The notes: generated by a model from the sequence alone, not told the origin. Counted from the first letter of the stretch, positions 1-49,061 are shown. The stretch: 49,061 nt of DNA from an uncultured Paludibacter sp. (GCA_937870645.1 CALMZF010000097.1:1-49061), one strand, 5' to 3'. A program made the numbers and translations.

Positions 1-176
1 GGGTTTCGACAATGGTTTCAATAAATCTGTTTTTTTTTCTCTTAAACACGTTATTTACGATGTGTTAGTTGTGTAATCTTTATATGTACTGACAGTGATT
101 GTTCTGAGAAATATATAAGATGAAATGGCTTTTTCACACAAAAAAACCATTTCATCTCGTTTATAAACAGAATTTC

Positions 177-1001
177 TTATTTTATTGACAAATAACCTAC
201 TTTATCAATTAATTCCTGTCCCTCAGCTGAGAGGACAAAGTTTACAAATGGTTTCACGCTTGCTTCTTTCTTGGTATCGTAATAAAAATACAGCGGTCTT
301 ACTATGGGATATTTGCCTGCCTTGCTATTGGCTACAGTAGGTTCAATATAATTTTTACCACCATCGAAAGATACCCAGATTTCTTTCACATTTTTGGTTA
401 CATACGCCATACCAACATATCCTATTGCACCTGGAGTCTGGCTGATTGACTGAATGATTGCACCGGTAGCGGGCATACTCAGAATACCGGATTTATAGTT
501 TTTGTTTTTCAATACATGTTCTTTGAAGAATTCGTAAGTACCGGATGTTGTTTCGCGTGAATAAGCTGTAATCGCTAAATCAGCGCCTCCCACCTGTTTC
601 CAGTTCGTTATCTTACCTGTGAAGATACTTTCAAGCTGTTCGCGTGTGAGTTTTGTTACTTTATTGGAAGGATGCACAATTACAGTAAGTGCATCTTTGG
701 CTATAACCACTTGTTTTGCGGTTTTTCCACCGTTTTGCATTTTCATTTTCTCATCAAACTTTATACTGCGCGAAGCCATAGCTATATCAGTAGTACCTTC
801 GATAAGTGCTGCAAAGCCGATACCCGAACCACCGCCGGTTACTGTTAACTTAGCCGAAGGATTATTCTTCATATATGCTTCTGCTTCTTTTTGGGCTAAA
901 GGGAGTACTGTGTCGGAGCCTTTAATTTTTTGTGCCATCGTCATGGAAGCAATTATGGCAATCATTGCAAGTGATAGAAAAAATCTTTTCATAATTTTCA
1001 T
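177..1001 (-). CDS. pstS: Phosphate ABC transporter substrate-binding protein PstS family
   Basis: N-terminal signal peptide (MKRFFLSLAMIAIIASMTMAQ), then SDTVLPLA and TGGGSGIGFAAL motifs typical of PstS/PBP-like proteins. Lies next to a porin and a PhoR-like kinase. Confidence 0.85.
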   Translation of the reverse strand: MKIMKRFFLSLAMIAIIASMTMAQKIKGSDTVLPLAQKEAEAYMKNNPSAKLTVTGGGSGIGFAALIEGTTDIAMASRSIKFDEKMKMQNGGKTAKQVVIAKDALTVIVHPSNKVTKLTREQLESIFTGKITNWKQVGGADLAITAYSRETTSGTYEFFKEHVLKNKNYKSGILSMPATGAIIQSISQTPGAIGYVGMAYVTKNVKEIWVSFDGGKNYIEPTVANSKAGKYPIVRPLYFYYDTKKEASVKPFVNFVLSAEGQELIDKVGYLSIK

Positions 1002-1053
1002 ATTTTTATAATGTTGTTATCCGATTAATAATCTTCTGTTTTTTTTGTTAGTG

Positions 1054-1061
1054 CAAAATTA
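1054..1061 (-). promoter_or_regulatory. Bacteroidota -7 promoter box (TAnnTTTG) for pstS
   Basis: CAAAATTA on the + strand equals TAATTTTG on the - strand, 52 nt upstream of ATG 1001. Confidence 0.4.
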
Positions 1062-1120
1062 ATTTCCTGATATTACAATCCCGTTACAGACTTGTGAAGT
1101 TCGGATTAATATCAAGGGGT

Positions 1121-1175
1121 GAAAAATGGGGAGTAAATTCAACAGGATTATTCGTCCGGAATATGCTTACTCCCC
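1121..1175 (-). terminator. Hairpin between porin and pstS, a possible weak or partial terminator
   Basis: GGGGAGTAA (1128-1136) pairs with TTACTCCCC (1167-1175), followed on the minus strand by ATTTTTC. The ~30-nt loop is large. Confidence 0.4.
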
Positions 1176-1184
1176 GTGTGGTTG

Positions 1185-2498
1185 TCAGAATTTATATTGC
1201 AGTCGTAAGGTAAAGGTATTGTCTTTTTGATCGGAGGTGAAGGCAGCCAGAGCGGATGTGGTTTCGTTCTTTACAAATTCATAATAAGCCTGTAGACGCA
1301 AACTTGGCTGAATACGCCACAAAAGTCCAAGACCCAGCGTGCTGTATTTTATATCGGCTTTGCTGGTAGAAACTCCTCCAGAATACGCGCTTCCTACTTC
1401 ATTGCCGCTAATTGCTGTATTCGGGTCGTAAACATCATATTTCACAACAGCCGAGAAGGGAATTTGACCGATGTCCTGTACCAGTATAGCATACCATCCG
1501 TTAATCGGACGAAGATAGGTGTCATATGCATTGGTACCCGAAGGAATTGACGGCCGATTAGGACTGGCTGTGCTCGACGAGCTGCCCGGCTGTGTTCCCC
1601 AGATGTATTCTCCTCGCAATTGGGTCATTCCCACGGGAGATTCAAAACTCAGCTGTCCGTCAAATCCGATATATTCCCGCTTAGCAAACTGACCAATGTT
1701 TTCGTCGCTGGTATTTGCGGCAAAACCGCCATCATTCATGGTATACACTTTAGCAGTGGTCTGATATACTCCACCGTTGTAGTACGAAGCTCCCAATCCC
1801 CAGCGGGCTGTATTGCCTATCGGTTTTGTGGCGACAATGTGTCCGATAAAGTCCTTGCGGTTATCCGTTTCGGGATTGATGGCATTGCCGGCAAAGAGGC
1901 CCCCTTCGAATTTCAGGAAATTGAACGAAGACGTCGCGGCAGGTTGCAGTACCAGCATACCTCCTAAATCGGTTTCTTCGGGGAATAACTGATTGACTAT
2001 GCGTGACCGCTCGGGCGATTCGAGAAGAGAGGAAGAATATGAAATTTCGTTTCCAAACGGACGATCGAAAATACCGGCTCTCAGTGCTGAGGTTTTTAAC
2101 CATGGAGCTTTTACGTTAAGATAAGCCTCTTTGAGTTGTACGGTTGCTCCTGATAGCCCCGGTTTGTCGATGATATTCAACTGAAATACTCCTGAAGCCA
2201 GTTCACCTGCATCATAGGTAAATTTCAAACGTCCGCGACGAATACCTATACGATTGAAAGATTTTGTAGCATCTGTATTGGCCGTACCCACTCTCAGAGC
2301 AGCCGATTCTTCGCCCCACTGATATTGTGGCTGAATGTAGCCGGTAATTTTCAGATTGTTCAGTTTGGAAATGGTAACATCATGTGTTTCCACTTTTTGC
2401 TGAACTTGTTCGAGCGGAGTTAAATTTTCATCCTGCGCTGTGGCGGTAAATACCGATGTTGCAATGGCAACGGTGTAAAGAATACTTTTTAGTCTCAT
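1185..2498 (-). CDS. Outer-membrane porin, likely phosphate-selective porin O/P-like
   Basis: Signal peptide ending ...FTATAQ, alternating beta-strand pattern and a C-terminal ...LRLQYKF aromatic terminus. Sits directly upstream of pstS on the same strand. Confidence 0.6.
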   Translation of the reverse strand: MRLKSILYTVAIATSVFTATAQDENLTPLEQVQQKVETHDVTISKLNNLKITGYIQPQYQWGEESAALRVGTANTDATKSFNRIGIRRGRLKFTYDAGELASGVFQLNIIDKPGLSGATVQLKEAYLNVKAPWLKTSALRAGIFDRPFGNEISYSSSLLESPERSRIVNQLFPEETDLGGMLVLQPAATSSFNFLKFEGGLFAGNAINPETDNRKDFIGHIVATKPIGNTARWGLGASYYNGGVYQTTAKVYTMNDGGFAANTSDENIGQFAKREYIGFDGQLSFESPVGMTQLRGEYIWGTQPGSSSSTASPNRPSIPSGTNAYDTYLRPINGWYAILVQDIGQIPFSAVVKYDVYDPNTAISGNEVGSAYSGGVSTSKADIKYSTLGLGLLWRIQPSLRLQAYYEFVKNETTSALAAFTSDQKDNTFTLRLQYKF

Positions 2499-2596
2499 AC
2501 TTTTATTTTACATTTAAGTGAATTGTCTTTATATAAGTATTTGTTTTCTGTCGAATTTAGTACAATGTAAACTTCATTGATTTAATTTTCACGACA

Positions 2597-2604
2597 CAAA
2601 ATTA
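2597..2604 (-). promoter_or_regulatory. Bacteroidota -7 promoter box for the porin gene
   Basis: CAAAATTA on + equals TAATTTTG on -, 98 nt upstream of ATG 2498. Confidence 0.4.
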
Positions 2605-2614
2605 TACCTACATT

Positions 2615-2642
2615 ATTACAATAATATTACACAAACATTAAA
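2615..2642 (-). promoter_or_regulatory. Three hexamer direct repeats at exact 11-bp phasing, a candidate Pho-box-like response-regulator site
   Basis: ATTACA (2615-2620), ATTACA (2626-2631) and ATTAAA (2637-2642). On the coding strand they read TTTAAT-N5-TGTAAT-N5-TGTAAT and start 10 bp upstream of the -7 box. Confidence 0.3.
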
Positions 2643-2778
2643 AAGAAAAGAAAGCAGAATGCAGAATAAAGAATACAGGTTTTGAATACTATTGGTAGGG
2701 AAAGACGGGTGGGTGATAAATAAAAAAAAATCCCTGCAACAGGCTGTAGCAGGGATTTTAATATCTGAATGGAATGAT

Positions 2779-4053
2779 TTATTTGTGCAGTGAGAAGACA
2801 AACTCCAGACCTCCGCCCGGTTTGTTATTAACCGATATGGTTCCTTTATGAGTTTCCACTGCGTTTTTCACAATCGAAAGTCCCAAACCGGTACCGCCGG
2901 TTTTACGCGAGCGGCCTTTGTCTACCCGGTAGAAACGATCAAACAGTGATGATAAATGTTCGGGACCAACACCCATACCATTGTCAGAAAATGAAAAAAA
3001 GAAATATTTTGCATCTTCACCGGTTAGGGCAATGAAAATTTTCACTTTATCGCCTCCGTAGGCTATGGAATTATCCATCAGATTTCGGAAAATGGAATAT
3101 ATAAGCATTTGATTGCCGCGCAGCCATACATCACCGCCAAATGAAGTATCGACTGTTATGTTTTTTTCATGAAGGATAATGTCCAGATCATCAGTTACAT
3201 TTTCTACAATCTTATTGATGCACACAGGTTCCATTTCCATAGTTTGTGGTGCTTCGTTCATCTGGTTCAGCAGCAGAACATCCTGCAGCAGTTGATTCAG
3301 TCGCACAGCATGTGAATGACTTCGTTTAATGAAGAAATCGCGACGCTCGGGAGTGATTTCAGGATTGTTGTAAAGTGTCTCCATGTACCCGATGATGCTG
3401 CTCAACGGCGTTTTAAGTTCATGTGCCACCTGTTGGGTCAGTTTACGGCGCACCAGTGAGTTTTGTTCCATCTGCTCGTGTCGCATCTGGATAGTAAATC
3501 TGTTTGAGAAATAAAACAGTATGGCGATAACTATAAAGGTAAGCACCAGCCAAAAGTACAGGAAAAGATTATCGGGAGAAAGGACCGATGAGACGTTCAC
3601 ATTAAAAGGTAGCGATGAGCGTACATAGCAGTTATCGAAACGGGTGGCGTGATAATAATAAGGCACACGGTTGGTTTTAGATGTCCGTATGTCCGAACCC
3701 GAACCTTTTTTTCGGGCTTCCATCACCTCGTTTCGCGACAGATGATTATCCATTTTAGACACATCCCGAACCACATCATCATACACCACTTTTCCCGAAA
3801 GATCGATTATTGTTATCCGTTCATCTTTGAAAGTCGAATTTTTGATAAGTGAATCGAGAAGATTGAGCGAGCCCCCGGAGTGTTCCAGAAAATAAAAAAT
3901 AGCAGCGTTGGTATCTTCAAGTCTCATATCCAACACATCAGCCTTGTATTTTTTTTCTCTTTGGTATTGAAAGGCAAGTACCGAAATGGAAAAGACCAGA
4001 AAAATCGGCAGATAATAACGGATAAACAGGGTTTTGGTGTTGTATGACTTCAT
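2779..4053 (-). CDS. Sensor histidine kinase, PhoR-like, with two TM segments and a periplasmic sensor
   Basis: H-box VAHELKTPLSSIIGY, N-box FRNLMDNSIAYG, G-boxes FSDNGMGV and GGTGLGLSIV. The N-terminal TM, a ~150-aa loop and a second TM are visible. Confidence 0.85.
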   Translation of the reverse strand: MKSYNTKTLFIRYYLPIFLVFSISVLAFQYQREKKYKADVLDMRLEDTNAAIFYFLEHSGGSLNLLDSLIKNSTFKDERITIIDLSGKVVYDDVVRDVSKMDNHLSRNEVMEARKKGSGSDIRTSKTNRVPYYYHATRFDNCYVRSSLPFNVNVSSVLSPDNLFLYFWLVLTFIVIAILFYFSNRFTIQMRHEQMEQNSLVRRKLTQQVAHELKTPLSSIIGYMETLYNNPEITPERRDFFIKRSHSHAVRLNQLLQDVLLLNQMNEAPQTMEMEPVCINKIVENVTDDLDIILHEKNITVDTSFGGDVWLRGNQMLIYSIFRNLMDNSIAYGGDKVKIFIALTGEDAKYFFFSFSDNGMGVGPEHLSSLFDRFYRVDKGRSRKTGGTGLGLSIVKNAVETHKGTISVNNKPGGGLEFVFSLHK

Positions 4054-4098
4054 GTTATTCCTTTGATGATAGCTAAAAATGTTAACAATTTACCGGTG

Positions 4099-4106
4099 CA
4101 AAGATA
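4099..4106 (-). promoter_or_regulatory. Bacteroidota -7 promoter box for the histidine kinase
   Basis: CAAAGATA on + equals TATCTTTG on -, 45 nt upstream of ATG 4053. Confidence 0.45.
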
Positions 4107-4170
4107 GATTGTTTTTAGGTAATACATGTTTCAAAACTATTAAATTCCTATTAGTAAGCAATTTCAGCTC

Positions 4171-4659
4171 TCACTCCGAATCATTTGTAGTCGAATTTAA
4201 AATATTATCAATAAAATTCTGTGTTATTTTTCCGTTGAACCACACAATGTTTGTCTTCAAACCGTTTTTAGTTACTATCATTACATCTGCTTTGCCCCGT
4301 GATTTCAACCGTTTGTAAATATACGTTTTATTGGTTTTGCTGCGGGTAGAGAATATGGTATCGAATTTTCCCTTATCAATAATTTTATGCAGATCACCCG
4401 CAAATTTCGAGGTTAACTTTAAGTTGGTGCTGTCTTCGGTCAAAGTCAGTATTTTCAATCCGTTCAGTATGGGTAGCTCACCGCCGGTATCCACCGAAAT
4501 TCCAGATAGTATGGATGAAAAGAACTTTCCGGTATTCACATTGGTGTATTCCACCTGTTTGTTTTTGGCGTATTTACGGAAAAATCTGTTCAGATTTTGT
4601 GCCTGACCCATGGCAGTACACAGCATAATGGCGAAAAGCAGGGCTGTAAGTTTTTTCAT
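4171..4659 (-). CDS. DUF4252-like secreted protein
   Basis: Signal peptide MKKLTALLFAIMLCTAMGQAQ, then NRFFRKYAK...EYTNV...LKILTLTED, as in DUF4252 proteins found downstream of ECF sigma operons. Start moved to ATG 4659. Confidence 0.6.
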   Translation of the reverse strand: MKKLTALLFAIMLCTAMGQAQNLNRFFRKYAKNKQVEYTNVNTGKFFSSILSGISVDTGGELPILNGLKILTLTEDSTNLKLTSKFAGDLHKIIDKGKFDTIFSTRSKTNKTYIYKRLKSRGKADVMIVTKNGLKTNIVWFNGKITQNFIDNILNSTTNDSE

Positions 4660-4736
4660 GACAGGTGTAATTGACAGTGATACAATGTTTCGATGAAAAG
4701 CCGGCATGCACTAATGCCGGCTTTAATTAGTGGTTT

Positions 4737-5225
4737 TTATTCTCCGTTTTGATTGTTGTCGTTCATTATTCTGGCCATTTCTTCGGGTGTGATTTTCCCT
4801 TTCAACCAGATCACCGTGGTTTCTTTTGGCTCTTTGGTGATGATGAGCATATCGGCATTGTTTTTAGCGTCTATCCGCTTGTAAATGTAGGTACGTTCAT
4901 TTTTTTCGCGTGCTTCCACCATGGTTTCGAAATCTCCTTTTGCTACAATATCATTCAGTTCATTGATAAATGAATTGGAGAGCCCTGAGTTGGTATCTTC
5001 TTCGAGTGTCAGAATTTTTACACCTTTCATTTTCGAAATCATGTTTTTGGCTTCACGGTCTACGCCCGAAAATGCGGAGGCGAGATTCATCAATCCGCTG
5101 CCTACCGATACATACCCAAACCGTTCGTCGTCGGAAAATTTGTTGAAAAATTTGTCTAATGACTGAGCGCGGGCAGCCGAAGCAAACATAATAAGGACGG
5201 CTAATCCCATAAATAACTTTTTCAT
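4737..5225 (-). CDS. DUF4252-like secreted protein, paralogue of 4171..4659
   Basis: Signal peptide MKKLFMGLAVLIMFASAARAQ. Same layout as its neighbour (DKFFNKF...VKILTLEED...YIYKR...MLIITK). Start moved to ATG 5225. Confidence 0.6.
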   Translation of the reverse strand: MKKLFMGLAVLIMFASAARAQSLDKFFNKFSDDERFGYVSVGSGLMNLASAFSGVDREAKNMISKMKGVKILTLEEDTNSGLSNSFINELNDIVAKGDFETMVEAREKNERTYIYKRIDAKNNADMLIITKEPKETTVIWLKGKITPEEMARIMNDNNQNGE

Positions 5226-5324
5226 ACGATTATTTTTTAAAAATTTTTGTAATTTGTTTTTTGGTACGAATTCAGCATTGGTTTTCCCGGGTCTGAATAT
5301 CAAGCAATGCTGGTTTCGTGTCTG

Positions 5325-5840
5325 TTATTTTATTTTTGATAATTTGTTGTGTATATCCTGTTTTATTTGGTTGATTTTCTCTATTTTCTCTATTTTCTCC
5401 ATTTTGGTCTCCACTTTACCCAGGGTTTGCATGGGTTCCAGCCTGCGGGTAACCACTGCCAGTGATTTTTCCAGTTTTTTTCGGGCCATTTGTTGAGCAA
5501 GTTCCGGATTATTGATGCGTTTGCCATGCTGTATCAGGTAATCCTCAGAGAGTGACGGAGTTCTGATCACTGTTATAGCCAAGAGGCACGCTGCAATGCC
5601 TGAAAGGGTGAGCAGGATAATTTTTCTATTTATCTTTTTTGCCTTCTCATCTTCAGTTATTGGTGTGATGGAAGGGGAAATTTCAGTTCTTTCACTCTCA
5701 AACAGACAAAATAAAGACTTATATATCACGTGATTTTCGGCGATATTTTCTCCGTTGAAGTAAGTTTTCAGCTCTTTTTCTTCAGCCAGCGTACTGGTTC
5801 CCTCAAAGTATTTTTTCAGCAACTCATCTATTCGTTCCAT
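5325..5840 (-). CDS. Putative anti-sigma factor: single-pass membrane protein
   Basis: Overlaps the ECF sigma gene by 13 nt. N-terminal cytoplasmic helix region (YFEGTSTLAEEKELKTYF), one TM (IILLTLSGIAACLLAITVI) and a charged C-terminal tail. Confidence 0.45.
   Translation of the reverse strand: MERIDELLKKYFEGTSTLAEEKELKTYFNGENIAENHVIYKSLFCLFESERTEISPSITPITEDEKAKKINRKIILLTLSGIAACLLAITVIRTPSLSEDYLIQHGKRINNPELAQQMARKKLEKSLAVVTRRLEPMQTLGKVETKMEKIEKIEKINQIKQDIHNKLSKIK
5374..5409. repeat. 9-bp tandem repeat (ATTTTCTCT x3 plus a degenerate fourth unit) inside a CDS
   Basis: Units at 5374-5382, 5383-5391 and 5392-5400, with a partial unit at 5401-5409. They encode ...KMEKIEKIEKI... on the minus strand. 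Confidence 0.8.
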
Positions 5841-6346
5841 ATTGTGTTATTTGTAGCTTGTAATTCGTTCAAAATTTGTGTTTTAACTTTTGTGCGTGCA
5901 CGTGAAAGATTTACGGTAACTGCGTTTTCGGTCAAATTCATAATGTAAGCTATTTCACTGATTTCCATCTCCTCCACATCGCGCATTCGCATGATGCTTC
6001 GCTGCATCTCAGGTAGCCGGTCGATGAGACCTTTTATTCTGTCAGTCAGGTCATTGAGTTCCGTTTGTTCATACGGATTTTTGTTTTTGCTGATCAGTTC
6101 TTCATTTAATTCGCTCGTATCGTGCACTTTGCGGATTTTGTCCAGGCAGAGGTTTCGCATGGTTCGCATTGCGAAACCCTCCGGATTTTCAACCGTATCC
6201 AGTTCGTCGTGTTTCTCCCAAAGTTTCAGCTGCACTTCCTGCAAGGCATCCTCAGCCTCTTCGGCATGGCGAAGCATCGATTTTGCCAGTCGGTATAGTT
6301 TGCCGGAAAGCGCAGTGAATAATGAGTTGAACATTGAAGCATCCAT
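5828..6346 (-). CDS. ECF (sigma-70 family, group 4) RNA polymerase sigma factor
   Basis: Region 2 (DALQEVQLKLWEK...NPEGFAMRTMRNLCLDKIRK) and region 4 HTH (LPEMQRSIMRMRDVEEMEISEIAYIMNLTENAVTVNLSRAR). Confidence 0.85.
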   Translation of the reverse strand: MDASMFNSLFTALSGKLYRLAKSMLRHAEEAEDALQEVQLKLWEKHDELDTVENPEGFAMRTMRNLCLDKIRKVHDTSELNEELISKNKNPYEQTELNDLTDRIKGLIDRLPEMQRSIMRMRDVEEMEISEIAYIMNLTENAVTVNLSRARTKVKTQILNELQATNNTIWNE

Positions 6347-6453
6347 ACACTATAAATGACGAATGGATAGAAAAAATATTACATTGAAAATAAAAAAAAA
6401 GAATTTCCTCCAAAAAAAATGGCTTTTGAAACCTTTAAGAGCTCTGTTTTGTA

Positions 6454-6498
6454 TAAAAAAAGCATGGTGTAAAATTCCTGAAAATTTTTATCCCATGC
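6454..6498 (-). terminator. Candidate intrinsic terminator after the NlpC/P60-like gene
   Basis: GCATGG (6462-6467) pairs with CCATGC (6493-6498). An A8 run on + gives a U-tract on the minus strand. The loop is large. Confidence 0.35.
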
Positions 6499-6529
6499 GT
6501 TTCTGTTTTTTATATAAAATAGTTTTCAG

Positions 6530-7303
6530 TTACAAAATTCGTTTTATCACCCTCAGTTTATGAGTGTAATCTCCGGTTTGGGACGAAATAATTCCCTGAC
6601 TGTCAATTATTTCAATTTTTACATGACCCGAAGAATGGATGATTTGATGTGAATTGATGAGAATTCCGGTTGACACGATGTTACCTTCCTCATTTTCGAA
6701 AAAAGCCAGGTCGCCGGCCTGCACTTCCGACAGAAAATCGACAACTGTTCCAAATTCCACCTGTTGCGAAGCGTAGCGGGGAAGCAATACGCCAATCATC
6801 GAAAATACGATTTGCACCAAACCCGAACTGTCAATGCCGAAAATACTTTTTCCACCCCGGAGATTGGGGGCATTTACATATTGATTGGCCAGTTCAATAA
6901 CCAGTTGTCCGTTGTTGTTTTTAGTAAATACCGGCTCAAACTGAGCAAGTTGGTATATCTCATCCTGCAATTCGAATTGTTCGCGCTGTACCGGTGGCAG
7001 CATACTTCCTCCGGGCAGCGTAATTTTCTCCACACTCGAAGTCCTGAAACATACTACCAGCGGCGTTTTGGCAGCTCTGAATGCTGAAGTGTCTGAAGGT
7101 GCAGCAGTAAAATACCGTGGCGAAAGCGTTCTCTTGCCTATCCACCCAGTGCAATTATCGGTCAGATTTTTTACCAGATACCAGCTATCGGTGGTTTCGA
7201 GAATTTCGACCTGCTGCCCGAAAAGCAATTGCGAGATCATTTCGCTGCGCTCATCGGCCTCGGCGCGAAGTGGAATTAGTGGAAGAGTGATGATTGTGAA
7301 CAT
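6530..7303 (-). CDS. SH3-domain plus NlpC/P60 (C40)-like protein with substituted catalytic residues
   Basis: N-terminal SH3b-like segment (PLRAEADERSEMISQLLFGQQVEILE...WYLVKN). C-terminal C40-like block GGKSIFGIDSSGLVQ...GDLAFF...IVSTGIL...IIHSSG. Confidence 0.7.
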   Translation of the reverse strand: MFTIITLPLIPLRAEADERSEMISQLLFGQQVEILETTDSWYLVKNLTDNCTGWIGKRTLSPRYFTAAPSDTSAFRAAKTPLVVCFRTSSVEKITLPGGSMLPPVQREQFELQDEIYQLAQFEPVFTKNNNGQLVIELANQYVNAPNLRGGKSIFGIDSSGLVQIVFSMIGVLLPRYASQQVEFGTVVDFLSEVQAGDLAFFENEEGNIVSTGILINSHQIIHSSGHVKIEIIDSQGIISSQTGDYTHKLRVIKRIL

Positions 7304-7391
7304 ATTTTTTTTATTTAAATGAGGGGGTATATCAAGTCAAAAAAAGAATAATCTGCCTGTCGGAGAACGGTATAAACATACTTCTTTTCTA

Positions 7392-7399
7392 CAAAAATA
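7392..7399 (-). promoter_or_regulatory. Bacteroidota -7 promoter box for the NlpC/P60-like gene
   Basis: CAAAAATA on + equals TATTTTTG on -, 88 nt upstream of ATG 7303. Confidence 0.35.
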
Positions 7400-7613
7400 A
7401 ATAAAGTTCAAACATTTTAGACAAGATTCCTGTTTTTTTTATACTTTTATACCTTTATAGAATGCTAAAAATCCGCGAAGTGTCATTCCGGTCGAATAAA
7501 CCTGGATATTTCTATAGTTAAACTTTAACACAGAAACCAATATTACTACTGGCTGAAACAGAAAATATGAAAATAATGGAAGTTTCACCTGAAAATACAA
7601 ACAGAATAATCCG

Positions 7614-9671
7614 ATGAAATTCAAGTTAACACAGGACACAATCAAGAATGTAACAAAATTGGGCTTGTTTATCGCTTTGGTGGCCATTATTGTACAGCTG
7701 TTCCCCAAAGATAAGCAATTTAAATACCAGTACGAAATCGGTAAGCCCTGGTCGTATGAACTGATGACAGCCTCGTACGATTTCCCGATTTATAAGACAG
7801 AGAAACAACTCGATGCCGATAAAAAAGAACTGATGGAGAATTATTCTCCCTACTTTCAGGTGGACGAAAATGTAGCGACACAACAGTTGAACCGGTGGCG
7901 CTCCGACTGGAAATTGAAAAACAATACCGACCCGAAATATTTTGCCTTTGTGGAAAAAAAACTGAAAACCATTTACGAAAATGGCATTATCAGTTCGTTA
8001 ATGTATGACAGAATGAAATCGAAGGGTTATAAAAGCATCGTGGTGGTTAAGCCCAGCCGACTCACTGAGAATGTTTCTATTGACGAACTCCATACATCAA
8101 AGACTGCTTACGAAGAAATACTGATGGATAAACCTTACTTTATCAGTGATGCAGAACTCAGCAACTATAACCTAAACCTCTATCTGGTTGAAAATCTGAG
8201 GTATGATAGTATCACTTCTGAAGCAGTAAAGAAAGATATGTTCAAAAATCTCTCCCTCACATCGGGCATGGTGCAAACGGGCGAACGAATTATTGACCGG
8301 GGCGAAATAGTAACTCCCGGTACATATGCCATCCTTAACTCCATGAAAATTGAGTCTGAAAAAAGAAAATCTGTTTTCGAGGAATCGTACCTGGTGCTTA
8401 TTGGTGAAATCATCATCATTTTCATGTTAATTCTGCTGTTGACCTTTTATCTCTACCTGTTTCGTCCTTACATATTTGGAACTTCTAAAAATCTTGTTTT
8501 CATCGCCCTGATGATATTGTTGATTGTTGGATTGTCATCACTGGTACTTCGATTTTCCAGTTTGAGCATTTACATCGTTCCCTTTGCATTACTTCCCATT
8601 ATAATCCGGGTGTTTTTCGATTCGCGTACTGCACTTTTTGCTCATATTATTACCGTGCTGATCATATCGTTCATGGTTGACAATCCTTTTCTGTTTATCA
8701 TTTTACAGATTACTGCTGGTATGACAGCAGTGACTGGTCTCAAGGATATGACGCAGCGATCTCAGTTGACACAAACGGCTCTCTATATATTCCTGAGTTA
8801 TACGGTCATGTATCTCTCCTCTGAGTTCATCGCCGAAGGTGATATCGCCCGCATTCATTTTCTTCCAATAATCAATTTCGCCCTGAGTTCGCTGCTACTG
8901 CTGTTTGCGTACGTTCTTATTTATATTTTGGAAAAAATATTCGGGCTGATTTCGGCTATCACCCTGGTGGAACTGACCAACATTAACAGTGACCTGATGA
9001 TGAAATTTGCCGAGCAGGCACCTGGAACCTTCCAGCACTCGCTACAGGTTTCCAACCTCGCTACCGAAGCAGCCAAAAAAATTAATGCCAATAGTTTATT
9101 GGTTCGTACCGGTGCCTTGTATCACGATATCGGAAAAATGAAAAATCCACAATATTTCATTGAAAATCAGGAAGGAGGAAAAAATCCGTTACTTGAGATG
9201 AGTTACGAAGATGCTGCCAAAGCGGTAGTCAGCCATATAGCCGATGGCGTTGCTATTGCCAAAAAATACCGGCTGCCCGACCAGATTGTCGGATTTATCA
9301 CCACCCATCAGGGGCGGACAAAAACAAAATATTTTTACAACTCCTATGTAAATGCAAATCCGGGTATTACACCCGATGAAAATGTATTCATGTATCCCGG
9401 TCCCATACCTTTCAGCAAGGAAACAGCCATTCTGATGATGGCCGATGCGGTGGAAGCCCGTTCCAGAACACTGGGAGAATATACCGAGAAAAGTATCAGC
9501 GAAATGATCGAAAACATGATCGATTCTCAAATAGCAGACGGACAGCTCAAAGATGCGCCAATAAGCTTCAGAGATGTGGAAACGGTAAAAAAAGTGTTTA
9601 CTGAAAAAATTAAGAATATATATCACAATCGTATTACCTATCCGGAATTGCAAAATCAACCGAAAAAGTAG
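7614..9671 (+). CDS. 7TM-receptor HD/HDIG phosphohydrolase, PgpH/YqfF-like
   Basis: Extracellular N-terminal domain, about seven TM helices (residues ~270-450) and a C-terminal HD domain with HSLQVSNL...GALYHDIGKM...ADAVEA. Confidence 0.85.
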   Translation: MKFKLTQDTIKNVTKLGLFIALVAIIVQLFPKDKQFKYQYEIGKPWSYELMTASYDFPIYKTEKQLDADKKELMENYSPYFQVDENVATQQLNRWRSDWKLKNNTDPKYFAFVEKKLKTIYENGIISSLMYDRMKSKGYKSIVVVKPSRLTENVSIDELHTSKTAYEEILMDKPYFISDAELSNYNLNLYLVENLRYDSITSEAVKKDMFKNLSLTSGMVQTGERIIDRGEIVTPGTYAILNSMKIESEKRKSVFEESYLVLIGEIIIIFMLILLLTFYLYLFRPYIFGTSKNLVFIALMILLIVGLSSLVLRFSSLSIYIVPFALLPIIIRVFFDSRTALFAHIITVLIISFMVDNPFLFIILQITAGMTAVTGLKDMTQRSQLTQTALYIFLSYTVMYLSSEFIAEGDIARIHFLPIINFALSSLLLLFAYVLIYILEKIFGLISAITLVELTNINSDLMMKFAEQAPGTFQHSLQVSNLATEAAKKINANSLLVRTGALYHDIGKMKNPQYFIENQEGGKNPLLEMSYEDAAKAVVSHIADGVAIAKKYRLPDQIVGFITTHQGRTKTKYFYNSYVNANPGITPDENVFMYPGPIPFSKETAILMMADAVEARSRTLGEYTEKSISEMIENMIDSQIADGQLKDAPISFRDVETVKKVFTEKIKNIYHNRITYPELQNQPKK

Positions 9672-9706
9672 TGAGATATCTAAATTAAGTCAAAAACGAA
9701 CCTTTG

Positions 9707-9745
9707 CAACCTGCATGAATAAACACCTGCAGGTTGTTTTTTTTT
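9707..9745 (+). terminator. Rho-independent terminator
   Basis: 9-bp stem CAACCTGCA/TGCAGGTTG with a 12-nt loop, followed by T9 (9737-9745). Confidence 0.8.
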
Positions 9746-9786
9746 ATTACTGGCTATATTTAATTTAGCATCAGGAAAAATTGAAT

Positions 9787-9794
9787 TATTTTTG
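9787..9794 (+). promoter_or_regulatory. Bacteroidota -7 promoter box for the GH109-like gene
   Basis: TATTTTTG lies 16 nt upstream of ATG 9811 and downstream of the TTG at 9781 used by the ORF track. Confidence 0.4.
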
Positions 9795-9810
9795 TGCTGA
9801 TATAGTGAAT

Positions 9811-11103
9811 ATGAAAACGGATAATACTACTTATAAATTAAAAGCAGAGATTAAACCTCGTAAGGCAGATCAACACCACGTGTTGCAACTCGCCTGTGAA
9901 CCGCTGCCAATAGTGCGGATCGCTCTCATCGGGTTAGGTACCCGCGGAAGTCTGGCTGTAAATCGTTTAATGAATATTGAAGGAGCACAAATTGCAGCCC
10001 TGTGTGACATTAAAGATGAAAATCTTCGCAACGCACAAAATCATCTGAAAAAACACCATCAAACTCCCGCCGCTGAGTATATCGTTGCAGATGACTGGCG
10101 CCGGGCATGTGAAAATCCCGATATTGACCTGATTTATATTTGTACCGACTGGCTCTCGCATGTGCCGATTGCTGTGTATGCCATGGAACACGGTAAACAT
10201 GTGGCGATAGAAGTTCCGGCTGCCCTCACGGTAGATGAATGCTGGCAACTGGTGGATACGGCCGAACGTACCCGTCGGCACTGTATGATGCTCGAGAATT
10301 GCTGTTATGATTTTTTTGAACTGAATACGCTCAATATGATCAGGCAGGGGTTGTTCGGAGAAGTGATGCACGCTGAAGGTGCCTATCTGCATGACCTCAG
10401 AAGCCTGAATTTTCCACCCCGTGAAGATACCCGGAAAGGAATGAACCGACAGAAATTCAGCCGTGAGCACACCGGAAACCTGTATCCAACACATGGATTG
10501 GGGCCTGTTTGTATGGCAATGAAAATACACCGCGATGATAAAATGAATTACCTTGTTTCCATGTCCACCAAACAGCAGGGCATAACCGATTATGCCGGTA
10601 AAGTGTATGGACATAATTCACCCGAAGTCAGACAAACATACAAGCTGGGCGATATGAATACTACCCTTATTCGAACCGAGAATGAGAAAACGATTATGAT
10701 TCAGCATAATATCAGCAATCCGCGTCCCTACAGCCGTATTCATTCAGTTACAGGAACACGGGGATATTTCGAAAAATATCCCTTGCCCAAAATTGCTATT
10801 GAGCCGGATACCAATAATTTTCTGACTAAAAAAGCATTGAACGTGTTGATGAAAAAATATGAACATCCGTTTATTAAGCAATATGGAAAACAAGCTAAAA
10901 AAGTGAGCGGTTCCCGGGCACTCGATTTTATCATGGATTCCCGATTGATTTATTGTCTGAGAAACGGATTGCCGCTGGATATGGATGTGTATGACGCTGC
11001 TGAATGGTCGTGCCTGACTGAACTGACCGAATTATCTGTCACTAACGGGAGTTGTCCGGTTGAAATACCCGACTTCACCCGGGGTGACTGGAAAAAATAC
11101 TAA
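9811..11103 (+). CDS. Gfo/Idh/MocA-fold NAD-dependent glycosidase, GH109-like (alpha-N-acetylgalactosaminidase family)
   Basis: Rossmann start [13 protein letters not shown]109-like blocks [48 protein letters not shown] and C-terminal [15 protein letters not shown]. Start set to ATG 9811. Confidence 0.75.
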
Positions 11104-11135
11104 ACCACAACTTGATCTAAAGTCTATTTTAATGG

Positions 11136-11184
11136 AAAAAAAAGATTGCGCACTGTCTAACTGACAATTCGCAATCTTTTTTTT
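11136..11184. terminator. Bidirectional intrinsic terminator between the convergent GH109-like gene and metG
   Basis: A8-GATTGCG ... CGCAATC-T8: a GC-containing 7-bp stem flanked by complementary A and T runs. Confidence 0.75.
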
Positions 11185-11220
11185 GAAAGATGTAATGTGA
11201 TTAAGATACATTGAACGGCA

Positions 11221-13275
11221 TCAGCTTATGCTTACGCCATTGGTTACAAGGTCTTTGGGCTGAATCAGAACCAGTTTTCCATCCGAATTTTCGGCTGAAA
11301 GTATCATGCCCTCACTCATCACACCGCGTAATTTTTTTGGTTCGAAGTTGGCAATGAAGCAAACCTGAGTGCCGACAAGTTCTTCGGGGTTGGGGTAGGA
11401 CTGTGCAATGCCCGACAGGATGGTGCGTCCACCCATGCCGTCATCCAGCCGGAATTGGAGCAGTTTGTCGGCTTTCGGCACTTTGGTGCATTCCAGCACG
11501 GTTCCCACGCGGATATCCAGTTTCCCAAAATCATCGTACGAAACGGTTTCTTTCACGGCTTTTGGCTGATAATTGGCCAACTCATTCGCTTCTTTTGTGT
11601 TTTGAAGTTTTTGAACCTGTGCTTCCACTTGTTCGTCTTCAATTTTTTCGAACAATAATTCCGGTGTGCCAAGCTGCAATCCTTCTGCCAGTAAGTCTGT
11701 TTTACCCAATTCATTCCAGTTGAAGGTTTCCATGGATAACATCCGGCGGAGCTTTTCCGATGAGAACGGTAAAAACGGTTCGAAAGCAATGGAAAGATTG
11801 GCAGCAATCTGTAAACTGATGTTCAGAATGGTGGCTACACGGTTCATGTCCGTTTTTGCCAGTTTCCACGGTTCGGTTTCAGCCAGGTATTTGTTGCCGA
11901 TGCGGGCCAGGTTCATGGCTTCTTTTTGTGCGTCGCGGAAGTGGAACGTGTCGAGCAATGCTTCTACCTGAGTTTTTACATTTGTAAAATCAGTCAGTGT
12001 TTGTTTGTCATAATCGTTCAGTTCGCCCAACGCAGGCACTTTTCCTTCGAAATATTTCTGTGTAAGCACCAGTGCGCGATTGACAAAATTACCGTAAATG
12101 GCAACCAGCTCATTGTTGTTGCGTGCCTGAAAATCTTTCCAGGTAAAATCATTGTCTTTGGTTTCGGGAGCATTGGCAGTGAGCACATAGCGCAGCACGT
12201 CCTGTTTTCCCGGGAAATCTTCCAGGTATTCGTGAAGCCACACTGCCCAGTTGCGCGAGGTGGATATTTTGTCGCTTTCAAGGTTCAAAAACTCATTCGA
12301 AGGTACATTTTCAGGCAAAATATAGCTACCTTCTGCTTTCAACATACTTGGGAATACGATGCAATGAAACACAATATTATCTTTTCCGATAAAATGTATC
12401 AAACGGGTTTCCGGATCTTTCCACCAGGTTTCCCAGCTGCCGAACTTTTCGGGTTGTGCATCGCACAGTTCTTTGGTATTGGAGATGTAGCCAATTGGCG
12501 CGTCAAACCACACGTAAAGCACTTTTCCTTCGGCACCTTCCACCGGCACGGGAATTCCCCAGTCGAGGTCGCGGCTTACGGCACGGGGTTGCAATCCCAT
12601 ATCGAGCCAGCTTTTACACTGACCATACACATTCGGACGCCATTCTTTATGATTTTCGAGTATCCATTCACGCAGCCAGGGTTCATATTGGTCGAGAGGG
12701 AGAAACCAGTGTTTGGTTTCACGCATTTCGGGCACGCTTCCGCTGATGGCTGATTTCGGATTGATCAGGTCGGTGGCACTCAGCGATGTTCCGCAAGCTT
12801 CACATTGGTCTCCATAAGCGTTTTCGTTGCCACAATGCGGACAAGTTCCGGTGATATAACGGTCGGCCAGAAATTGCTGCGCTTCGGTATCATAGTATTG
12901 CTCAGTGGTTTGCTCAATGAATTTACCTTCTTCGTACAGCTTCTTGAAAAAATCGGAAGCCAGCTGATGATGAGTTTTAGAAGTGGTACGGGAATATATA
13001 TCAAACGTTATTCCAAAATCTTCGAATGATTTTTTGATAATGGCATGGTAACGGTCAACAATATCCTGCGGGCTAACCCCTTCCTTGCGGGCTTTGATGG
13101 TGATTGGCACGCCATGCTCATCCGAACCGCCGATAAATATCACCTCTTCGCCTTTGAGGCGCAGGTAGCGAACATAGATATCGGCCGGAACATATACACC
13201 GGCAAGGTGTCCGATGTGCACTGGACCATTGGCGTAGGGCAGGGCAGAAGTTACAGTTGTACGTTTGAAAGTCAT
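11221..13275 (-). CDS. metG: Methionine--tRNA ligase
   Basis: HIGH motif [14 protein letters not shown], zinc knuckle [23 protein letters not shown]-type motif KISTSR and a C-terminal tRNA-binding (EMAP/Trbp111-like) domain. Confidence 0.97.
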
Positions 13276-13319
13276 TTTAATGCGTTTGTTTTGTTGAATA
13301 TGTTGTTTTTTTTGGACTG

Positions 13320-13327
13320 CAAAGATA
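13320..13327 (-). promoter_or_regulatory. Bacteroidota -7 promoter box for metG
   Basis: CAAAGATA on + equals TATCTTTG on -, 44 nt upstream of ATG 13275. Confidence 0.5.
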
Positions 13328-13411
13328 CAGAGAATTTATTAAAAATTAATAAGAAAACTGCTAATTCAATAAGACGGTACAGGGTGCTTTTTCCAGCAAA
13401 TTTGTTTTGTT

Positions 13412-13419
13412 TAACTTTG
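13412..13419 (+). promoter_or_regulatory. Bacteroidota -7 promoter box for the POT transporter gene
   Basis: TAACTTTG, 28 nt upstream of ATG 13448. Confidence 0.5.
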
Positions 13420-13447
13420 CATCTTTACAACATTTAAAATCGTTATT

Positions 13448-14845
13448 ATGCCAGACGCTAAAACAAATTCTAAATTATTCAAAACAAAATTTTCAAGTGC
13501 CTTTTGGGTTGCCAATTCAGTGGAACTGCTCGAGCGCCTGGCATATTATGCTGTTTTCATAGTTATAACACTTTATCTTTCCAATATATGGGGTTTCTCT
13601 GATATTGAAGCGGGCGCTATTTCGGGTGTATTCTCTGCAACTTTATACTTATTACCACTTTTTTCAGGTGCGTATGCCGATAAAATCGGTTTTCGAAAAG
13701 CAATCATTGTAGCTTTCTTATTGTTGACAATCGGTTATTTAGGATTAGGTGTTTTACCAACACTGCTTGAAAGTGCAGAACTGGTAAGTTATGGTAAAAC
13801 AACAACTTTCACCGGGTTGAATGAAAGTTACTTACGCTGGTCGATAGTGCCGGTAATGGCGTTTATCGTTCTGGGAGGTTCGTTCATCAAATCCGTAATT
13901 TCAGGTACTGTGGCGCGTGAAACCACTTCTGAAAACAGGGCACGCGGATATTCCATTTTTTATATGATGGTGAATATCGGTGCCTTTACAGGTAAAACCG
14001 TTGTTGATCCGCTTCGCAGAAGTCTTGGTGATCAGGGACTTGTTTATCTCAATTATTTTTCCGCTTCCATGACCCTGATGGCTTTGATAGCTGTTATCAT
14101 GTTTTATAAATCAGCCGGTAAGCCTGCCGGCGAAGGAAAAAGTTTCGGGCAGATTGGGCGTGATATGATTAAAGTCCTGTCGAATGGCAGATTGCTTGCA
14201 CTGATATTAATTATCAGTGGATTTTGGATGATACAGAGCCAGATGTACGCTACAATGCCCAAATATGTAATCCGTCTGATAGGCGACGGAGCCACGCCGG
14301 GCTGGTATGCCAATGTAAATCCGTTGGTGGTGTTTGTGCTGGTGAATTTTATTACTTCATTTATGAAAAAGCGAACAGCCCTCACGTCCATGATCATTGG
14401 CATGCTCATCATCCCGTTTTCGGCTTTGGTGATGTCGTTTGGTAACCAGTTGTCTGCCGATACCATTCTCGGTATGCATCCGGTGGCTTTTATGATGATA
14501 ATTGGTATCGCCATGCAAGCTGTTGCCGAATGTTTTATTTCTCCCCGATTCCTGGAATATTTCTCCTTGCAGGCTCCGAAAGGGCAGGAAGGTTTGTATC
14601 TTGGTTTCAGTCATCTTCATTCGTTTTTTTCCTATCTTTTTGCTTTTGGACTTTCGGGTTTCTTACTTGACAGATATTGTCCCGACCCGCGTGGTTTCAG
14701 CTCTCCTGAGGCATTTGCCGCAGCTACCCAACATGCTCACTACATCTGGTATGTTTTTGTGGGAATTGGGTTGATTTCAGCCTTCGCTTTGCTTATTTAC
14801 GGACGATTAACCGTGAAAGAACTTAAAAAGGATACTCAGGAATAA
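13448..14845 (+). CDS. MFS transporter of the POT/PTR2 (proton-dependent oligopeptide) family
   Basis: ExxER-type motif ELLERLAYYAVF, PTR2 signature GAYADKIGFRKAI and about 12-14 hydrophobic helices. Confidence 0.8.
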   Translation: MPDAKTNSKLFKTKFSSAFWVANSVELLERLAYYAVFIVITLYLSNIWGFSDIEAGAISGVFSATLYLLPLFSGAYADKIGFRKAIIVAFLLLTIGYLGLGVLPTLLESAELVSYGKTTTFTGLNESYLRWSIVPVMAFIVLGGSFIKSVISGTVARETTSENRARGYSIFYMMVNIGAFTGKTVVDPLRRSLGDQGLVYLNYFSASMTLMALIAVIMFYKSAGKPAGEGKSFGQIGRDMIKVLSNGRLLALILIISGFWMIQSQMYATMPKYVIRLIGDGATPGWYANVNPLVVFVLVNFITSFMKKRTALTSMIIGMLIIPFSALVMSFGNQLSADTILGMHPVAFMMIIGIAMQAVAECFISPRFLEYFSLQAPKGQEGLYLGFSHLHSFFSYLFAFGLSGFLLDRYCPDPRGFSSPEAFAAATQHAHYIWYVFVGIGLISAFALLIYGRLTVKELKKDTQE

Positions 14846-15772
14846 TCATTGCTGCTCCTGTTTTCTAAGTTTTTCCTGCTCCATTTGTGCTCTGGACTTA
14901 CTCTGGGTTACAATGTAAACTCCTGCAAAAACAAGCAGGGTGGAAATAATTTTTTCATAGCCAAAACTGTCCATGCCCAGTCCCACAGCCACGAACGAAG
15001 CCACGATCGGTTGCATATAATTATACATACTCAGCGTGGTTGGCCGTACCGTTTTTTGCCCGATGGGTATTAAAAGATAAGTAATAAATGTGGCAAATAC
15101 AACGATGTAGCCTATTCTCAGCCATACACTCAGGTCCATGGCCATAAAATCGGTATGAGCAATCGATTTTCGCAAAACCGGATAGGAGACGATGGTAGCA
15201 AACAGAAACATCCACTTCATGGTCGTTACGGGCGAATACTTCGAAATAAGTTTTTTGAAAATAGTAAGATACAGTGCAAATGACAAGGCTGCTGAGAGAA
15301 TAATCAAATCGCCGGTAATATTACCCTTGCCGTTGCCGTTTGTGCTGTTCATTATCAGAATAAATGCACCCGAAGCGCCTACCAGCACACCGATGGCTTT
15401 CAGCCAGGTGATGGGCTCTCTGATGATAAGTGCCGCCAGCAGCATGGTGATGATGGGCAACATGCTGGTAACCAGCGAAGCATCAATGGGCGAAGTCATT
15501 GACAATCCGGTGATGTACGGAACTTGATTGAGAACAATGCCGAAAATGGATGCAAAAAACAGCAGAATAATGTCTTTGAATGGCACCTTTTCTTTTTTCA
15601 AAAATAAGGAAAGCAGCCAGAATAAGGCAGTTGAACCAGCTAACCGGAGAAAAGTGAGCGAAAACGGATCGATCAGTTCAGGAATGATGGTGCGTGAAAG
15701 GGGTGTGTTGAGACCGAATATCAGGTTAGCCCCGAACAGGGCGATATGACCGTGTTTTTTGGTGAGTAGCAT
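14846..15772 (-). CDS. DMT superfamily transporter with two EamA domains
   Basis: Ten predicted TM helices arranged as two EamA-like halves. Its stop abuts the stop of the convergent POT gene. Confidence 0.8.
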   Translation of the reverse strand: MLLTKKHGHIALFGANLIFGLNTPLSRTIIPELIDPFSLTFLRLAGSTALFWLLSLFLKKEKVPFKDIILLFFASIFGIVLNQVPYITGLSMTSPIDASLVTSMLPIITMLLAALIIREPITWLKAIGVLVGASGAFILIMNSTNGNGKGNITGDLIILSAALSFALYLTIFKKLISKYSPVTTMKWMFLFATIVSYPVLRKSIAHTDFMAMDLSVWLRIGYIVVFATFITYLLIPIGQKTVRPTTLSMYNYMQPIVASFVAVGLGMDSFGYEKIISTLLVFAGVYIVTQSKSRAQMEQEKLRKQEQQ

Positions 15773-15833
15773 ACGTAATTTTGCAGTGGCAGGTTAAAAT
15801 CCTGCCTGGTTTTTTTTGAAAAAAATCAGGGTG

Positions 15834-15841
15834 CAAAATTA
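15834..15841 (-). promoter_or_regulatory. Bacteroidota -7 promoter box for the EamA transporter gene
   Basis: CAAAATTA on + equals TAATTTTG on -, 61 nt upstream of ATG 15772. Confidence 0.4.
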
Positions 15842-15876
15842 CTCAAATTCGGTGAGAACGGTTACGGGTGGCGAAG

Positions 15877-18204
15877 TTATTTCTGAACACGTTGTACCGA
15901 ATTGATTTCCTTTATTTTTATCAGGTTGTTTATCAGGTTATTGATGTCTTTTGTGTCGTGGATAATTACCTCAAATAATCCTAAAAAAACTCCGGCATTA
16001 CTTTCGATATTGATTTTACTGACGTTCACGTTGTTTTCCTCTGAAATAACTTTTAGAATTTCAATTACAATACCAATCTTGTCGATGCCTTTAATCTCGA
16101 GGGTCTCAGCAAAAAAAGCATTGTGAGTGCCCCATTCCACATTTACAATCCTGTTTCCAAAATTGCTTTTTATGATTGCCGCCACCGAGCACTGCCTTTT
16201 ATGAACTTGTATCATATGCTGTTCGCTTACGTATCCAAGTACATCGTCGCCGGGTATGGGGTGGCAGCACGAAGCAAGTTCGTACGACTTTCCGACGTCC
16301 AAATCGTTCAATTTGTATGTTTTCTTGAAATCGATTTTTTTGCTTTCAGGCTCCGGTTTGACTTCAGGAGTTTTTTTATCAGCCGATGAGCTGCTCCCAA
16401 ATGGATTTTTCAGAATTTTTGAAAATACACTTTGGGATTTGGTTTTGAAAATAATTTTTGATACATCCTCCAGATTTATCTGTCCCTGTCCGGCTTGCAG
16501 GTACAGATCGGCCCGTGTTTCCAGGTTGTAGTGATTCAGTAGTTTCACTATATTTTCATTCCCCGGTTTCTGCTGAATGTCTTCCAGTGCAACTTCAATT
16601 TTTTTCTGACCGGCGGTCATCAGGTTTTTTTCTTCTTTTTTGAAATACAGCCTGAGTTTTGATTTGGCATGCGCTGTGGTCACAAATTGCAGCCATTCGC
16701 TTTGTGGCGTTTGCTTTCGCGAAGTAAGAATTTCGACCTGGTCACCACTATTGAGTTTGTGATTAAGAGGAACAAGTTTATGATTAACCTTGGCAGCAAT
16801 GCTCCGGTAACCCACATCGGAGTGGAGCATAAAGGCAAAATCCAGTGCTGTAGCATCTTTTGCGATGGTTTTTATTTCGCCTTTGGGAGTAAATACAAAA
16901 ATTTCGGAAGCAAAAAGATTTAGCTTGAACGTATCGATGAAATCCATGGCGTTTGGTTCCGGATTTTCGAGCAATTCTTTGATTGTTTTCAGCCATTTAT
17001 CGAGTTCCGATACCTCGTCGTCGCCTGTTTTGTACTTCCAGTGGGCTGCCAGTCCTTTTTCAGCTATTTCGTTCATCCGCTCGCTGCGAATTTGGATTTC
17101 CACCCATCTTCCTCCAGGTGCCATTACTGTTACATGCAGTGCTTCATACCCATTGGCTTTGGGAGTACTTACCCAGTCGCGGATACGCTCGGGGTGAGGT
17201 TTATAGATGGCCGTAATGGCAGAATAAAGCATCCAGCACTGGTCTTTCTCATTGAGACCTTCTTTGGGTTTGAAGATGATGCGAAGTGCCAGAATATCAT
17301 ATACATCCTCAAACTGTATGTTGCGGGTGGACATCTTATTCCAGACCGAATAGACGGATTTAATCCTTTCCTTGAGTTCGAATTCATAGCCCATTTCTTC
17401 GAGTTTATGGTATATAGGCTTTGAAAACTCATTATAGAATTTATTCAGTGATTTTTTGGCACCTTCAAGTTTTTGCTCTATTTCGTGGTATGTTTCGGGG
17501 TGTTCGTATTTGAAACTGAGATTTTCGAGTTCGGTTTTAATTCTGAAAAGTCCCAACCGGTGGGCAAGGGGTGCGTAAATATATTCTGTTTCACCTCCGA
17601 TTTTGTATTGTTTGGCAGGTGGCATTGAGCCCAACGTACGCATGTTGTGCAGACGGTCGGCGATCTTGATTAAAATCACCCGGATGTCTTCCGACATGGT
17701 CAGAATGAGTTTGCGAAAATTTTCAGCTTGCTCGGATGCTTTCTCGCCAAATACTCCGCCGGAAATTTTGGTCAAACCATCGACAATCTCAGCTATTTTA
17801 GGGCCGAACAGATTGGCAATGTCTTCGGTGGTATAATCGGTATCTTCTACCACGTCGTGCAGCAAAGCCGCACAAATAGAGGTGGACCCAAGTCCGATTT
17901 CGCTCACCACAATACGTGCCACAGCCAGCGGATGAAGTATGTACGGTTCGCCCGATCGGCGCTTCACTCCCTTGTGAGCCGCACGTGCAAAGTTAAATGC
18001 TTTGGTGATTATTTCGATTTTCTTCCGGTGGTTGGTGTTCAGATAATCCTGCAACAACCCATCGAATTCTTTCTGAATAATCTCATCTTCAGCGGTATGA
18101 TCTGTATGATTGTTTTCGGTCATAGTACTTTTTTGCTGTGAATTCTGTGCGACAAGATTTTCCTCCACTTTTTCCTCTTTTTTCACAGGAATTAAATCAT
18201 TCAT
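15877..18204 (-). CDS. Bifunctional (p)ppGpp synthetase/hydrolase, RelA/SpoT family
   Basis: HD hydrolase domain (RRSGEPYILHPLAVA...LLHDVVEDT), synthetase domain (YDILALRIIF...GYEALHVTV...EIQIRS) and TGS and ACT-like C-terminal domains. Confidence 0.95.
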   Translation of the reverse strand: MNDLIPVKKEEKVEENLVAQNSQQKSTMTENNHTDHTAEDEIIQKEFDGLLQDYLNTNHRKKIEIITKAFNFARAAHKGVKRRSGEPYILHPLAVARIVVSEIGLGSTSICAALLHDVVEDTDYTTEDIANLFGPKIAEIVDGLTKISGGVFGEKASEQAENFRKLILTMSEDIRVILIKIADRLHNMRTLGSMPPAKQYKIGGETEYIYAPLAHRLGLFRIKTELENLSFKYEHPETYHEIEQKLEGAKKSLNKFYNEFSKPIYHKLEEMGYEFELKERIKSVYSVWNKMSTRNIQFEDVYDILALRIIFKPKEGLNEKDQCWMLYSAITAIYKPHPERIRDWVSTPKANGYEALHVTVMAPGGRWVEIQIRSERMNEIAEKGLAAHWKYKTGDDEVSELDKWLKTIKELLENPEPNAMDFIDTFKLNLFASEIFVFTPKGEIKTIAKDATALDFAFMLHSDVGYRSIAAKVNHKLVPLNHKLNSGDQVEILTSRKQTPQSEWLQFVTTAHAKSKLRLYFKKEEKNLMTAGQKKIEVALEDIQQKPGNENIVKLLNHYNLETRADLYLQAGQGQINLEDVSKIIFKTKSQSVFSKILKNPFGSSSSADKKTPEVKPEPESKKIDFKKTYKLNDLDVGKSYELASCCHPIPGDDVLGYVSEQHMIQVHKRQCSVAAIIKSNFGNRIVNVEWGTHNAFFAETLEIKGIDKIGIVIEILKVISEENNVNVSKINIESNAGVFLGLFEVIIHDTKDINNLINNLIKIKEINSVQRVQK

Positions 18205-18224
18205 ATTTTTTTCTGAAAAACCAC

Positions 18225-19427
18225 TTAATAACCGGCTAAAAGGAGCCCGATATCATTCGAAGGTATGTTGTAATAATCACCAATCAAGCGGTTGACCATT
18301 ATTCCGTTGAATATATAAGCCCCGTGGCGGAAGCCCGAACTCTCAGCAATAGATTGCCGTACGCTCCCCGAATGACCAATTTTAAGCAGAATGTGACTGA
18401 AAATATTGCTGAGCGCCATGGATGAAGTTCTGCCTACACGGGCCGATATGTTGGGCACACAGTAGTGTGTAATGCCGTGTTTCACGAAAACTGCATTGGA
18501 TATGGTTCGGCATTCCGATGTTTCGAAACATCCACCCTGATCGACACTTAAATCGACAATGACGGCACCTTTTTTCATTGTTTTCACCAAATCTTCCGAC
18601 ACCATAAACCGCTCTGAACCATTTATATACCTGAGGTTTCCGATTACAGCGTCAGCCGAAGCCAGTGCTCTGAACAGTACAGCCGGATGTATCACCGATG
18701 TAAAGATCTGTGTACCCAGGTAATGCTGAATTTTTCGGAGTTTATTGATATCGTGATCAAAAACCTTGACCTGCGCTCCCAGTGCCATGGCAGCGCGGGC
18801 AGCTACCGATCCGGTAATACTTGCACCTATAATCAACACCTCGGGAGGGGTAATTCCGGCTACACCACCCAACAAGAGACCTTTGCCGCCGCGTTCGCTG
18901 CTCATCAGATCCGAAATTACGGCGATAGCGGTATTTCCTTCGATTTCAGAAATGGAATTTACCACCGGAAAAGCTTTTTGTTCATCTTTAATGAGTTCGT
19001 AAGCAATGGCATTCATCTTTTTCTGCATAATGAGCTCAATGCATTCCTTCGACATATTACTCAACTGCAACATGGAAAAAATGGTGGAACGATTGTGCAT
19101 CATTGTCAGCTCATCGAGGGTGGGAGGTGTGATTTTCAATACCATGTCAGCACCGTACACTTCAGCCATATCATCGACCATAAATGCGCCTGCTTCGCTG
19201 AACTGAAGGTCTGAATATGACATCGGATTGCCTGCTCCCCGTTGTACATATACACTATGACCTTCCTCGGTAACGATGGAGACACCTTCGGGAGTGAGAG
19301 CCAGGCGTGTCTCAATGCCGGGATTTTCCTTCGGAATACCTATCGAAAGACGGGGTTTTCCGGCTATTTCTCTGATCAGGCATTCTTCAGGAAATAATCT
19401 GCGGTTATCTTTTGGTTGTTGTGTCAT
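18225..19427 (-). CDS. Alanine dehydrogenase / PNT-family NAD(H)-binding protein
   Basis: LSIGIPKE...ETRLALTP N-terminal domain and NAD-binding VLIIGASITGSVAARAAMALGAQVKVFD. Start set to ATG 19427 because the TTG at 19451 overlaps the promoter box. Confidence 0.75.
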   Translation of the reverse strand: MTQQPKDNRRLFPEECLIREIAGKPRLSIGIPKENPGIETRLALTPEGVSIVTEEGHSVYVQRGAGNPMSYSDLQFSEAGAFMVDDMAEVYGADMVLKITPPTLDELTMMHNRSTIFSMLQLSNMSKECIELIMQKKMNAIAYELIKDEQKAFPVVNSISEIEGNTAIAVISDLMSSERGGKGLLLGGVAGITPPEVLIIGASITGSVAARAAMALGAQVKVFDHDINKLRKIQHYLGTQIFTSVIHPAVLFRALASADAVIGNLRYINGSERFMVSEDLVKTMKKGAVIVDLSVDQGGCFETSECRTISNAVFVKHGITHYCVPNISARVGRTSSMALSNIFSHILLKIGHSGSVRQSIAESSGFRHGAYIFNGIMVNRLIGDYYNIPSNDIGLLLAGY

Positions 19428-19448
19428 AGTTTGATTTTTTAATAGCCA

Positions 19449-19456
19449 CAAATCTA
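19449..19456 (-). promoter_or_regulatory. Bacteroidota -7 promoter box for the alanine-dehydrogenase-family gene
   Basis: CAAATCTA on + equals TAGATTTG on -, 21 nt upstream of ATG 19427. Confidence 0.4.
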
Positions 19457-19522
19457 ATTACTATTCTTGAATTGAACAAATTGTGTGAGGAATAATTTAC
19501 TGCCGCTTGCCGATATTTTAAT

Positions 19523-19530
19523 TATCTTTG
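19523..19530 (+). promoter_or_regulatory. Bacteroidota -7 promoter box for tsaC
   Basis: TATCTTTG, 60 nt upstream of ATG 19591. Confidence 0.5.
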
Positions 19531-19590
19531 TAACCTTGTTAATGAAATAAAACCGAATGTTTTTCGTTATCTTTTAATTGCATAAGGTCT

Positions 19591-20154
19591 ATGATTGATG
19601 AAATAAAAAAAGCGATAGAAATTCTGCGAAACGGGGGTGTGATTTTGTATCCCACCGATACAATCTGGGGCCTGGGGTGCGATGCCACAAATCCCGCGGC
19701 TGTGCAGAAAGTGTATGACTTGAAGCGCCGTGCCGAAACAAAATCGATGCTCATATTGGTGGATTCTCCTGCAAAATTGCAGGCATATGTGGAAGAAATA
19801 CCCGATATGGCCTGGGATCTGATAGAATTAACCACCAAACCGCTTACCATCATATATCCCGGTGCCAAAAACCTGGCTCCCAATTTAACCGGGGATGACC
19901 GAACTATAGGAATAAGGGTTACATCGGAAGAATTTTCGAAACGACTGTGTGAAATGTTTCGCAAACCTATTGTATCAACTTCTGCCAATATCAGCGGGGA
20001 AAAATCGCCTGCCCGGTTTTCCGAAATTTCGGATGAAATAAAAAATGCGGTGGATTACGTGGTGAATTACCGAAAAAATGAAACCACACCGGCTCAGGTA
20101 AGTTCAATTATAAAACTCGGTACAGGAAACCAGATTGAGATTATCCGTCAGTAA
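19591..20154 (+). CDS. tsaC: L-threonylcarbamoyladenylate synthase, TsaC/YrdC family
   Basis: GGVILYPTDTIWGLGCDATN, KRRAETKSMLILV and STSANISG motifs of the YrdC/Sua5 fold. Confidence 0.85.
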   Translation: MIDEIKKAIEILRNGGVILYPTDTIWGLGCDATNPAAVQKVYDLKRRAETKSMLILVDSPAKLQAYVEEIPDMAWDLIELTTKPLTIIYPGAKNLAPNLTGDDRTIGIRVTSEEFSKRLCEMFRKPIVSTSANISGEKSPARFSEISDEIKNAVDYVVNYRKNETTPAQVSSIIKLGTGNQIEIIRQ

Positions 20155-20160
20155 ACGACC

Positions 20161-21564
20161 ATGAATAAAAATTTACTCAGAATAAGATACCTGATTTTTG
20201 ATATTGTAGCAGCGCTCATTGTATGGGTGCTTTTTATGATATTTCGCATCGTGGTGAATGATGGGAGGGCATTTCAGGGACTCGATATCTTTATTCCGGT
20301 TTATAATTTTTATTCCAATCTTTTCCTTTTTCCTGTTTTGTGTTTGATAATACATTATTTGTCAGGATATTACGAAAATCCGGTAAAAGAATCAAAGTCA
20401 CTGGAATTTTTCACCACAGTCATTGCCTCAGCCATTATCTCATTTATCATATTTTTTGTGTTGCTGCTCGATGATGTCGTCATCAGTTACGTCAATTATT
20501 ACTACTCCCTGATGGTGCTGTTTTTGCTTCTTTCGTCCATAACGTTGATTATCCGTGTGTTGCAAAGTTCGATGATCCGACGAAATTTTTACAAAAAAAA
20601 ATGGACAAAAAACACGCTGATAATCGGTACCGGTGCAAATGCCCAAAAAATGGCCGAAGGAATTGAAAGAAATTCCTATTTTAACACCATAATAGGTTAT
20701 ATTTCAGTTGATGCGGCCGAGAAAAACGTAGAGACTGCAAAAATTGTTGGCAACCTGCAGAGTATTAAAGATAATATTGAACGAAAGGATGTAAAGGAAG
20801 TGATTGTAGCGCTCGACCACGCCGATGAATATAAAATTTTTGATATCATCAACAAATTATTTCAATACGATATTGACATCCGGTTTACACCCCGTCAGTA
20901 TGAAATCGTAACCGGTAAAGCCAGAATTAATCATTACGGCATCAATCCGCTGGTAAGTGTAAACAAGCCGACTATGAACGACTGGGAGATAAGTGTCAAA
21001 AGAACTTTTGATGTGATAATTTCGATGCTGGCAATGATTTTGCTTGCTCCCCTTATGCTTTATCTTAGCCTGAAAATAAAACAGGACTCGAAAGGTCCGG
21101 TTTTTTATCGGCAAAAAAGAATTGGCAGAAATGGAGCAGAATTTGAAATACTTAAGTTCAGAACCATGTACTTCGGTTCTGAAAACGGCAAACCCAAACT
21201 CAGCAGCCCGAATGATGAACGGATTACGAATGCCGGCCGATTGTTGAGAAAATACCGACTGGATGAAATTCCACAGTTTTGGAATGTGCTGAAAGGGGAT
21301 ATGAGCATAGTAGGACCTCGTCCCGAAAGGAAATTTTTTATTGATCAGATTATTAAGGAGGCACCTTATTATTGCCTGCTTTACCGCATCAGACCGGGAC
21401 TCACCTCCTGGGGGCCAATCAAAATCGGTTATTCGGATACGATTGATAAAATGATTGAGCGGCTGAATTATGACATTATCTACATGGAAAACATGTCGTT
21501 GCTCACCGATGCAAAAATTCTTATTTCCACCTTTGAGGTGCTTTTCAGAGGAAAAGGTATGTGA
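20161..21564 (+). CDS. Polyprenyl-phosphate glycosyl-1-phosphate transferase (bacterial sugar transferase, WbaP-like)
   Basis: N-terminal TM bundle, a central Rossmann-like segment (TLIIGTGANAQ) and the C-terminal sugar-transferase domain KRTFDVIISMLAMILLAPLML...DEIPQFWNVLKGDMSIVGPRPE. Confidence 0.85.
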   Translation: MNKNLLRIRYLIFDIVAALIVWVLFMIFRIVVNDGRAFQGLDIFIPVYNFYSNLFLFPVLCLIIHYLSGYYENPVKESKSLEFFTTVIASAIISFIIFFVLLLDDVVISYVNYYYSLMVLFLLLSSITLIIRVLQSSMIRRNFYKKKWTKNTLIIGTGANAQKMAEGIERNSYFNTIIGYISVDAAEKNVETAKIVGNLQSIKDNIERKDVKEVIVALDHADEYKIFDIINKLFQYDIDIRFTPRQYEIVTGKARINHYGINPLVSVNKPTMNDWEISVKRTFDVIISMLAMILLAPLMLYLSLKIKQDSKGPVFYRQKRIGRNGAEFEILKFRTMYFGSENGKPKLSSPNDERITNAGRLLRKYRLDEIPQFWNVLKGDMSIVGPRPERKFFIDQIIKEAPYYCLLYRIRPGLTSWGPIKIGYSDTIDKMIERLNYDIIYMENMSLLTDAKILISTFEVLFRGKGM

Positions 21565-21636
21565 AAAATCCGGCTCAGTTTTTGTTGAGTCCCGACTTTT
21601 TAATACTTAACTAAACGCCGTAATCATAAAATCCAT

Positions 21637-21644
21637 TATCTTTG
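21637..21644 (+). promoter_or_regulatory. Bacteroidota -7 promoter box for the ClC channel gene
   Basis: TATCTTTG, 29 nt upstream of ATG 21674. Confidence 0.5.
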
Positions 21645-21673
21645 CGTTTCCTTAAGTTAATATAAAAACAAAA

Positions 21674-23452
21674 ATGGAAAACAGAGAATGGTATAAAAAA
21701 ATGATAGCCTGGCGTGTGAAGCACATAGCCGAAAAGCGTTTTATTCTCATTCTGAGTTTTTTTGTGGGTTTGCTTGCTTCCCTTGCGGCTTATTTGCTCA
21801 AATCTTCCATCCATTTTATTCAGTTTCAGCTTACAAGCCGCTTCAATCCCGATGAAGTAAATGTTTGGTACCTCGTGTTTCCATTTGTCGGAATTATACT
21901 CACCTATTTGTTTGTCCGGTTTATTGTGAAAGATGATATTAGTCACGGAGTTACGCGTATATTGTATGCAATTTCTCAGCGGAAATCAATCATAAAACTG
22001 CACAACACCTGGACCTCAATGGTGGGAAGTGCGGTGACCATCGGGTTTGGTGGTTCGGTTGGAGCCGAAGCGCCCATCGTTCTTACCGGTTCGGCTATTG
22101 GTTCCAATCTGGCTAAATTTTTCAAACTCGATCAAAAGACGCTGTTGCTCATGATTGGATGTGGTGCTGCAGGTGCTATCGGAGGTATTTTTAAGGCACC
22201 GATTGCCGGACTGGTGTTTACGCTGGAGGTACTCATGCTCGATATGACCATGACTTCTATTGCACCGCTTCTTATATCGTCCATTACAGCTACTTCACTT
22301 TCCTATTTTCTTACCGGCAGTGAATTTATGTTTGAATTTACCAGATACGAGCCTTTTTCCGTCACGCGTATCCCACAACTGATATTATTGGGCGTCATCT
22401 GCGGACTGGTATCGTTGTATTTTACCCGGGGAATGAATTATCTTGAAGGTGTTTTTCGGAGGATAAAATCTCCTGTTACCAAGCTCGTTCTTGGCGGTCT
22501 CACTCTCGGTGTTCTTATTTTTGTTTTTCCTCCATTGTATGGCGAAGGTTACGATACCATTGAAGTGCTGTTGAGCGGTAATGCCTCGTCGGTTCTCGAC
22601 CGGAGTTTTTTTCTCAACTTTGGCAGTAATCAATGGGTGATGGTATTTTATCTGATACTTATCGTCCTTTTCAAAATTTTTGCATCTACTGCCACTACCA
22701 GCCCGGGCGGAGTGGGAGGTATTTTTGCTCCATCCTTGTTTATGGGCAGTATAACCGGTTTTGTTGTTGCCACATTGTTGAATATGGTTGGAATTACTGC
22801 ACCGGTTACCAACTTTGCACTGGCGGGTATGTCGGGACTCATGTCGGGTGTTATGCATGCCCCTCTGACAGGTATTTTTCTTATTGCCGAGCTTACCGGA
22901 AGTTATAACTTGTTCATGACGCTCATGATAGTTTCGGTGGTTTCGTTTCTGACAATCATAATATTCGAGCCACACAGTTTGTATGCCATGCGTCTGGCTC
23001 AAAAAGGAGAATTGATTACACACAACAAAGACCGGGCAGTGCTCACACTTCTGAAAATGGAAAATGTAATAGAAACTGATCTTACGGAACTCACTCCTAC
23101 TATGACGCTCGGTCAGCTCGTGACGGTCATTTCCCGCTCCAAACGCAATATTTTTCCGGTTGTTGAGCCCCAAAACCGGATTTTGATGGGTGTGGTTTTG
23201 TTGGATGAAGTGAGGAATATAATGTTTCACCCCGAACATTACAACCGCTTTACCGTAGCACAGTTGATGATTTCGCCTCCGGCAATGATTAATGTCAATA
23301 TGACAATGGAAAAAGTAATGCAGATATTTGAGGACTCCAAGGCCTGGAATCTACCGGTAGTCGATGATCAGAAAAAGTACCTGGGATTTGTTTCAAAATC
23401 GAAAATATTCAATTCATACCGGCATGTATTGGTGCATTTTTCGGAAGAATAA
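21674..23452 (+). CDS. ClC-family chloride channel/antiporter with C-terminal CBS pair
   Basis: Selectivity motifs GGSVGAEAP, GIFKAP and GGIFAPS. A C-terminal ~130-aa CBS-like region follows. Confidence 0.9.
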   Translation: MENREWYKKMIAWRVKHIAEKRFILILSFFVGLLASLAAYLLKSSIHFIQFQLTSRFNPDEVNVWYLVFPFVGIILTYLFVRFIVKDDISHGVTRILYAISQRKSIIKLHNTWTSMVGSAVTIGFGGSVGAEAPIVLTGSAIGSNLAKFFKLDQKTLLLMIGCGAAGAIGGIFKAPIAGLVFTLEVLMLDMTMTSIAPLLISSITATSLSYFLTGSEFMFEFTRYEPFSVTRIPQLILLGVICGLVSLYFTRGMNYLEGVFRRIKSPVTKLVLGGLTLGVLIFVFPPLYGEGYDTIEVLLSGNASSVLDRSFFLNFGSNQWVMVFYLILIVLFKIFASTATTSPGGVGGIFAPSLFMGSITGFVVATLLNMVGITAPVTNFALAGMSGLMSGVMHAPLTGIFLIAELTGSYNLFMTLMIVSVVSFLTIIIFEPHSLYAMRLAQKGELITHNKDRAVLTLLKMENVIETDLTELTPTMTLGQLVTVISRSKRNIFPVVEPQNRILMGVVLLDEVRNIMFHPEHYNRFTVAQLMISPPAMINVNMTMEKVMQIFEDSKAWNLPVVDDQKKYLGFVSKSKIFNSYRHVLVHFSEE

Positions 23453-23464
23453 TAATAAAATGAT

Positions 23465-23665
23465 ATGGGAAAAAAAATAATGTATAGCGATGCTGTAGCC
23501 GAATTAACAAAAATTCTGGCCGACCTTGAAAGTTCCGGTTCTGAAATCAATATGGAATTGATAGAGGAAAAAGTGAAACGTGCAGCCTATCTACTCGATT
23601 TGTGCAAAAAACAATTGCATGAAATAAACACGGAACTCGAAGTCATTCTCGAGAATCTGGAGTAA
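23465..23665 (+). CDS. xseB: Exodeoxyribonuclease VII small subunit
   Basis: 66-aa helical protein with an XseB-like pattern (AVAELTKILADLESS...LIEEKVKRAAYLLDLCKKQL). No xseA is present in the window. Confidence 0.6.
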   Translation: MGKKIMYSDAVAELTKILADLESSGSEINMELIEEKVKRAAYLLDLCKKQLHEINTELEVILENLE

Positions 23666-23667
23666 AA

Positions 23668-24477
23668 TCAGATCAGCATAATCCCTGAAATCATCCTGCC
23701 CGAAGAAATTCCCAAACGACGGGCCGAGAAAAAGTTTTCATGCTGACTATAGGTGCAAATACCCGAAATTTCAATATTTTCCTCTTTCACACCACCATCA
23801 GTCAGCATCTGTTTATTGGCTTTCCACAGATCGAGAAAAATTCGTCCGTTTTTCTCTGAGAATATTTCCTTCGTTTCAAATCCCGCTTCCCTAAATTCAT
23901 CCATAAGAGGAGCACCCACTTCATAGACATCGGGCGATATGGATGGTCCTAATACGGCTATCAGGTTGGCCGGGTCGCTTTGAAATGCCGATATCATCTT
24001 TGTAAGTGTTTTTGTGACAATTCCGGAGCAGGTACCTCTCCAGCCAGCATGTACTGCACCAATTGCTTTACACACCGGATCATATAGCAGGATGGGGACA
24101 CAATCGGCTGTAGAAACACCTATACATTGACCGGGAATGTCAGTAATCAGGGCGTCAATTCCGTGTAAAAGTGACTTTTTTGTTTCATCATGCTGGCCGG
24201 GAAAATTTTCACCAATTTGAAATATCCGATTGCTGTGGGTTTGAAAGGGAAGGTGTATGGTATTTTTATCAATTCCAGTCAGGCTGCCAAGCAGGTCGAA
24301 ATTTTGAGAGATGTTTTCGGGTAAATCGCTGGTGAATAATCCCAAATTGAACGAGGAATAATTTCCAACACTAACACCACCAATACGGGTGGTGGTGAAA
24401 TGCCGGATGCTGTCAAACCGCTTCAGGATTTGGTACTGGATTAAACAGGGATTTGTATTACTGCTCATCCCATCCAA
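23668..24477 (-). CDS. pgeF: Peptidoglycan editing factor PgeF / YfiH (DUF152, laccase-domain) family
   Basis: QTHSNRI, DALITD...[14 protein letters not shown] and [10 protein letters not shown] motifs. Confidence 0.85.
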
Positions 24478-25597
24478 TGCCCTTGTACTTACTTAAATCA
24501 TCCTCGTCATCAAATTCATCCACCTCTATTTCCATTTCATCTTCTTCGGTAAGCATTTCGGCTACTTCTATCGGTTTGTGTACCATTTCTACCAATTTAT
24601 TGGTCTCTTTATTCAGTTCTTCCCATATCAAGTCTTTCAGTTCGCTGATGCCGGCGCCGCTCACCGAGGAAATAAACAATGTTTTCACATCATCGGGCAA
24701 ATCTTTTTTCATTTGTTCAATCAGCTCTTCATCCAGCATATCGCATTTCGAAATGGCCAATATGCGCTGTTTGTCAATCAGTTCGGGGTTGTATTTCTGA
24801 AGTTCGTTGAGCAGAATGTTATATTCATTTTTAATATCGCTGGCATCGGCGGGAACCATAAAAAGTAAAATTGAATTTCGCTCAATGTGTCGCAAAAATC
24901 TCAATCCCAATCCTTTACCTTCCGAAGCGCCTTCGATAATCCCGGGGATATCGGCCATTACAAACGATTTATTATCCCGATAGGCCACAATCCCCAAATT
25001 AGGTGTCAGGGTTGTAAATGGATAATCGGCTATCTCCGGCTTGGCAGCCGAAACAACGGATAGCAGTGTGGATTTCCCGGCATTTGGAAATCCTACCAAA
25101 CCCACATCAGCCAGTATCTTGAGTTGTAAAACCACCGTTTTTTCCACACGGGGTTCTCCGGGCTGAGCATAACGGGGAGCCTGATTGGTGGCGGTACGGA
25201 AATGCCAGTTGCCCAATCCGCCGCGACCACCTTTCATCAGTATTACCTCATCGCCGTCATTGGTTATGTCGCACATAAATTCACCTGTTTCGCCATCGTA
25301 AACCACTGTGCCACACGGAACTTCGATTAACTGATCTTTGCCATCCTTACCGAAGCTGCGGCTTTTGGAGCCGTCGCCACCATCACCGGCGTAAATGTGT
25401 CGTGAATACTTCAGATGCAACAGGGTCCACAGGTTACTGTTTCCCCGGAGTATGATGTGTCCCCCACGACCACCATCACCACCGTCAGGGCCACCTTTGG
25501 TGATGAATTTTTCGCGATGAAAATGCAACGAGCCAGCGCCCCCTTTACCCGAGCGACAAAATATTTTAACGTAATCAATGAAATTCGATCCTGCCAT
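24458..25597 (-). CDS. obg: GTPase Obg/CgtA
   Basis: Glycine-rich Obg fold ([22 protein letters not shown]), G1 GFPNAGKST and G3 DIPGIIEGA. An acidic C-terminal tail overlaps the pgeF start by 20 nt. Confidence 0.95.
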
Positions 25598-25651
25598 AAT
25601 TTGTTTTTATATTATCAGAAATAAAAGAGAAAAATTAAAAAGTTAGTTTTT

Positions 25652-25702
25652 TTAGAAAAAATAAATCCATTGCAGAATTTCACACAACTCATCAATGGAT
25701 TT
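25652..25702 (-). terminator. Intrinsic terminator downstream of adk
   Basis: 10-bp stem AAATCCATTG (25663-25672) / CAATGGATTT (25693-25702), followed on the minus strand by ATTTTTTCT. Confidence 0.6.
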
Positions 25703-25730
25703 TTGATATAAATATAACAAGCTGGACCTG

Positions 25731-26309
25731 TTAAAGTTTTTCGTCTATTGCGGCCGAAATTCGCCCGAATATTTCATCGATAGTACCTATTCCATCAATT
25801 TCAACGTATTTACCCAGCGATTTATAATACTCACTTACTGGTTTTGTCTGTAAATAGTACACATCGAGCCGTTTTTTGATGGTTTCCATATTGTCATCGC
25901 TTCGTCCCGATGTTTCACCGCGCAGCAGCAGGCGGGTGATAAGTTCACCCTCATCTACCTGTAAGTCCAGCAGGATATCGGTTTGAGTACCACGTTTTTG
26001 GAACAGAATTTCGAGAGCTTCGGCCTGCGGCAGAGTTCGCGGAAATCCATCCAGTATGATGCCGTTCGTTTGGCTGTGATTGAGTGTGTCAATTTTACGG
26101 GCCAGCATTTCTATAATCATTTCATCGGGAACGAGCTGTCCTTGTGAAATGTATTGATGTGCCACAGTGCCAAGTTCTGTTTTGTCAGAAATTTCTTTGC
26201 GGAGCAAATCTCCGGTAGAAATGTGGGTGAGATTGTATTTTTTTACAATTAAATCGCTTTGAGTGCCTTTACCGCATCCGGGAGCACCACAGATGATGAT
26301 ATTGATCAT
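25731..26309 (-). CDS. adk: Adenylate kinase
   Basis: P-loop MINIIICGAPGCGKGTQS, then ISTGDLLR and a short LID region without a zinc knuckle. Start moved to ATG 26309. Confidence 0.95.
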   Translation of the reverse strand: MINIIICGAPGCGKGTQSDLIVKKYNLTHISTGDLLRKEISDKTELGTVAHQYISQGQLVPDEMIIEMLARKIDTLNHSQTNGIILDGFPRTLPQAEALEILFQKRGTQTDILLDLQVDEGELITRLLLRGETSGRSDDNMETIKKRLDVYYLQTKPVSEYYKSLGKYVEIDGIGTIDEIFGRISAAIDEKL

Positions 26310-26350
26310 AGAAATCAGGTTTATAGAATTAAAAAAATGATGAAGTAATA

Positions 26351-26887
26351 TCAATCAATTACTGTATAGATATCTTTCAGATTGCGTCCGTAACCGTCGT
26401 AGTCAAGGCCATAACCCACAATGAATTCGTTTGGAATTTTCATGGCTACATAATCAACACGTACATCGCGCCTGAGAGCAGCCGGCTTTTGTAGGAAGGT
26501 GGCCACATAAATTTCGTTAGCACCTTTGGCCTGCAGGGAAGTGAGAATTTTATCCATCGTAATGCCGGTATCCACTATATCTTCCACTACCACCACATTG
26601 CGTCCCACTACACTTTCGTTCAGCCCCATCACTTCTTTCACGGTTCCGGTGGTAAAGAGCCCTTCGTAGGAGGAAAGTTTAATGAAAGTGATTTCACAGG
26701 GTATGTCAACTACTTTCATCAAATCACCCGCAAACATAAATGCACCGTTCAGTACACAGATAAATAGAGGATTTTTGTCTTTCAAATCCCGGTTGATGGC
26801 ATCCCCAACGGTTTGTACTGCTTTCAGAATATCTTCGGATGGAATTGATAATGTGAATTGTTTATCTTTGATTTGGATTGTTTTCAT
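26351..26887 (-). CDS. hpt: Hypoxanthine phosphoribosyltransferase
   Basis: PRPP-binding motif VVVVEDIVDTGITM and FIVGYGLDYDGYGRNL. Start moved to ATG 26887, 30 nt downstream of a -7 box. Confidence 0.9.
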   Translation of the reverse strand: MKTIQIKDKQFTLSIPSEDILKAVQTVGDAINRDLKDKNPLFICVLNGAFMFAGDLMKVVDIPCEITFIKLSSYEGLFTTGTVKEVMGLNESVVGRNVVVVEDIVDTGITMDKILTSLQAKGANEIYVATFLQKPAALRRDVRVDYVAMKIPNEFIVGYGLDYDGYGRNLKDIYTVID

Positions 26888-26917
26888 TCGCTTTTTGTTT
26901 GAGGATAAATTAATCGT

Positions 26918-26925
26918 CAAAATTA
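26918..26925 (-). promoter_or_regulatory. Bacteroidota -7 promoter box for hpt
   Basis: CAAAATTA on + equals TAATTTTG on -, 30 nt upstream of ATG 26887. Confidence 0.45.
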
Positions 26926-27048
26926 AAAAAAAAATATTAATCAGCAGTATTTTGGAGCCAATAATCTCATTAAATATCCCGATTTGTTTTTCTGCCATCA
27001 AAAAAACTAAAAAACTTCGGTATAGTTTTATTTTTTAAAAATAATCAG

Positions 27049-27056
27049 TACATTTG
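27049..27056 (+). promoter_or_regulatory. Bacteroidota -7 promoter box for dnaN
   Basis: TACATTTG, 43 nt upstream of ATG 27100. Confidence 0.45.
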
Positions 27057-27099
27057 CTAACTAAATATATACGATCAATCAACCAAAAATACCAAGGAT

Positions 27100-28236
27100 A
27101 TGAAATTTGTTGTATCAAGCACGGAATTATTAAGCCATTTACAAGCTATCAGTCGGGTGATTAACAGTAAAAACTCGTTACAGATATTAGATAATTTTCT
27201 GTTGAGTCTGGAAGGCAATACCCTCACTATGACTGCTTCAGATATAGAAACAACACTAATAACCTCTATGGAGGTGCAGGATGTGGAAGGCAGTGGAAAA
27301 GTGGCTGTTGCTAACAAATTATTGCTTGATACGCTGCGTGAATTCTCCGAACAACCGCTGAGCTTTTACATTGACGACAGCAACCTGGCTATGGTAATTA
27401 CCTCCTCCAACGGTACATACAATTTTATCGGTCAGAGTGGCGATATGTATCCTCAGTTGCCTTTGCTCGAAGATAACGCCCGTCAGTTGAACATTTCTGT
27501 GCCTGTATTATTCAGCGGAATTTCAAAAACATTTTTTTGCATGGCCGATGACGAACTGCGACCGGTAATGAATGGAATATTTTTCGATATTGCTCCTGAC
27601 AGCCTTACCCTCGTTGCCACAGATGCTCATAAACTCGTGCGTTTCAAGTCCGCTTATTTGTCAGCATCCATTAAGGAAGACGAAACATTCAACTTTATTC
27701 TTCCAAAAAAACCGGCTATCATGCTTCGCAATATTTTGCCCAAAGAGTCAGGCGAAGTGAATATACATTTTGATGCCAAAAATGCTTATTTCAAGTTGAG
27801 CAATTATACCATGGTTTGCCGTCAGGTGGAAGGCCGGTATCCGAACTACAACGGCGTAATTCCCAAAAACAATCCGTACAAGGTTATAGCCGATCGGGTC
27901 ACACTGCTCAATGCGCTGAAACGTGTTTCGGTGTTTTCCAATCAGGCCAGTAATCTCATAAAACTTGTTTTCAATCAAAATCAGATACATGTATCGGCTC
28001 AGGATATTGACTTTTCCATATCGGCCGAAGAATACATTCCCTGCCAGTTCGAAGGCGAAGAAATTAAAATCGGCTTCAAATCCACTTTCCTCATTGAAAT
28101 GCTGGGTAATGTAGATGCCAGCGATATTGTCATCGAACTTGCCGATCCATCGCGTGCCGGCATCATACTGCCTTTCGAAAATGCAGAAAATGAGGATATT
28201 CTGATGCTGCTGATGCCGATGCTTTTAAATGACTAA
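27100..28236 (+). CDS. dnaN: DNA polymerase III beta sliding clamp
   Basis: MKFVVSSTELLSHLQAISRVI start, three-domain length (378 aa), ATDAHKLV, YPNY and the LLMPMLL C-terminus. Confidence 0.93.
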   Translation: MKFVVSSTELLSHLQAISRVINSKNSLQILDNFLLSLEGNTLTMTASDIETTLITSMEVQDVEGSGKVAVANKLLLDTLREFSEQPLSFYIDDSNLAMVITSSNGTYNFIGQSGDMYPQLPLLEDNARQLNISVPVLFSGISKTFFCMADDELRPVMNGIFFDIAPDSLTLVATDAHKLVRFKSAYLSASIKEDETFNFILPKKPAIMLRNILPKESGEVNIHFDAKNAYFKLSNYTMVCRQVEGRYPNYNGVIPKNNPYKVIADRVTLLNALKRVSVFSNQASNLIKLVFNQNQIHVSAQDIDFSISAEEYIPCQFEGEEIKIGFKSTFLIEMLGNVDASDIVIELADPSRAGIILPFENAENEDILMLLMPMLLND

Positions 28237-28332
28237 TGTGAAATAAAATAATCTTTGTAGGGCAGAAAAACATGGAAGACGTGTTTTTCTGCTTTTTTTT
28301 AATGAAACTGAACTTATAAAAACCGATAAATA

Positions 28333-29100
28333 ATGAAACTCAACCTGAAAAATCCAATTGTTTTTTTTGATCTCGAAACTACGGGTACCAATATTGTGTC
28401 CGACAGAATTGTCGAAATTTCGTACCTGAAAATTTCTCCCAACGGAAGAGAGGAAAGTAAAACGATAAGGATTAACCCGGAAATGCATATTCCCGAAAGT
28501 TCTTCAGCCATTCACGGCATTTACGACCAGGATGTGGCCGACTGTCCCACATTCAGGGAAGTGGCCAAAGAAATAATACACGATATAGAAGGTTGTGACC
28601 TGGCAGGTTACAATTCAAATCGGTTCGATATTCCGCTGCTGGCAGAGGAATTGTTACGCGCTGATGTGGATATTGACCTTATGAAGAGGAAATTTGTGGA
28701 TGTTCAGGTTGTTTTTCATAAAATGGAACAACGCACACTTTCGGCTGCCTACAAATTTTATTGCGAAAAAGACCTGGAAAATGCACACAGTGCTGAGGCC
28801 GATACAATGGCAACCTATGAGGTGCTTCAGGCTCAGCTGGACAAATACCCGGAGCTTAAAAATGATATTGAATTTTTGTCAAAATTTACAGCACAAACCA
28901 ATAACGTGGATTTTGCAGGAAGAATTATTTACAATGAAAAAGGGGAGGAAATCATTAACTTTGGCAAATATAAAGGTCAGAAAGTTACCGATGTCTTGAA
29001 AACAGACATTGGATACTACGGATGGATAATGAATAGCGATTTCACGCTCCACACCAAAAAAGTGCTGACCAATATCAAACTTCGTGATTTTAATAAATAA
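28333..29100 (+). CDS. DnaQ-like 3'-5' exonuclease domain protein
   Basis: Exo I FFDLETTG, Exo II AGYNSNRFDIPLL and Exo III HSAEADT, followed by a ~70-aa C-terminal extension. Confidence 0.8.
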   Translation: MKLNLKNPIVFFDLETTGTNIVSDRIVEISYLKISPNGREESKTIRINPEMHIPESSSAIHGIYDQDVADCPTFREVAKEIIHDIEGCDLAGYNSNRFDIPLLAEELLRADVDIDLMKRKFVDVQVVFHKMEQRTLSAAYKFYCEKDLENAHSAEADTMATYEVLQAQLDKYPELKNDIEFLSKFTAQTNNVDFAGRIIYNEKGEEIINFGKYKGQKVTDVLKTDIGYYGWIMNSDFTLHTKKVLTNIKLRDFNK

Positions 29101-29218
29101 AAAAATGACCATTAATTAATAAATCAGGTTAAAAATCATATTTTCAGTCAGTTATTTACATTGTGGCATAATCATTGAGGCATACTATGTGTAAGTAACT
29201 GTGATTAAATGAAGTGTC

Positions 29219-29851
29219 ATGAGACGTCTTAAATTCATCCTATTTGTTCTGTTAGCTGCAATCTGCTTCCCGGTATACATTACAGCCCAGACTGTCTCTG
29301 TCACCGATCGAACACCCGAGCAGGAAGCCATCAAACAAACCGAAAAACTTCAAAGTGAGCTCAAACTGACTGACGAACAGGCAAAGATCGTTTATGAAAT
29401 CAATCTTAGGTATGCCCGTGAACGGCAGTTGTCCAATTCCAGAAGTCAGGCAATGGAGCGTATCAGGAATAAAAATGAAGAAATTCAGCGTGTGCTTTCC
29501 CCGCAGCAGTATGATGAACTTCTGTATCGGAAAAACGATGTTCAAACTGTGGAAATCGATAATGCCAAACGCTATATTCACACCAATCCGCAAAACCGGG
29601 TGAACAATACCGATGTGAAAAGTCCGGCACTGAGAACAAGAAATTCAGATCCGGGCGTGGAAGATCAGCGTTCACTGAGAATGGGAATACGGCAAAATGA
29701 ATCTGTAGCACAACCCCGAACAGGCAGATCGGTTGAAACTAATTCACGTTCCGTGGTTCCCACAAGGTCGTCGGAGACTGTTACTACACGCAGTTCATCG
29801 GGTCGTACATCAGAGAGCGGCTCATCTACCCGTCCTGCCACACGACGTTAA
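29219..29851 (+). CDS. Hypothetical secreted protein with LTxxQ (Spy/CpxP-like) motif and a disordered S/T/R-rich tail
   Basis: Signal peptide MRRLKFILFVLLAAICFPVYITAQ, LKLTDEQAKIVYEIN and a low-complexity C-terminus (RSVVPTRSSETVTTRSSSGRTSESGSSTRPATRR). Confidence 0.5.
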   Translation: MRRLKFILFVLLAAICFPVYITAQTVSVTDRTPEQEAIKQTEKLQSELKLTDEQAKIVYEINLRYARERQLSNSRSQAMERIRNKNEEIQRVLSPQQYDELLYRKNDVQTVEIDNAKRYIHTNPQNRVNNTDVKSPALRTRNSDPGVEDQRSLRMGIRQNESVAQPRTGRSVETNSRSVVPTRSSETVTTRSSSGRTSESGSSTRPATRR

Positions 29852-29869
29852 CTTATTTAGTCTGTATTC

Positions 29870-30583
29870 ATGTCCAATACCTGGTTTAAGTTCAAGCAAT
29901 TTACAGTCAGTCACGACAAATGTGCGATGAAAGTGGGTGTGGATGGAGTTACACTTGGAGTATGGGCGGATGTTGCTGAGGCAAAGAAGGTGCTGGATGT
30001 AGGTTGTGGTTCCGGATTGATTTCGCTGATGATTGCTCAGCGTTGTGATGCTCAGATTACAGCTATTGATATTGATAATCAGAGCATTATTCAAACCGCT
30101 GAAAATGTGGATAATTCACCGTGGAAAGACAGAATTAAAACTCAGCCTATTTCGTTGCAGGAATATGCACGTGTAACCTCCGACAGATTTGATGTCATTA
30201 TTTCAAATCCTCCTTTCTTCAATAATTCCCTTAAAAATCCATCAGAAAGTCGAACCACCGCCCGCCATACCGACAGTCTATCACACGAAGATTTGCTGAT
30301 GTGCTCCCGGAAATTGCTTCATCCGGATGGAAAGTTATGTCTGATTTTACCCGTAGAAGAAGGAAATGCCTGCATTGAAACGGGAAAAGAAACAGGTTTG
30401 TTTTGTTCCAAAAAAGTCAGTATTTTCCCGAATTCATCAAAACCGGCAAAAAGGTTGTTGCTGGAATTTATTTTATCCGAAACAGCATGTGTGGAACGAA
30501 ATCTGACGATTGAAACCGATGTCCGAAATCAATACACACCCGAATATACCAATCTGGTGAAGGATTTTTACCTGAAATTGTAA
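29870..30583 (+). CDS. tRNA1(Val) (adenine37-N6)-methyltransferase, YfiC/TrmN6-like
   Basis: FKFKQFTVSHDKCAMKVGVDGVTLG start, SAM motif VLDVGCGSGLISLMIAQR and catalytic NPPF (ISNPPFF). Confidence 0.8.
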   Translation: MSNTWFKFKQFTVSHDKCAMKVGVDGVTLGVWADVAEAKKVLDVGCGSGLISLMIAQRCDAQITAIDIDNQSIIQTAENVDNSPWKDRIKTQPISLQEYARVTSDRFDVIISNPPFFNNSLKNPSESRTTARHTDSLSHEDLLMCSRKLLHPDGKLCLILPVEEGNACIETGKETGLFCSKKVSIFPNSSKPAKRLLLEFILSETACVERNLTIETDVRNQYTPEYTNLVKDFYLKL

Positions 30584-30595
30584 AGAAAAAGATTG

Positions 30596-30874
30596 TTATT
30601 CCTTGTTTCGTTGCTTTTTCTGAATGAAATTCCAAAGAAGTTTTGCAAAAAAAACACTTCCCAACGTTCCGGCTGTTGCCAGTATAAATGCTTCCAGGCC
30701 GAGTTTTCCAAATTGTGATACTAAATCTTTATTCGAACCTATTTCCAGTCCGAGCAAGAACAATAACAACCAGATAAGCGTTATTATAAATCCTTGAATA
30801 AAATGGATTTTGTGGTTTCGGAGTAGAAAACCCAATCCAATTCCTGCTATCATACATGCAATGACTATAAACAT
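30596..30874 (-). CDS. Small DUF340/LysO-family membrane protein, N-terminal-type subunit only
   Basis: 92 aa with three TM helices. Resembles the N-terminal third of LysO/YbjE. No larger DUF340 partner gene is adjacent. Confidence 0.55.
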   Translation of the reverse strand: MFIVIACMIAGIGLGFLLRNHKIHFIQGFIITLIWLLLFLLGLEIGSNKDLVSQFGKLGLEAFILATAGTLGSVFFAKLLWNFIQKKQRNKE

Positions 30875-30887
30875 TCGTTTTTTTGAG

Positions 30888-30895
30888 CAAAGATA
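30888..30895 (-). promoter_or_regulatory. Possible -7 promoter box for the DUF340 gene, with a very short leader
   Basis: CAAAGATA on + equals TATCTTTG on -, only 13 nt upstream of ATG 30874. Confidence 0.3.
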
Positions 30896-30969
30896 AAATA
30901 AATAAGACTACCGAAGTAAAAAACAGTTTAAAACTTAAAAAATCGGGATGCGAAATGCTGAAATTTAAG

Positions 30970-30977
30970 TAATTTTG
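30970..30977 (+). promoter_or_regulatory. Bacteroidota -7 promoter box for gpmI
   Basis: TAATTTTG, 59 nt upstream of ATG 31037. Confidence 0.45.
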
Positions 30978-31036
30978 CAGTCGCAAACGCAAAGCAGATA
31001 AAGATTTATTAATCAGAATAATAATAACAATAAAAT

Positions 31037-32563
31037 ATGAGAAAAAAAGCATTATTAATGATTTTGGATGGTTGGGGAATAGGTAATCATTCCAGAGCTG
31101 ATATCATTTCAAGTACACCGACACCCTATTGGGACAGTTTATTAGCAACATATCCGAACACATACCTGCTGGCTTCCGGCGAAAATGTAGGTTTGCCTGA
31201 CGGACAAATGGGTAATTCGGAAGTAGGTCACCTGAATATTGGTGCCGGACGTGTTGTTTATCAGGATTTGGTGAAAATTAACCGCGCCTGCCGTGACAAC
31301 AGCATCCTGCAAAATCCCGAAATAGTGAACGCATATTCCTATGCCCGCGATAACAAGAAAAAAATTCATTTTCTCGGTTTGGTTTCCGATGGTGGTGTCC
31401 ACAGTTCGCTGGATCATTTGCTGAAACTGATTGATATTGCCAAAGAATACGGAGTTGCAGATGCGTACGTTCATTGTTTTATGGACGGACGTGATACAGA
31501 CCCGAAAAGCGGTAAAGGCTTTATCGAACAGTTGCAGAACCATACCGAAAAATCAACCGGAAAAATCGCTTCCATCGTTGGCCGGTACTATGCCATGGAC
31601 CGTGACAAACGCTGGGAACGGGTGAAAATAGCTTACGATTTACTGGTGAATGGTATTGGAACTCCTGCCACAGATATGGTAGCTGCTATGCAAACTTCAT
31701 ACGATGATGGCGTTACCGATGAATTTATCAAACCAATTGTGGCGGTTGATGCCGACGGAAAACCACTGGCAAAAATTGAAGCAGGCGACGTGGTGATTTT
31801 CTTCAACTATCGCAATGACCGTGCTAAGGAACTGACCATTGTTTTAACTCAGGAAGATATGCACGAACAGGGAATGCATACCATTCCACTGGAATATTAC
31901 TGTATGACACCTTATGACAGTACTTTCAAAGGATTACATGTGTTGTACGATAAAGACAATGTGGAGAATACACTAGGAGAATATGTTTCAACTTTGGGGT
32001 TAAAGCAATTACGTATTGCCGAAACTGAAAAATTTGCTCATGTTACCTTTTTCTTTTCCGGAGGTCGTGAGGCTGAATTTCCGGGTGAAGAACGTATACT
32101 GGTTCCATCCCCCAAGGTGGCAACCTATGATTTACAGCCCGAAATGAGTGCACCCGAAGTAGCTGACAAGCTGGTGGCTGCCCTGAATACACAGAAATTT
32201 GATTTTATTGCCCTCAATTTTGCCAATGGCGATATGGTCGGTCATACCGGCGTTCGCGAAGCCATTGTAAAAGCTGTGGAAACCATTGATGTTTGCGTAA
32301 GTAAGGTTGTGGAAGCAGCCAAAGCCAATGATTATGAGGTGATTATCATTGCCGACCATGGTAATGCTGATAATGCAGAAAATGAAGATGGTTCCCCAAA
32401 TACAGCACACTCACTTAATCCGGTGCCTTTTGTATATGTAACTGAAAACAAAAATGCAAAGGTTGAAAACGGTATCCTGGCTGACGTAGCTCCTTCTATC
32501 TGTCAGATTTTAGGTATTGAGAAGCCAAAAGAGATGACCGGTAAAGGTTTGCTGACTTTTTAA
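31037..32563 (+). CDS. gpmI: 2,3-bisphosphoglycerate-independent phosphoglycerate mutase
   Basis: [23 protein letters not shown], catalytic Ser region and ADHGNA near the C-terminus. Length is 508 aa. Confidence 0.95.
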
Positions 32564-32585
32564 CGACATAAAATAAAATGTAAAA

Positions 32586-32617
32586 ACGCTGTAAGTCAAA
32601 ACTTACGGCGTTTTTTT
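32586..32617 (+). terminator. Rho-independent terminator of gpmI
   Basis: 11-bp stem ACGCTGTAAGT/ACTTACGGCGT (one G-U pair) with a CAAA loop, then T7. Confidence 0.8.
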
Positions 32618-32632
32618 ATGGATAGAAAGCAC

Positions 32633-32640
32633 TATCTTTG
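32633..32640 (+). promoter_or_regulatory. Bacteroidota -7 promoter box for metH
   Basis: TATCTTTG lies 18 nt upstream of ATG 32659. The TTG used by the ORF track (32638) is inside this box. Confidence 0.5.
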
Positions 32641-32658
32641 CATATCAAAACAACAATT

Positions 32659-35600
32659 ATGAACTTACGTACAGAACTTCAAAGCCGCATTCTGATATTG
32701 GATGGTGCAATGGGTACGATGATCCAGCGTCATAAACTCACCGAAAAAGAGTATCGCGGTCAGCGATTTGCCGATGTCGGAATTTTACAAAAAGGGAATA
32801 ACGATTTGCTCACGCTGACACAGCCGGATATTATTCAGTCTATTCATGCAGCCTATCTGGAAGCTGGTGCTGATATTATTGAAACCAATACATTCAATGC
32901 TCAGCGTATTTCGATGGATGATTACGGAATGGGAGCGTACGTTCACGAAATAAATTCAACCGCTGTAAAACTTGCCCGAAAAGTTGCCGATGAGTATACT
33001 GCTGCCAATCCTTCAAAACCACGATTTGTAGCCGGTTCGGTAGGGCCAACCAATAAAACGGCTTCCATGTCGCCCGATGTGAATAATCCGGCTTTTCGCG
33101 CGGTAAGTTACGATGATTTGGTCGAAGCATACGAAGAGCAAATCACGGCTTTGATTGAAGGTGGGGTAGATGCTTTACTGATTGAAACCATTTTTGATAC
33201 ACTGAATGCAAAAGCGGCCATTTTTGCAGCCGAGAAAGCAATGGATAAACTTGGGAAACGGGTAGAACTGATGCTTTCAGCCACGGTGGCGGATGTGAGT
33301 GGCCGTACTTTATCCGGTCAGACTATCGGAGCTTTTCTCACTTCCGTTTCACATGCCAATTTATTGTCTGTTGGGCTTAACTGTTCATTTGGAGCAAAGG
33401 ATTTGAAACCCTATTTGCAGGAAATAAGCAGCCGTGCACCGGTTTATGTCAGCGCTTATCCCAATGCCGGTTTACCCAATCAGTTTGGCGAATATGATGA
33501 GACACCGGGAAAAATGGCTCTTCAGGTAAAAGAATATATTGATGAGCAACTGGTAAATATTATTGGTGGTTGTTGCGGAACCACGCCCGATCATATAGCA
33601 GAATACTGTAAATTAATTAAAGATGCAAATGTACGTTTGCCAAAAAGTAAAAGTAATGATCTGCATTTGAGCGGATTGGAGGAATTGGTGATAAAGAGTT
33701 TCACCTCACCCCTAACCCCTCTCCCCGGGGAGAGGGGAACCAAAACCTGGCAGGAAGGAATGAAAAATGCAAACATGACAACAGACGCAATGTCATGGAA
33801 GTATCTGATTGACAATGCAAAAAGGATGAGAAGTGAACCTACCAGTGCAGAAAAGTTACTTTGGAAAGAACTCAGAGATAAACGTATTGGCTACAAAATC
33901 AGAAGACAACATATCATTGATGGTTTTATTGTTGATTTTTTATGTTTGGAAAAAAACGTAGTCATTGAGGTTGATGGTGGAATACATATAGGAAGAGAAC
34001 AGCGTGAATACGACGAGGAACGAACTCGTTTATTGAATATTAAAGGTTTTCAGGTAATTCGTATAACAAATGACGAAGTGGAAAGTAATTCTTTTGAGGC
34101 TGCCCAAAAAATCAGGAAAGAATTAGATGAATATCCTTTAAGACAACCAAATGATAGTGATGATACGCATGCCATTTTCCCCTCTCCCCGGGGAGAGGGG
34201 GCAGGGGGTGAGGTCATAACTCCCGAAACAAGCGTAGAAGGTATTGATAAACAGGAACAATCCCTCTTCCTCAACATCGGTGAACGATGCAATGTAGCCG
34301 GTTCACGCATGTTCCTGCGTTTGATCAATGAAAAAAAATACGAAGAAGCTCTTTCGATTGCACGTAATCAGGTAGACGACGGTGCACAGGTCATTGATAT
34401 CAATATGGACGACGCGATGCTGGATGCAAAGCAGGAAATGACTACTTTTCTGAATTATATTGCTTCGGAACCTGAAATTTCTCGCGTGCCGGTTATGATT
34501 GACAGTTCAAAATGGGAAGTAATAGAAGCGGGACTGAAATGTGTACAGGGAAAAAGTATTGTCAATTCCATCAGTTTGAAAGAAGGTGAAGAGGATTTTT
34601 TGTCCAAAGCCCGTAAAATAAGAAAGTATGGTGCTGCTGCGGTTGTGATGGCATTTGATGAAAAAGGGCAGGCTGACAGTTTTGAACGGAAAAAGGAAAT
34701 TTGCAGTCGTGCATACAAATTGCTGACCGAAAAAGCCGATTTTCCACCTCAGGACATAATTTTTGACCCGAATGTACTTGCCATTGCCACCGGCATTGAA
34801 GAACACAATAACTACGGTGTTGACTTTATCAACACGATCCGGTGGATAAAACAAAACCTGCCTTATGCTAAAGTGAGCGGTGGTGTGAGCAATCTTTCTT
34901 TTTCTTTCCGGGGAAATAATCCCGTGCGTGAGGCTATTCATTCCGCATTTCTTTATCATGCTATTCAGGCCGGAATGGATATGGGAATTGTCAACGCTGG
35001 AATGTTGCAGATTTACGAAGACATACCGGCCGATATGCTCCAACATGTGGAAGATATTGTGCTCAACCGCCGGCAGGATGCTACCGAACGGATGATAGAG
35101 TTTGCCGAAAAGGTAAAGAATGATACTTCCGGCGGAAAACAGGTTCAGGTAGATGCCTGGCGATCTGAATCGTTGCAGAAAAGACTGGAATACGCTCTTA
35201 TAAAAGGTGTCTCCGATTATCTCGAAGACGATTTGGCCGAAGCGCTGACCGTTTATCCTACTGCGATTGATATAATCGAAAAACCGCTGATGAGCGGAAT
35301 GAATATTGTGGGTGAACTGTTTGGCTCAGGAAAGATGTTTTTGCCCCAGGTGGTAAAAACAGCCCGAACGATGAAAAAAGCAGTCGCTATCATTCAACCG
35401 GAAATTGAAAAGCAGAAAGTTCCCGGTCAGAGTTCATCAGCCGGTAAATTTCTGATTGCTACGGTTAAAGGAGATGTACATGATATAGGGAAAAATATCG
35501 TGGCTGTCATTTTAGCCTGTAATAATTTTGAGGTCATTGACCTGGGAGTGATGACACCAACCGAAAAAATTATTCAGACTGCCATTGATGAAAAAGTGGA

Positions 35601-35949
35601 TATTGTGGGATTGAGCGGACTGATTACTCCTTCGCTGGAAGAAATGTGTAATGTAGCTGCTGAGATGGAAAAAGCCGGATTGAAAATTCCGTTGCTAATA
35701 GGCGGTGCAACTACTTCCAAACTTCATACGGCTGTAAAAATAAATCCGAATTACAGCGGACCGGTGGTTTATGTGAAAGATGCATCGGTTAATACATCGG
35801 TTGTTGCAAATTTGATGAATGAAAAGACCAAAGATGTTTACATATCGGCCATCGAGGATGAATATCAGATTTTGCGCGATAAGCAGGTGAGTAAAACGGA
35901 ATTGCTTTCGTTGGATGACGCAAAAAGTAGAAAACCCAAGTTGTTTTAA
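32659..35949 (+). CDS. metH: Cobalamin-dependent methionine synthase (Hcy, pterin and B12 domains, no AdoMet reactivation domain) carrying a 175-codon in-frame insertion
   Basis: Hcy domain with Zn ligands ([15 protein letters not shown]), pterin domain starting [12 protein letters not shown], and cap plus B12 domain with [11 protein letters not shown]. Foreign sequence sits between ...LSGLEELVI and TPETS.... Confidence 0.95.
33696..33739. repeat. Left terminal inverted repeat containing a perfect 22-bp palindrome
   Basis: GAGTTTCACCTCACCCCTAACCCCTCTCCCCGGGGAGAGGGGAA. The palindrome CCCCTCTCCCCGGGGAGAGGGG is at 33716-33737. Translates to ...[14 protein letters not shown]. Confidence 0.85.
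33760..34134 (+). other. DUF559 (PF04480-type, Vsr-like PD-(D/E)xK fold) domain module embedded in the metH reading frame
   Basis: [47 protein letters not shown]...[24 protein letters not shown] matches the DUF559 pattern (xTxAExxLWxxLR...FRRQ...IxDF.C....L.IExDGxxH...D..R...L...G..V.RF.N.E). An internal ATG at 33760 is preceded by GGAAGGA. Confidence 0.85.
34177..34222. repeat. Right terminal inverted repeat containing the same perfect 22-bp palindrome
   Basis: TTCCCCTCTCCCCGGGGAGAGGGGGCAGGGGGTGAGGTCATAACTC. Its reverse complement aligns with the left TIR. Palindrome at 34179-34200. Translates to ...[13 protein letters not shown]. Confidence 0.85.
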
Positions 35950-35953
35950 GAGT

Positions 35954-35980
35954 AGCCCCCAAAATCCCCCTCAAGGGGGA
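35954..35980. repeat. Left arm of the intergenic palindromic element
   Basis: AGCCCCCAAAATCCCCCTCAAGGGGGA, containing the hairpin CCCCC-TCAA-GGGGG (35966-35979). Confidence 0.8.
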
Positions 35981-36057
35981 CTTTCGGAAAGAGAGAAGAG
36001 AGCCAATTTATAGTATTGTATAAAGATTGTTCTTCTTCGATAGATTATTCATAAAAT

Positions 36058-36105
36058 TCCCCCTTTAGGGGGTTAGGGGGCTTACTTCGGGGGATTTAGG
36101 GGGCT
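36058..36105. repeat. Right arm of the intergenic palindromic element (about 1.6 inverted copies)
   Basis: TCCCCCTTTAGGGGGTTAGGGGGCT, then TACTTC, then GGGGGATTTAGGGGGCT. The reverse complement of the left arm is TCCCCCTTGAGGGGGATTTTGGGGGCT. Confidence 0.8.
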
Positions 36106-36106
36106 T

Positions 36107-37459
36107 TTAATAGGCTTCAATTTCTTCAATTGTTACTAGTTTTTGTTCTCCTGTTTTCATGTCTTTGAGCATTACCTTATTAGCAAGCATTTCAGTTTCG
36201 CCCACGATGGCTACGAATGGAATTCCTTTGCTGTCGGCATAGCTCATTTGCTTTTTCATCTTGGCGGGTTCGGGGTAGATTTCTACGTTGATACCCCTTG
36301 AACGAAGTTCATTGGCCCATGGCAGGCAGTAGGCGAGTTCCTTTTCACCGAAAGAAACAAATAATATCTGCGTTTGCTCAGCAGATGTTTCGGGGTAGAG
36401 TTCAAGTTGGTTCAGCACATCGTAAATACGGTCGGCTCCGAATGATATACCCACTCCAGAGACGCCTTCCATGCCGAAAACACCCGTGAGATTGTCATAA
36501 CGTCCGCCACCGGTGATACTGCCAATTTGTACGTCTTGTGCTTTTACTTCAAAAATGGCGCCGGTATAATAATTCAGTCCGCGAGCCAGCGTCAAATCAA
36601 GCTCCACAACTGTTTTTATTTTTACGCTTTCGCAAAGATTGAAAATCGTTTCCAGTTCTTCCACCCCTTTCAGCCCGATTTCAGAACCTGCCAGAATGAT
36701 TTTCAGTGCATCCAGTTTTTCCTGATTGGTCCCGCTGAGTTTCAGAATGGGTTGAATTTTTGCTATATTGTCAGCAGAAATTCCCTTCTCAGCCATTTCC
36801 TTATTTACATTTTCCAACCCGATTTTATCCATTTTGTCAATGGCAACGGTTATGTCGGTGATGCGTTCTGTCTCGCCCACAATTTCAGCAATACCCGACA
36901 GAATTTTGCGGTTGTTGATTTTCATCACCACATTGATTTTCAGGCGTCTGTAAACCTCATCCACAATCTGTATCAGTTCCAGTTCATTCAACAGCGAGTT
37001 GCTGCCCACCACATCCACATCGCATTGGTAAAATTCGCGGTAACGTCCTTTTTGCGGACGATCGGCACGCCAGACAGGCTGTATCTGGTAGCGTTTGAAG
37101 GGGAAAGAAATCTCATTCCGGTGTTGCACCACAAAGCGGGCAAAAGGCACTGTCAGGTCGTAACGCAATCCTTTCTCAGAGATTTTATTAGTCAGTTTGG
37201 TGCTGTTTTTATCGTTCAGCTCCTTGTCATCAACACCCGAAAGAAAATCACCTGAATTCAGGATTTTAAACAGCAGTTTATCACCTTCTTCGCCGTATTT
37301 CCCCATCAGCGTGGAGAGGTTTTCCATCGAAGGAGTTTCTATCTGTTGAAAACCGTAGAGGCGAAAGACGTCTTTTATCGTGTTGAAAATATAGTTGCGG
37401 TTGGCCATTTCACGCGGCGTGAAATCCCGGGTTCCCTTGGGTATGGATGGTGATTGCAT
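36107..37459 (-). CDS. hisS: Histidine--tRNA ligase
   Basis: Class II motifs: PKGTRDF, motif 2 [26 protein letters not shown], motif 3 GGGRYD...GISFGADR, and a C-terminal anticodon-binding domain. Confidence 0.95.
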
Positions 37460-37489
37460 AATAATCGGTTTTGTGGAAATATTTCAGTA

Positions 37490-37497
37490 CAAATATA
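37490..37497 (-). promoter_or_regulatory. Bacteroidota -7 promoter box for hisS
   Basis: CAAATATA on + equals TATATTTG on -, 30 nt upstream of ATG 37459. Confidence 0.45.
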
Positions 37498-37555
37498 AAC
37501 TAAAAAGGCATCTCAATAGAAAATTGAAACGCCTTTTTTGCCTTGAAAGCAAGTA

Positions 37556-37831
37556 TTACTTTCTGATACCTAATTCTTTGATAATAGAACGGTAGCGATT
37601 GATGTCTTTTTTCTTAGCATAATCAAGCAAACGGCGGCGTTTTCCTACCAACATGGTCAGGGCGCGTTCTGTTGAGAAATCTTTTTTATTAACCTTCAAA
37701 TGTTCTGTTAAATGGTTAATGCGATAAGTAAACAAGGCAATTTGCGATTCAGGTGAACCTGTATCGGTTGCTGATTTTAATTTACCGTGCGTTTTGAAAA
37801 GTTCCTGTTTTTTTTCTGATGTTAAATACAT
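37556..37831 (-). CDS. rpsO: 30S ribosomal protein S15
   Basis: MYLTSEKKQELFKTHG...DTGSPESQIALFTYRINHLTEHLKVNKKD is a canonical S15 sequence. Length is 91 aa. Confidence 0.97.
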   Translation of the reverse strand: MYLTSEKKQELFKTHGKLKSATDTGSPESQIALFTYRINHLTEHLKVNKKDFSTERALTMLVGKRRRLLDYAKKKDINRYRSIIKELGIRK

Positions 37832-37899
37832 ACTGATTAACTATTAGGGTTATACATTAAGAACAGAGCTTTCACTCTATGTTCCAATAATTGAGGGTG

Positions 37900-37907
37900 C
37901 AAAGATA
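37900..37907 (-). promoter_or_regulatory. Bacteroidota -7 promoter box for rpsO
   Basis: CAAAGATA on + equals TATCTTTG on -, 68 nt upstream of ATG 37831. Confidence 0.5.
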
Positions 37908-37934
37908 AGATTTTTATTTTGAATTGTCATCAGG

Positions 37935-38597
37935 TTAGTTCCTGTTTTTTCTGATAAAATAATCGGCCAGCGAATGTTTTTGCCATTTTCGGTGGAGTTT
38001 TAAATAGTATGGATAAACCATCCAGGCGGAAATAACTCCGATAAGTGAGCCGGGAAGCACATCAATGGCAAAGTGCTGCGACAGGTAGATGCGTGAATAG
38101 CCAACAAGTGCTGCTGCAACGAAACAAAGGAACTTAATCCATTTATTTTTCGTAATCAGTGCCAGGCAAAAAAACAGGGCAAAAGCATTGACTGTATGTC
38201 CCGAAGGAAAACTGTTGTAAGTCATCAGATCAAATCCGGGTACGGTGGGTAGTAAAATTTCGGGATAAAATTCCTTAAAATAAAGGCTCGGACGTGGTGC
38301 GTGAAAGATATTTTTTACAATAAGAGCTATCAGAAGACCGGTCAGTTGCGAAGCAGCCAGAAAAAATGCAGCGCTGTACCGGTAAAAAAGGATAAATATT
38401 ATGATTATGAATGGAATGATACCACCCACTTCTGTCCAAATGCGAAAAAACCAATCGGCAGCGACCGAACGGTGCCTGGTCATCATCAGGTGCAATTCCT
38501 CTTTGGGGACAAAGAGTATCAGCAATAATAATCCCAGTGCAAAAGTCAGGTAAGGCACCAGAAAATATTGAATATATTTATAATTATCTCTTTTCAT
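37935..38597 (-). CDS. PAP2-family membrane phosphatase
   Basis: PAP2 motifs KNIFHAPRP, PSGH and SRIYLSQHFAIDV. Start moved to ATG 38597, which forms an ATGA overlap with the mnmD stop. Confidence 0.8.
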   Translation of the reverse strand: MKRDNYKYIQYFLVPYLTFALGLLLLILFVPKEELHLMMTRHRSVAADWFFRIWTEVGGIIPFIIIIFILFYRYSAAFFLAASQLTGLLIALIVKNIFHAPRPSLYFKEFYPEILLPTVPGFDLMTYNSFPSGHTVNAFALFFCLALITKNKWIKFLCFVAAALVGYSRIYLSQHFAIDVLPGSLIGVISAWMVYPYYLKLHRKWQKHSLADYFIRKNRN

Positions 38598-39262
38598 AAT
38601 ATCGGTTTTCTTGCACGTAAAATTTCTCTTTTCCCGATTGGTCCGGGGAGCCGTTCCACTACAAATCCTGCCGACTGTAGGGCACGCCGCACAATTCCCT
38701 TGGCGCAATAGGTGGTCAGAATTGCATTTTCACCGGCACAAAGATACAATTTTTCAAAGATTTTTTCCGACCACATTTCGGGTTGCTTTTCCGGAGAAAA
38801 TGCATCAAAATATATGATATCATATTTTTCCGAAAATTCAGTTTTCGTAAAATCTACTTTCAATTTTATCAACGTAAAATCAGGACTGATTTTCACCTCT
38901 CTGTTCCACTCACAGCGGTGTAATGCTTCAAATTCAGCTCTTTTGTCAGCCTCAATGAGTTCCGGGTAATTCAGTTTAACAGCTTCTTCCGTTTCTACCG
39001 GATAAAATTCTAATCCGGTATAAATTACTGATTTATTTTCTTTTTCAGCTTCTATCAGTGTCAGAAATGCATTCAGGCCGGTACCAAAACCGATTTCCAG
39101 CACTTTAATCGTCTCTTTTTTACACTGACGAAATCCATCGTTGATAAATATATGCAGCGACTCCTGCACAGCTCCGTTGGTGGAGTGGTAACTTTCGTCG
39201 ATTTCGGGCACGTACAATGTGTTTGAACCGTCGGCGGTGGTTTTTATGATTGGTTTCTGCAT
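38594..39262 (-). CDS. mnmD: tRNA (mnm5s2U34) methyltransferase MnmD: stand-alone SAM-dependent DUF752 domain
   Basis: TADGSNTLYVPEIDESYHSTNGAVQES start, SAM motif VLEIGFGTGLN, then IIYFDAFSPEKQPEMW. Confidence 0.75.
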   Translation of the reverse strand: MQKPIIKTTADGSNTLYVPEIDESYHSTNGAVQESLHIFINDGFRQCKKETIKVLEIGFGTGLNAFLTLIEAEKENKSVIYTGLEFYPVETEEAVKLNYPELIEADKRAEFEALHRCEWNREVKISPDFTLIKLKVDFTKTEFSEKYDIIYFDAFSPEKQPEMWSEKIFEKLYLCAGENAILTTYCAKGIVRRALQSAGFVVERLPGPIGKREILRARKPIL

Positions 39263-39270
39263 ACAGTTGG

Positions 39271-39278
39271 CAAAAATA
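39271..39278 (-). promoter_or_regulatory. Possible -7 promoter box for mnmD, near-leaderless
   Basis: CAAAAATA on + equals TATTTTTG on -, only 8 nt upstream of ATG 39262. Confidence 0.3.
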
Positions 39279-39290
39279 ATTCTTTTTCAA

Positions 39291-39328
39291 CAAAAAACTA
39301 CCGCTGCTCAGCAGTTGAACAGCGGTAG
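39291..39328 (-). terminator. Rho-independent terminator of rubrerythrin
   Basis: 9-bp stem CTACCGCTG (39298-39306) / CAGCGGTAG (39320-39328), followed on the minus strand by TTTTTTG. Confidence 0.75.
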
Positions 39329-39354
39329 TACCTTTTTTTTATCCGTGAGTTGGA

Positions 39355-39930
39355 TTAATAGTTATGTTTTTCTTCTTCGAAGAATGCCTGTGGATGAGCG
39401 CAAACCGGACAAGCTTTCGGAGCTTCCTTGCCGGTGTGAATGTGTCCACATTCGCGGCACTGCCAGGTTGTTTCTTCTTCGCGGGCAAAAACAGTATTGG
39501 TTTCTACGCGTTCTTGCAATTTGCGGTAGCGTTTCTCATGTTCAGCTTCCACTTTTGCAATTTTACGCCAGGTGGCAGCAATGTTGTCAAATCCTTCGGC
39601 CTCGGCTATGTCGGCAAAGTGTGGATACAGGTCAACCCATTCTTCGTTTTCGCCGTCGGCAGCTGCTTTCAGATTCTCAGCAGTAGTACCTTCTACACCG
39701 GCAGGATAAGCAGCAGTGATTTCAACCATACCGCCTTGCAGATAACGGAAGAATTTCTTTGCGTGTGTCAGTTCCTGTTCAGCAGTTTCAAGAAAAATAG
39801 CTGCAATTTGTTCAAAACCTTCTTTTTTGGCAATGCTGGCAAACATCGTGTAACGACTGCGAGCCTGACTTTCACCGGCAAAAGATTTCAGCAGGTTCTG
39901 TTCGGTCTGTGTTCCTTTTAAATCTTTCAT
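39355..39930 (-). CDS. rbr: Rubrerythrin
   Basis: Diiron four-helix bundle (GESQARSRY, ExxH motifs TAEQELTHAKKF and KVEAEHEKRY) and a C-terminal rubredoxin CRECGH...CPVCAH. Confidence 0.93.
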   Translation of the reverse strand: MKDLKGTQTEQNLLKSFAGESQARSRYTMFASIAKKEGFEQIAAIFLETAEQELTHAKKFFRYLQGGMVEITAAYPAGVEGTTAENLKAAADGENEEWVDLYPHFADIAEAEGFDNIAATWRKIAKVEAEHEKRYRKLQERVETNTVFAREEETTWQCRECGHIHTGKEAPKACPVCAHPQAFFEEEKHNY

Positions 39931-39976
39931 AATGATAAATATTTAATTTATAAATGTTAGTTGAAATAATTTATTG

Positions 39977-39984
39977 CAAATTTA
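39977..39984 (-). promoter_or_regulatory. Bacteroidota -7 promoter box for rubrerythrin
   Basis: CAAATTTA on + equals TAAATTTG on -, 46 nt upstream of ATG 39930. Confidence 0.45.
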
Positions 39985-40178
39985 ATGTTTTATTTGTGAT
40001 AAACAAAAATAATTCTCAGGATTGTAATCGTAATTTCTGTTATAAATATTTTTGTTTCAATAAAATAAAAAAGTGAAATAAACCTTTTATAGTATAAGAA
40101 AAAATTAGTCAAATGTTAGTAAATCAGACTAATACGGTTTGATTGTAATTGCAAATAGGATTTCAATAATATATTCTC

Positions 40179-40186
40179 TATTTTTG
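40179..40186 (+). promoter_or_regulatory. Bacteroidota -7 promoter box for the VOC gene
   Basis: TATTTTTG, 75 nt upstream of ATG 40262. Confidence 0.4.
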
Positions 40187-40261
40187 TGTTCCACAGATCA
40201 GGGAAATAGATGAATGACTTAGAATTCCAGGTTACCACCAGAATACTATCAATAATTTAAG

Positions 40262-40660
40262 ATGATAAAACAAATTAAATTAACAGAAATCATACTTTAT
40301 GTCAGCGATCAGGCGAGAAGCGCCCGGTTTTATCAGGATATTTTTCGAATGCCACCTGATTTGAACGTGCCGGGTATGACAGAGTTTAATTTATCAGATC
40401 AATGCAAACTCGGACTGATGCCTGACAAAGGCATTGCTAAAATTTTAGGAGATAAAATGCCTCATCCCACTAATGGAAAGGGCATTCCGCGATGCGAACT
40501 CTATCTTTACGTTGATGATGTGAAATTCGAGTATGAGAATGCGCTGAAATGCGGTGCAACTCTGATAAGTCCACCAGCCAACCGGGATTGGGGTGACAGC
40601 GTGTGCTACTTTTCAGATCCCGACGGGCATATTATTGCATTTGCAACTAAGTGTCAATAA
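40262..40660 (+). CDS. VOC-family (glyoxalase/bleomycin-resistance fold) protein
   Basis: 132 aa with IILYVSDQARSARFYQDIF at the N-terminus and YFSDPDGHIIAF at the C-terminus, as in VOC beta-alpha-beta-beta-beta modules. Confidence 0.75.
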   Translation: MIKQIKLTEIILYVSDQARSARFYQDIFRMPPDLNVPGMTEFNLSDQCKLGLMPDKGIAKILGDKMPHPTNGKGIPRCELYLYVDDVKFEYENALKCGATLISPPANRDWGDSVCYFSDPDGHIIAFATKCQ

Positions 40661-40691
40661 GCTATCGGACTGATAACGGGGCAAATATGAA

Positions 40692-42704
40692 TTACATCAC
40701 CCGAAATTTTACTCCTGCCACAATGTTTCGACCCGGCAATGAAAGACCGCCGAAGTCAACCTGAGGTTGGTTCGTCAGGTTGTAGATATCGGCATAAATA
40801 TCGATGGCCGGAGTTTTCCAGATGAACCTGACATCGGCGAGGTAATAGGGCTTGTAGGCGGTTTTTTGTTTGCTTACAAAATCGATGTAATCACCCGAGC
40901 GGTCAAAGTATCCAACATTCCAGCTGGCCGATAGCCGTGAATATATTGAATGCTGCAACCCTGCAACCAATTTGTGTTTGAGGTAATCCAATGCGTATTT
41001 CGACTCGAGCACATCCACATCCTTGTACAAATGCAGGTATGAATAGGTGAGCGTAACCGAGCGAATGAAACCATTTTTTAACCTGTATTGAGCGTTCAGG
41101 TCTGTGCCAAGGGCATTCACACTGGTCAGATTCAAACTCACATATTTTTTATCCGTACTGTCGCGTTTTACCCAGTCAATTACATCGCGTCCAAGCCGGT
41201 AATAAACTGATGCCGAAGCTGTCAGATTGCCTGAATTAATTTTCGAGCCAAGTTCGTAGGTCTGTGATTTTTCGGGTCGAAGATTTGGATTTGCAATCTG
41301 TTGCGCCCCTTTGTAATACAGGTCGGTAAAGGTGGGTAGACGCACAGCGGAATTTGCGGAGGCATATATGCGAATATCTTTCGATAAAGAATAGTGGATA
41401 TTGGCTCCTCCGTTTACATGTGTATCGAACTGTTTCGCATGGCTCAGAGCTGCTCCTCCCGAAAAAGTCCACTTATCCATTCTGATCAAATGATCCAGAA
41501 AAATATTGGTTATCAGTCGGTTATCTTCAAACGTGTATTTTTTATTTTTTTCAAACGGAACGGGCTTTGGTGTTTCCATTTTTACACCCAGCACATTACT
41601 GAAAATATGTTCGTTGCGAATATCCACACCCAGTGTGGTTTTCCCGATAGCCCAAACGGATGAACCGGTAATTTTTCCGCCGGTAATATCGGTAAGGTGG
41701 AAGTTGTGCCCGGTGTACCACGTGAATTTTTCGGCACCTTCCATGTCGCGAAATAACTCAAAACGGTCGTGATGCTCCCGCCAATATCCTTGTGCACTGA
41801 GATAAACCGCCCCGATTTGGCGATTCCAACTAATCGAAGCCAGAAAAGTTTTGGTGTGTTCAAACTGGTTTGGGTAAACCAGGGAATAAAATCCGTTTGA
41901 CCCGAATGATTTAAGTTGTACCGCAGTTTGCACTTCGATAATACCTGCGTTTCCGGCGTTTATTCTTGATTGAAGATAAATGTTGCTAATATCAAAATCG
42001 GTATTGTCAATGTACCCGTCCGATTTTTTGGTGACGGCCGATCCGAAAATACTCCATTTTTTATCTCCGTAATTACCGGAAATACTTTGTGACAGATAAC
42101 CGTAACTTCCCACAGCATGTTGGCTTGTAATGCTGTAATCAGAAGTTTTCTCAGTCAGATTTCTGCGTTTTTCTTTATCATCAGAATCATTAATCCATGT
42201 TTCCGGGGCATTTTTTCCCGGTTCGGTTACCGAATGTCTTTCACCGGTTACAATATTGATTACCCCGCTGAAAGCATTGGGTCCGAGCACCCGGGCTGCC
42301 GATCCCTGAAGAATTTCAATCCGGCTAACATCCGAAAGTTCCAGCGGTATGTCCAGGTTGTAATGACCGGTTTGAGGGTCCGTGATATTTATTCCGTTGA
42401 GCAGGATCAGTATCTGATCAAAGGAGCCACCCCGTATACTAATATCGGCTTGTACGCCGTTAACACCGCGCTGACGAACATCGATACCGGCCACATTATC
42501 CAGCAGTTCATCAATGCTTTTTACGGGCATTTTTTGAATTTCCTGTTGGTCAATAACAGTGACTACACGACTAATTCCCGTGTAAAGATTTGTTTTTTCA
42601 GCGCTCACTTCAATTTCATTGAGGTGAACGCTTTGTTCTTTTGATTGTGAAAATACAGTGAATGATGAAAGTAAAATTAATAGAAAGGCAAATGATTTTT
42701 TCAT
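40692..42704 (-). CDS. TonB-dependent outer-membrane receptor, non-SusC, BtuB/CirA-sized
   Basis: Signal peptide, plug domain (IDELLDNVAGIDVRQRG...ISIRGGSFDQILILLNGINITD) and a ~500-aa barrel. No carboxypeptidase-regulatory N-terminal domain. Confidence 0.9.
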   Translation of the reverse strand: MKKSFAFLLILLSSFTVFSQSKEQSVHLNEIEVSAEKTNLYTGISRVVTVIDQQEIQKMPVKSIDELLDNVAGIDVRQRGVNGVQADISIRGGSFDQILILLNGINITDPQTGHYNLDIPLELSDVSRIEILQGSAARVLGPNAFSGVINIVTGERHSVTEPGKNAPETWINDSDDKEKRRNLTEKTSDYSITSQHAVGSYGYLSQSISGNYGDKKWSIFGSAVTKKSDGYIDNTDFDISNIYLQSRINAGNAGIIEVQTAVQLKSFGSNGFYSLVYPNQFEHTKTFLASISWNRQIGAVYLSAQGYWREHHDRFELFRDMEGAEKFTWYTGHNFHLTDITGGKITGSSVWAIGKTTLGVDIRNEHIFSNVLGVKMETPKPVPFEKNKKYTFEDNRLITNIFLDHLIRMDKWTFSGGAALSHAKQFDTHVNGGANIHYSLSKDIRIYASANSAVRLPTFTDLYYKGAQQIANPNLRPEKSQTYELGSKINSGNLTASASVYYRLGRDVIDWVKRDSTDKKYVSLNLTSVNALGTDLNAQYRLKNGFIRSVTLTYSYLHLYKDVDVLESKYALDYLKHKLVAGLQHSIYSRLSASWNVGYFDRSGDYIDFVSKQKTAYKPYYLADVRFIWKTPAIDIYADIYNLTNQPQVDFGGLSLPGRNIVAGVKFRVM

Positions 42705-42715
42705 AATGGTTAAAA

Positions 42716-43081
42716 TTAAAACAGCTGAATATCAGGATTAACCTGAATACTCAGCTGTTTAAAATGTGAATAATATTTTTGAGAACGACCTGCTAAATGG
42801 TCGATAGTTGAATTTGCAATTATTAGAATTTCGGACAATTCGGAAAGTAATGGATTACAGATTTCTTTCTCTTCCTCTTCGGTGCTAACAGTTTCGGAAT
42901 TTACTGTAAAATTCGCAAAAGCAGGTTTATTGGATTTCAAAAGCGCTTTGTCACTGATGTTAAATGCAATGTGACCAATCGATATTTCACGGTGAAGTCC
43001 GGAGAAGACAGCAAAATTCTTCCGGCTCCAGCGACGGAAACGGATAGAACTGTATTTATTTTTTGCTGCTGATTTGTTCAA
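42716..43081 (-). CDS. Questionable ORF (TTG start, no internal ATG) between the lipoprotein and the TonB-dependent receptor
   Basis: 121 codons open from TTG only. The N-terminus SSIRFRRWSRKNFAVFSGLHREISIG resembles, from memory, N-terminal extensions of some Bacteroidota TonB-dependent receptors. It may instead be a non-coding leader. Confidence 0.25.
   Translation of the reverse strand: MNKSAAKNKYSSIRFRRWSRKNFAVFSGLHREISIGHIAFNISDKALLKSNKPAFANFTVNSETVSTEEEEKEICNPLLSELSEILIIANSTIDHLAGRSQKYYSHFKQLSIQVNPDIQLF
42721..42758 (-). terminator. Terminator/attenuator-like hairpin 17 nt upstream of the TonB-dependent receptor start
   Basis: ACAGCTGA (42721-42728) pairs with TCAGCTGT (42751-42758). 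Inner pairs extend the stem to ~15 bp around a 5-nt loop. The minus strand then reads TTTAATTTTAACCATT-ATG. Confidence 0.45.
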
Positions 43082-43108
43082 AGCCAGAGTAATGTTTTTT
43101 GTGCGGGA

Positions 43109-44479
43109 TCAGTATTTTGACGGGTCAACAAAGTTATAAAAATTAGCTTTCACTGTCCATACATCTGAAAATGGCATAAGGATACTTTTTCCTCCGATTA
43201 TGTACAAGGTGTTGTTGGTCTTGTTGTGAATCAGGGATGAGTTGGTCCGGTATTTGAAACTTGCGGGAAGTTTGTTCTGGGTTGTATCAGGTTTTGCCCA
43301 GGTGAGGCCTTCATCAATTGATTGGCGCATCTGAAAAGAGGTGTCTCTCAATTGATCGTAAGTATCGGCGCCGCCTATCAAAATCAGTTTGCTTCCGTAG
43401 TAGGCTATGGCAGCCCCTGATACTGCATCAAACTTGCTACTGCTGTTGTTGAGGTTGACCCAGTGAAGCGAATCGGTAGTCGGATCATTTTCGGCCGACC
43501 AACGGGTATTTAATTTTTTACCATCAGCATCTTTTCCGCCCACAATAATCACTTTTTCGCGACCAAGACGTGGTGTGAAGGTTGTTGCTGCAAAGTCGGA
43601 AACCGGGAAGCGGGTGGAGAGAGCATTTTGCACAGACCACGTGATGCCATCCTGTGAACTGGCAATATTTAACCGTTTGGTGGTTTTATTTTGTGCGACA
43701 GACCAGTACTGGTTTTTGAAATTGAAAAGCAGCACCAGAAAATCGTAGTTATTATCACCGATGAGCAGGTGTTTTTCCCAGGTCAGTGCGTTTTTGGAAG
43801 TGTAAAGTTCATTGCCGTTGTGCAACAATAGAATCTGATTATTGTACACGATCATATTCCGGAACGTGGCACCGGCAGGCAGACCGGCAGGCGTACTTTC
43901 GGGCGACCATGTGCTGGCATCCGCTGATGAATATAGCCGGGTTGTGGAGCCGTTGCCCGTGAAGAAAAAGTATTTATTGTTGAGCAATACCGCTTTCTGG
44001 TTGTCGGTGGCATCTTCGGTAATATTGCTTACCGGATTTTTCCAGACATGCAGGTAAGTCTCAACTTTATGTACATTTACAATTATGGTGTATTCCTTTT
44101 TTGATTTTTTATCGGAAGCGTAATTTGTAATTTTAACCGGTTTGGAATAATTGTATGACTTACTCGTAATATATGATGTCTCGGGAAAGGTGTCATTGAT
44201 CAGGTAGCCATCAGTACTTGCAAATGAAAATACAGCATAAGCGCTGTCCACACGCGTTTTATAAGGAAGGGAATCCGGATTATAAATCAGCCCTTTTTCA
44301 TGGTCAACTATAAAAACCCCTTTCGAAAGATTGGGGGAACTGTCGTTGCTCTGAAAATACATGGCTTTGACAGTGGCATCATCCGATACCGAAACCGGTG
44401 TCGCAGTAGTATTGCAGGAAATAAAGAAGGTGGTCAACGAAAGTAAAAACAAAAGACAAATATGCTGAAAGACTTTCAT
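43109..44479 (-). CDS. Surface lipoprotein with N-terminal Ig-like region and Asp-box (BNR)-type beta-propeller repeats
   Basis: Lipobox LTTFFIS-C22. Repeats spaced ~45-50 aa apart: SSADASTW, TSKNALTW, SSQDGITW and SIDEGLTW (the last matches SxDxGxTW). Also has IIVGGKD, LILIGGAD and LYIIGGKS strands. Confidence 0.6.
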   Translation of the reverse strand: MKVFQHICLLFLLSLTTFFISCNTTATPVSVSDDATVKAMYFQSNDSSPNLSKGVFIVDHEKGLIYNPDSLPYKTRVDSAYAVFSFASTDGYLINDTFPETSYITSKSYNYSKPVKITNYASDKKSKKEYTIIVNVHKVETYLHVWKNPVSNITEDATDNQKAVLLNNKYFFFTGNGSTTRLYSSADASTWSPESTPAGLPAGATFRNMIVYNNQILLLHNGNELYTSKNALTWEKHLLIGDNNYDFLVLLFNFKNQYWSVAQNKTTKRLNIASSQDGITWSVQNALSTRFPVSDFAATTFTPRLGREKVIIVGGKDADGKKLNTRWSAENDPTTDSLHWVNLNNSSSKFDAVSGAAIAYYGSKLILIGGADTYDQLRDTSFQMRQSIDEGLTWAKPDTTQNKLPASFKYRTNSSLIHNKTNNTLYIIGGKSILMPFSDVWTVKANFYNFVDPSKY

Positions 44480-44527
44480 GTTGTAATTTTAAGAAATACC
44501 GGAAATTAGTGTGAAATATTTATATTG

Positions 44528-44535
44528 CAAAGTTA
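44528..44535 (-). promoter_or_regulatory. Bacteroidota -7 promoter box for the lipoprotein / TonB-dependent receptor operon
   Basis: CAAAGTTA on + equals TAACTTTG on -, 48 nt upstream of ATG 44479. Confidence 0.45.
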
Positions 44536-44636
44536 AAAACAATTTGCAGTAATTTTAACCTGAGGTCGAAGTTTTATTATTTTTTATAGTTATAATCCAT
44601 CTGTAAACCACCGCATCAGCATTATAAGGTCTCCTG

Positions 44637-45398
44637 TTAATTGAGTTCTACCAGTACGGGACAGTGGTCTGAATGTACGGCATCGGCCAAAATTGCAGCC
44701 GATTTAAGGCGTGGTTTCAGCGGGTGGCTCACCCAGTGATAGTCAATGCGCCAGCCCATGTTCCGCGAGCGGGCAGCGGTTCGGAAGCTCCACCAACTGT
44801 ATTTATCTGCACTTTTGTCAAATTCACGAAAAGAATCAACCATTCCGGCAGATTCGAATTCGTCCAGCCAGGCTCTTTCTTCGGGTAAAAATCCGGAAAC
44901 ACCCGTTTGACGCTCGGGATGATTGATGTCGATGGGCTTGTGGCAAATATTATAATCACCGCAAACTACTATATTGGAGCGTGTTTTCCTTAAATCGGAA
45001 ATAAATTCGTGGAAGTCGGCCAGAAATCCCATTTTGAATTGCTGCCGTTCACCTCCCGATGAACCCGACGGAATATAGACACACACCACCGTCAGGTCAT
45101 CAAAATCGGCCCGGAGTACGCGTCCTTCCGAATCATATTTGTGATTATCCATCCCAACGACAACATTGTCTGGCGAAATTTTTGTAAATATCGCCACTCC
45201 GCTGTATCCTTTTTTTTGTGCAGAATGGATGAAGCAGGTGTAACCCATACGATTGAAAATCTCCGTGTCAATCTGATCGGGTTGAGCCTTGGTTTCCTGC
45301 AGGCACAGCACATCGGGACTGGCTTCCTGGAGCCATTCTTCAAGACCTTTGGACAAGGCAGCCCGAATGCCGTTGACGTTGTATGAAATAATTTTCAT
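44637..45398 (-). CDS. xth: Exodeoxyribonuclease III (AP endonuclease)
   Basis: MKIISYNVNGIRA, LCLQETK, GDYNICH and SDHCPV motifs of the EEP/Xth family. Confidence 0.93.
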   Translation of the reverse strand: MKIISYNVNGIRAALSKGLEEWLQEASPDVLCLQETKAQPDQIDTEIFNRMGYTCFIHSAQKKGYSGVAIFTKISPDNVVVGMDNHKYDSEGRVLRADFDDLTVVCVYIPSGSSGGERQQFKMGFLADFHEFISDLRKTRSNIVVCGDYNICHKPIDINHPERQTGVSGFLPEERAWLDEFESAGMVDSFREFDKSADKYSWWSFRTAARSRNMGWRIDYHWVSHPLKPRLKSAAILADAVHSDHCPVLVELN

Positions 45399-45462
45399 AA
45401 ATAATCCGGTAAAATAGGAATATAAATCGTGGATGTTTTCAGCTAATTTGTTAATCTTTCAA

Positions 45463-45494
45463 TTTTCAAATCCTCAAATTTTCAAATTTTCAAA
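45463..45494. repeat. Tandem 8-mers TTTTCAAA / TCCTCAAA / TTTTCAAA / TTTTCAAA in the mlaF-xth spacer
   Basis: Four contiguous 8-bp units at 45463-45494, with a degenerate unit on each side. Confidence 0.8.
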
Positions 45495-45499
45495 TCTTC

Positions 45500-46258
45500 T
45501 TACTGATTAATCATTTTAACCTGCTTGTATAACTCCGAAGCGAATACGAAATCGTTCAAATCTTCATTTTTAGCTCCGTAAATATCTTTATTGGTACCCG
45601 ACCAGGCCATGAGACCATTATTGATAAAGATAATATTTTCACCAATTTCGATCACCGAATTCATGTCATGTGAGTTAACAATCGTTGTGATATTAAATTC
45701 GTGCGTGATTTCGAAAATTAATTTGTCAATGATGATGGATGTTTTGGGATCGAGACCCGAATTTGGTTCATCACAGAAGAGATATTTTGGATTCAGCGAG
45801 ATGGCTCTGGCAATAGCCACCCGCTTCTGCATCCCGCCGCTAATTTCCGAAGGAAAAAGATGGTACGAATGTTCGGGCAGATTGACCCTGTCCAGACAGA
45901 ATTTAGCCCGAAGTTCCATCTCTTTTTTAGTGGATGAAGAAAACATTTCCAGGGGATACATTACATTTTCCATCACCGTGAGGGAGTCGAACAGGGCTGA
46001 ACCCTGAAACAGCATACCCACCTCCCGTCTGAGCAGACGGATATCTCTCATCCTCATGTCGGGCATATTGCGCCCATCGTATTCGATGCGCCCGGAATCG
46101 ATCCGATGCAAACCGATAATGCTTTTCATGAGTACCGTTTTACCCGAGCCGCTCTGTCCGATTATCATATTGCATTTGCCGGTTTCAAACACAGCTGAGA
46201 TGTCTTTCAATACCTCTTCTCCGTCAAATGACTTAAATAAATTGGTTACTTTGATCAT
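45500..46258 (-). CDS. ABC transporter ATP-binding protein, MlaF-like
   Basis: Walker A GQSGSGKT, signature SGGMQKRVAIARA and Walker B LFCDEP. Immediately downstream of an MlaE-type permease. Confidence 0.85.
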   Translation of the reverse strand: MIKVTNLFKSFDGEEVLKDISAVFETGKCNMIIGQSGSGKTVLMKSIIGLHRIDSGRIEYDGRNMPDMRMRDIRLLRREVGMLFQGSALFDSLTVMENVMYPLEMFSSSTKKEMELRAKFCLDRVNLPEHSYHLFPSEISGGMQKRVAIARAISLNPKYLFCDEPNSGLDPKTSIIIDKLIFEITHEFNITTIVNSHDMNSVIEIGENIIFINNGLMAWSGTNKDIYGAKNEDLNDFVFASELYKQVKMINQ

Positions 46259-46267
46259 TTTTCGGGT

Positions 46268-47008
46268 TTAATTTAGCATTAAGTTCGTTATCAGCAGATT
46301 GAAAAATAAAATCAGTATGCTGCTGTTGACCACTGCATTGGTACTGGCTTTACCCACATTGAGTGCACCTCCGTAAGCGTAATAACCGTAATACGAAGCT
46401 ACCGACGAAATAAGAAATGCAAAAACCAATGATTTGACAACGGAATAAAAAACATAGTAGGGAATGAAAGCATACTGAATGCCCAGCAGATAATCGGCAG
46501 TGGTTATAATATCGCCGAATACACCAACCAGATAACCACCAAAAAGACCAATTGCCATACTGAAAATGACCAAAAAGGGCATCATCACTACAAAAGCGGT
46601 GATTTTAGGTAAAATCAGGTAGTTAGCCGAATTTACGCCCATGATTTCTATGGCGTCAATCTGTTCGGTTATTCGCATGGTGCCGATTTCCGAAGCAATA
46701 TTAGAACCCACTTTTCCGGCCAGGATCAGACACATGATGGTGGACGAAAATTCCAGTAACAGCGTATCGCGCGTCACCAAACCGGTGCTGTAGGTTGGTA
46801 ACAGTGGATTTTCGGTGTTCAACTTGGTTTGAATGGTCATAATGGCACCGATAAAAACCGAAATGATAATCACAATGGGCAGTGAAGCCAATCCGAGTTT
46901 CTCCAGTTCTTTGGGAAACTGCCGCCAGAACATACGTCCGCGATCGGGCACTGCAAATACACGGTACATGAGCAGGGCGTATTGACCTGTATCTTTAATA
47001 ATACTCAT
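46268..47008 (-). CDS. MlaE-family ABC transporter permease
   Basis: 246 aa with about five TM helices. The segment RITEQIDAIEIMGVN is characteristic of MlaE/Ttg2B permeases. Confidence 0.85.
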   Translation of the reverse strand: MSIIKDTGQYALLMYRVFAVPDRGRMFWRQFPKELEKLGLASLPIVIIISVFIGAIMTIQTKLNTENPLLPTYSTGLVTRDTLLLEFSSTIMCLILAGKVGSNIASEIGTMRITEQIDAIEIMGVNSANYLILPKITAFVVMMPFLVIFSMAIGLFGGYLVGVFGDIITTADYLLGIQYAFIPYYVFYSVVKSLVFAFLISSVASYYGYYAYGGALNVGKASTNAVVNSSILILFFNLLITNLMLN

Positions 47009-47041
47009 ATCAAAACATTTTTATGTTTAATTTTTAACGTG

Positions 47042-47049
47042 CAAAGATA
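47042..47049 (-). promoter_or_regulatory. Bacteroidota -7 promoter box for the mlaEF-like operon
   Basis: CAAAGATA on + equals TATCTTTG on -, 33 nt upstream of ATG 47008. Confidence 0.5.
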
Positions 47050-47265
47050 CAAATTATTTATCCTGCTTGTGACTACTGCGATACTTTTGAAAATGCTGAA
47101 CCCTTCAATTTTTATAAGATATGAAGACTTTTATTGTTGAGTTTTCTAAAAATACATATTTACAAACAAAGATTAACGGTTATTCGATAATTCTTACATA
47201 CCGATGTTAATTGACTGATATATAAGACGTCAGTGCTTAAATTCACTGCAAATAATTGTCAAAAT

Positions 47266-47292
47266 ATGCACATAATACAGAAAAATGTGCAT
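47266..47292. promoter_or_regulatory. Inverted repeat ATGCACAT-N11-ATGTGCAT, a candidate operator upstream of the outer-membrane protein gene
   Basis: Perfect 8-bp arms at 47266-47273 and 47285-47292. Further TGCAC motifs at 47309 and 47337, and the palindrome CACAA-A-TTGTG at 47311-47321. Confidence 0.3.
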
Positions 47293-47331
47293 TTTATATT
47301 GCTTGTATTGCACAAATTGTGATGAAATGTG

Positions 47332-47339
47332 TAATTTTG
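47332..47339 (+). promoter_or_regulatory. Bacteroidota -7 promoter box for the outer-membrane protein gene
   Basis: TAATTTTG, 82 nt upstream of ATG 47422. Confidence 0.4.
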
Positions 47340-47421
47340 CACTTCCTGAAACTGAAATTTATACATCTGCGATTAAATTTTGTCAGGTGAAAAGCTATAC
47401 ATTCAACTAAAAAATAATTTT

Positions 47422-49053
47422 ATGATTAAAAACTTAACCATTACAGCACTTTTAGTATTGGCAACAAGTTCACTGTTTGCCGGCGGTCTCCTCACCAACA
47501 CCAATCAGAGTGTCCATTTTCTGCGAAATCCTGCACGCGATGCTTCTACCGAAATTGATGCAGTTTACACCAATCCCGCAGGTGTGGTATTTCTCTCCGA
47601 TGGTTTCCATATTTCACTCAATAATCAAAGTGCATTTCAAACACGTACCATCACTTCCACTTTTGCACCGTTTGCCGGTTATGGCGGAAGTGCTACCAAA
47701 GAATATGGTGCAAAAACTAATTCTCCGGTTGTTCCAAGCATACAGGCTGCCTACAAAAAAGACCGTTTTGCCATTTCTGCCGGATTTGGCGTAGTGGGCG
47801 GTGGCGGCGTGGCTGCATTCAATAAGGGTTTGCCCTCGCTGGAAGCACCCGTTTCGATGATTCCACTGTCGCTGACTACGAATAAAATACCCACTTCATC
47901 TTACTCAGTGGATCAGTATATGGAAGGAAAACAATACACCTTTGGCGTACAGTTGAATGGTTCTTATAAAATTACCGAACATTTATCGGCCGGGGTTGGG
48001 GTGCGTGTAAACCTCGTGAGCAATGCCTACGCCGGACATTTGACCAATATTATGATTGCTCCGAATCAACCGGCTTTTGGAGCTTCTTACAATGGATCAA
48101 CATTGGTTTCGGCACCAAAATTCTTTACCGATGCTGCAACTACCATTCGTGGTTGGGCTACAGGTGCTACATCGTATGTAGCCGGTTTGCAACCCATTGT
48201 ATCCGGAGGTGGTGGCACAGTATTGCTGTCTAACGGAACTGCAGCGGGATTGAGTGCTGCCCAAATAGCTCAAATACAGGGTCTGCTTGGCGCTGCCGGT
48301 CTGACACCTGCTCAGATAGGTGCCATAAATATTCAAACAGCACAGGGCACGTTGGCTGCAGCAGCTCCTGTTTTTACCGGAAAAGCCGATGCAATGACAG
48401 CAAGTGCAAGCGGTACAGCAGACAAACAGCTTGATACCAAACAATCGGGCATGGGCTTTACACCGATATTCAGTTTGAATTACAATACCGACCGGGTGAA
48501 TGTGGCCGTGAAATACGAAATGAAAAGTACAATTACCCTGACAAACAAAACGACGGTGGATAATACCGGAATGTATGCCGACGGTGCTAAAACACCCAAT
48601 GACATACCTGCTTACCTGGCTGCGGGAGCCGACTTCAAACTTACCGACAACTGGAAAGTGTCGGGTGGTTATCATCATTTCTTCGACTCCGATGCCAAAA
48701 TGGCAAATGACAAACAACAATACATCAACGGCGGTATCAACGAGTATCTGTTAGGCACAGAATATAAATTTGGAAAAAGATTTTTGTTAAGCGCCGGTGG
48801 TCAGCTGACCCGTACCGCTGTTACCGACGATTATCAGTCTGATTTGAGTTTCAGTCTTCACTCCGTGTCGGTTGGTTTTGGCGGCGCTGTGGATCTGACC
48901 GAAAATCTACGCTTGAACCTGGCCTGTTTGTTGACCAATTATTCCGACTGGACAAAAACGTCGACCAACTATAATAAAACCAATTTAACAGGAACCGATG
49001 TGTATGCCCGTACAGGTAAAACATTTGGTATCGGCATCGATTACCGGTTTTAA
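47422..49053 (+). CDS. Outer-membrane beta-barrel protein, FadL/OmpP1/TodX-like
   Basis: Signal peptide MIKNLTITALLVLATSSLFA, then GGLLTNTNQS...AVYTNPAG (FadL-like N-terminal hatch pattern), alternating strands and the C-terminal GIGIDYRF. Start set to ATG 47422. Confidence 0.5.
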   Translation: MIKNLTITALLVLATSSLFAGGLLTNTNQSVHFLRNPARDASTEIDAVYTNPAGVVFLSDGFHISLNNQSAFQTRTITSTFAPFAGYGGSATKEYGAKTNSPVVPSIQAAYKKDRFAISAGFGVVGGGGVAAFNKGLPSLEAPVSMIPLSLTTNKIPTSSYSVDQYMEGKQYTFGVQLNGSYKITEHLSAGVGVRVNLVSNAYAGHLTNIMIAPNQPAFGASYNGSTLVSAPKFFTDAATTIRGWATGATSYVAGLQPIVSGGGGTVLLSNGTAAGLSAAQIAQIQGLLGAAGLTPAQIGAINIQTAQGTLAAAAPVFTGKADAMTASASGTADKQLDTKQSGMGFTPIFSLNYNTDRVNVAVKYEMKSTITLTNKTTVDNTGMYADGAKTPNDIPAYLAAGADFKLTDNWKVSGGYHHFFDSDAKMANDKQQYINGGINEYLLGTEYKFGKRFLLSAGGQLTRTAVTDDYQSDLSFSLHSVSVGFGGAVDLTENLRLNLACLLTNYSDWTKTSTNYNKTNLTGTDVYARTGKTFGIGIDYRF

Positions 49054-49061
49054 TTAATTCG

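Follow-up and report, generated by a model that had tools for sequence, protein, structure and literature searches.

The methionine synthase gene (metH) of an uncultured Paludibacter sp., carried in a window of 49,061 nt (49 kb; the window is the whole stretch of DNA that was analysed), is interrupted between the regions coding for two barrels of its product by what is probably a homing-type selfish nuclease element, translated through without splicing, a reading to which a probability of about 0.6 is assigned. Positions 33703..34214 hold an intact copy of this element, in which one DUF559 nuclease gene lies between hairpin-containing terminal inverted repeats, and the metH insert is one instance of a large family found in frame in many conserved genes of Bacteroidota.

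Anatomy of the insertion in metH

The metH coding sequence occupies 32659..35949 on the forward strand, beginning with the ATG at 32659 and encoding a product of 1096 aa, and the frame is open from a TTG at 32638 and free of stops throughout. The product is identified as methionine synthase by NCBIfam TIGR02082 (1341 bits) and is a short form without the AdoMet activation domain, in which Pfam recognizes the homocysteine S-methyltransferase domain (PF02574, S-methyl_trans; 32692..33612, forward strand, aa 19-325 of the 1103-aa ORF, E = 1.1e-100), the pterin-binding (methyltetrahydrofolate) domain (PF00809, Pterin_bind; 34279..34995, forward strand, aa 548-786 of the same ORF, E = 2.6e-61), and two B12-binding domains downstream of the latter. 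The ORF and these domains confirm the original prediction of an uninterrupted, in-frame 1096-aa MetH with an insert between the homocysteine and folate domains. A misassembly at the junctions, which had been raised as a possible source of error, is excluded, given that the independent assemblies ERZ27240681 (ENA) and JGI 3300038828 both encode the identical 1096-aa protein (P0001 in the public assemblies).

The extent of the insertion was established by comparison with L001, a syntenic allele of approximately 96% identical DNA that is empty at this site. Using blastn and MAFFT, the segment without a counterpart in L001 was located at 33684..34254 (forward strand), where 571 nt stand against 13 nt, an excess of 558 nt (186 codons), between flanks that are 96.2-96.6% identical. 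While an insertion had thus been correctly predicted, its ends had not, as the proposed segment (33695-34219) was off the frame by 1 nt, the in-frame segment being 33694..34218, and the peptide taken for the start of the pterin-binding domain is in fact extra linker, given that the empty alleles resume MetH further on. This extra linker (34215..34254, forward strand) lies beyond the right repeat, is absent from the empty alleles in the alignments to L001 and to the 910-aa MetH proteins, and may be a remnant of older insertions. The junctions in the window read ..LVI|KSF.. and ..GGEV|ITP.., and the simple type A alleles have 490 nt in place of 10 nt of linker, which is not a clean addition and counts against the homing reading.

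A repeat search placed the left terminal inverted repeat at 33703..33739 (37 nt, forward strand), formed by the outer box ACCTCACCCC, a 3-nt spacer, and an inner palindrome, and the right repeat at 34177..34214 (38 nt, forward strand), with the inner palindrome followed by the spacer and the outer box GGGGGTGAGGT. The repeats match at 35 of 38 positions, and both are translated in the metH frame; their presence had been predicted correctly, and they are shorter than the approximately 44 bp proposed. The inner palindrome, CCCCTCTCCCCGGGGAGAGGGG, is perfect over 22 nt (33716..33737) and recurs in the same form in the right arm (34179..34200), so that the arms repeat each other in direct orientation as well. 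As single-stranded DNA, the left palindrome forms a hairpin with a dG of -10 kcal/mol, and its 18-nt core occurs twice in the 49-kb window against 0.01 occurrences expected by chance. No second copy of the element was found elsewhere in the window, and an abundant REP-like repeat was rejected on the same grounds, the palindrome with its outer box being found nowhere else in the 49 kb. A further ACCTCACCCC, at 17191, lies in ordinary sequence and matches by chance.

The DUF559 domain (PF04480), a Vsr-like endonuclease domain of the PD-(D/E)xK fold, is found at 33805..34125 on the forward strand (Pfam, aa 390-496 of the 1103-aa ORF, E = 9e-30 in the whole protein). The insert alone matches PF04480 over profile positions 3-108 of 109 (E = 4.6e-31, 107.4 bits against a cut-off of 20.6), which bears out the full-length signature that had been read from the sequence. 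It also matches NCBIfam PRK09767 (E = 8e-19), under the equivalog cut-off of that model, and, in the PDB, 3HRL (E = 3.6e-16) and 3R3P, the homing endonuclease I-Bth0305I (E = 1e-3). All of the family-invariant residues are present in the domain (D-F, E-x-D-G-x-x-H, D, R, and R-x-T-N-x-E-V), and the conserved acidic/His core (D..E-x-D-G-x-x-H) is intact, as had been predicted for its D...E-x-D part; D55, E66, D68, G69, and H72 (A2 numbering) are invariant in 11 aligned cores, that of the window included, and at least 98% conserved over 99 MetH inserts. In the AF2 model, aa 390-495 of the 1096-aa protein fold into an alpha-alpha-beta-beta-beta-alpha-beta-alpha module, with a disordered tether of approximately 50 residues on either side.

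An internal translation start that would release a free nuclease was rejected, as a Met is found upstream of the nuclease core in just five of 96 inserts. DUF559 is the sole ORF of the element, in agreement with the predicted lack of a transposase. Membership of a defence system and carriage by phages were also considered and set aside, the PADLOC matches being weak (the best, 'HEase homing endonuclease', at E = 3.7e-5) and IMG/VR yielding one weak match of 33% identity.

Polymorphism, selection, and same-site transfer

Alleles at the metH site were classed from the 120 best MetH hits, of which 94 were filled, 17 empty, and four solo or short in a first parse, and five further long DUF559-bearing hits that fell outside the parsing pattern bring the filled alleles to 99. 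All 17 empty alleles are exactly 910 aa long, with a 3-residue linker between the barrels. On the host tree, the filled alleles, which fall into the insert lineages A and B, are intermixed with the empty and the hairpin-only (solo) ones, and it is this intermixing, in addition to the empty allele of the approximately 96% identical syntenic L001, that shows the segment to have been inserted rather than to be a domain fixed long ago. The pattern that would have refuted an insertion, in which every orthologue has the segment but no inverted repeats, was not observed, as the many orthologues that do carry it have the repeats and occur alongside empty and solo alleles. Presence/absence polymorphism at one precise site of a conserved gene, among close relatives, is the pattern expected of the homing class.

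The A and B inserts are only 48-51% identical to each other in hosts that are 98.7-99.6% identical. For example, one syntenic locus is of type A in L004, of type B in L005, and solo in L006, between flanks that are 96-98% identical, and comparison of the three accounts for the solo form by a deletion between the direct repeats GGGG(AA)CAGAGGTCC; the solo-hairpin alleles are P0119 and P0118/L006. Within lineages, the distance between inserts rises with that between their hosts (r = 0.885 for A and 0.76 for B). Both A and B thus diverge along with the hosts and nevertheless alternate within species, a combination for which a simple homing cycle does not fully account. The two lineages may have coexisted at metH and repeatedly replaced each other across the Paludibacteraceae, and the nesting of the B lineage inside the hairpin of A hints at one element targeting the scar left by the other. 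A silent second cassette feeding the A/B switching is not supported, as the complete chromosomes have one locus each among the best 80 of 258 relatives (OW818663, OY781920, and CAXXNE01 with MetH-A, and OY782761 with MetH-B). B-type matches score well inside these best 80 of 258.

Strong purifying selection acts on the nuclease core, with a dN/dS of 0.03-0.16 (median 0.06), compared with 0.015-0.058 for the MetH part of these filled alleles, and the translation of the element in the host frame is itself constrained. In five species pairs, the insert is significantly less diverged than the flanking metH, synonymous sites included, and in several pairs it is 2-5 times less diverged than the flanks. 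The pair L017/L004 differs by 1.7% in the insert and by 8.2% and 4.4% in the left and right flanks, respectively (p = 4.5e-4), the corresponding dS values being 0.067 (insert) and 0.32 (host), while L009/L011 differs by 6.5% in the insert and by 16.4% and 14.9% in the flanks (p = 6.6e-6). Between L004 and L017, a divergence of 10-15% gives way to one of 1-2% precisely at the left repeat, and it remains low for approximately 300 nt into the right flank. These patterns demonstrate the lateral transfer of the element into the same site. The lineage of the window has no close donor, its nearest filled allele (P0002) being 82% identical in the host part and 69% in the insert. A co-conversion tract at the window's own insertion, relative to L001, is only suggestive, given that the 10% divergence over the 200 nt to the right of the site is equalled by patches elsewhere along the locus.

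The element in other host genes

The wider family was surveyed through an exhaustive HMMER protein search and a genome scan, from which the 80 best loci in reference genomes were taken, out of 258 relatives. The number of cluster representatives matched at E < 1e-3 exceeds 20,000, and, among the 149 nearest, 82 are at least 250 aa long with DUF559 in an internal position. When the insert was compared through a word index, the matches were for the most part short, free-standing DUF559 proteins, a misleading outcome when set against the exhaustive search. Among the best 80 of the 258, 77 loci lie within long ORFs, in frame and at few recurrent sites, the hosts being MetH (30), LeuRS at a first site (approximately 23) and at a second (3), an IcmF-like mutase (9), DUF5107-TPR proteins (7), acetyl-CoA synthetase (2), type ISP enzymes (2), and UvrA (1). 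A handful of orthologous insertion sites shared across genera holds most of the occupancy.

The ends follow the architecture ACCTC[AT]CCCC...GGGG[AT]GAGGT in 58 of the best 80 loci (of 258), where both ends could be located, and this architecture is conserved in unrelated host genes and across orders of Bacteroidota. A perfect stem of at least 8 bp is retained in 84 of 100 distinct arms, with some variants changed compensatingly on both sides. The family also includes gene-less, MITE-like copies with the same ends (L015, at 1202-1398, and L028), a free-standing intergenic copy with repeats (L067), and genomes in which two different genes each hold a copy (JBBQMQ01, CAZFTY01, and DHXR01). No consistent target-site duplication was found outside the ends in the 58 loci examined, and the 'ATAA' of the window, which is asymmetric (8 nt and 1 nt from the ends), was not seen in other loci. 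With regard to the features of TIR transposons and MITEs, the family thus has terminal inverted repeats, lacks both a target-site duplication and a recognised transposase (DDE, HUH, Ser, or Tyr), and, in place of many dispersed copies, has a few gene-less copies near related loci. The arrangement was not found described in the literature on DUF559 or on in-frame homing endonucleases in Bacteroidetes.

Proposed cycle, rival explanations, and nearest known systems

In the homing reading, the element, which occupies the linker of three residues that joins the homocysteine and folate barrels, is simply translated through, with no need of splicing because such linkers are permissive. The G+C-rich palindromic arms, which have no stop in the frames used, code for tethers rich in Pro, Ser, Gly, and Glu (TSPLTPL..ERG and PSP.GEG.G..), and it is through these stop-free, flexible arms that the nuclease would hang off MetH as an extra, independently folded domain, while MetH presumably keeps working. 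Having no start codon of its own, the nuclease would be expressed only as part of the host protein. It would cut alleles that lack the element, either at the empty linker or, in the case of the nested B lineage, probably at the hairpin of the A element, and recombinational repair from a filled allele would copy the element in, sometimes together with some of the flanking sequence. Loss would occur by deletion between the repeated arms, leaving solo hairpins, and the outcome would be a cycle of gain, decay, and re-invasion. The original hunch that the nuclease may drive homing finds support in the population-genetic signatures, namely inserts younger than their flanks in five pairs. As the repeats are conserved across unrelated hosts and are also present on gene-less copies, they are most likely cis-acting sites of the nuclease, and they would probably also permit rare jumps to new genes. 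Classical homing endonuclease genes have no terminal inverted repeats, and the repeats and gene-less copies point to a transposon-like component beyond pure homing.

This component is central to a rather unlikely alternative, which may coexist with homing rather than replace it, in which the element is a hairpin-ended transposon whose DUF559 protein is a mobilising nuclease that acts on the palindromic repeats and, in analogy to REP/RAYT or IS200/IS605, excises or copies both the element and its MITE derivatives to new places, the in-frame copies in essential genes surviving because their imprecise loss is lethal. The conserved repeat architecture and stems, the gene-less copies L015 and L028, the intergenic L067, and the three genomes with copies in two genes are all consistent with this, as is the enrichment of the 'DUF559 domain-containing protein' among genes flanked by inverted repeats (PMC9881135). 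Against it stand the lack of a target-site duplication and the low copy number, with no other copy in the window and one locus per complete chromosome among the best 80 of 258, and the few orthologous sites occupied across genera are typical of homing rather than random transposition. Random insertion followed by selection would, moreover, leave mostly intergenic survivors, against the 77 of the best 80 (of 258) that are intragenic and in frame. It is a good deal less probable that DUF559 entered metH only once, in an ancestor of the clade, and was kept as an exapted domain for the benefit of the host, for example in repair or regulation, with the empty alleles arising through secondary loss. 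The dN/dS of approximately 0.06 could reflect such a benefit, and both the tracking of host distance by insert distance within lineages (r = 0.885) and the presence of the insert in approximately 100 MetH clusters would fit. Repeated deletions, on the other hand, would not restore the 3-residue linker and the exact 910 aa found in all 17 empty alleles, and neither the A, B, solo, or empty alleles of near-identical hosts nor the inserts of more recent origin than their flanks, as in several species pairs, agree with a single ancient entry, while the occurrence of the same module and repeats in functionally unrelated proteins argues against a MetH-specific role.

Two further explanations are highly improbable. 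A programmed invertible segment, in which recombination between the repeats flips the cassette and toggles metH, would account for the inverted repeats of 37-38 nt and for the enrichment of DUF559 (odds ratio 14.3) among predicted programmed-inversion targets (PMC9881135). This switch was rejected given that inversion breaks the metH frame, with eight stops when the interior is inverted and two when the whole element is, and the reverse strand has no open frame; in addition, all of the approximately 100 filled public alleles are in the forward, open orientation, and no recombinase gene adjoins metH in the window, where its immediate neighbours are phosphoglycerate mutase and HisRS. Even harder to sustain is the view of the segment as an intein, intron, or assembly chimera. 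In its favour, a conserved gene has been entered in frame, and in most alleles the insert opens with Thr and the host sequence resumes with Ser, but the lack of intein hallmarks noted in the original prediction was upheld, as there is no Hint or intein Pfam domain, only approximately 55 residues lie outside the nuclease core, and the family consensus of the C-terminal junction, ..GVR|S, has no His-Asn before the host sequence resumes. No group I or group II intron was detected in the Rfam scan of 33300..34600, which, at E <= 1, returned weak hairpin matches only, none above threshold, and an open frame in approximately 100 diverged alleles is not expected of removal at the RNA level; the agreement of two independent assemblies stands against a chimera.

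If the homing reading is correct, it would add, to self-splicing introns and inteins, a third mode of residence of a homing-type nuclease in an essential gene, in which the element brings its own flexible, stop-free, linker-coding ends and remains as a tolerated extra domain. It would explain the odd DUF559 fusions of LeuRS, MetH, UvrA, the IcmF-like mutase, acetyl-CoA synthetase, SpoIIE phosphatases, and restriction enzymes, and would provide a testable function for a large domain family of unknown function. The insertion sites would form a natural catalogue of permissive positions and insulating linkers for protein engineering, the nucleases, if site-specific, might be a new source of such enzymes, and the A/B/solo/empty polymorphism would offer a tractable system for the homing cycle and the competition of selfish elements in bacteria. 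The chances are about even for the broader proposition that DUF559 and its hairpins define an unrecognised class, widespread in Bacteroidota and neighbouring phyla, that occupies the intein niche without splicing by means of stop-free, linker-coding palindromic ends, with two lineages alternating at metH and the Rfam motif whalefall-1 perhaps a related repeat.

Among known systems, inteins with a homing domain are likewise selfish nucleases inserted in frame at specific sites of conserved or essential genes, expressed through host translation, patchy in close relatives, and spread laterally to the same site. The element differs in having neither a HINT domain nor catalytic junction residues, so that the insert stays in the mature protein, in its hairpin terminal repeats, which inteins lack at the nucleic-acid level, and in its DUF559/Vsr-like nuclease in place of a LAGLIDADG or HNH enzyme. 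The proven homing endonuclease I-Bth0305I, of the Vsr-like (EDxHD) type (Taylor et al. 2011, PMC3239194; for the 'fractured genes', Dassa et al. 2009, PMC2677866), belongs to the same branch of the nuclease superfamily, Vsr, DUF559, and I-Bth0305I having been placed in one clade (Steczkiewicz et al. 2012). Its sequence likeness to the insert is remote, the uncharacterised 3HRL being the closer structural relative, and enzymes of its type reside in group I introns or between split-intein halves, with the host restored by splicing, whereas the element has no such process.

The Rickettsia palindromic elements and other in-frame MITEs (reviewed in PMC10969869) are also palindromic mobile DNA, inserted in frame and translated as an extra peptide in functional proteins, and the solo-hairpin alleles look just like them. 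These elements encode no protein, while the metH element carries a nuclease gene under purifying selection, and the likeness is one of behaviour, as the element is low-copy and site-specific, without genome-wide proliferation. The REP/RAYT (REPtron) and IS200/IS605 systems share the small gene flanked by hairpin inverted repeats, the gene-less derivatives, and the lack of a target-site duplication, but their enzyme is a Y1 (HUH) transposase rather than a PD-(D/E)xK nuclease, and REPs are intergenic and abundant, whereas the element is mostly intragenic, in frame, and low-copy.

Finally, whalefall-1 (Rfam RF01762), an orphan motif from metagenomes with no assigned function (Weinberg et al. 2010, PMC2864571), has a consensus, CUCUCC-UUGG-GGAGAG ... 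AGGGUGAGGAC, that resembles the inner palindrome and outer box. The arms of the window score 21.5 and 17.7 bits against a gathering score of 37 and are missing the model's 24-nt internal segment, which leaves the motif as a lead rather than a family to which the arms belong. It may be the terminal repeat of a related element, and L015 scores 24.2 bits, also under the gathering score of 37.

The interrupted metH gene and its empty alleles

The metH open frame of the window (32638..35949, forward strand, 1103 codons) encodes, from the ATG at 32659, a 1096-aa protein assigned to methionine synthase by NCBIfam (TIGR02082, 1341 bits), in which Pfam finds, in order, a homocysteine S-methyltransferase domain (aa 19-325), DUF559 (PF04480, aa 390-496, E = 9e-30), a pterin-binding domain (aa 548-786) and, C-terminal to the latter, two B12-binding domains. 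The original prediction of a full-length DUF559 in the foreign segment was borne out, as this segment alone matches positions 3-108 of the 109 in the profile (Pfam, E = 4.6e-31); its coordinates had been shifted one base off the frame, the in-frame segment being 33694..34218. The G+C content of the DUF559 core is 33-35%, versus about 43% in metH. The AlphaFold2 model of the full protein was built on a shallow alignment, with a mean pLDDT of 61, and calls for caution. In it, residues 390-495 (pLDDT 67-86) are predicted to fold as an alpha-alpha-beta-beta-beta-alpha-beta-alpha module, between segments of some 55 residues with pLDDT < 50, within which the translated repeat arms lie.

The insertion is real, rather than an assembly chimera, given that the same MetH protein is encoded in two independent assemblies from separate projects (L002 and L003), and that the closest empty allele, L001, is syntenic with the window (phosphoglycerate mutase upstream; HisRS, S15 and a PAP2 gene downstream). 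The DNA of L001 is 96.2-96.6% identical to that of the window, and it encodes a 910-aa MetH in which the insert site is vacant. As 571 nt of the window (33684..34254) replace 13 nt of L001, adding 558 nt or 186 codons net, the empty allele also has no counterpart of the peptide beyond the right repeat, and the claim that MetH resumes right after the repeat, with the start of the pterin domain, does not hold.

The insert site was parsed in the best 120 MetH homologues, mostly from Paludibacter and other Paludibacteraceae. The first parsing found 94 filled alleles, with inserts of 156-278 aa at exactly the position seen in the window, and a looser pattern added five DUF559-bearing proteins of 1082-1117 aa, for a total of 99 of the 120. 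Another 17 are empty, all of exactly 910 aa with a linker of 3 residues, and four have a short insert without DUF559; one of these four, P0119, bears an 18-aa "solo hairpin", TSPPAPLPSTQGEGLGVR. The filled, empty and short states are interleaved on a tree built from the host parts only, and the mixing of empty 910-aa alleles with filled ones confirms the insertion. Nearly all of the 94 inserts start with TSP[LP]xPLL[EK]ERG immediately after SGLEELxI and end with PSPQGEGxGVR immediately before SLFxNIGER, these two peptides being the repeat arms in translation.

Six proteins (P0005, P0008, P0013, P0014, P0017 and P0101) have further conserved peptides outside the repeats, for example LSPxVE[YF]Y to the left and ..TPE..-type stretches to the right. 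In the window, the left side (33684-33702) has KSF and the right side (34215-34254) a 13-residue peptide. All these peptides may be left over from earlier nested insertions at this hotspot. At the MetH C-terminus, no AdoMet activation domain was found (no PF02965 match in 32659-35949), and the 910-aa insert-free orthologues likewise have no such reactivation domain, so that reactivation must depend on something else. Bacteroidota, along with some other bacteria, are known to have short MetH forms of this kind.

Terminal repeats and two insert lineages

The inverted repeats around the foreign segment exist as first described, with arms of 37 and 38 nt instead of about 44 bp. The repeat search placed the left arm at 33703-33739 (37 nt) and the right arm at 34177-34214 (38 nt), identical at 35 of 38 positions and having in common one perfect 22-nt palindrome, CCCCTCTCCCCGGGGAGAGGGG, whose 18-nt core has no further copies in the 49-kb window (chance expectation 0.01). 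Family-wide, the elements begin with (A/G)CCTC[A/T]CCCC, a spacer and CCCCTCTCC-loop-GGAGAGGGG, followed by the gene and the mirror image ending in GGGG[A/T]GAGG(T/C). Of 100 distinct arms, 84 retain a perfect stem of 8 bp or longer, and compensated arm variants are present, for example CCCCTCCCC/GGGGAGGGG. No target-site duplication was found at related loci.

In the orphan motif whalefall-1, the hairpin (CUCUCC-UUGG-GGAGAG) and the 3' box (AGGGUGAGGAC) look like the inner palindrome and outer box of the element. Rfam matches to this motif (RF01762), all below the gathering score of 37, lie at 34178-34215 (+, 21.5 bits) and 33702-33738 (-, 17.7 bits) of the window and at 1347-1384 (-, 24.2 bits) of L015, another metH locus; whalefall-1 might be the terminal repeat of a related element.

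Two insert lineages, A and B, only about 50% identical to each other, occupy the site, and either may be found in hosts that are 98.7-99.6% identical (P0044/P0077, P0016/P0062, P0091/P0096). One syntenic locus, with flanks 96-98% identical, holds A in L004, B in L005 and a solo hairpin in L006. In L005, a complete B element, with arms of its own (ACCTCACCCCTCACCCCTCTCCCGAGGAGAGGGG ... CCCCTCTCCTCGGGAGAGGGGGCAGGGGGTGAGGT), is flanked by the outer half of the left A arm on one side and the whole right A arm on the other, and this nesting in the hairpin of A suggests that B targets the scar of A. Deletion between two GGGG(AA)CAGAGGTCC direct repeats accounts for the solo allele. Insert distance follows host distance within A (Pearson r = 0.885, 2080 pairs) and within B (0.76), and the A-to-B distance is about 0.5 at any host distance. 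The lineages alternate in near-identical hosts, yet each co-diverges with its hosts clade-wide, and no reading fully fits their long coexistence.

Selection, transfer and proposed mechanism

The DUF559 core is under strong purifying selection, given its dN/dS of 0.03-0.16 (median 0.06; Nei-Gojobori, unsaturated pairs), and MetH is still selected while bearing the insert, its flanking parts having 0.015-0.058 in the same filled alleles (Nei-Gojobori). The fold-typical residues (D-F, E-x-D-G-x-x-H, D, R, R-x-T-N-x-E-V) do not vary from insert to insert.

When the core was compared with 450 nt of metH on each side in pairs of distinct reference species, it was significantly less diverged than its left and right flanks in five pairs: L017/L004 (1.7% versus 8.2% and 4.4%, p = 4.5e-4), L020/L004 (3.1% versus 6.0% and 10.4%, p = 7.0e-4), L017/L020 (3.1% versus 7.1% and 10.9%, p = 1.6e-4), L009/L011 (6.5% versus 16.4% and 14.9%, p = 6.6e-6) and L010/L011 (8.5% versus 15.6% and 15.8%, p = 6.8e-4). 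Synonymous divergence is 3-5 times lower in the insert in the only estimable pairs, those among L017, L004 and L020. In the sliding profile of L004 versus L017, the left repeat is exactly where divergence drops from 10-15% to 1-2%, and the low values extend some 300 nt into the right flank, the pattern expected if the insert and a piece of flank had recently been copied between diverged alleles. No close donor for the insert lineage of the window was found in the databases, and the raised divergence beside its insertion site is only suggestive as a trace of transfer.

The best-supported reading is that of a homing-type selfish element with no need for splicing. The nuclease would be produced as part of MetH and would cut element-free alleles, the repair of which would copy the element in; such activity is plausible from homology to I-Bth0305I (match to 3R3P, E = 1e-3), a proven homing endonuclease (PMC3239194). 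As DNA, the arms are probably cis sites for the nuclease, since they are conserved across host genes and present on gene-less copies, and, as coding sequence, they contain no stop and give flexible tethers, with which inter-domain linkers can tolerate the insertion. A freshly emptied site would be open to attack by residual nuclease, so that loss of the element would be disfavoured, an effect that could maintain selection on the nuclease even if transfer is infrequent.

A hairpin-directed transposition component may also contribute, quite possibly alongside homing, given the repeats conserved among elements, the MITE-like gene-less copies and the several different host genes. An intein was rejected, as Pfam finds no Hint domain in the insert, the residues left over beyond the nuclease core are too few, and the C-junction lacks His-Asn, in agreement with the earlier remark that intein hallmarks are missing. 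An intron was rejected as well, because an RNA-spliced insert needs no open in-frame state, yet some 100 diverged alleles keep one, and no Rfam ribozyme match is present. So were an inversion switch, since flipping the segment brings stops into metH, and a phage-borne element, for which IMG/VR gave a single weak match. A start codon of the nuclease's own is contradicted by the presence of a Met upstream of the core in only 5 of 96 inserts.

Four kinds of known system come nearest in behaviour. Inteins with homing endonucleases occupy the same niche, but splice and have no repeats, while Vsr-like homing endonucleases of introns and split inteins have the same fold in a different vehicle. The palindromic elements of Rickettsia are also in-frame palindromic DNA, but carry no gene, and REP/RAYT units have a hairpin-flanked gene, with a different enzyme and an intergenic location. 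A full-text literature search found no description of DUF559 elements in frame within host genes, the only related hint being that a survey of programmed inversions (PMC9881135) found "DUF559 domain-containing protein" statistically enriched among genes with inverted repeats on both sides. Read as a homing-type selfish element, the insertion has a fair chance of meriting recognition as a separate class.

The wider family of embedded elements

The element of the window belongs to a large family that lives in the same way. An exhaustive HMMER search of 1.84 billion cluster representatives gave 20,641 matches at E < 1e-3, and 82 of the 149 nearest representatives retrieved have at least 250 aa with DUF559 internal. 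In ten of the nearest, Pfam identified as hosts leucyl-tRNA synthetase (several), another class I synthetase, an Eco57I-type methylase with two DUF559 copies (P0203), a type ISP restriction enzyme and TPR/PAS-SpoIIE phosphatases, and one, P0193 (377 aa), has three tandem DUF559 stretches without a host domain. Pro/Ser/Gly/Glu-rich peptides flank DUF559 on both sides in all embedded copies. In P0203 (1214 aa), hairpin-derived peptides (..GDHALRERGL.., ..ELPSPREGVGEGSGVRA..) are also repeated over long stretches. Judging from P0193 and P0203, the elements can accumulate locally.

A GTDB scan (one genome per species) found 258 relatives, and 77 of the best 80 lie within long open frames: MetH (30 loci), LeuRS before (about 23) or after (3) the editing domain, an IcmF-like mutase of Mucilaginibacter (9), a DUF5107-TPR protein of Paludibacter (7), acetyl-CoA synthetase (2), a type ISP enzyme (2) and UvrA (1); the other three are free-standing. 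In L007 (2352-3897), the element borne by a queuine tRNA-ribosyltransferase (TGT) gene has repeats of its own, GCAACCCCACCCTGACCCTCCCCAAAGGGGA / TCCCCTTTGGGGAAGGGTTGGGGATGGGGTTGC, and joins the gene out of frame on the left. The gene is annotated as two pieces, an N-terminal fragment and a DUF559-TGT-C fusion, which may reflect a split gene, a pseudogene or a sequencing frameshift.

Gene-less, MITE-like copies lie close to occupied genes. The 197-nt intergenic copy just upstream of metH in L015 (1202-1398, -) has an AT-rich interior and the terminal repeats of the DUF559 elements, and, in L028 (~822-1096), two matches to the palindrome core about 255 nt apart form another in intergenic DNA. 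Finally, upstream of a free-standing intergenic DUF559 gene (P0126; L008, 2990-3110) lie two G+C-rich hairpins, TCTCCCCAAAGGGGAGA and CCCCTCCTTTGGAGGGGGCGGGGGAGGT, with none found downstream of the gene in L008. The called ORF of P0126 runs through its upstream hairpins, and many "N-terminal extensions" on annotated DUF559 proteins are probably translated repeats.
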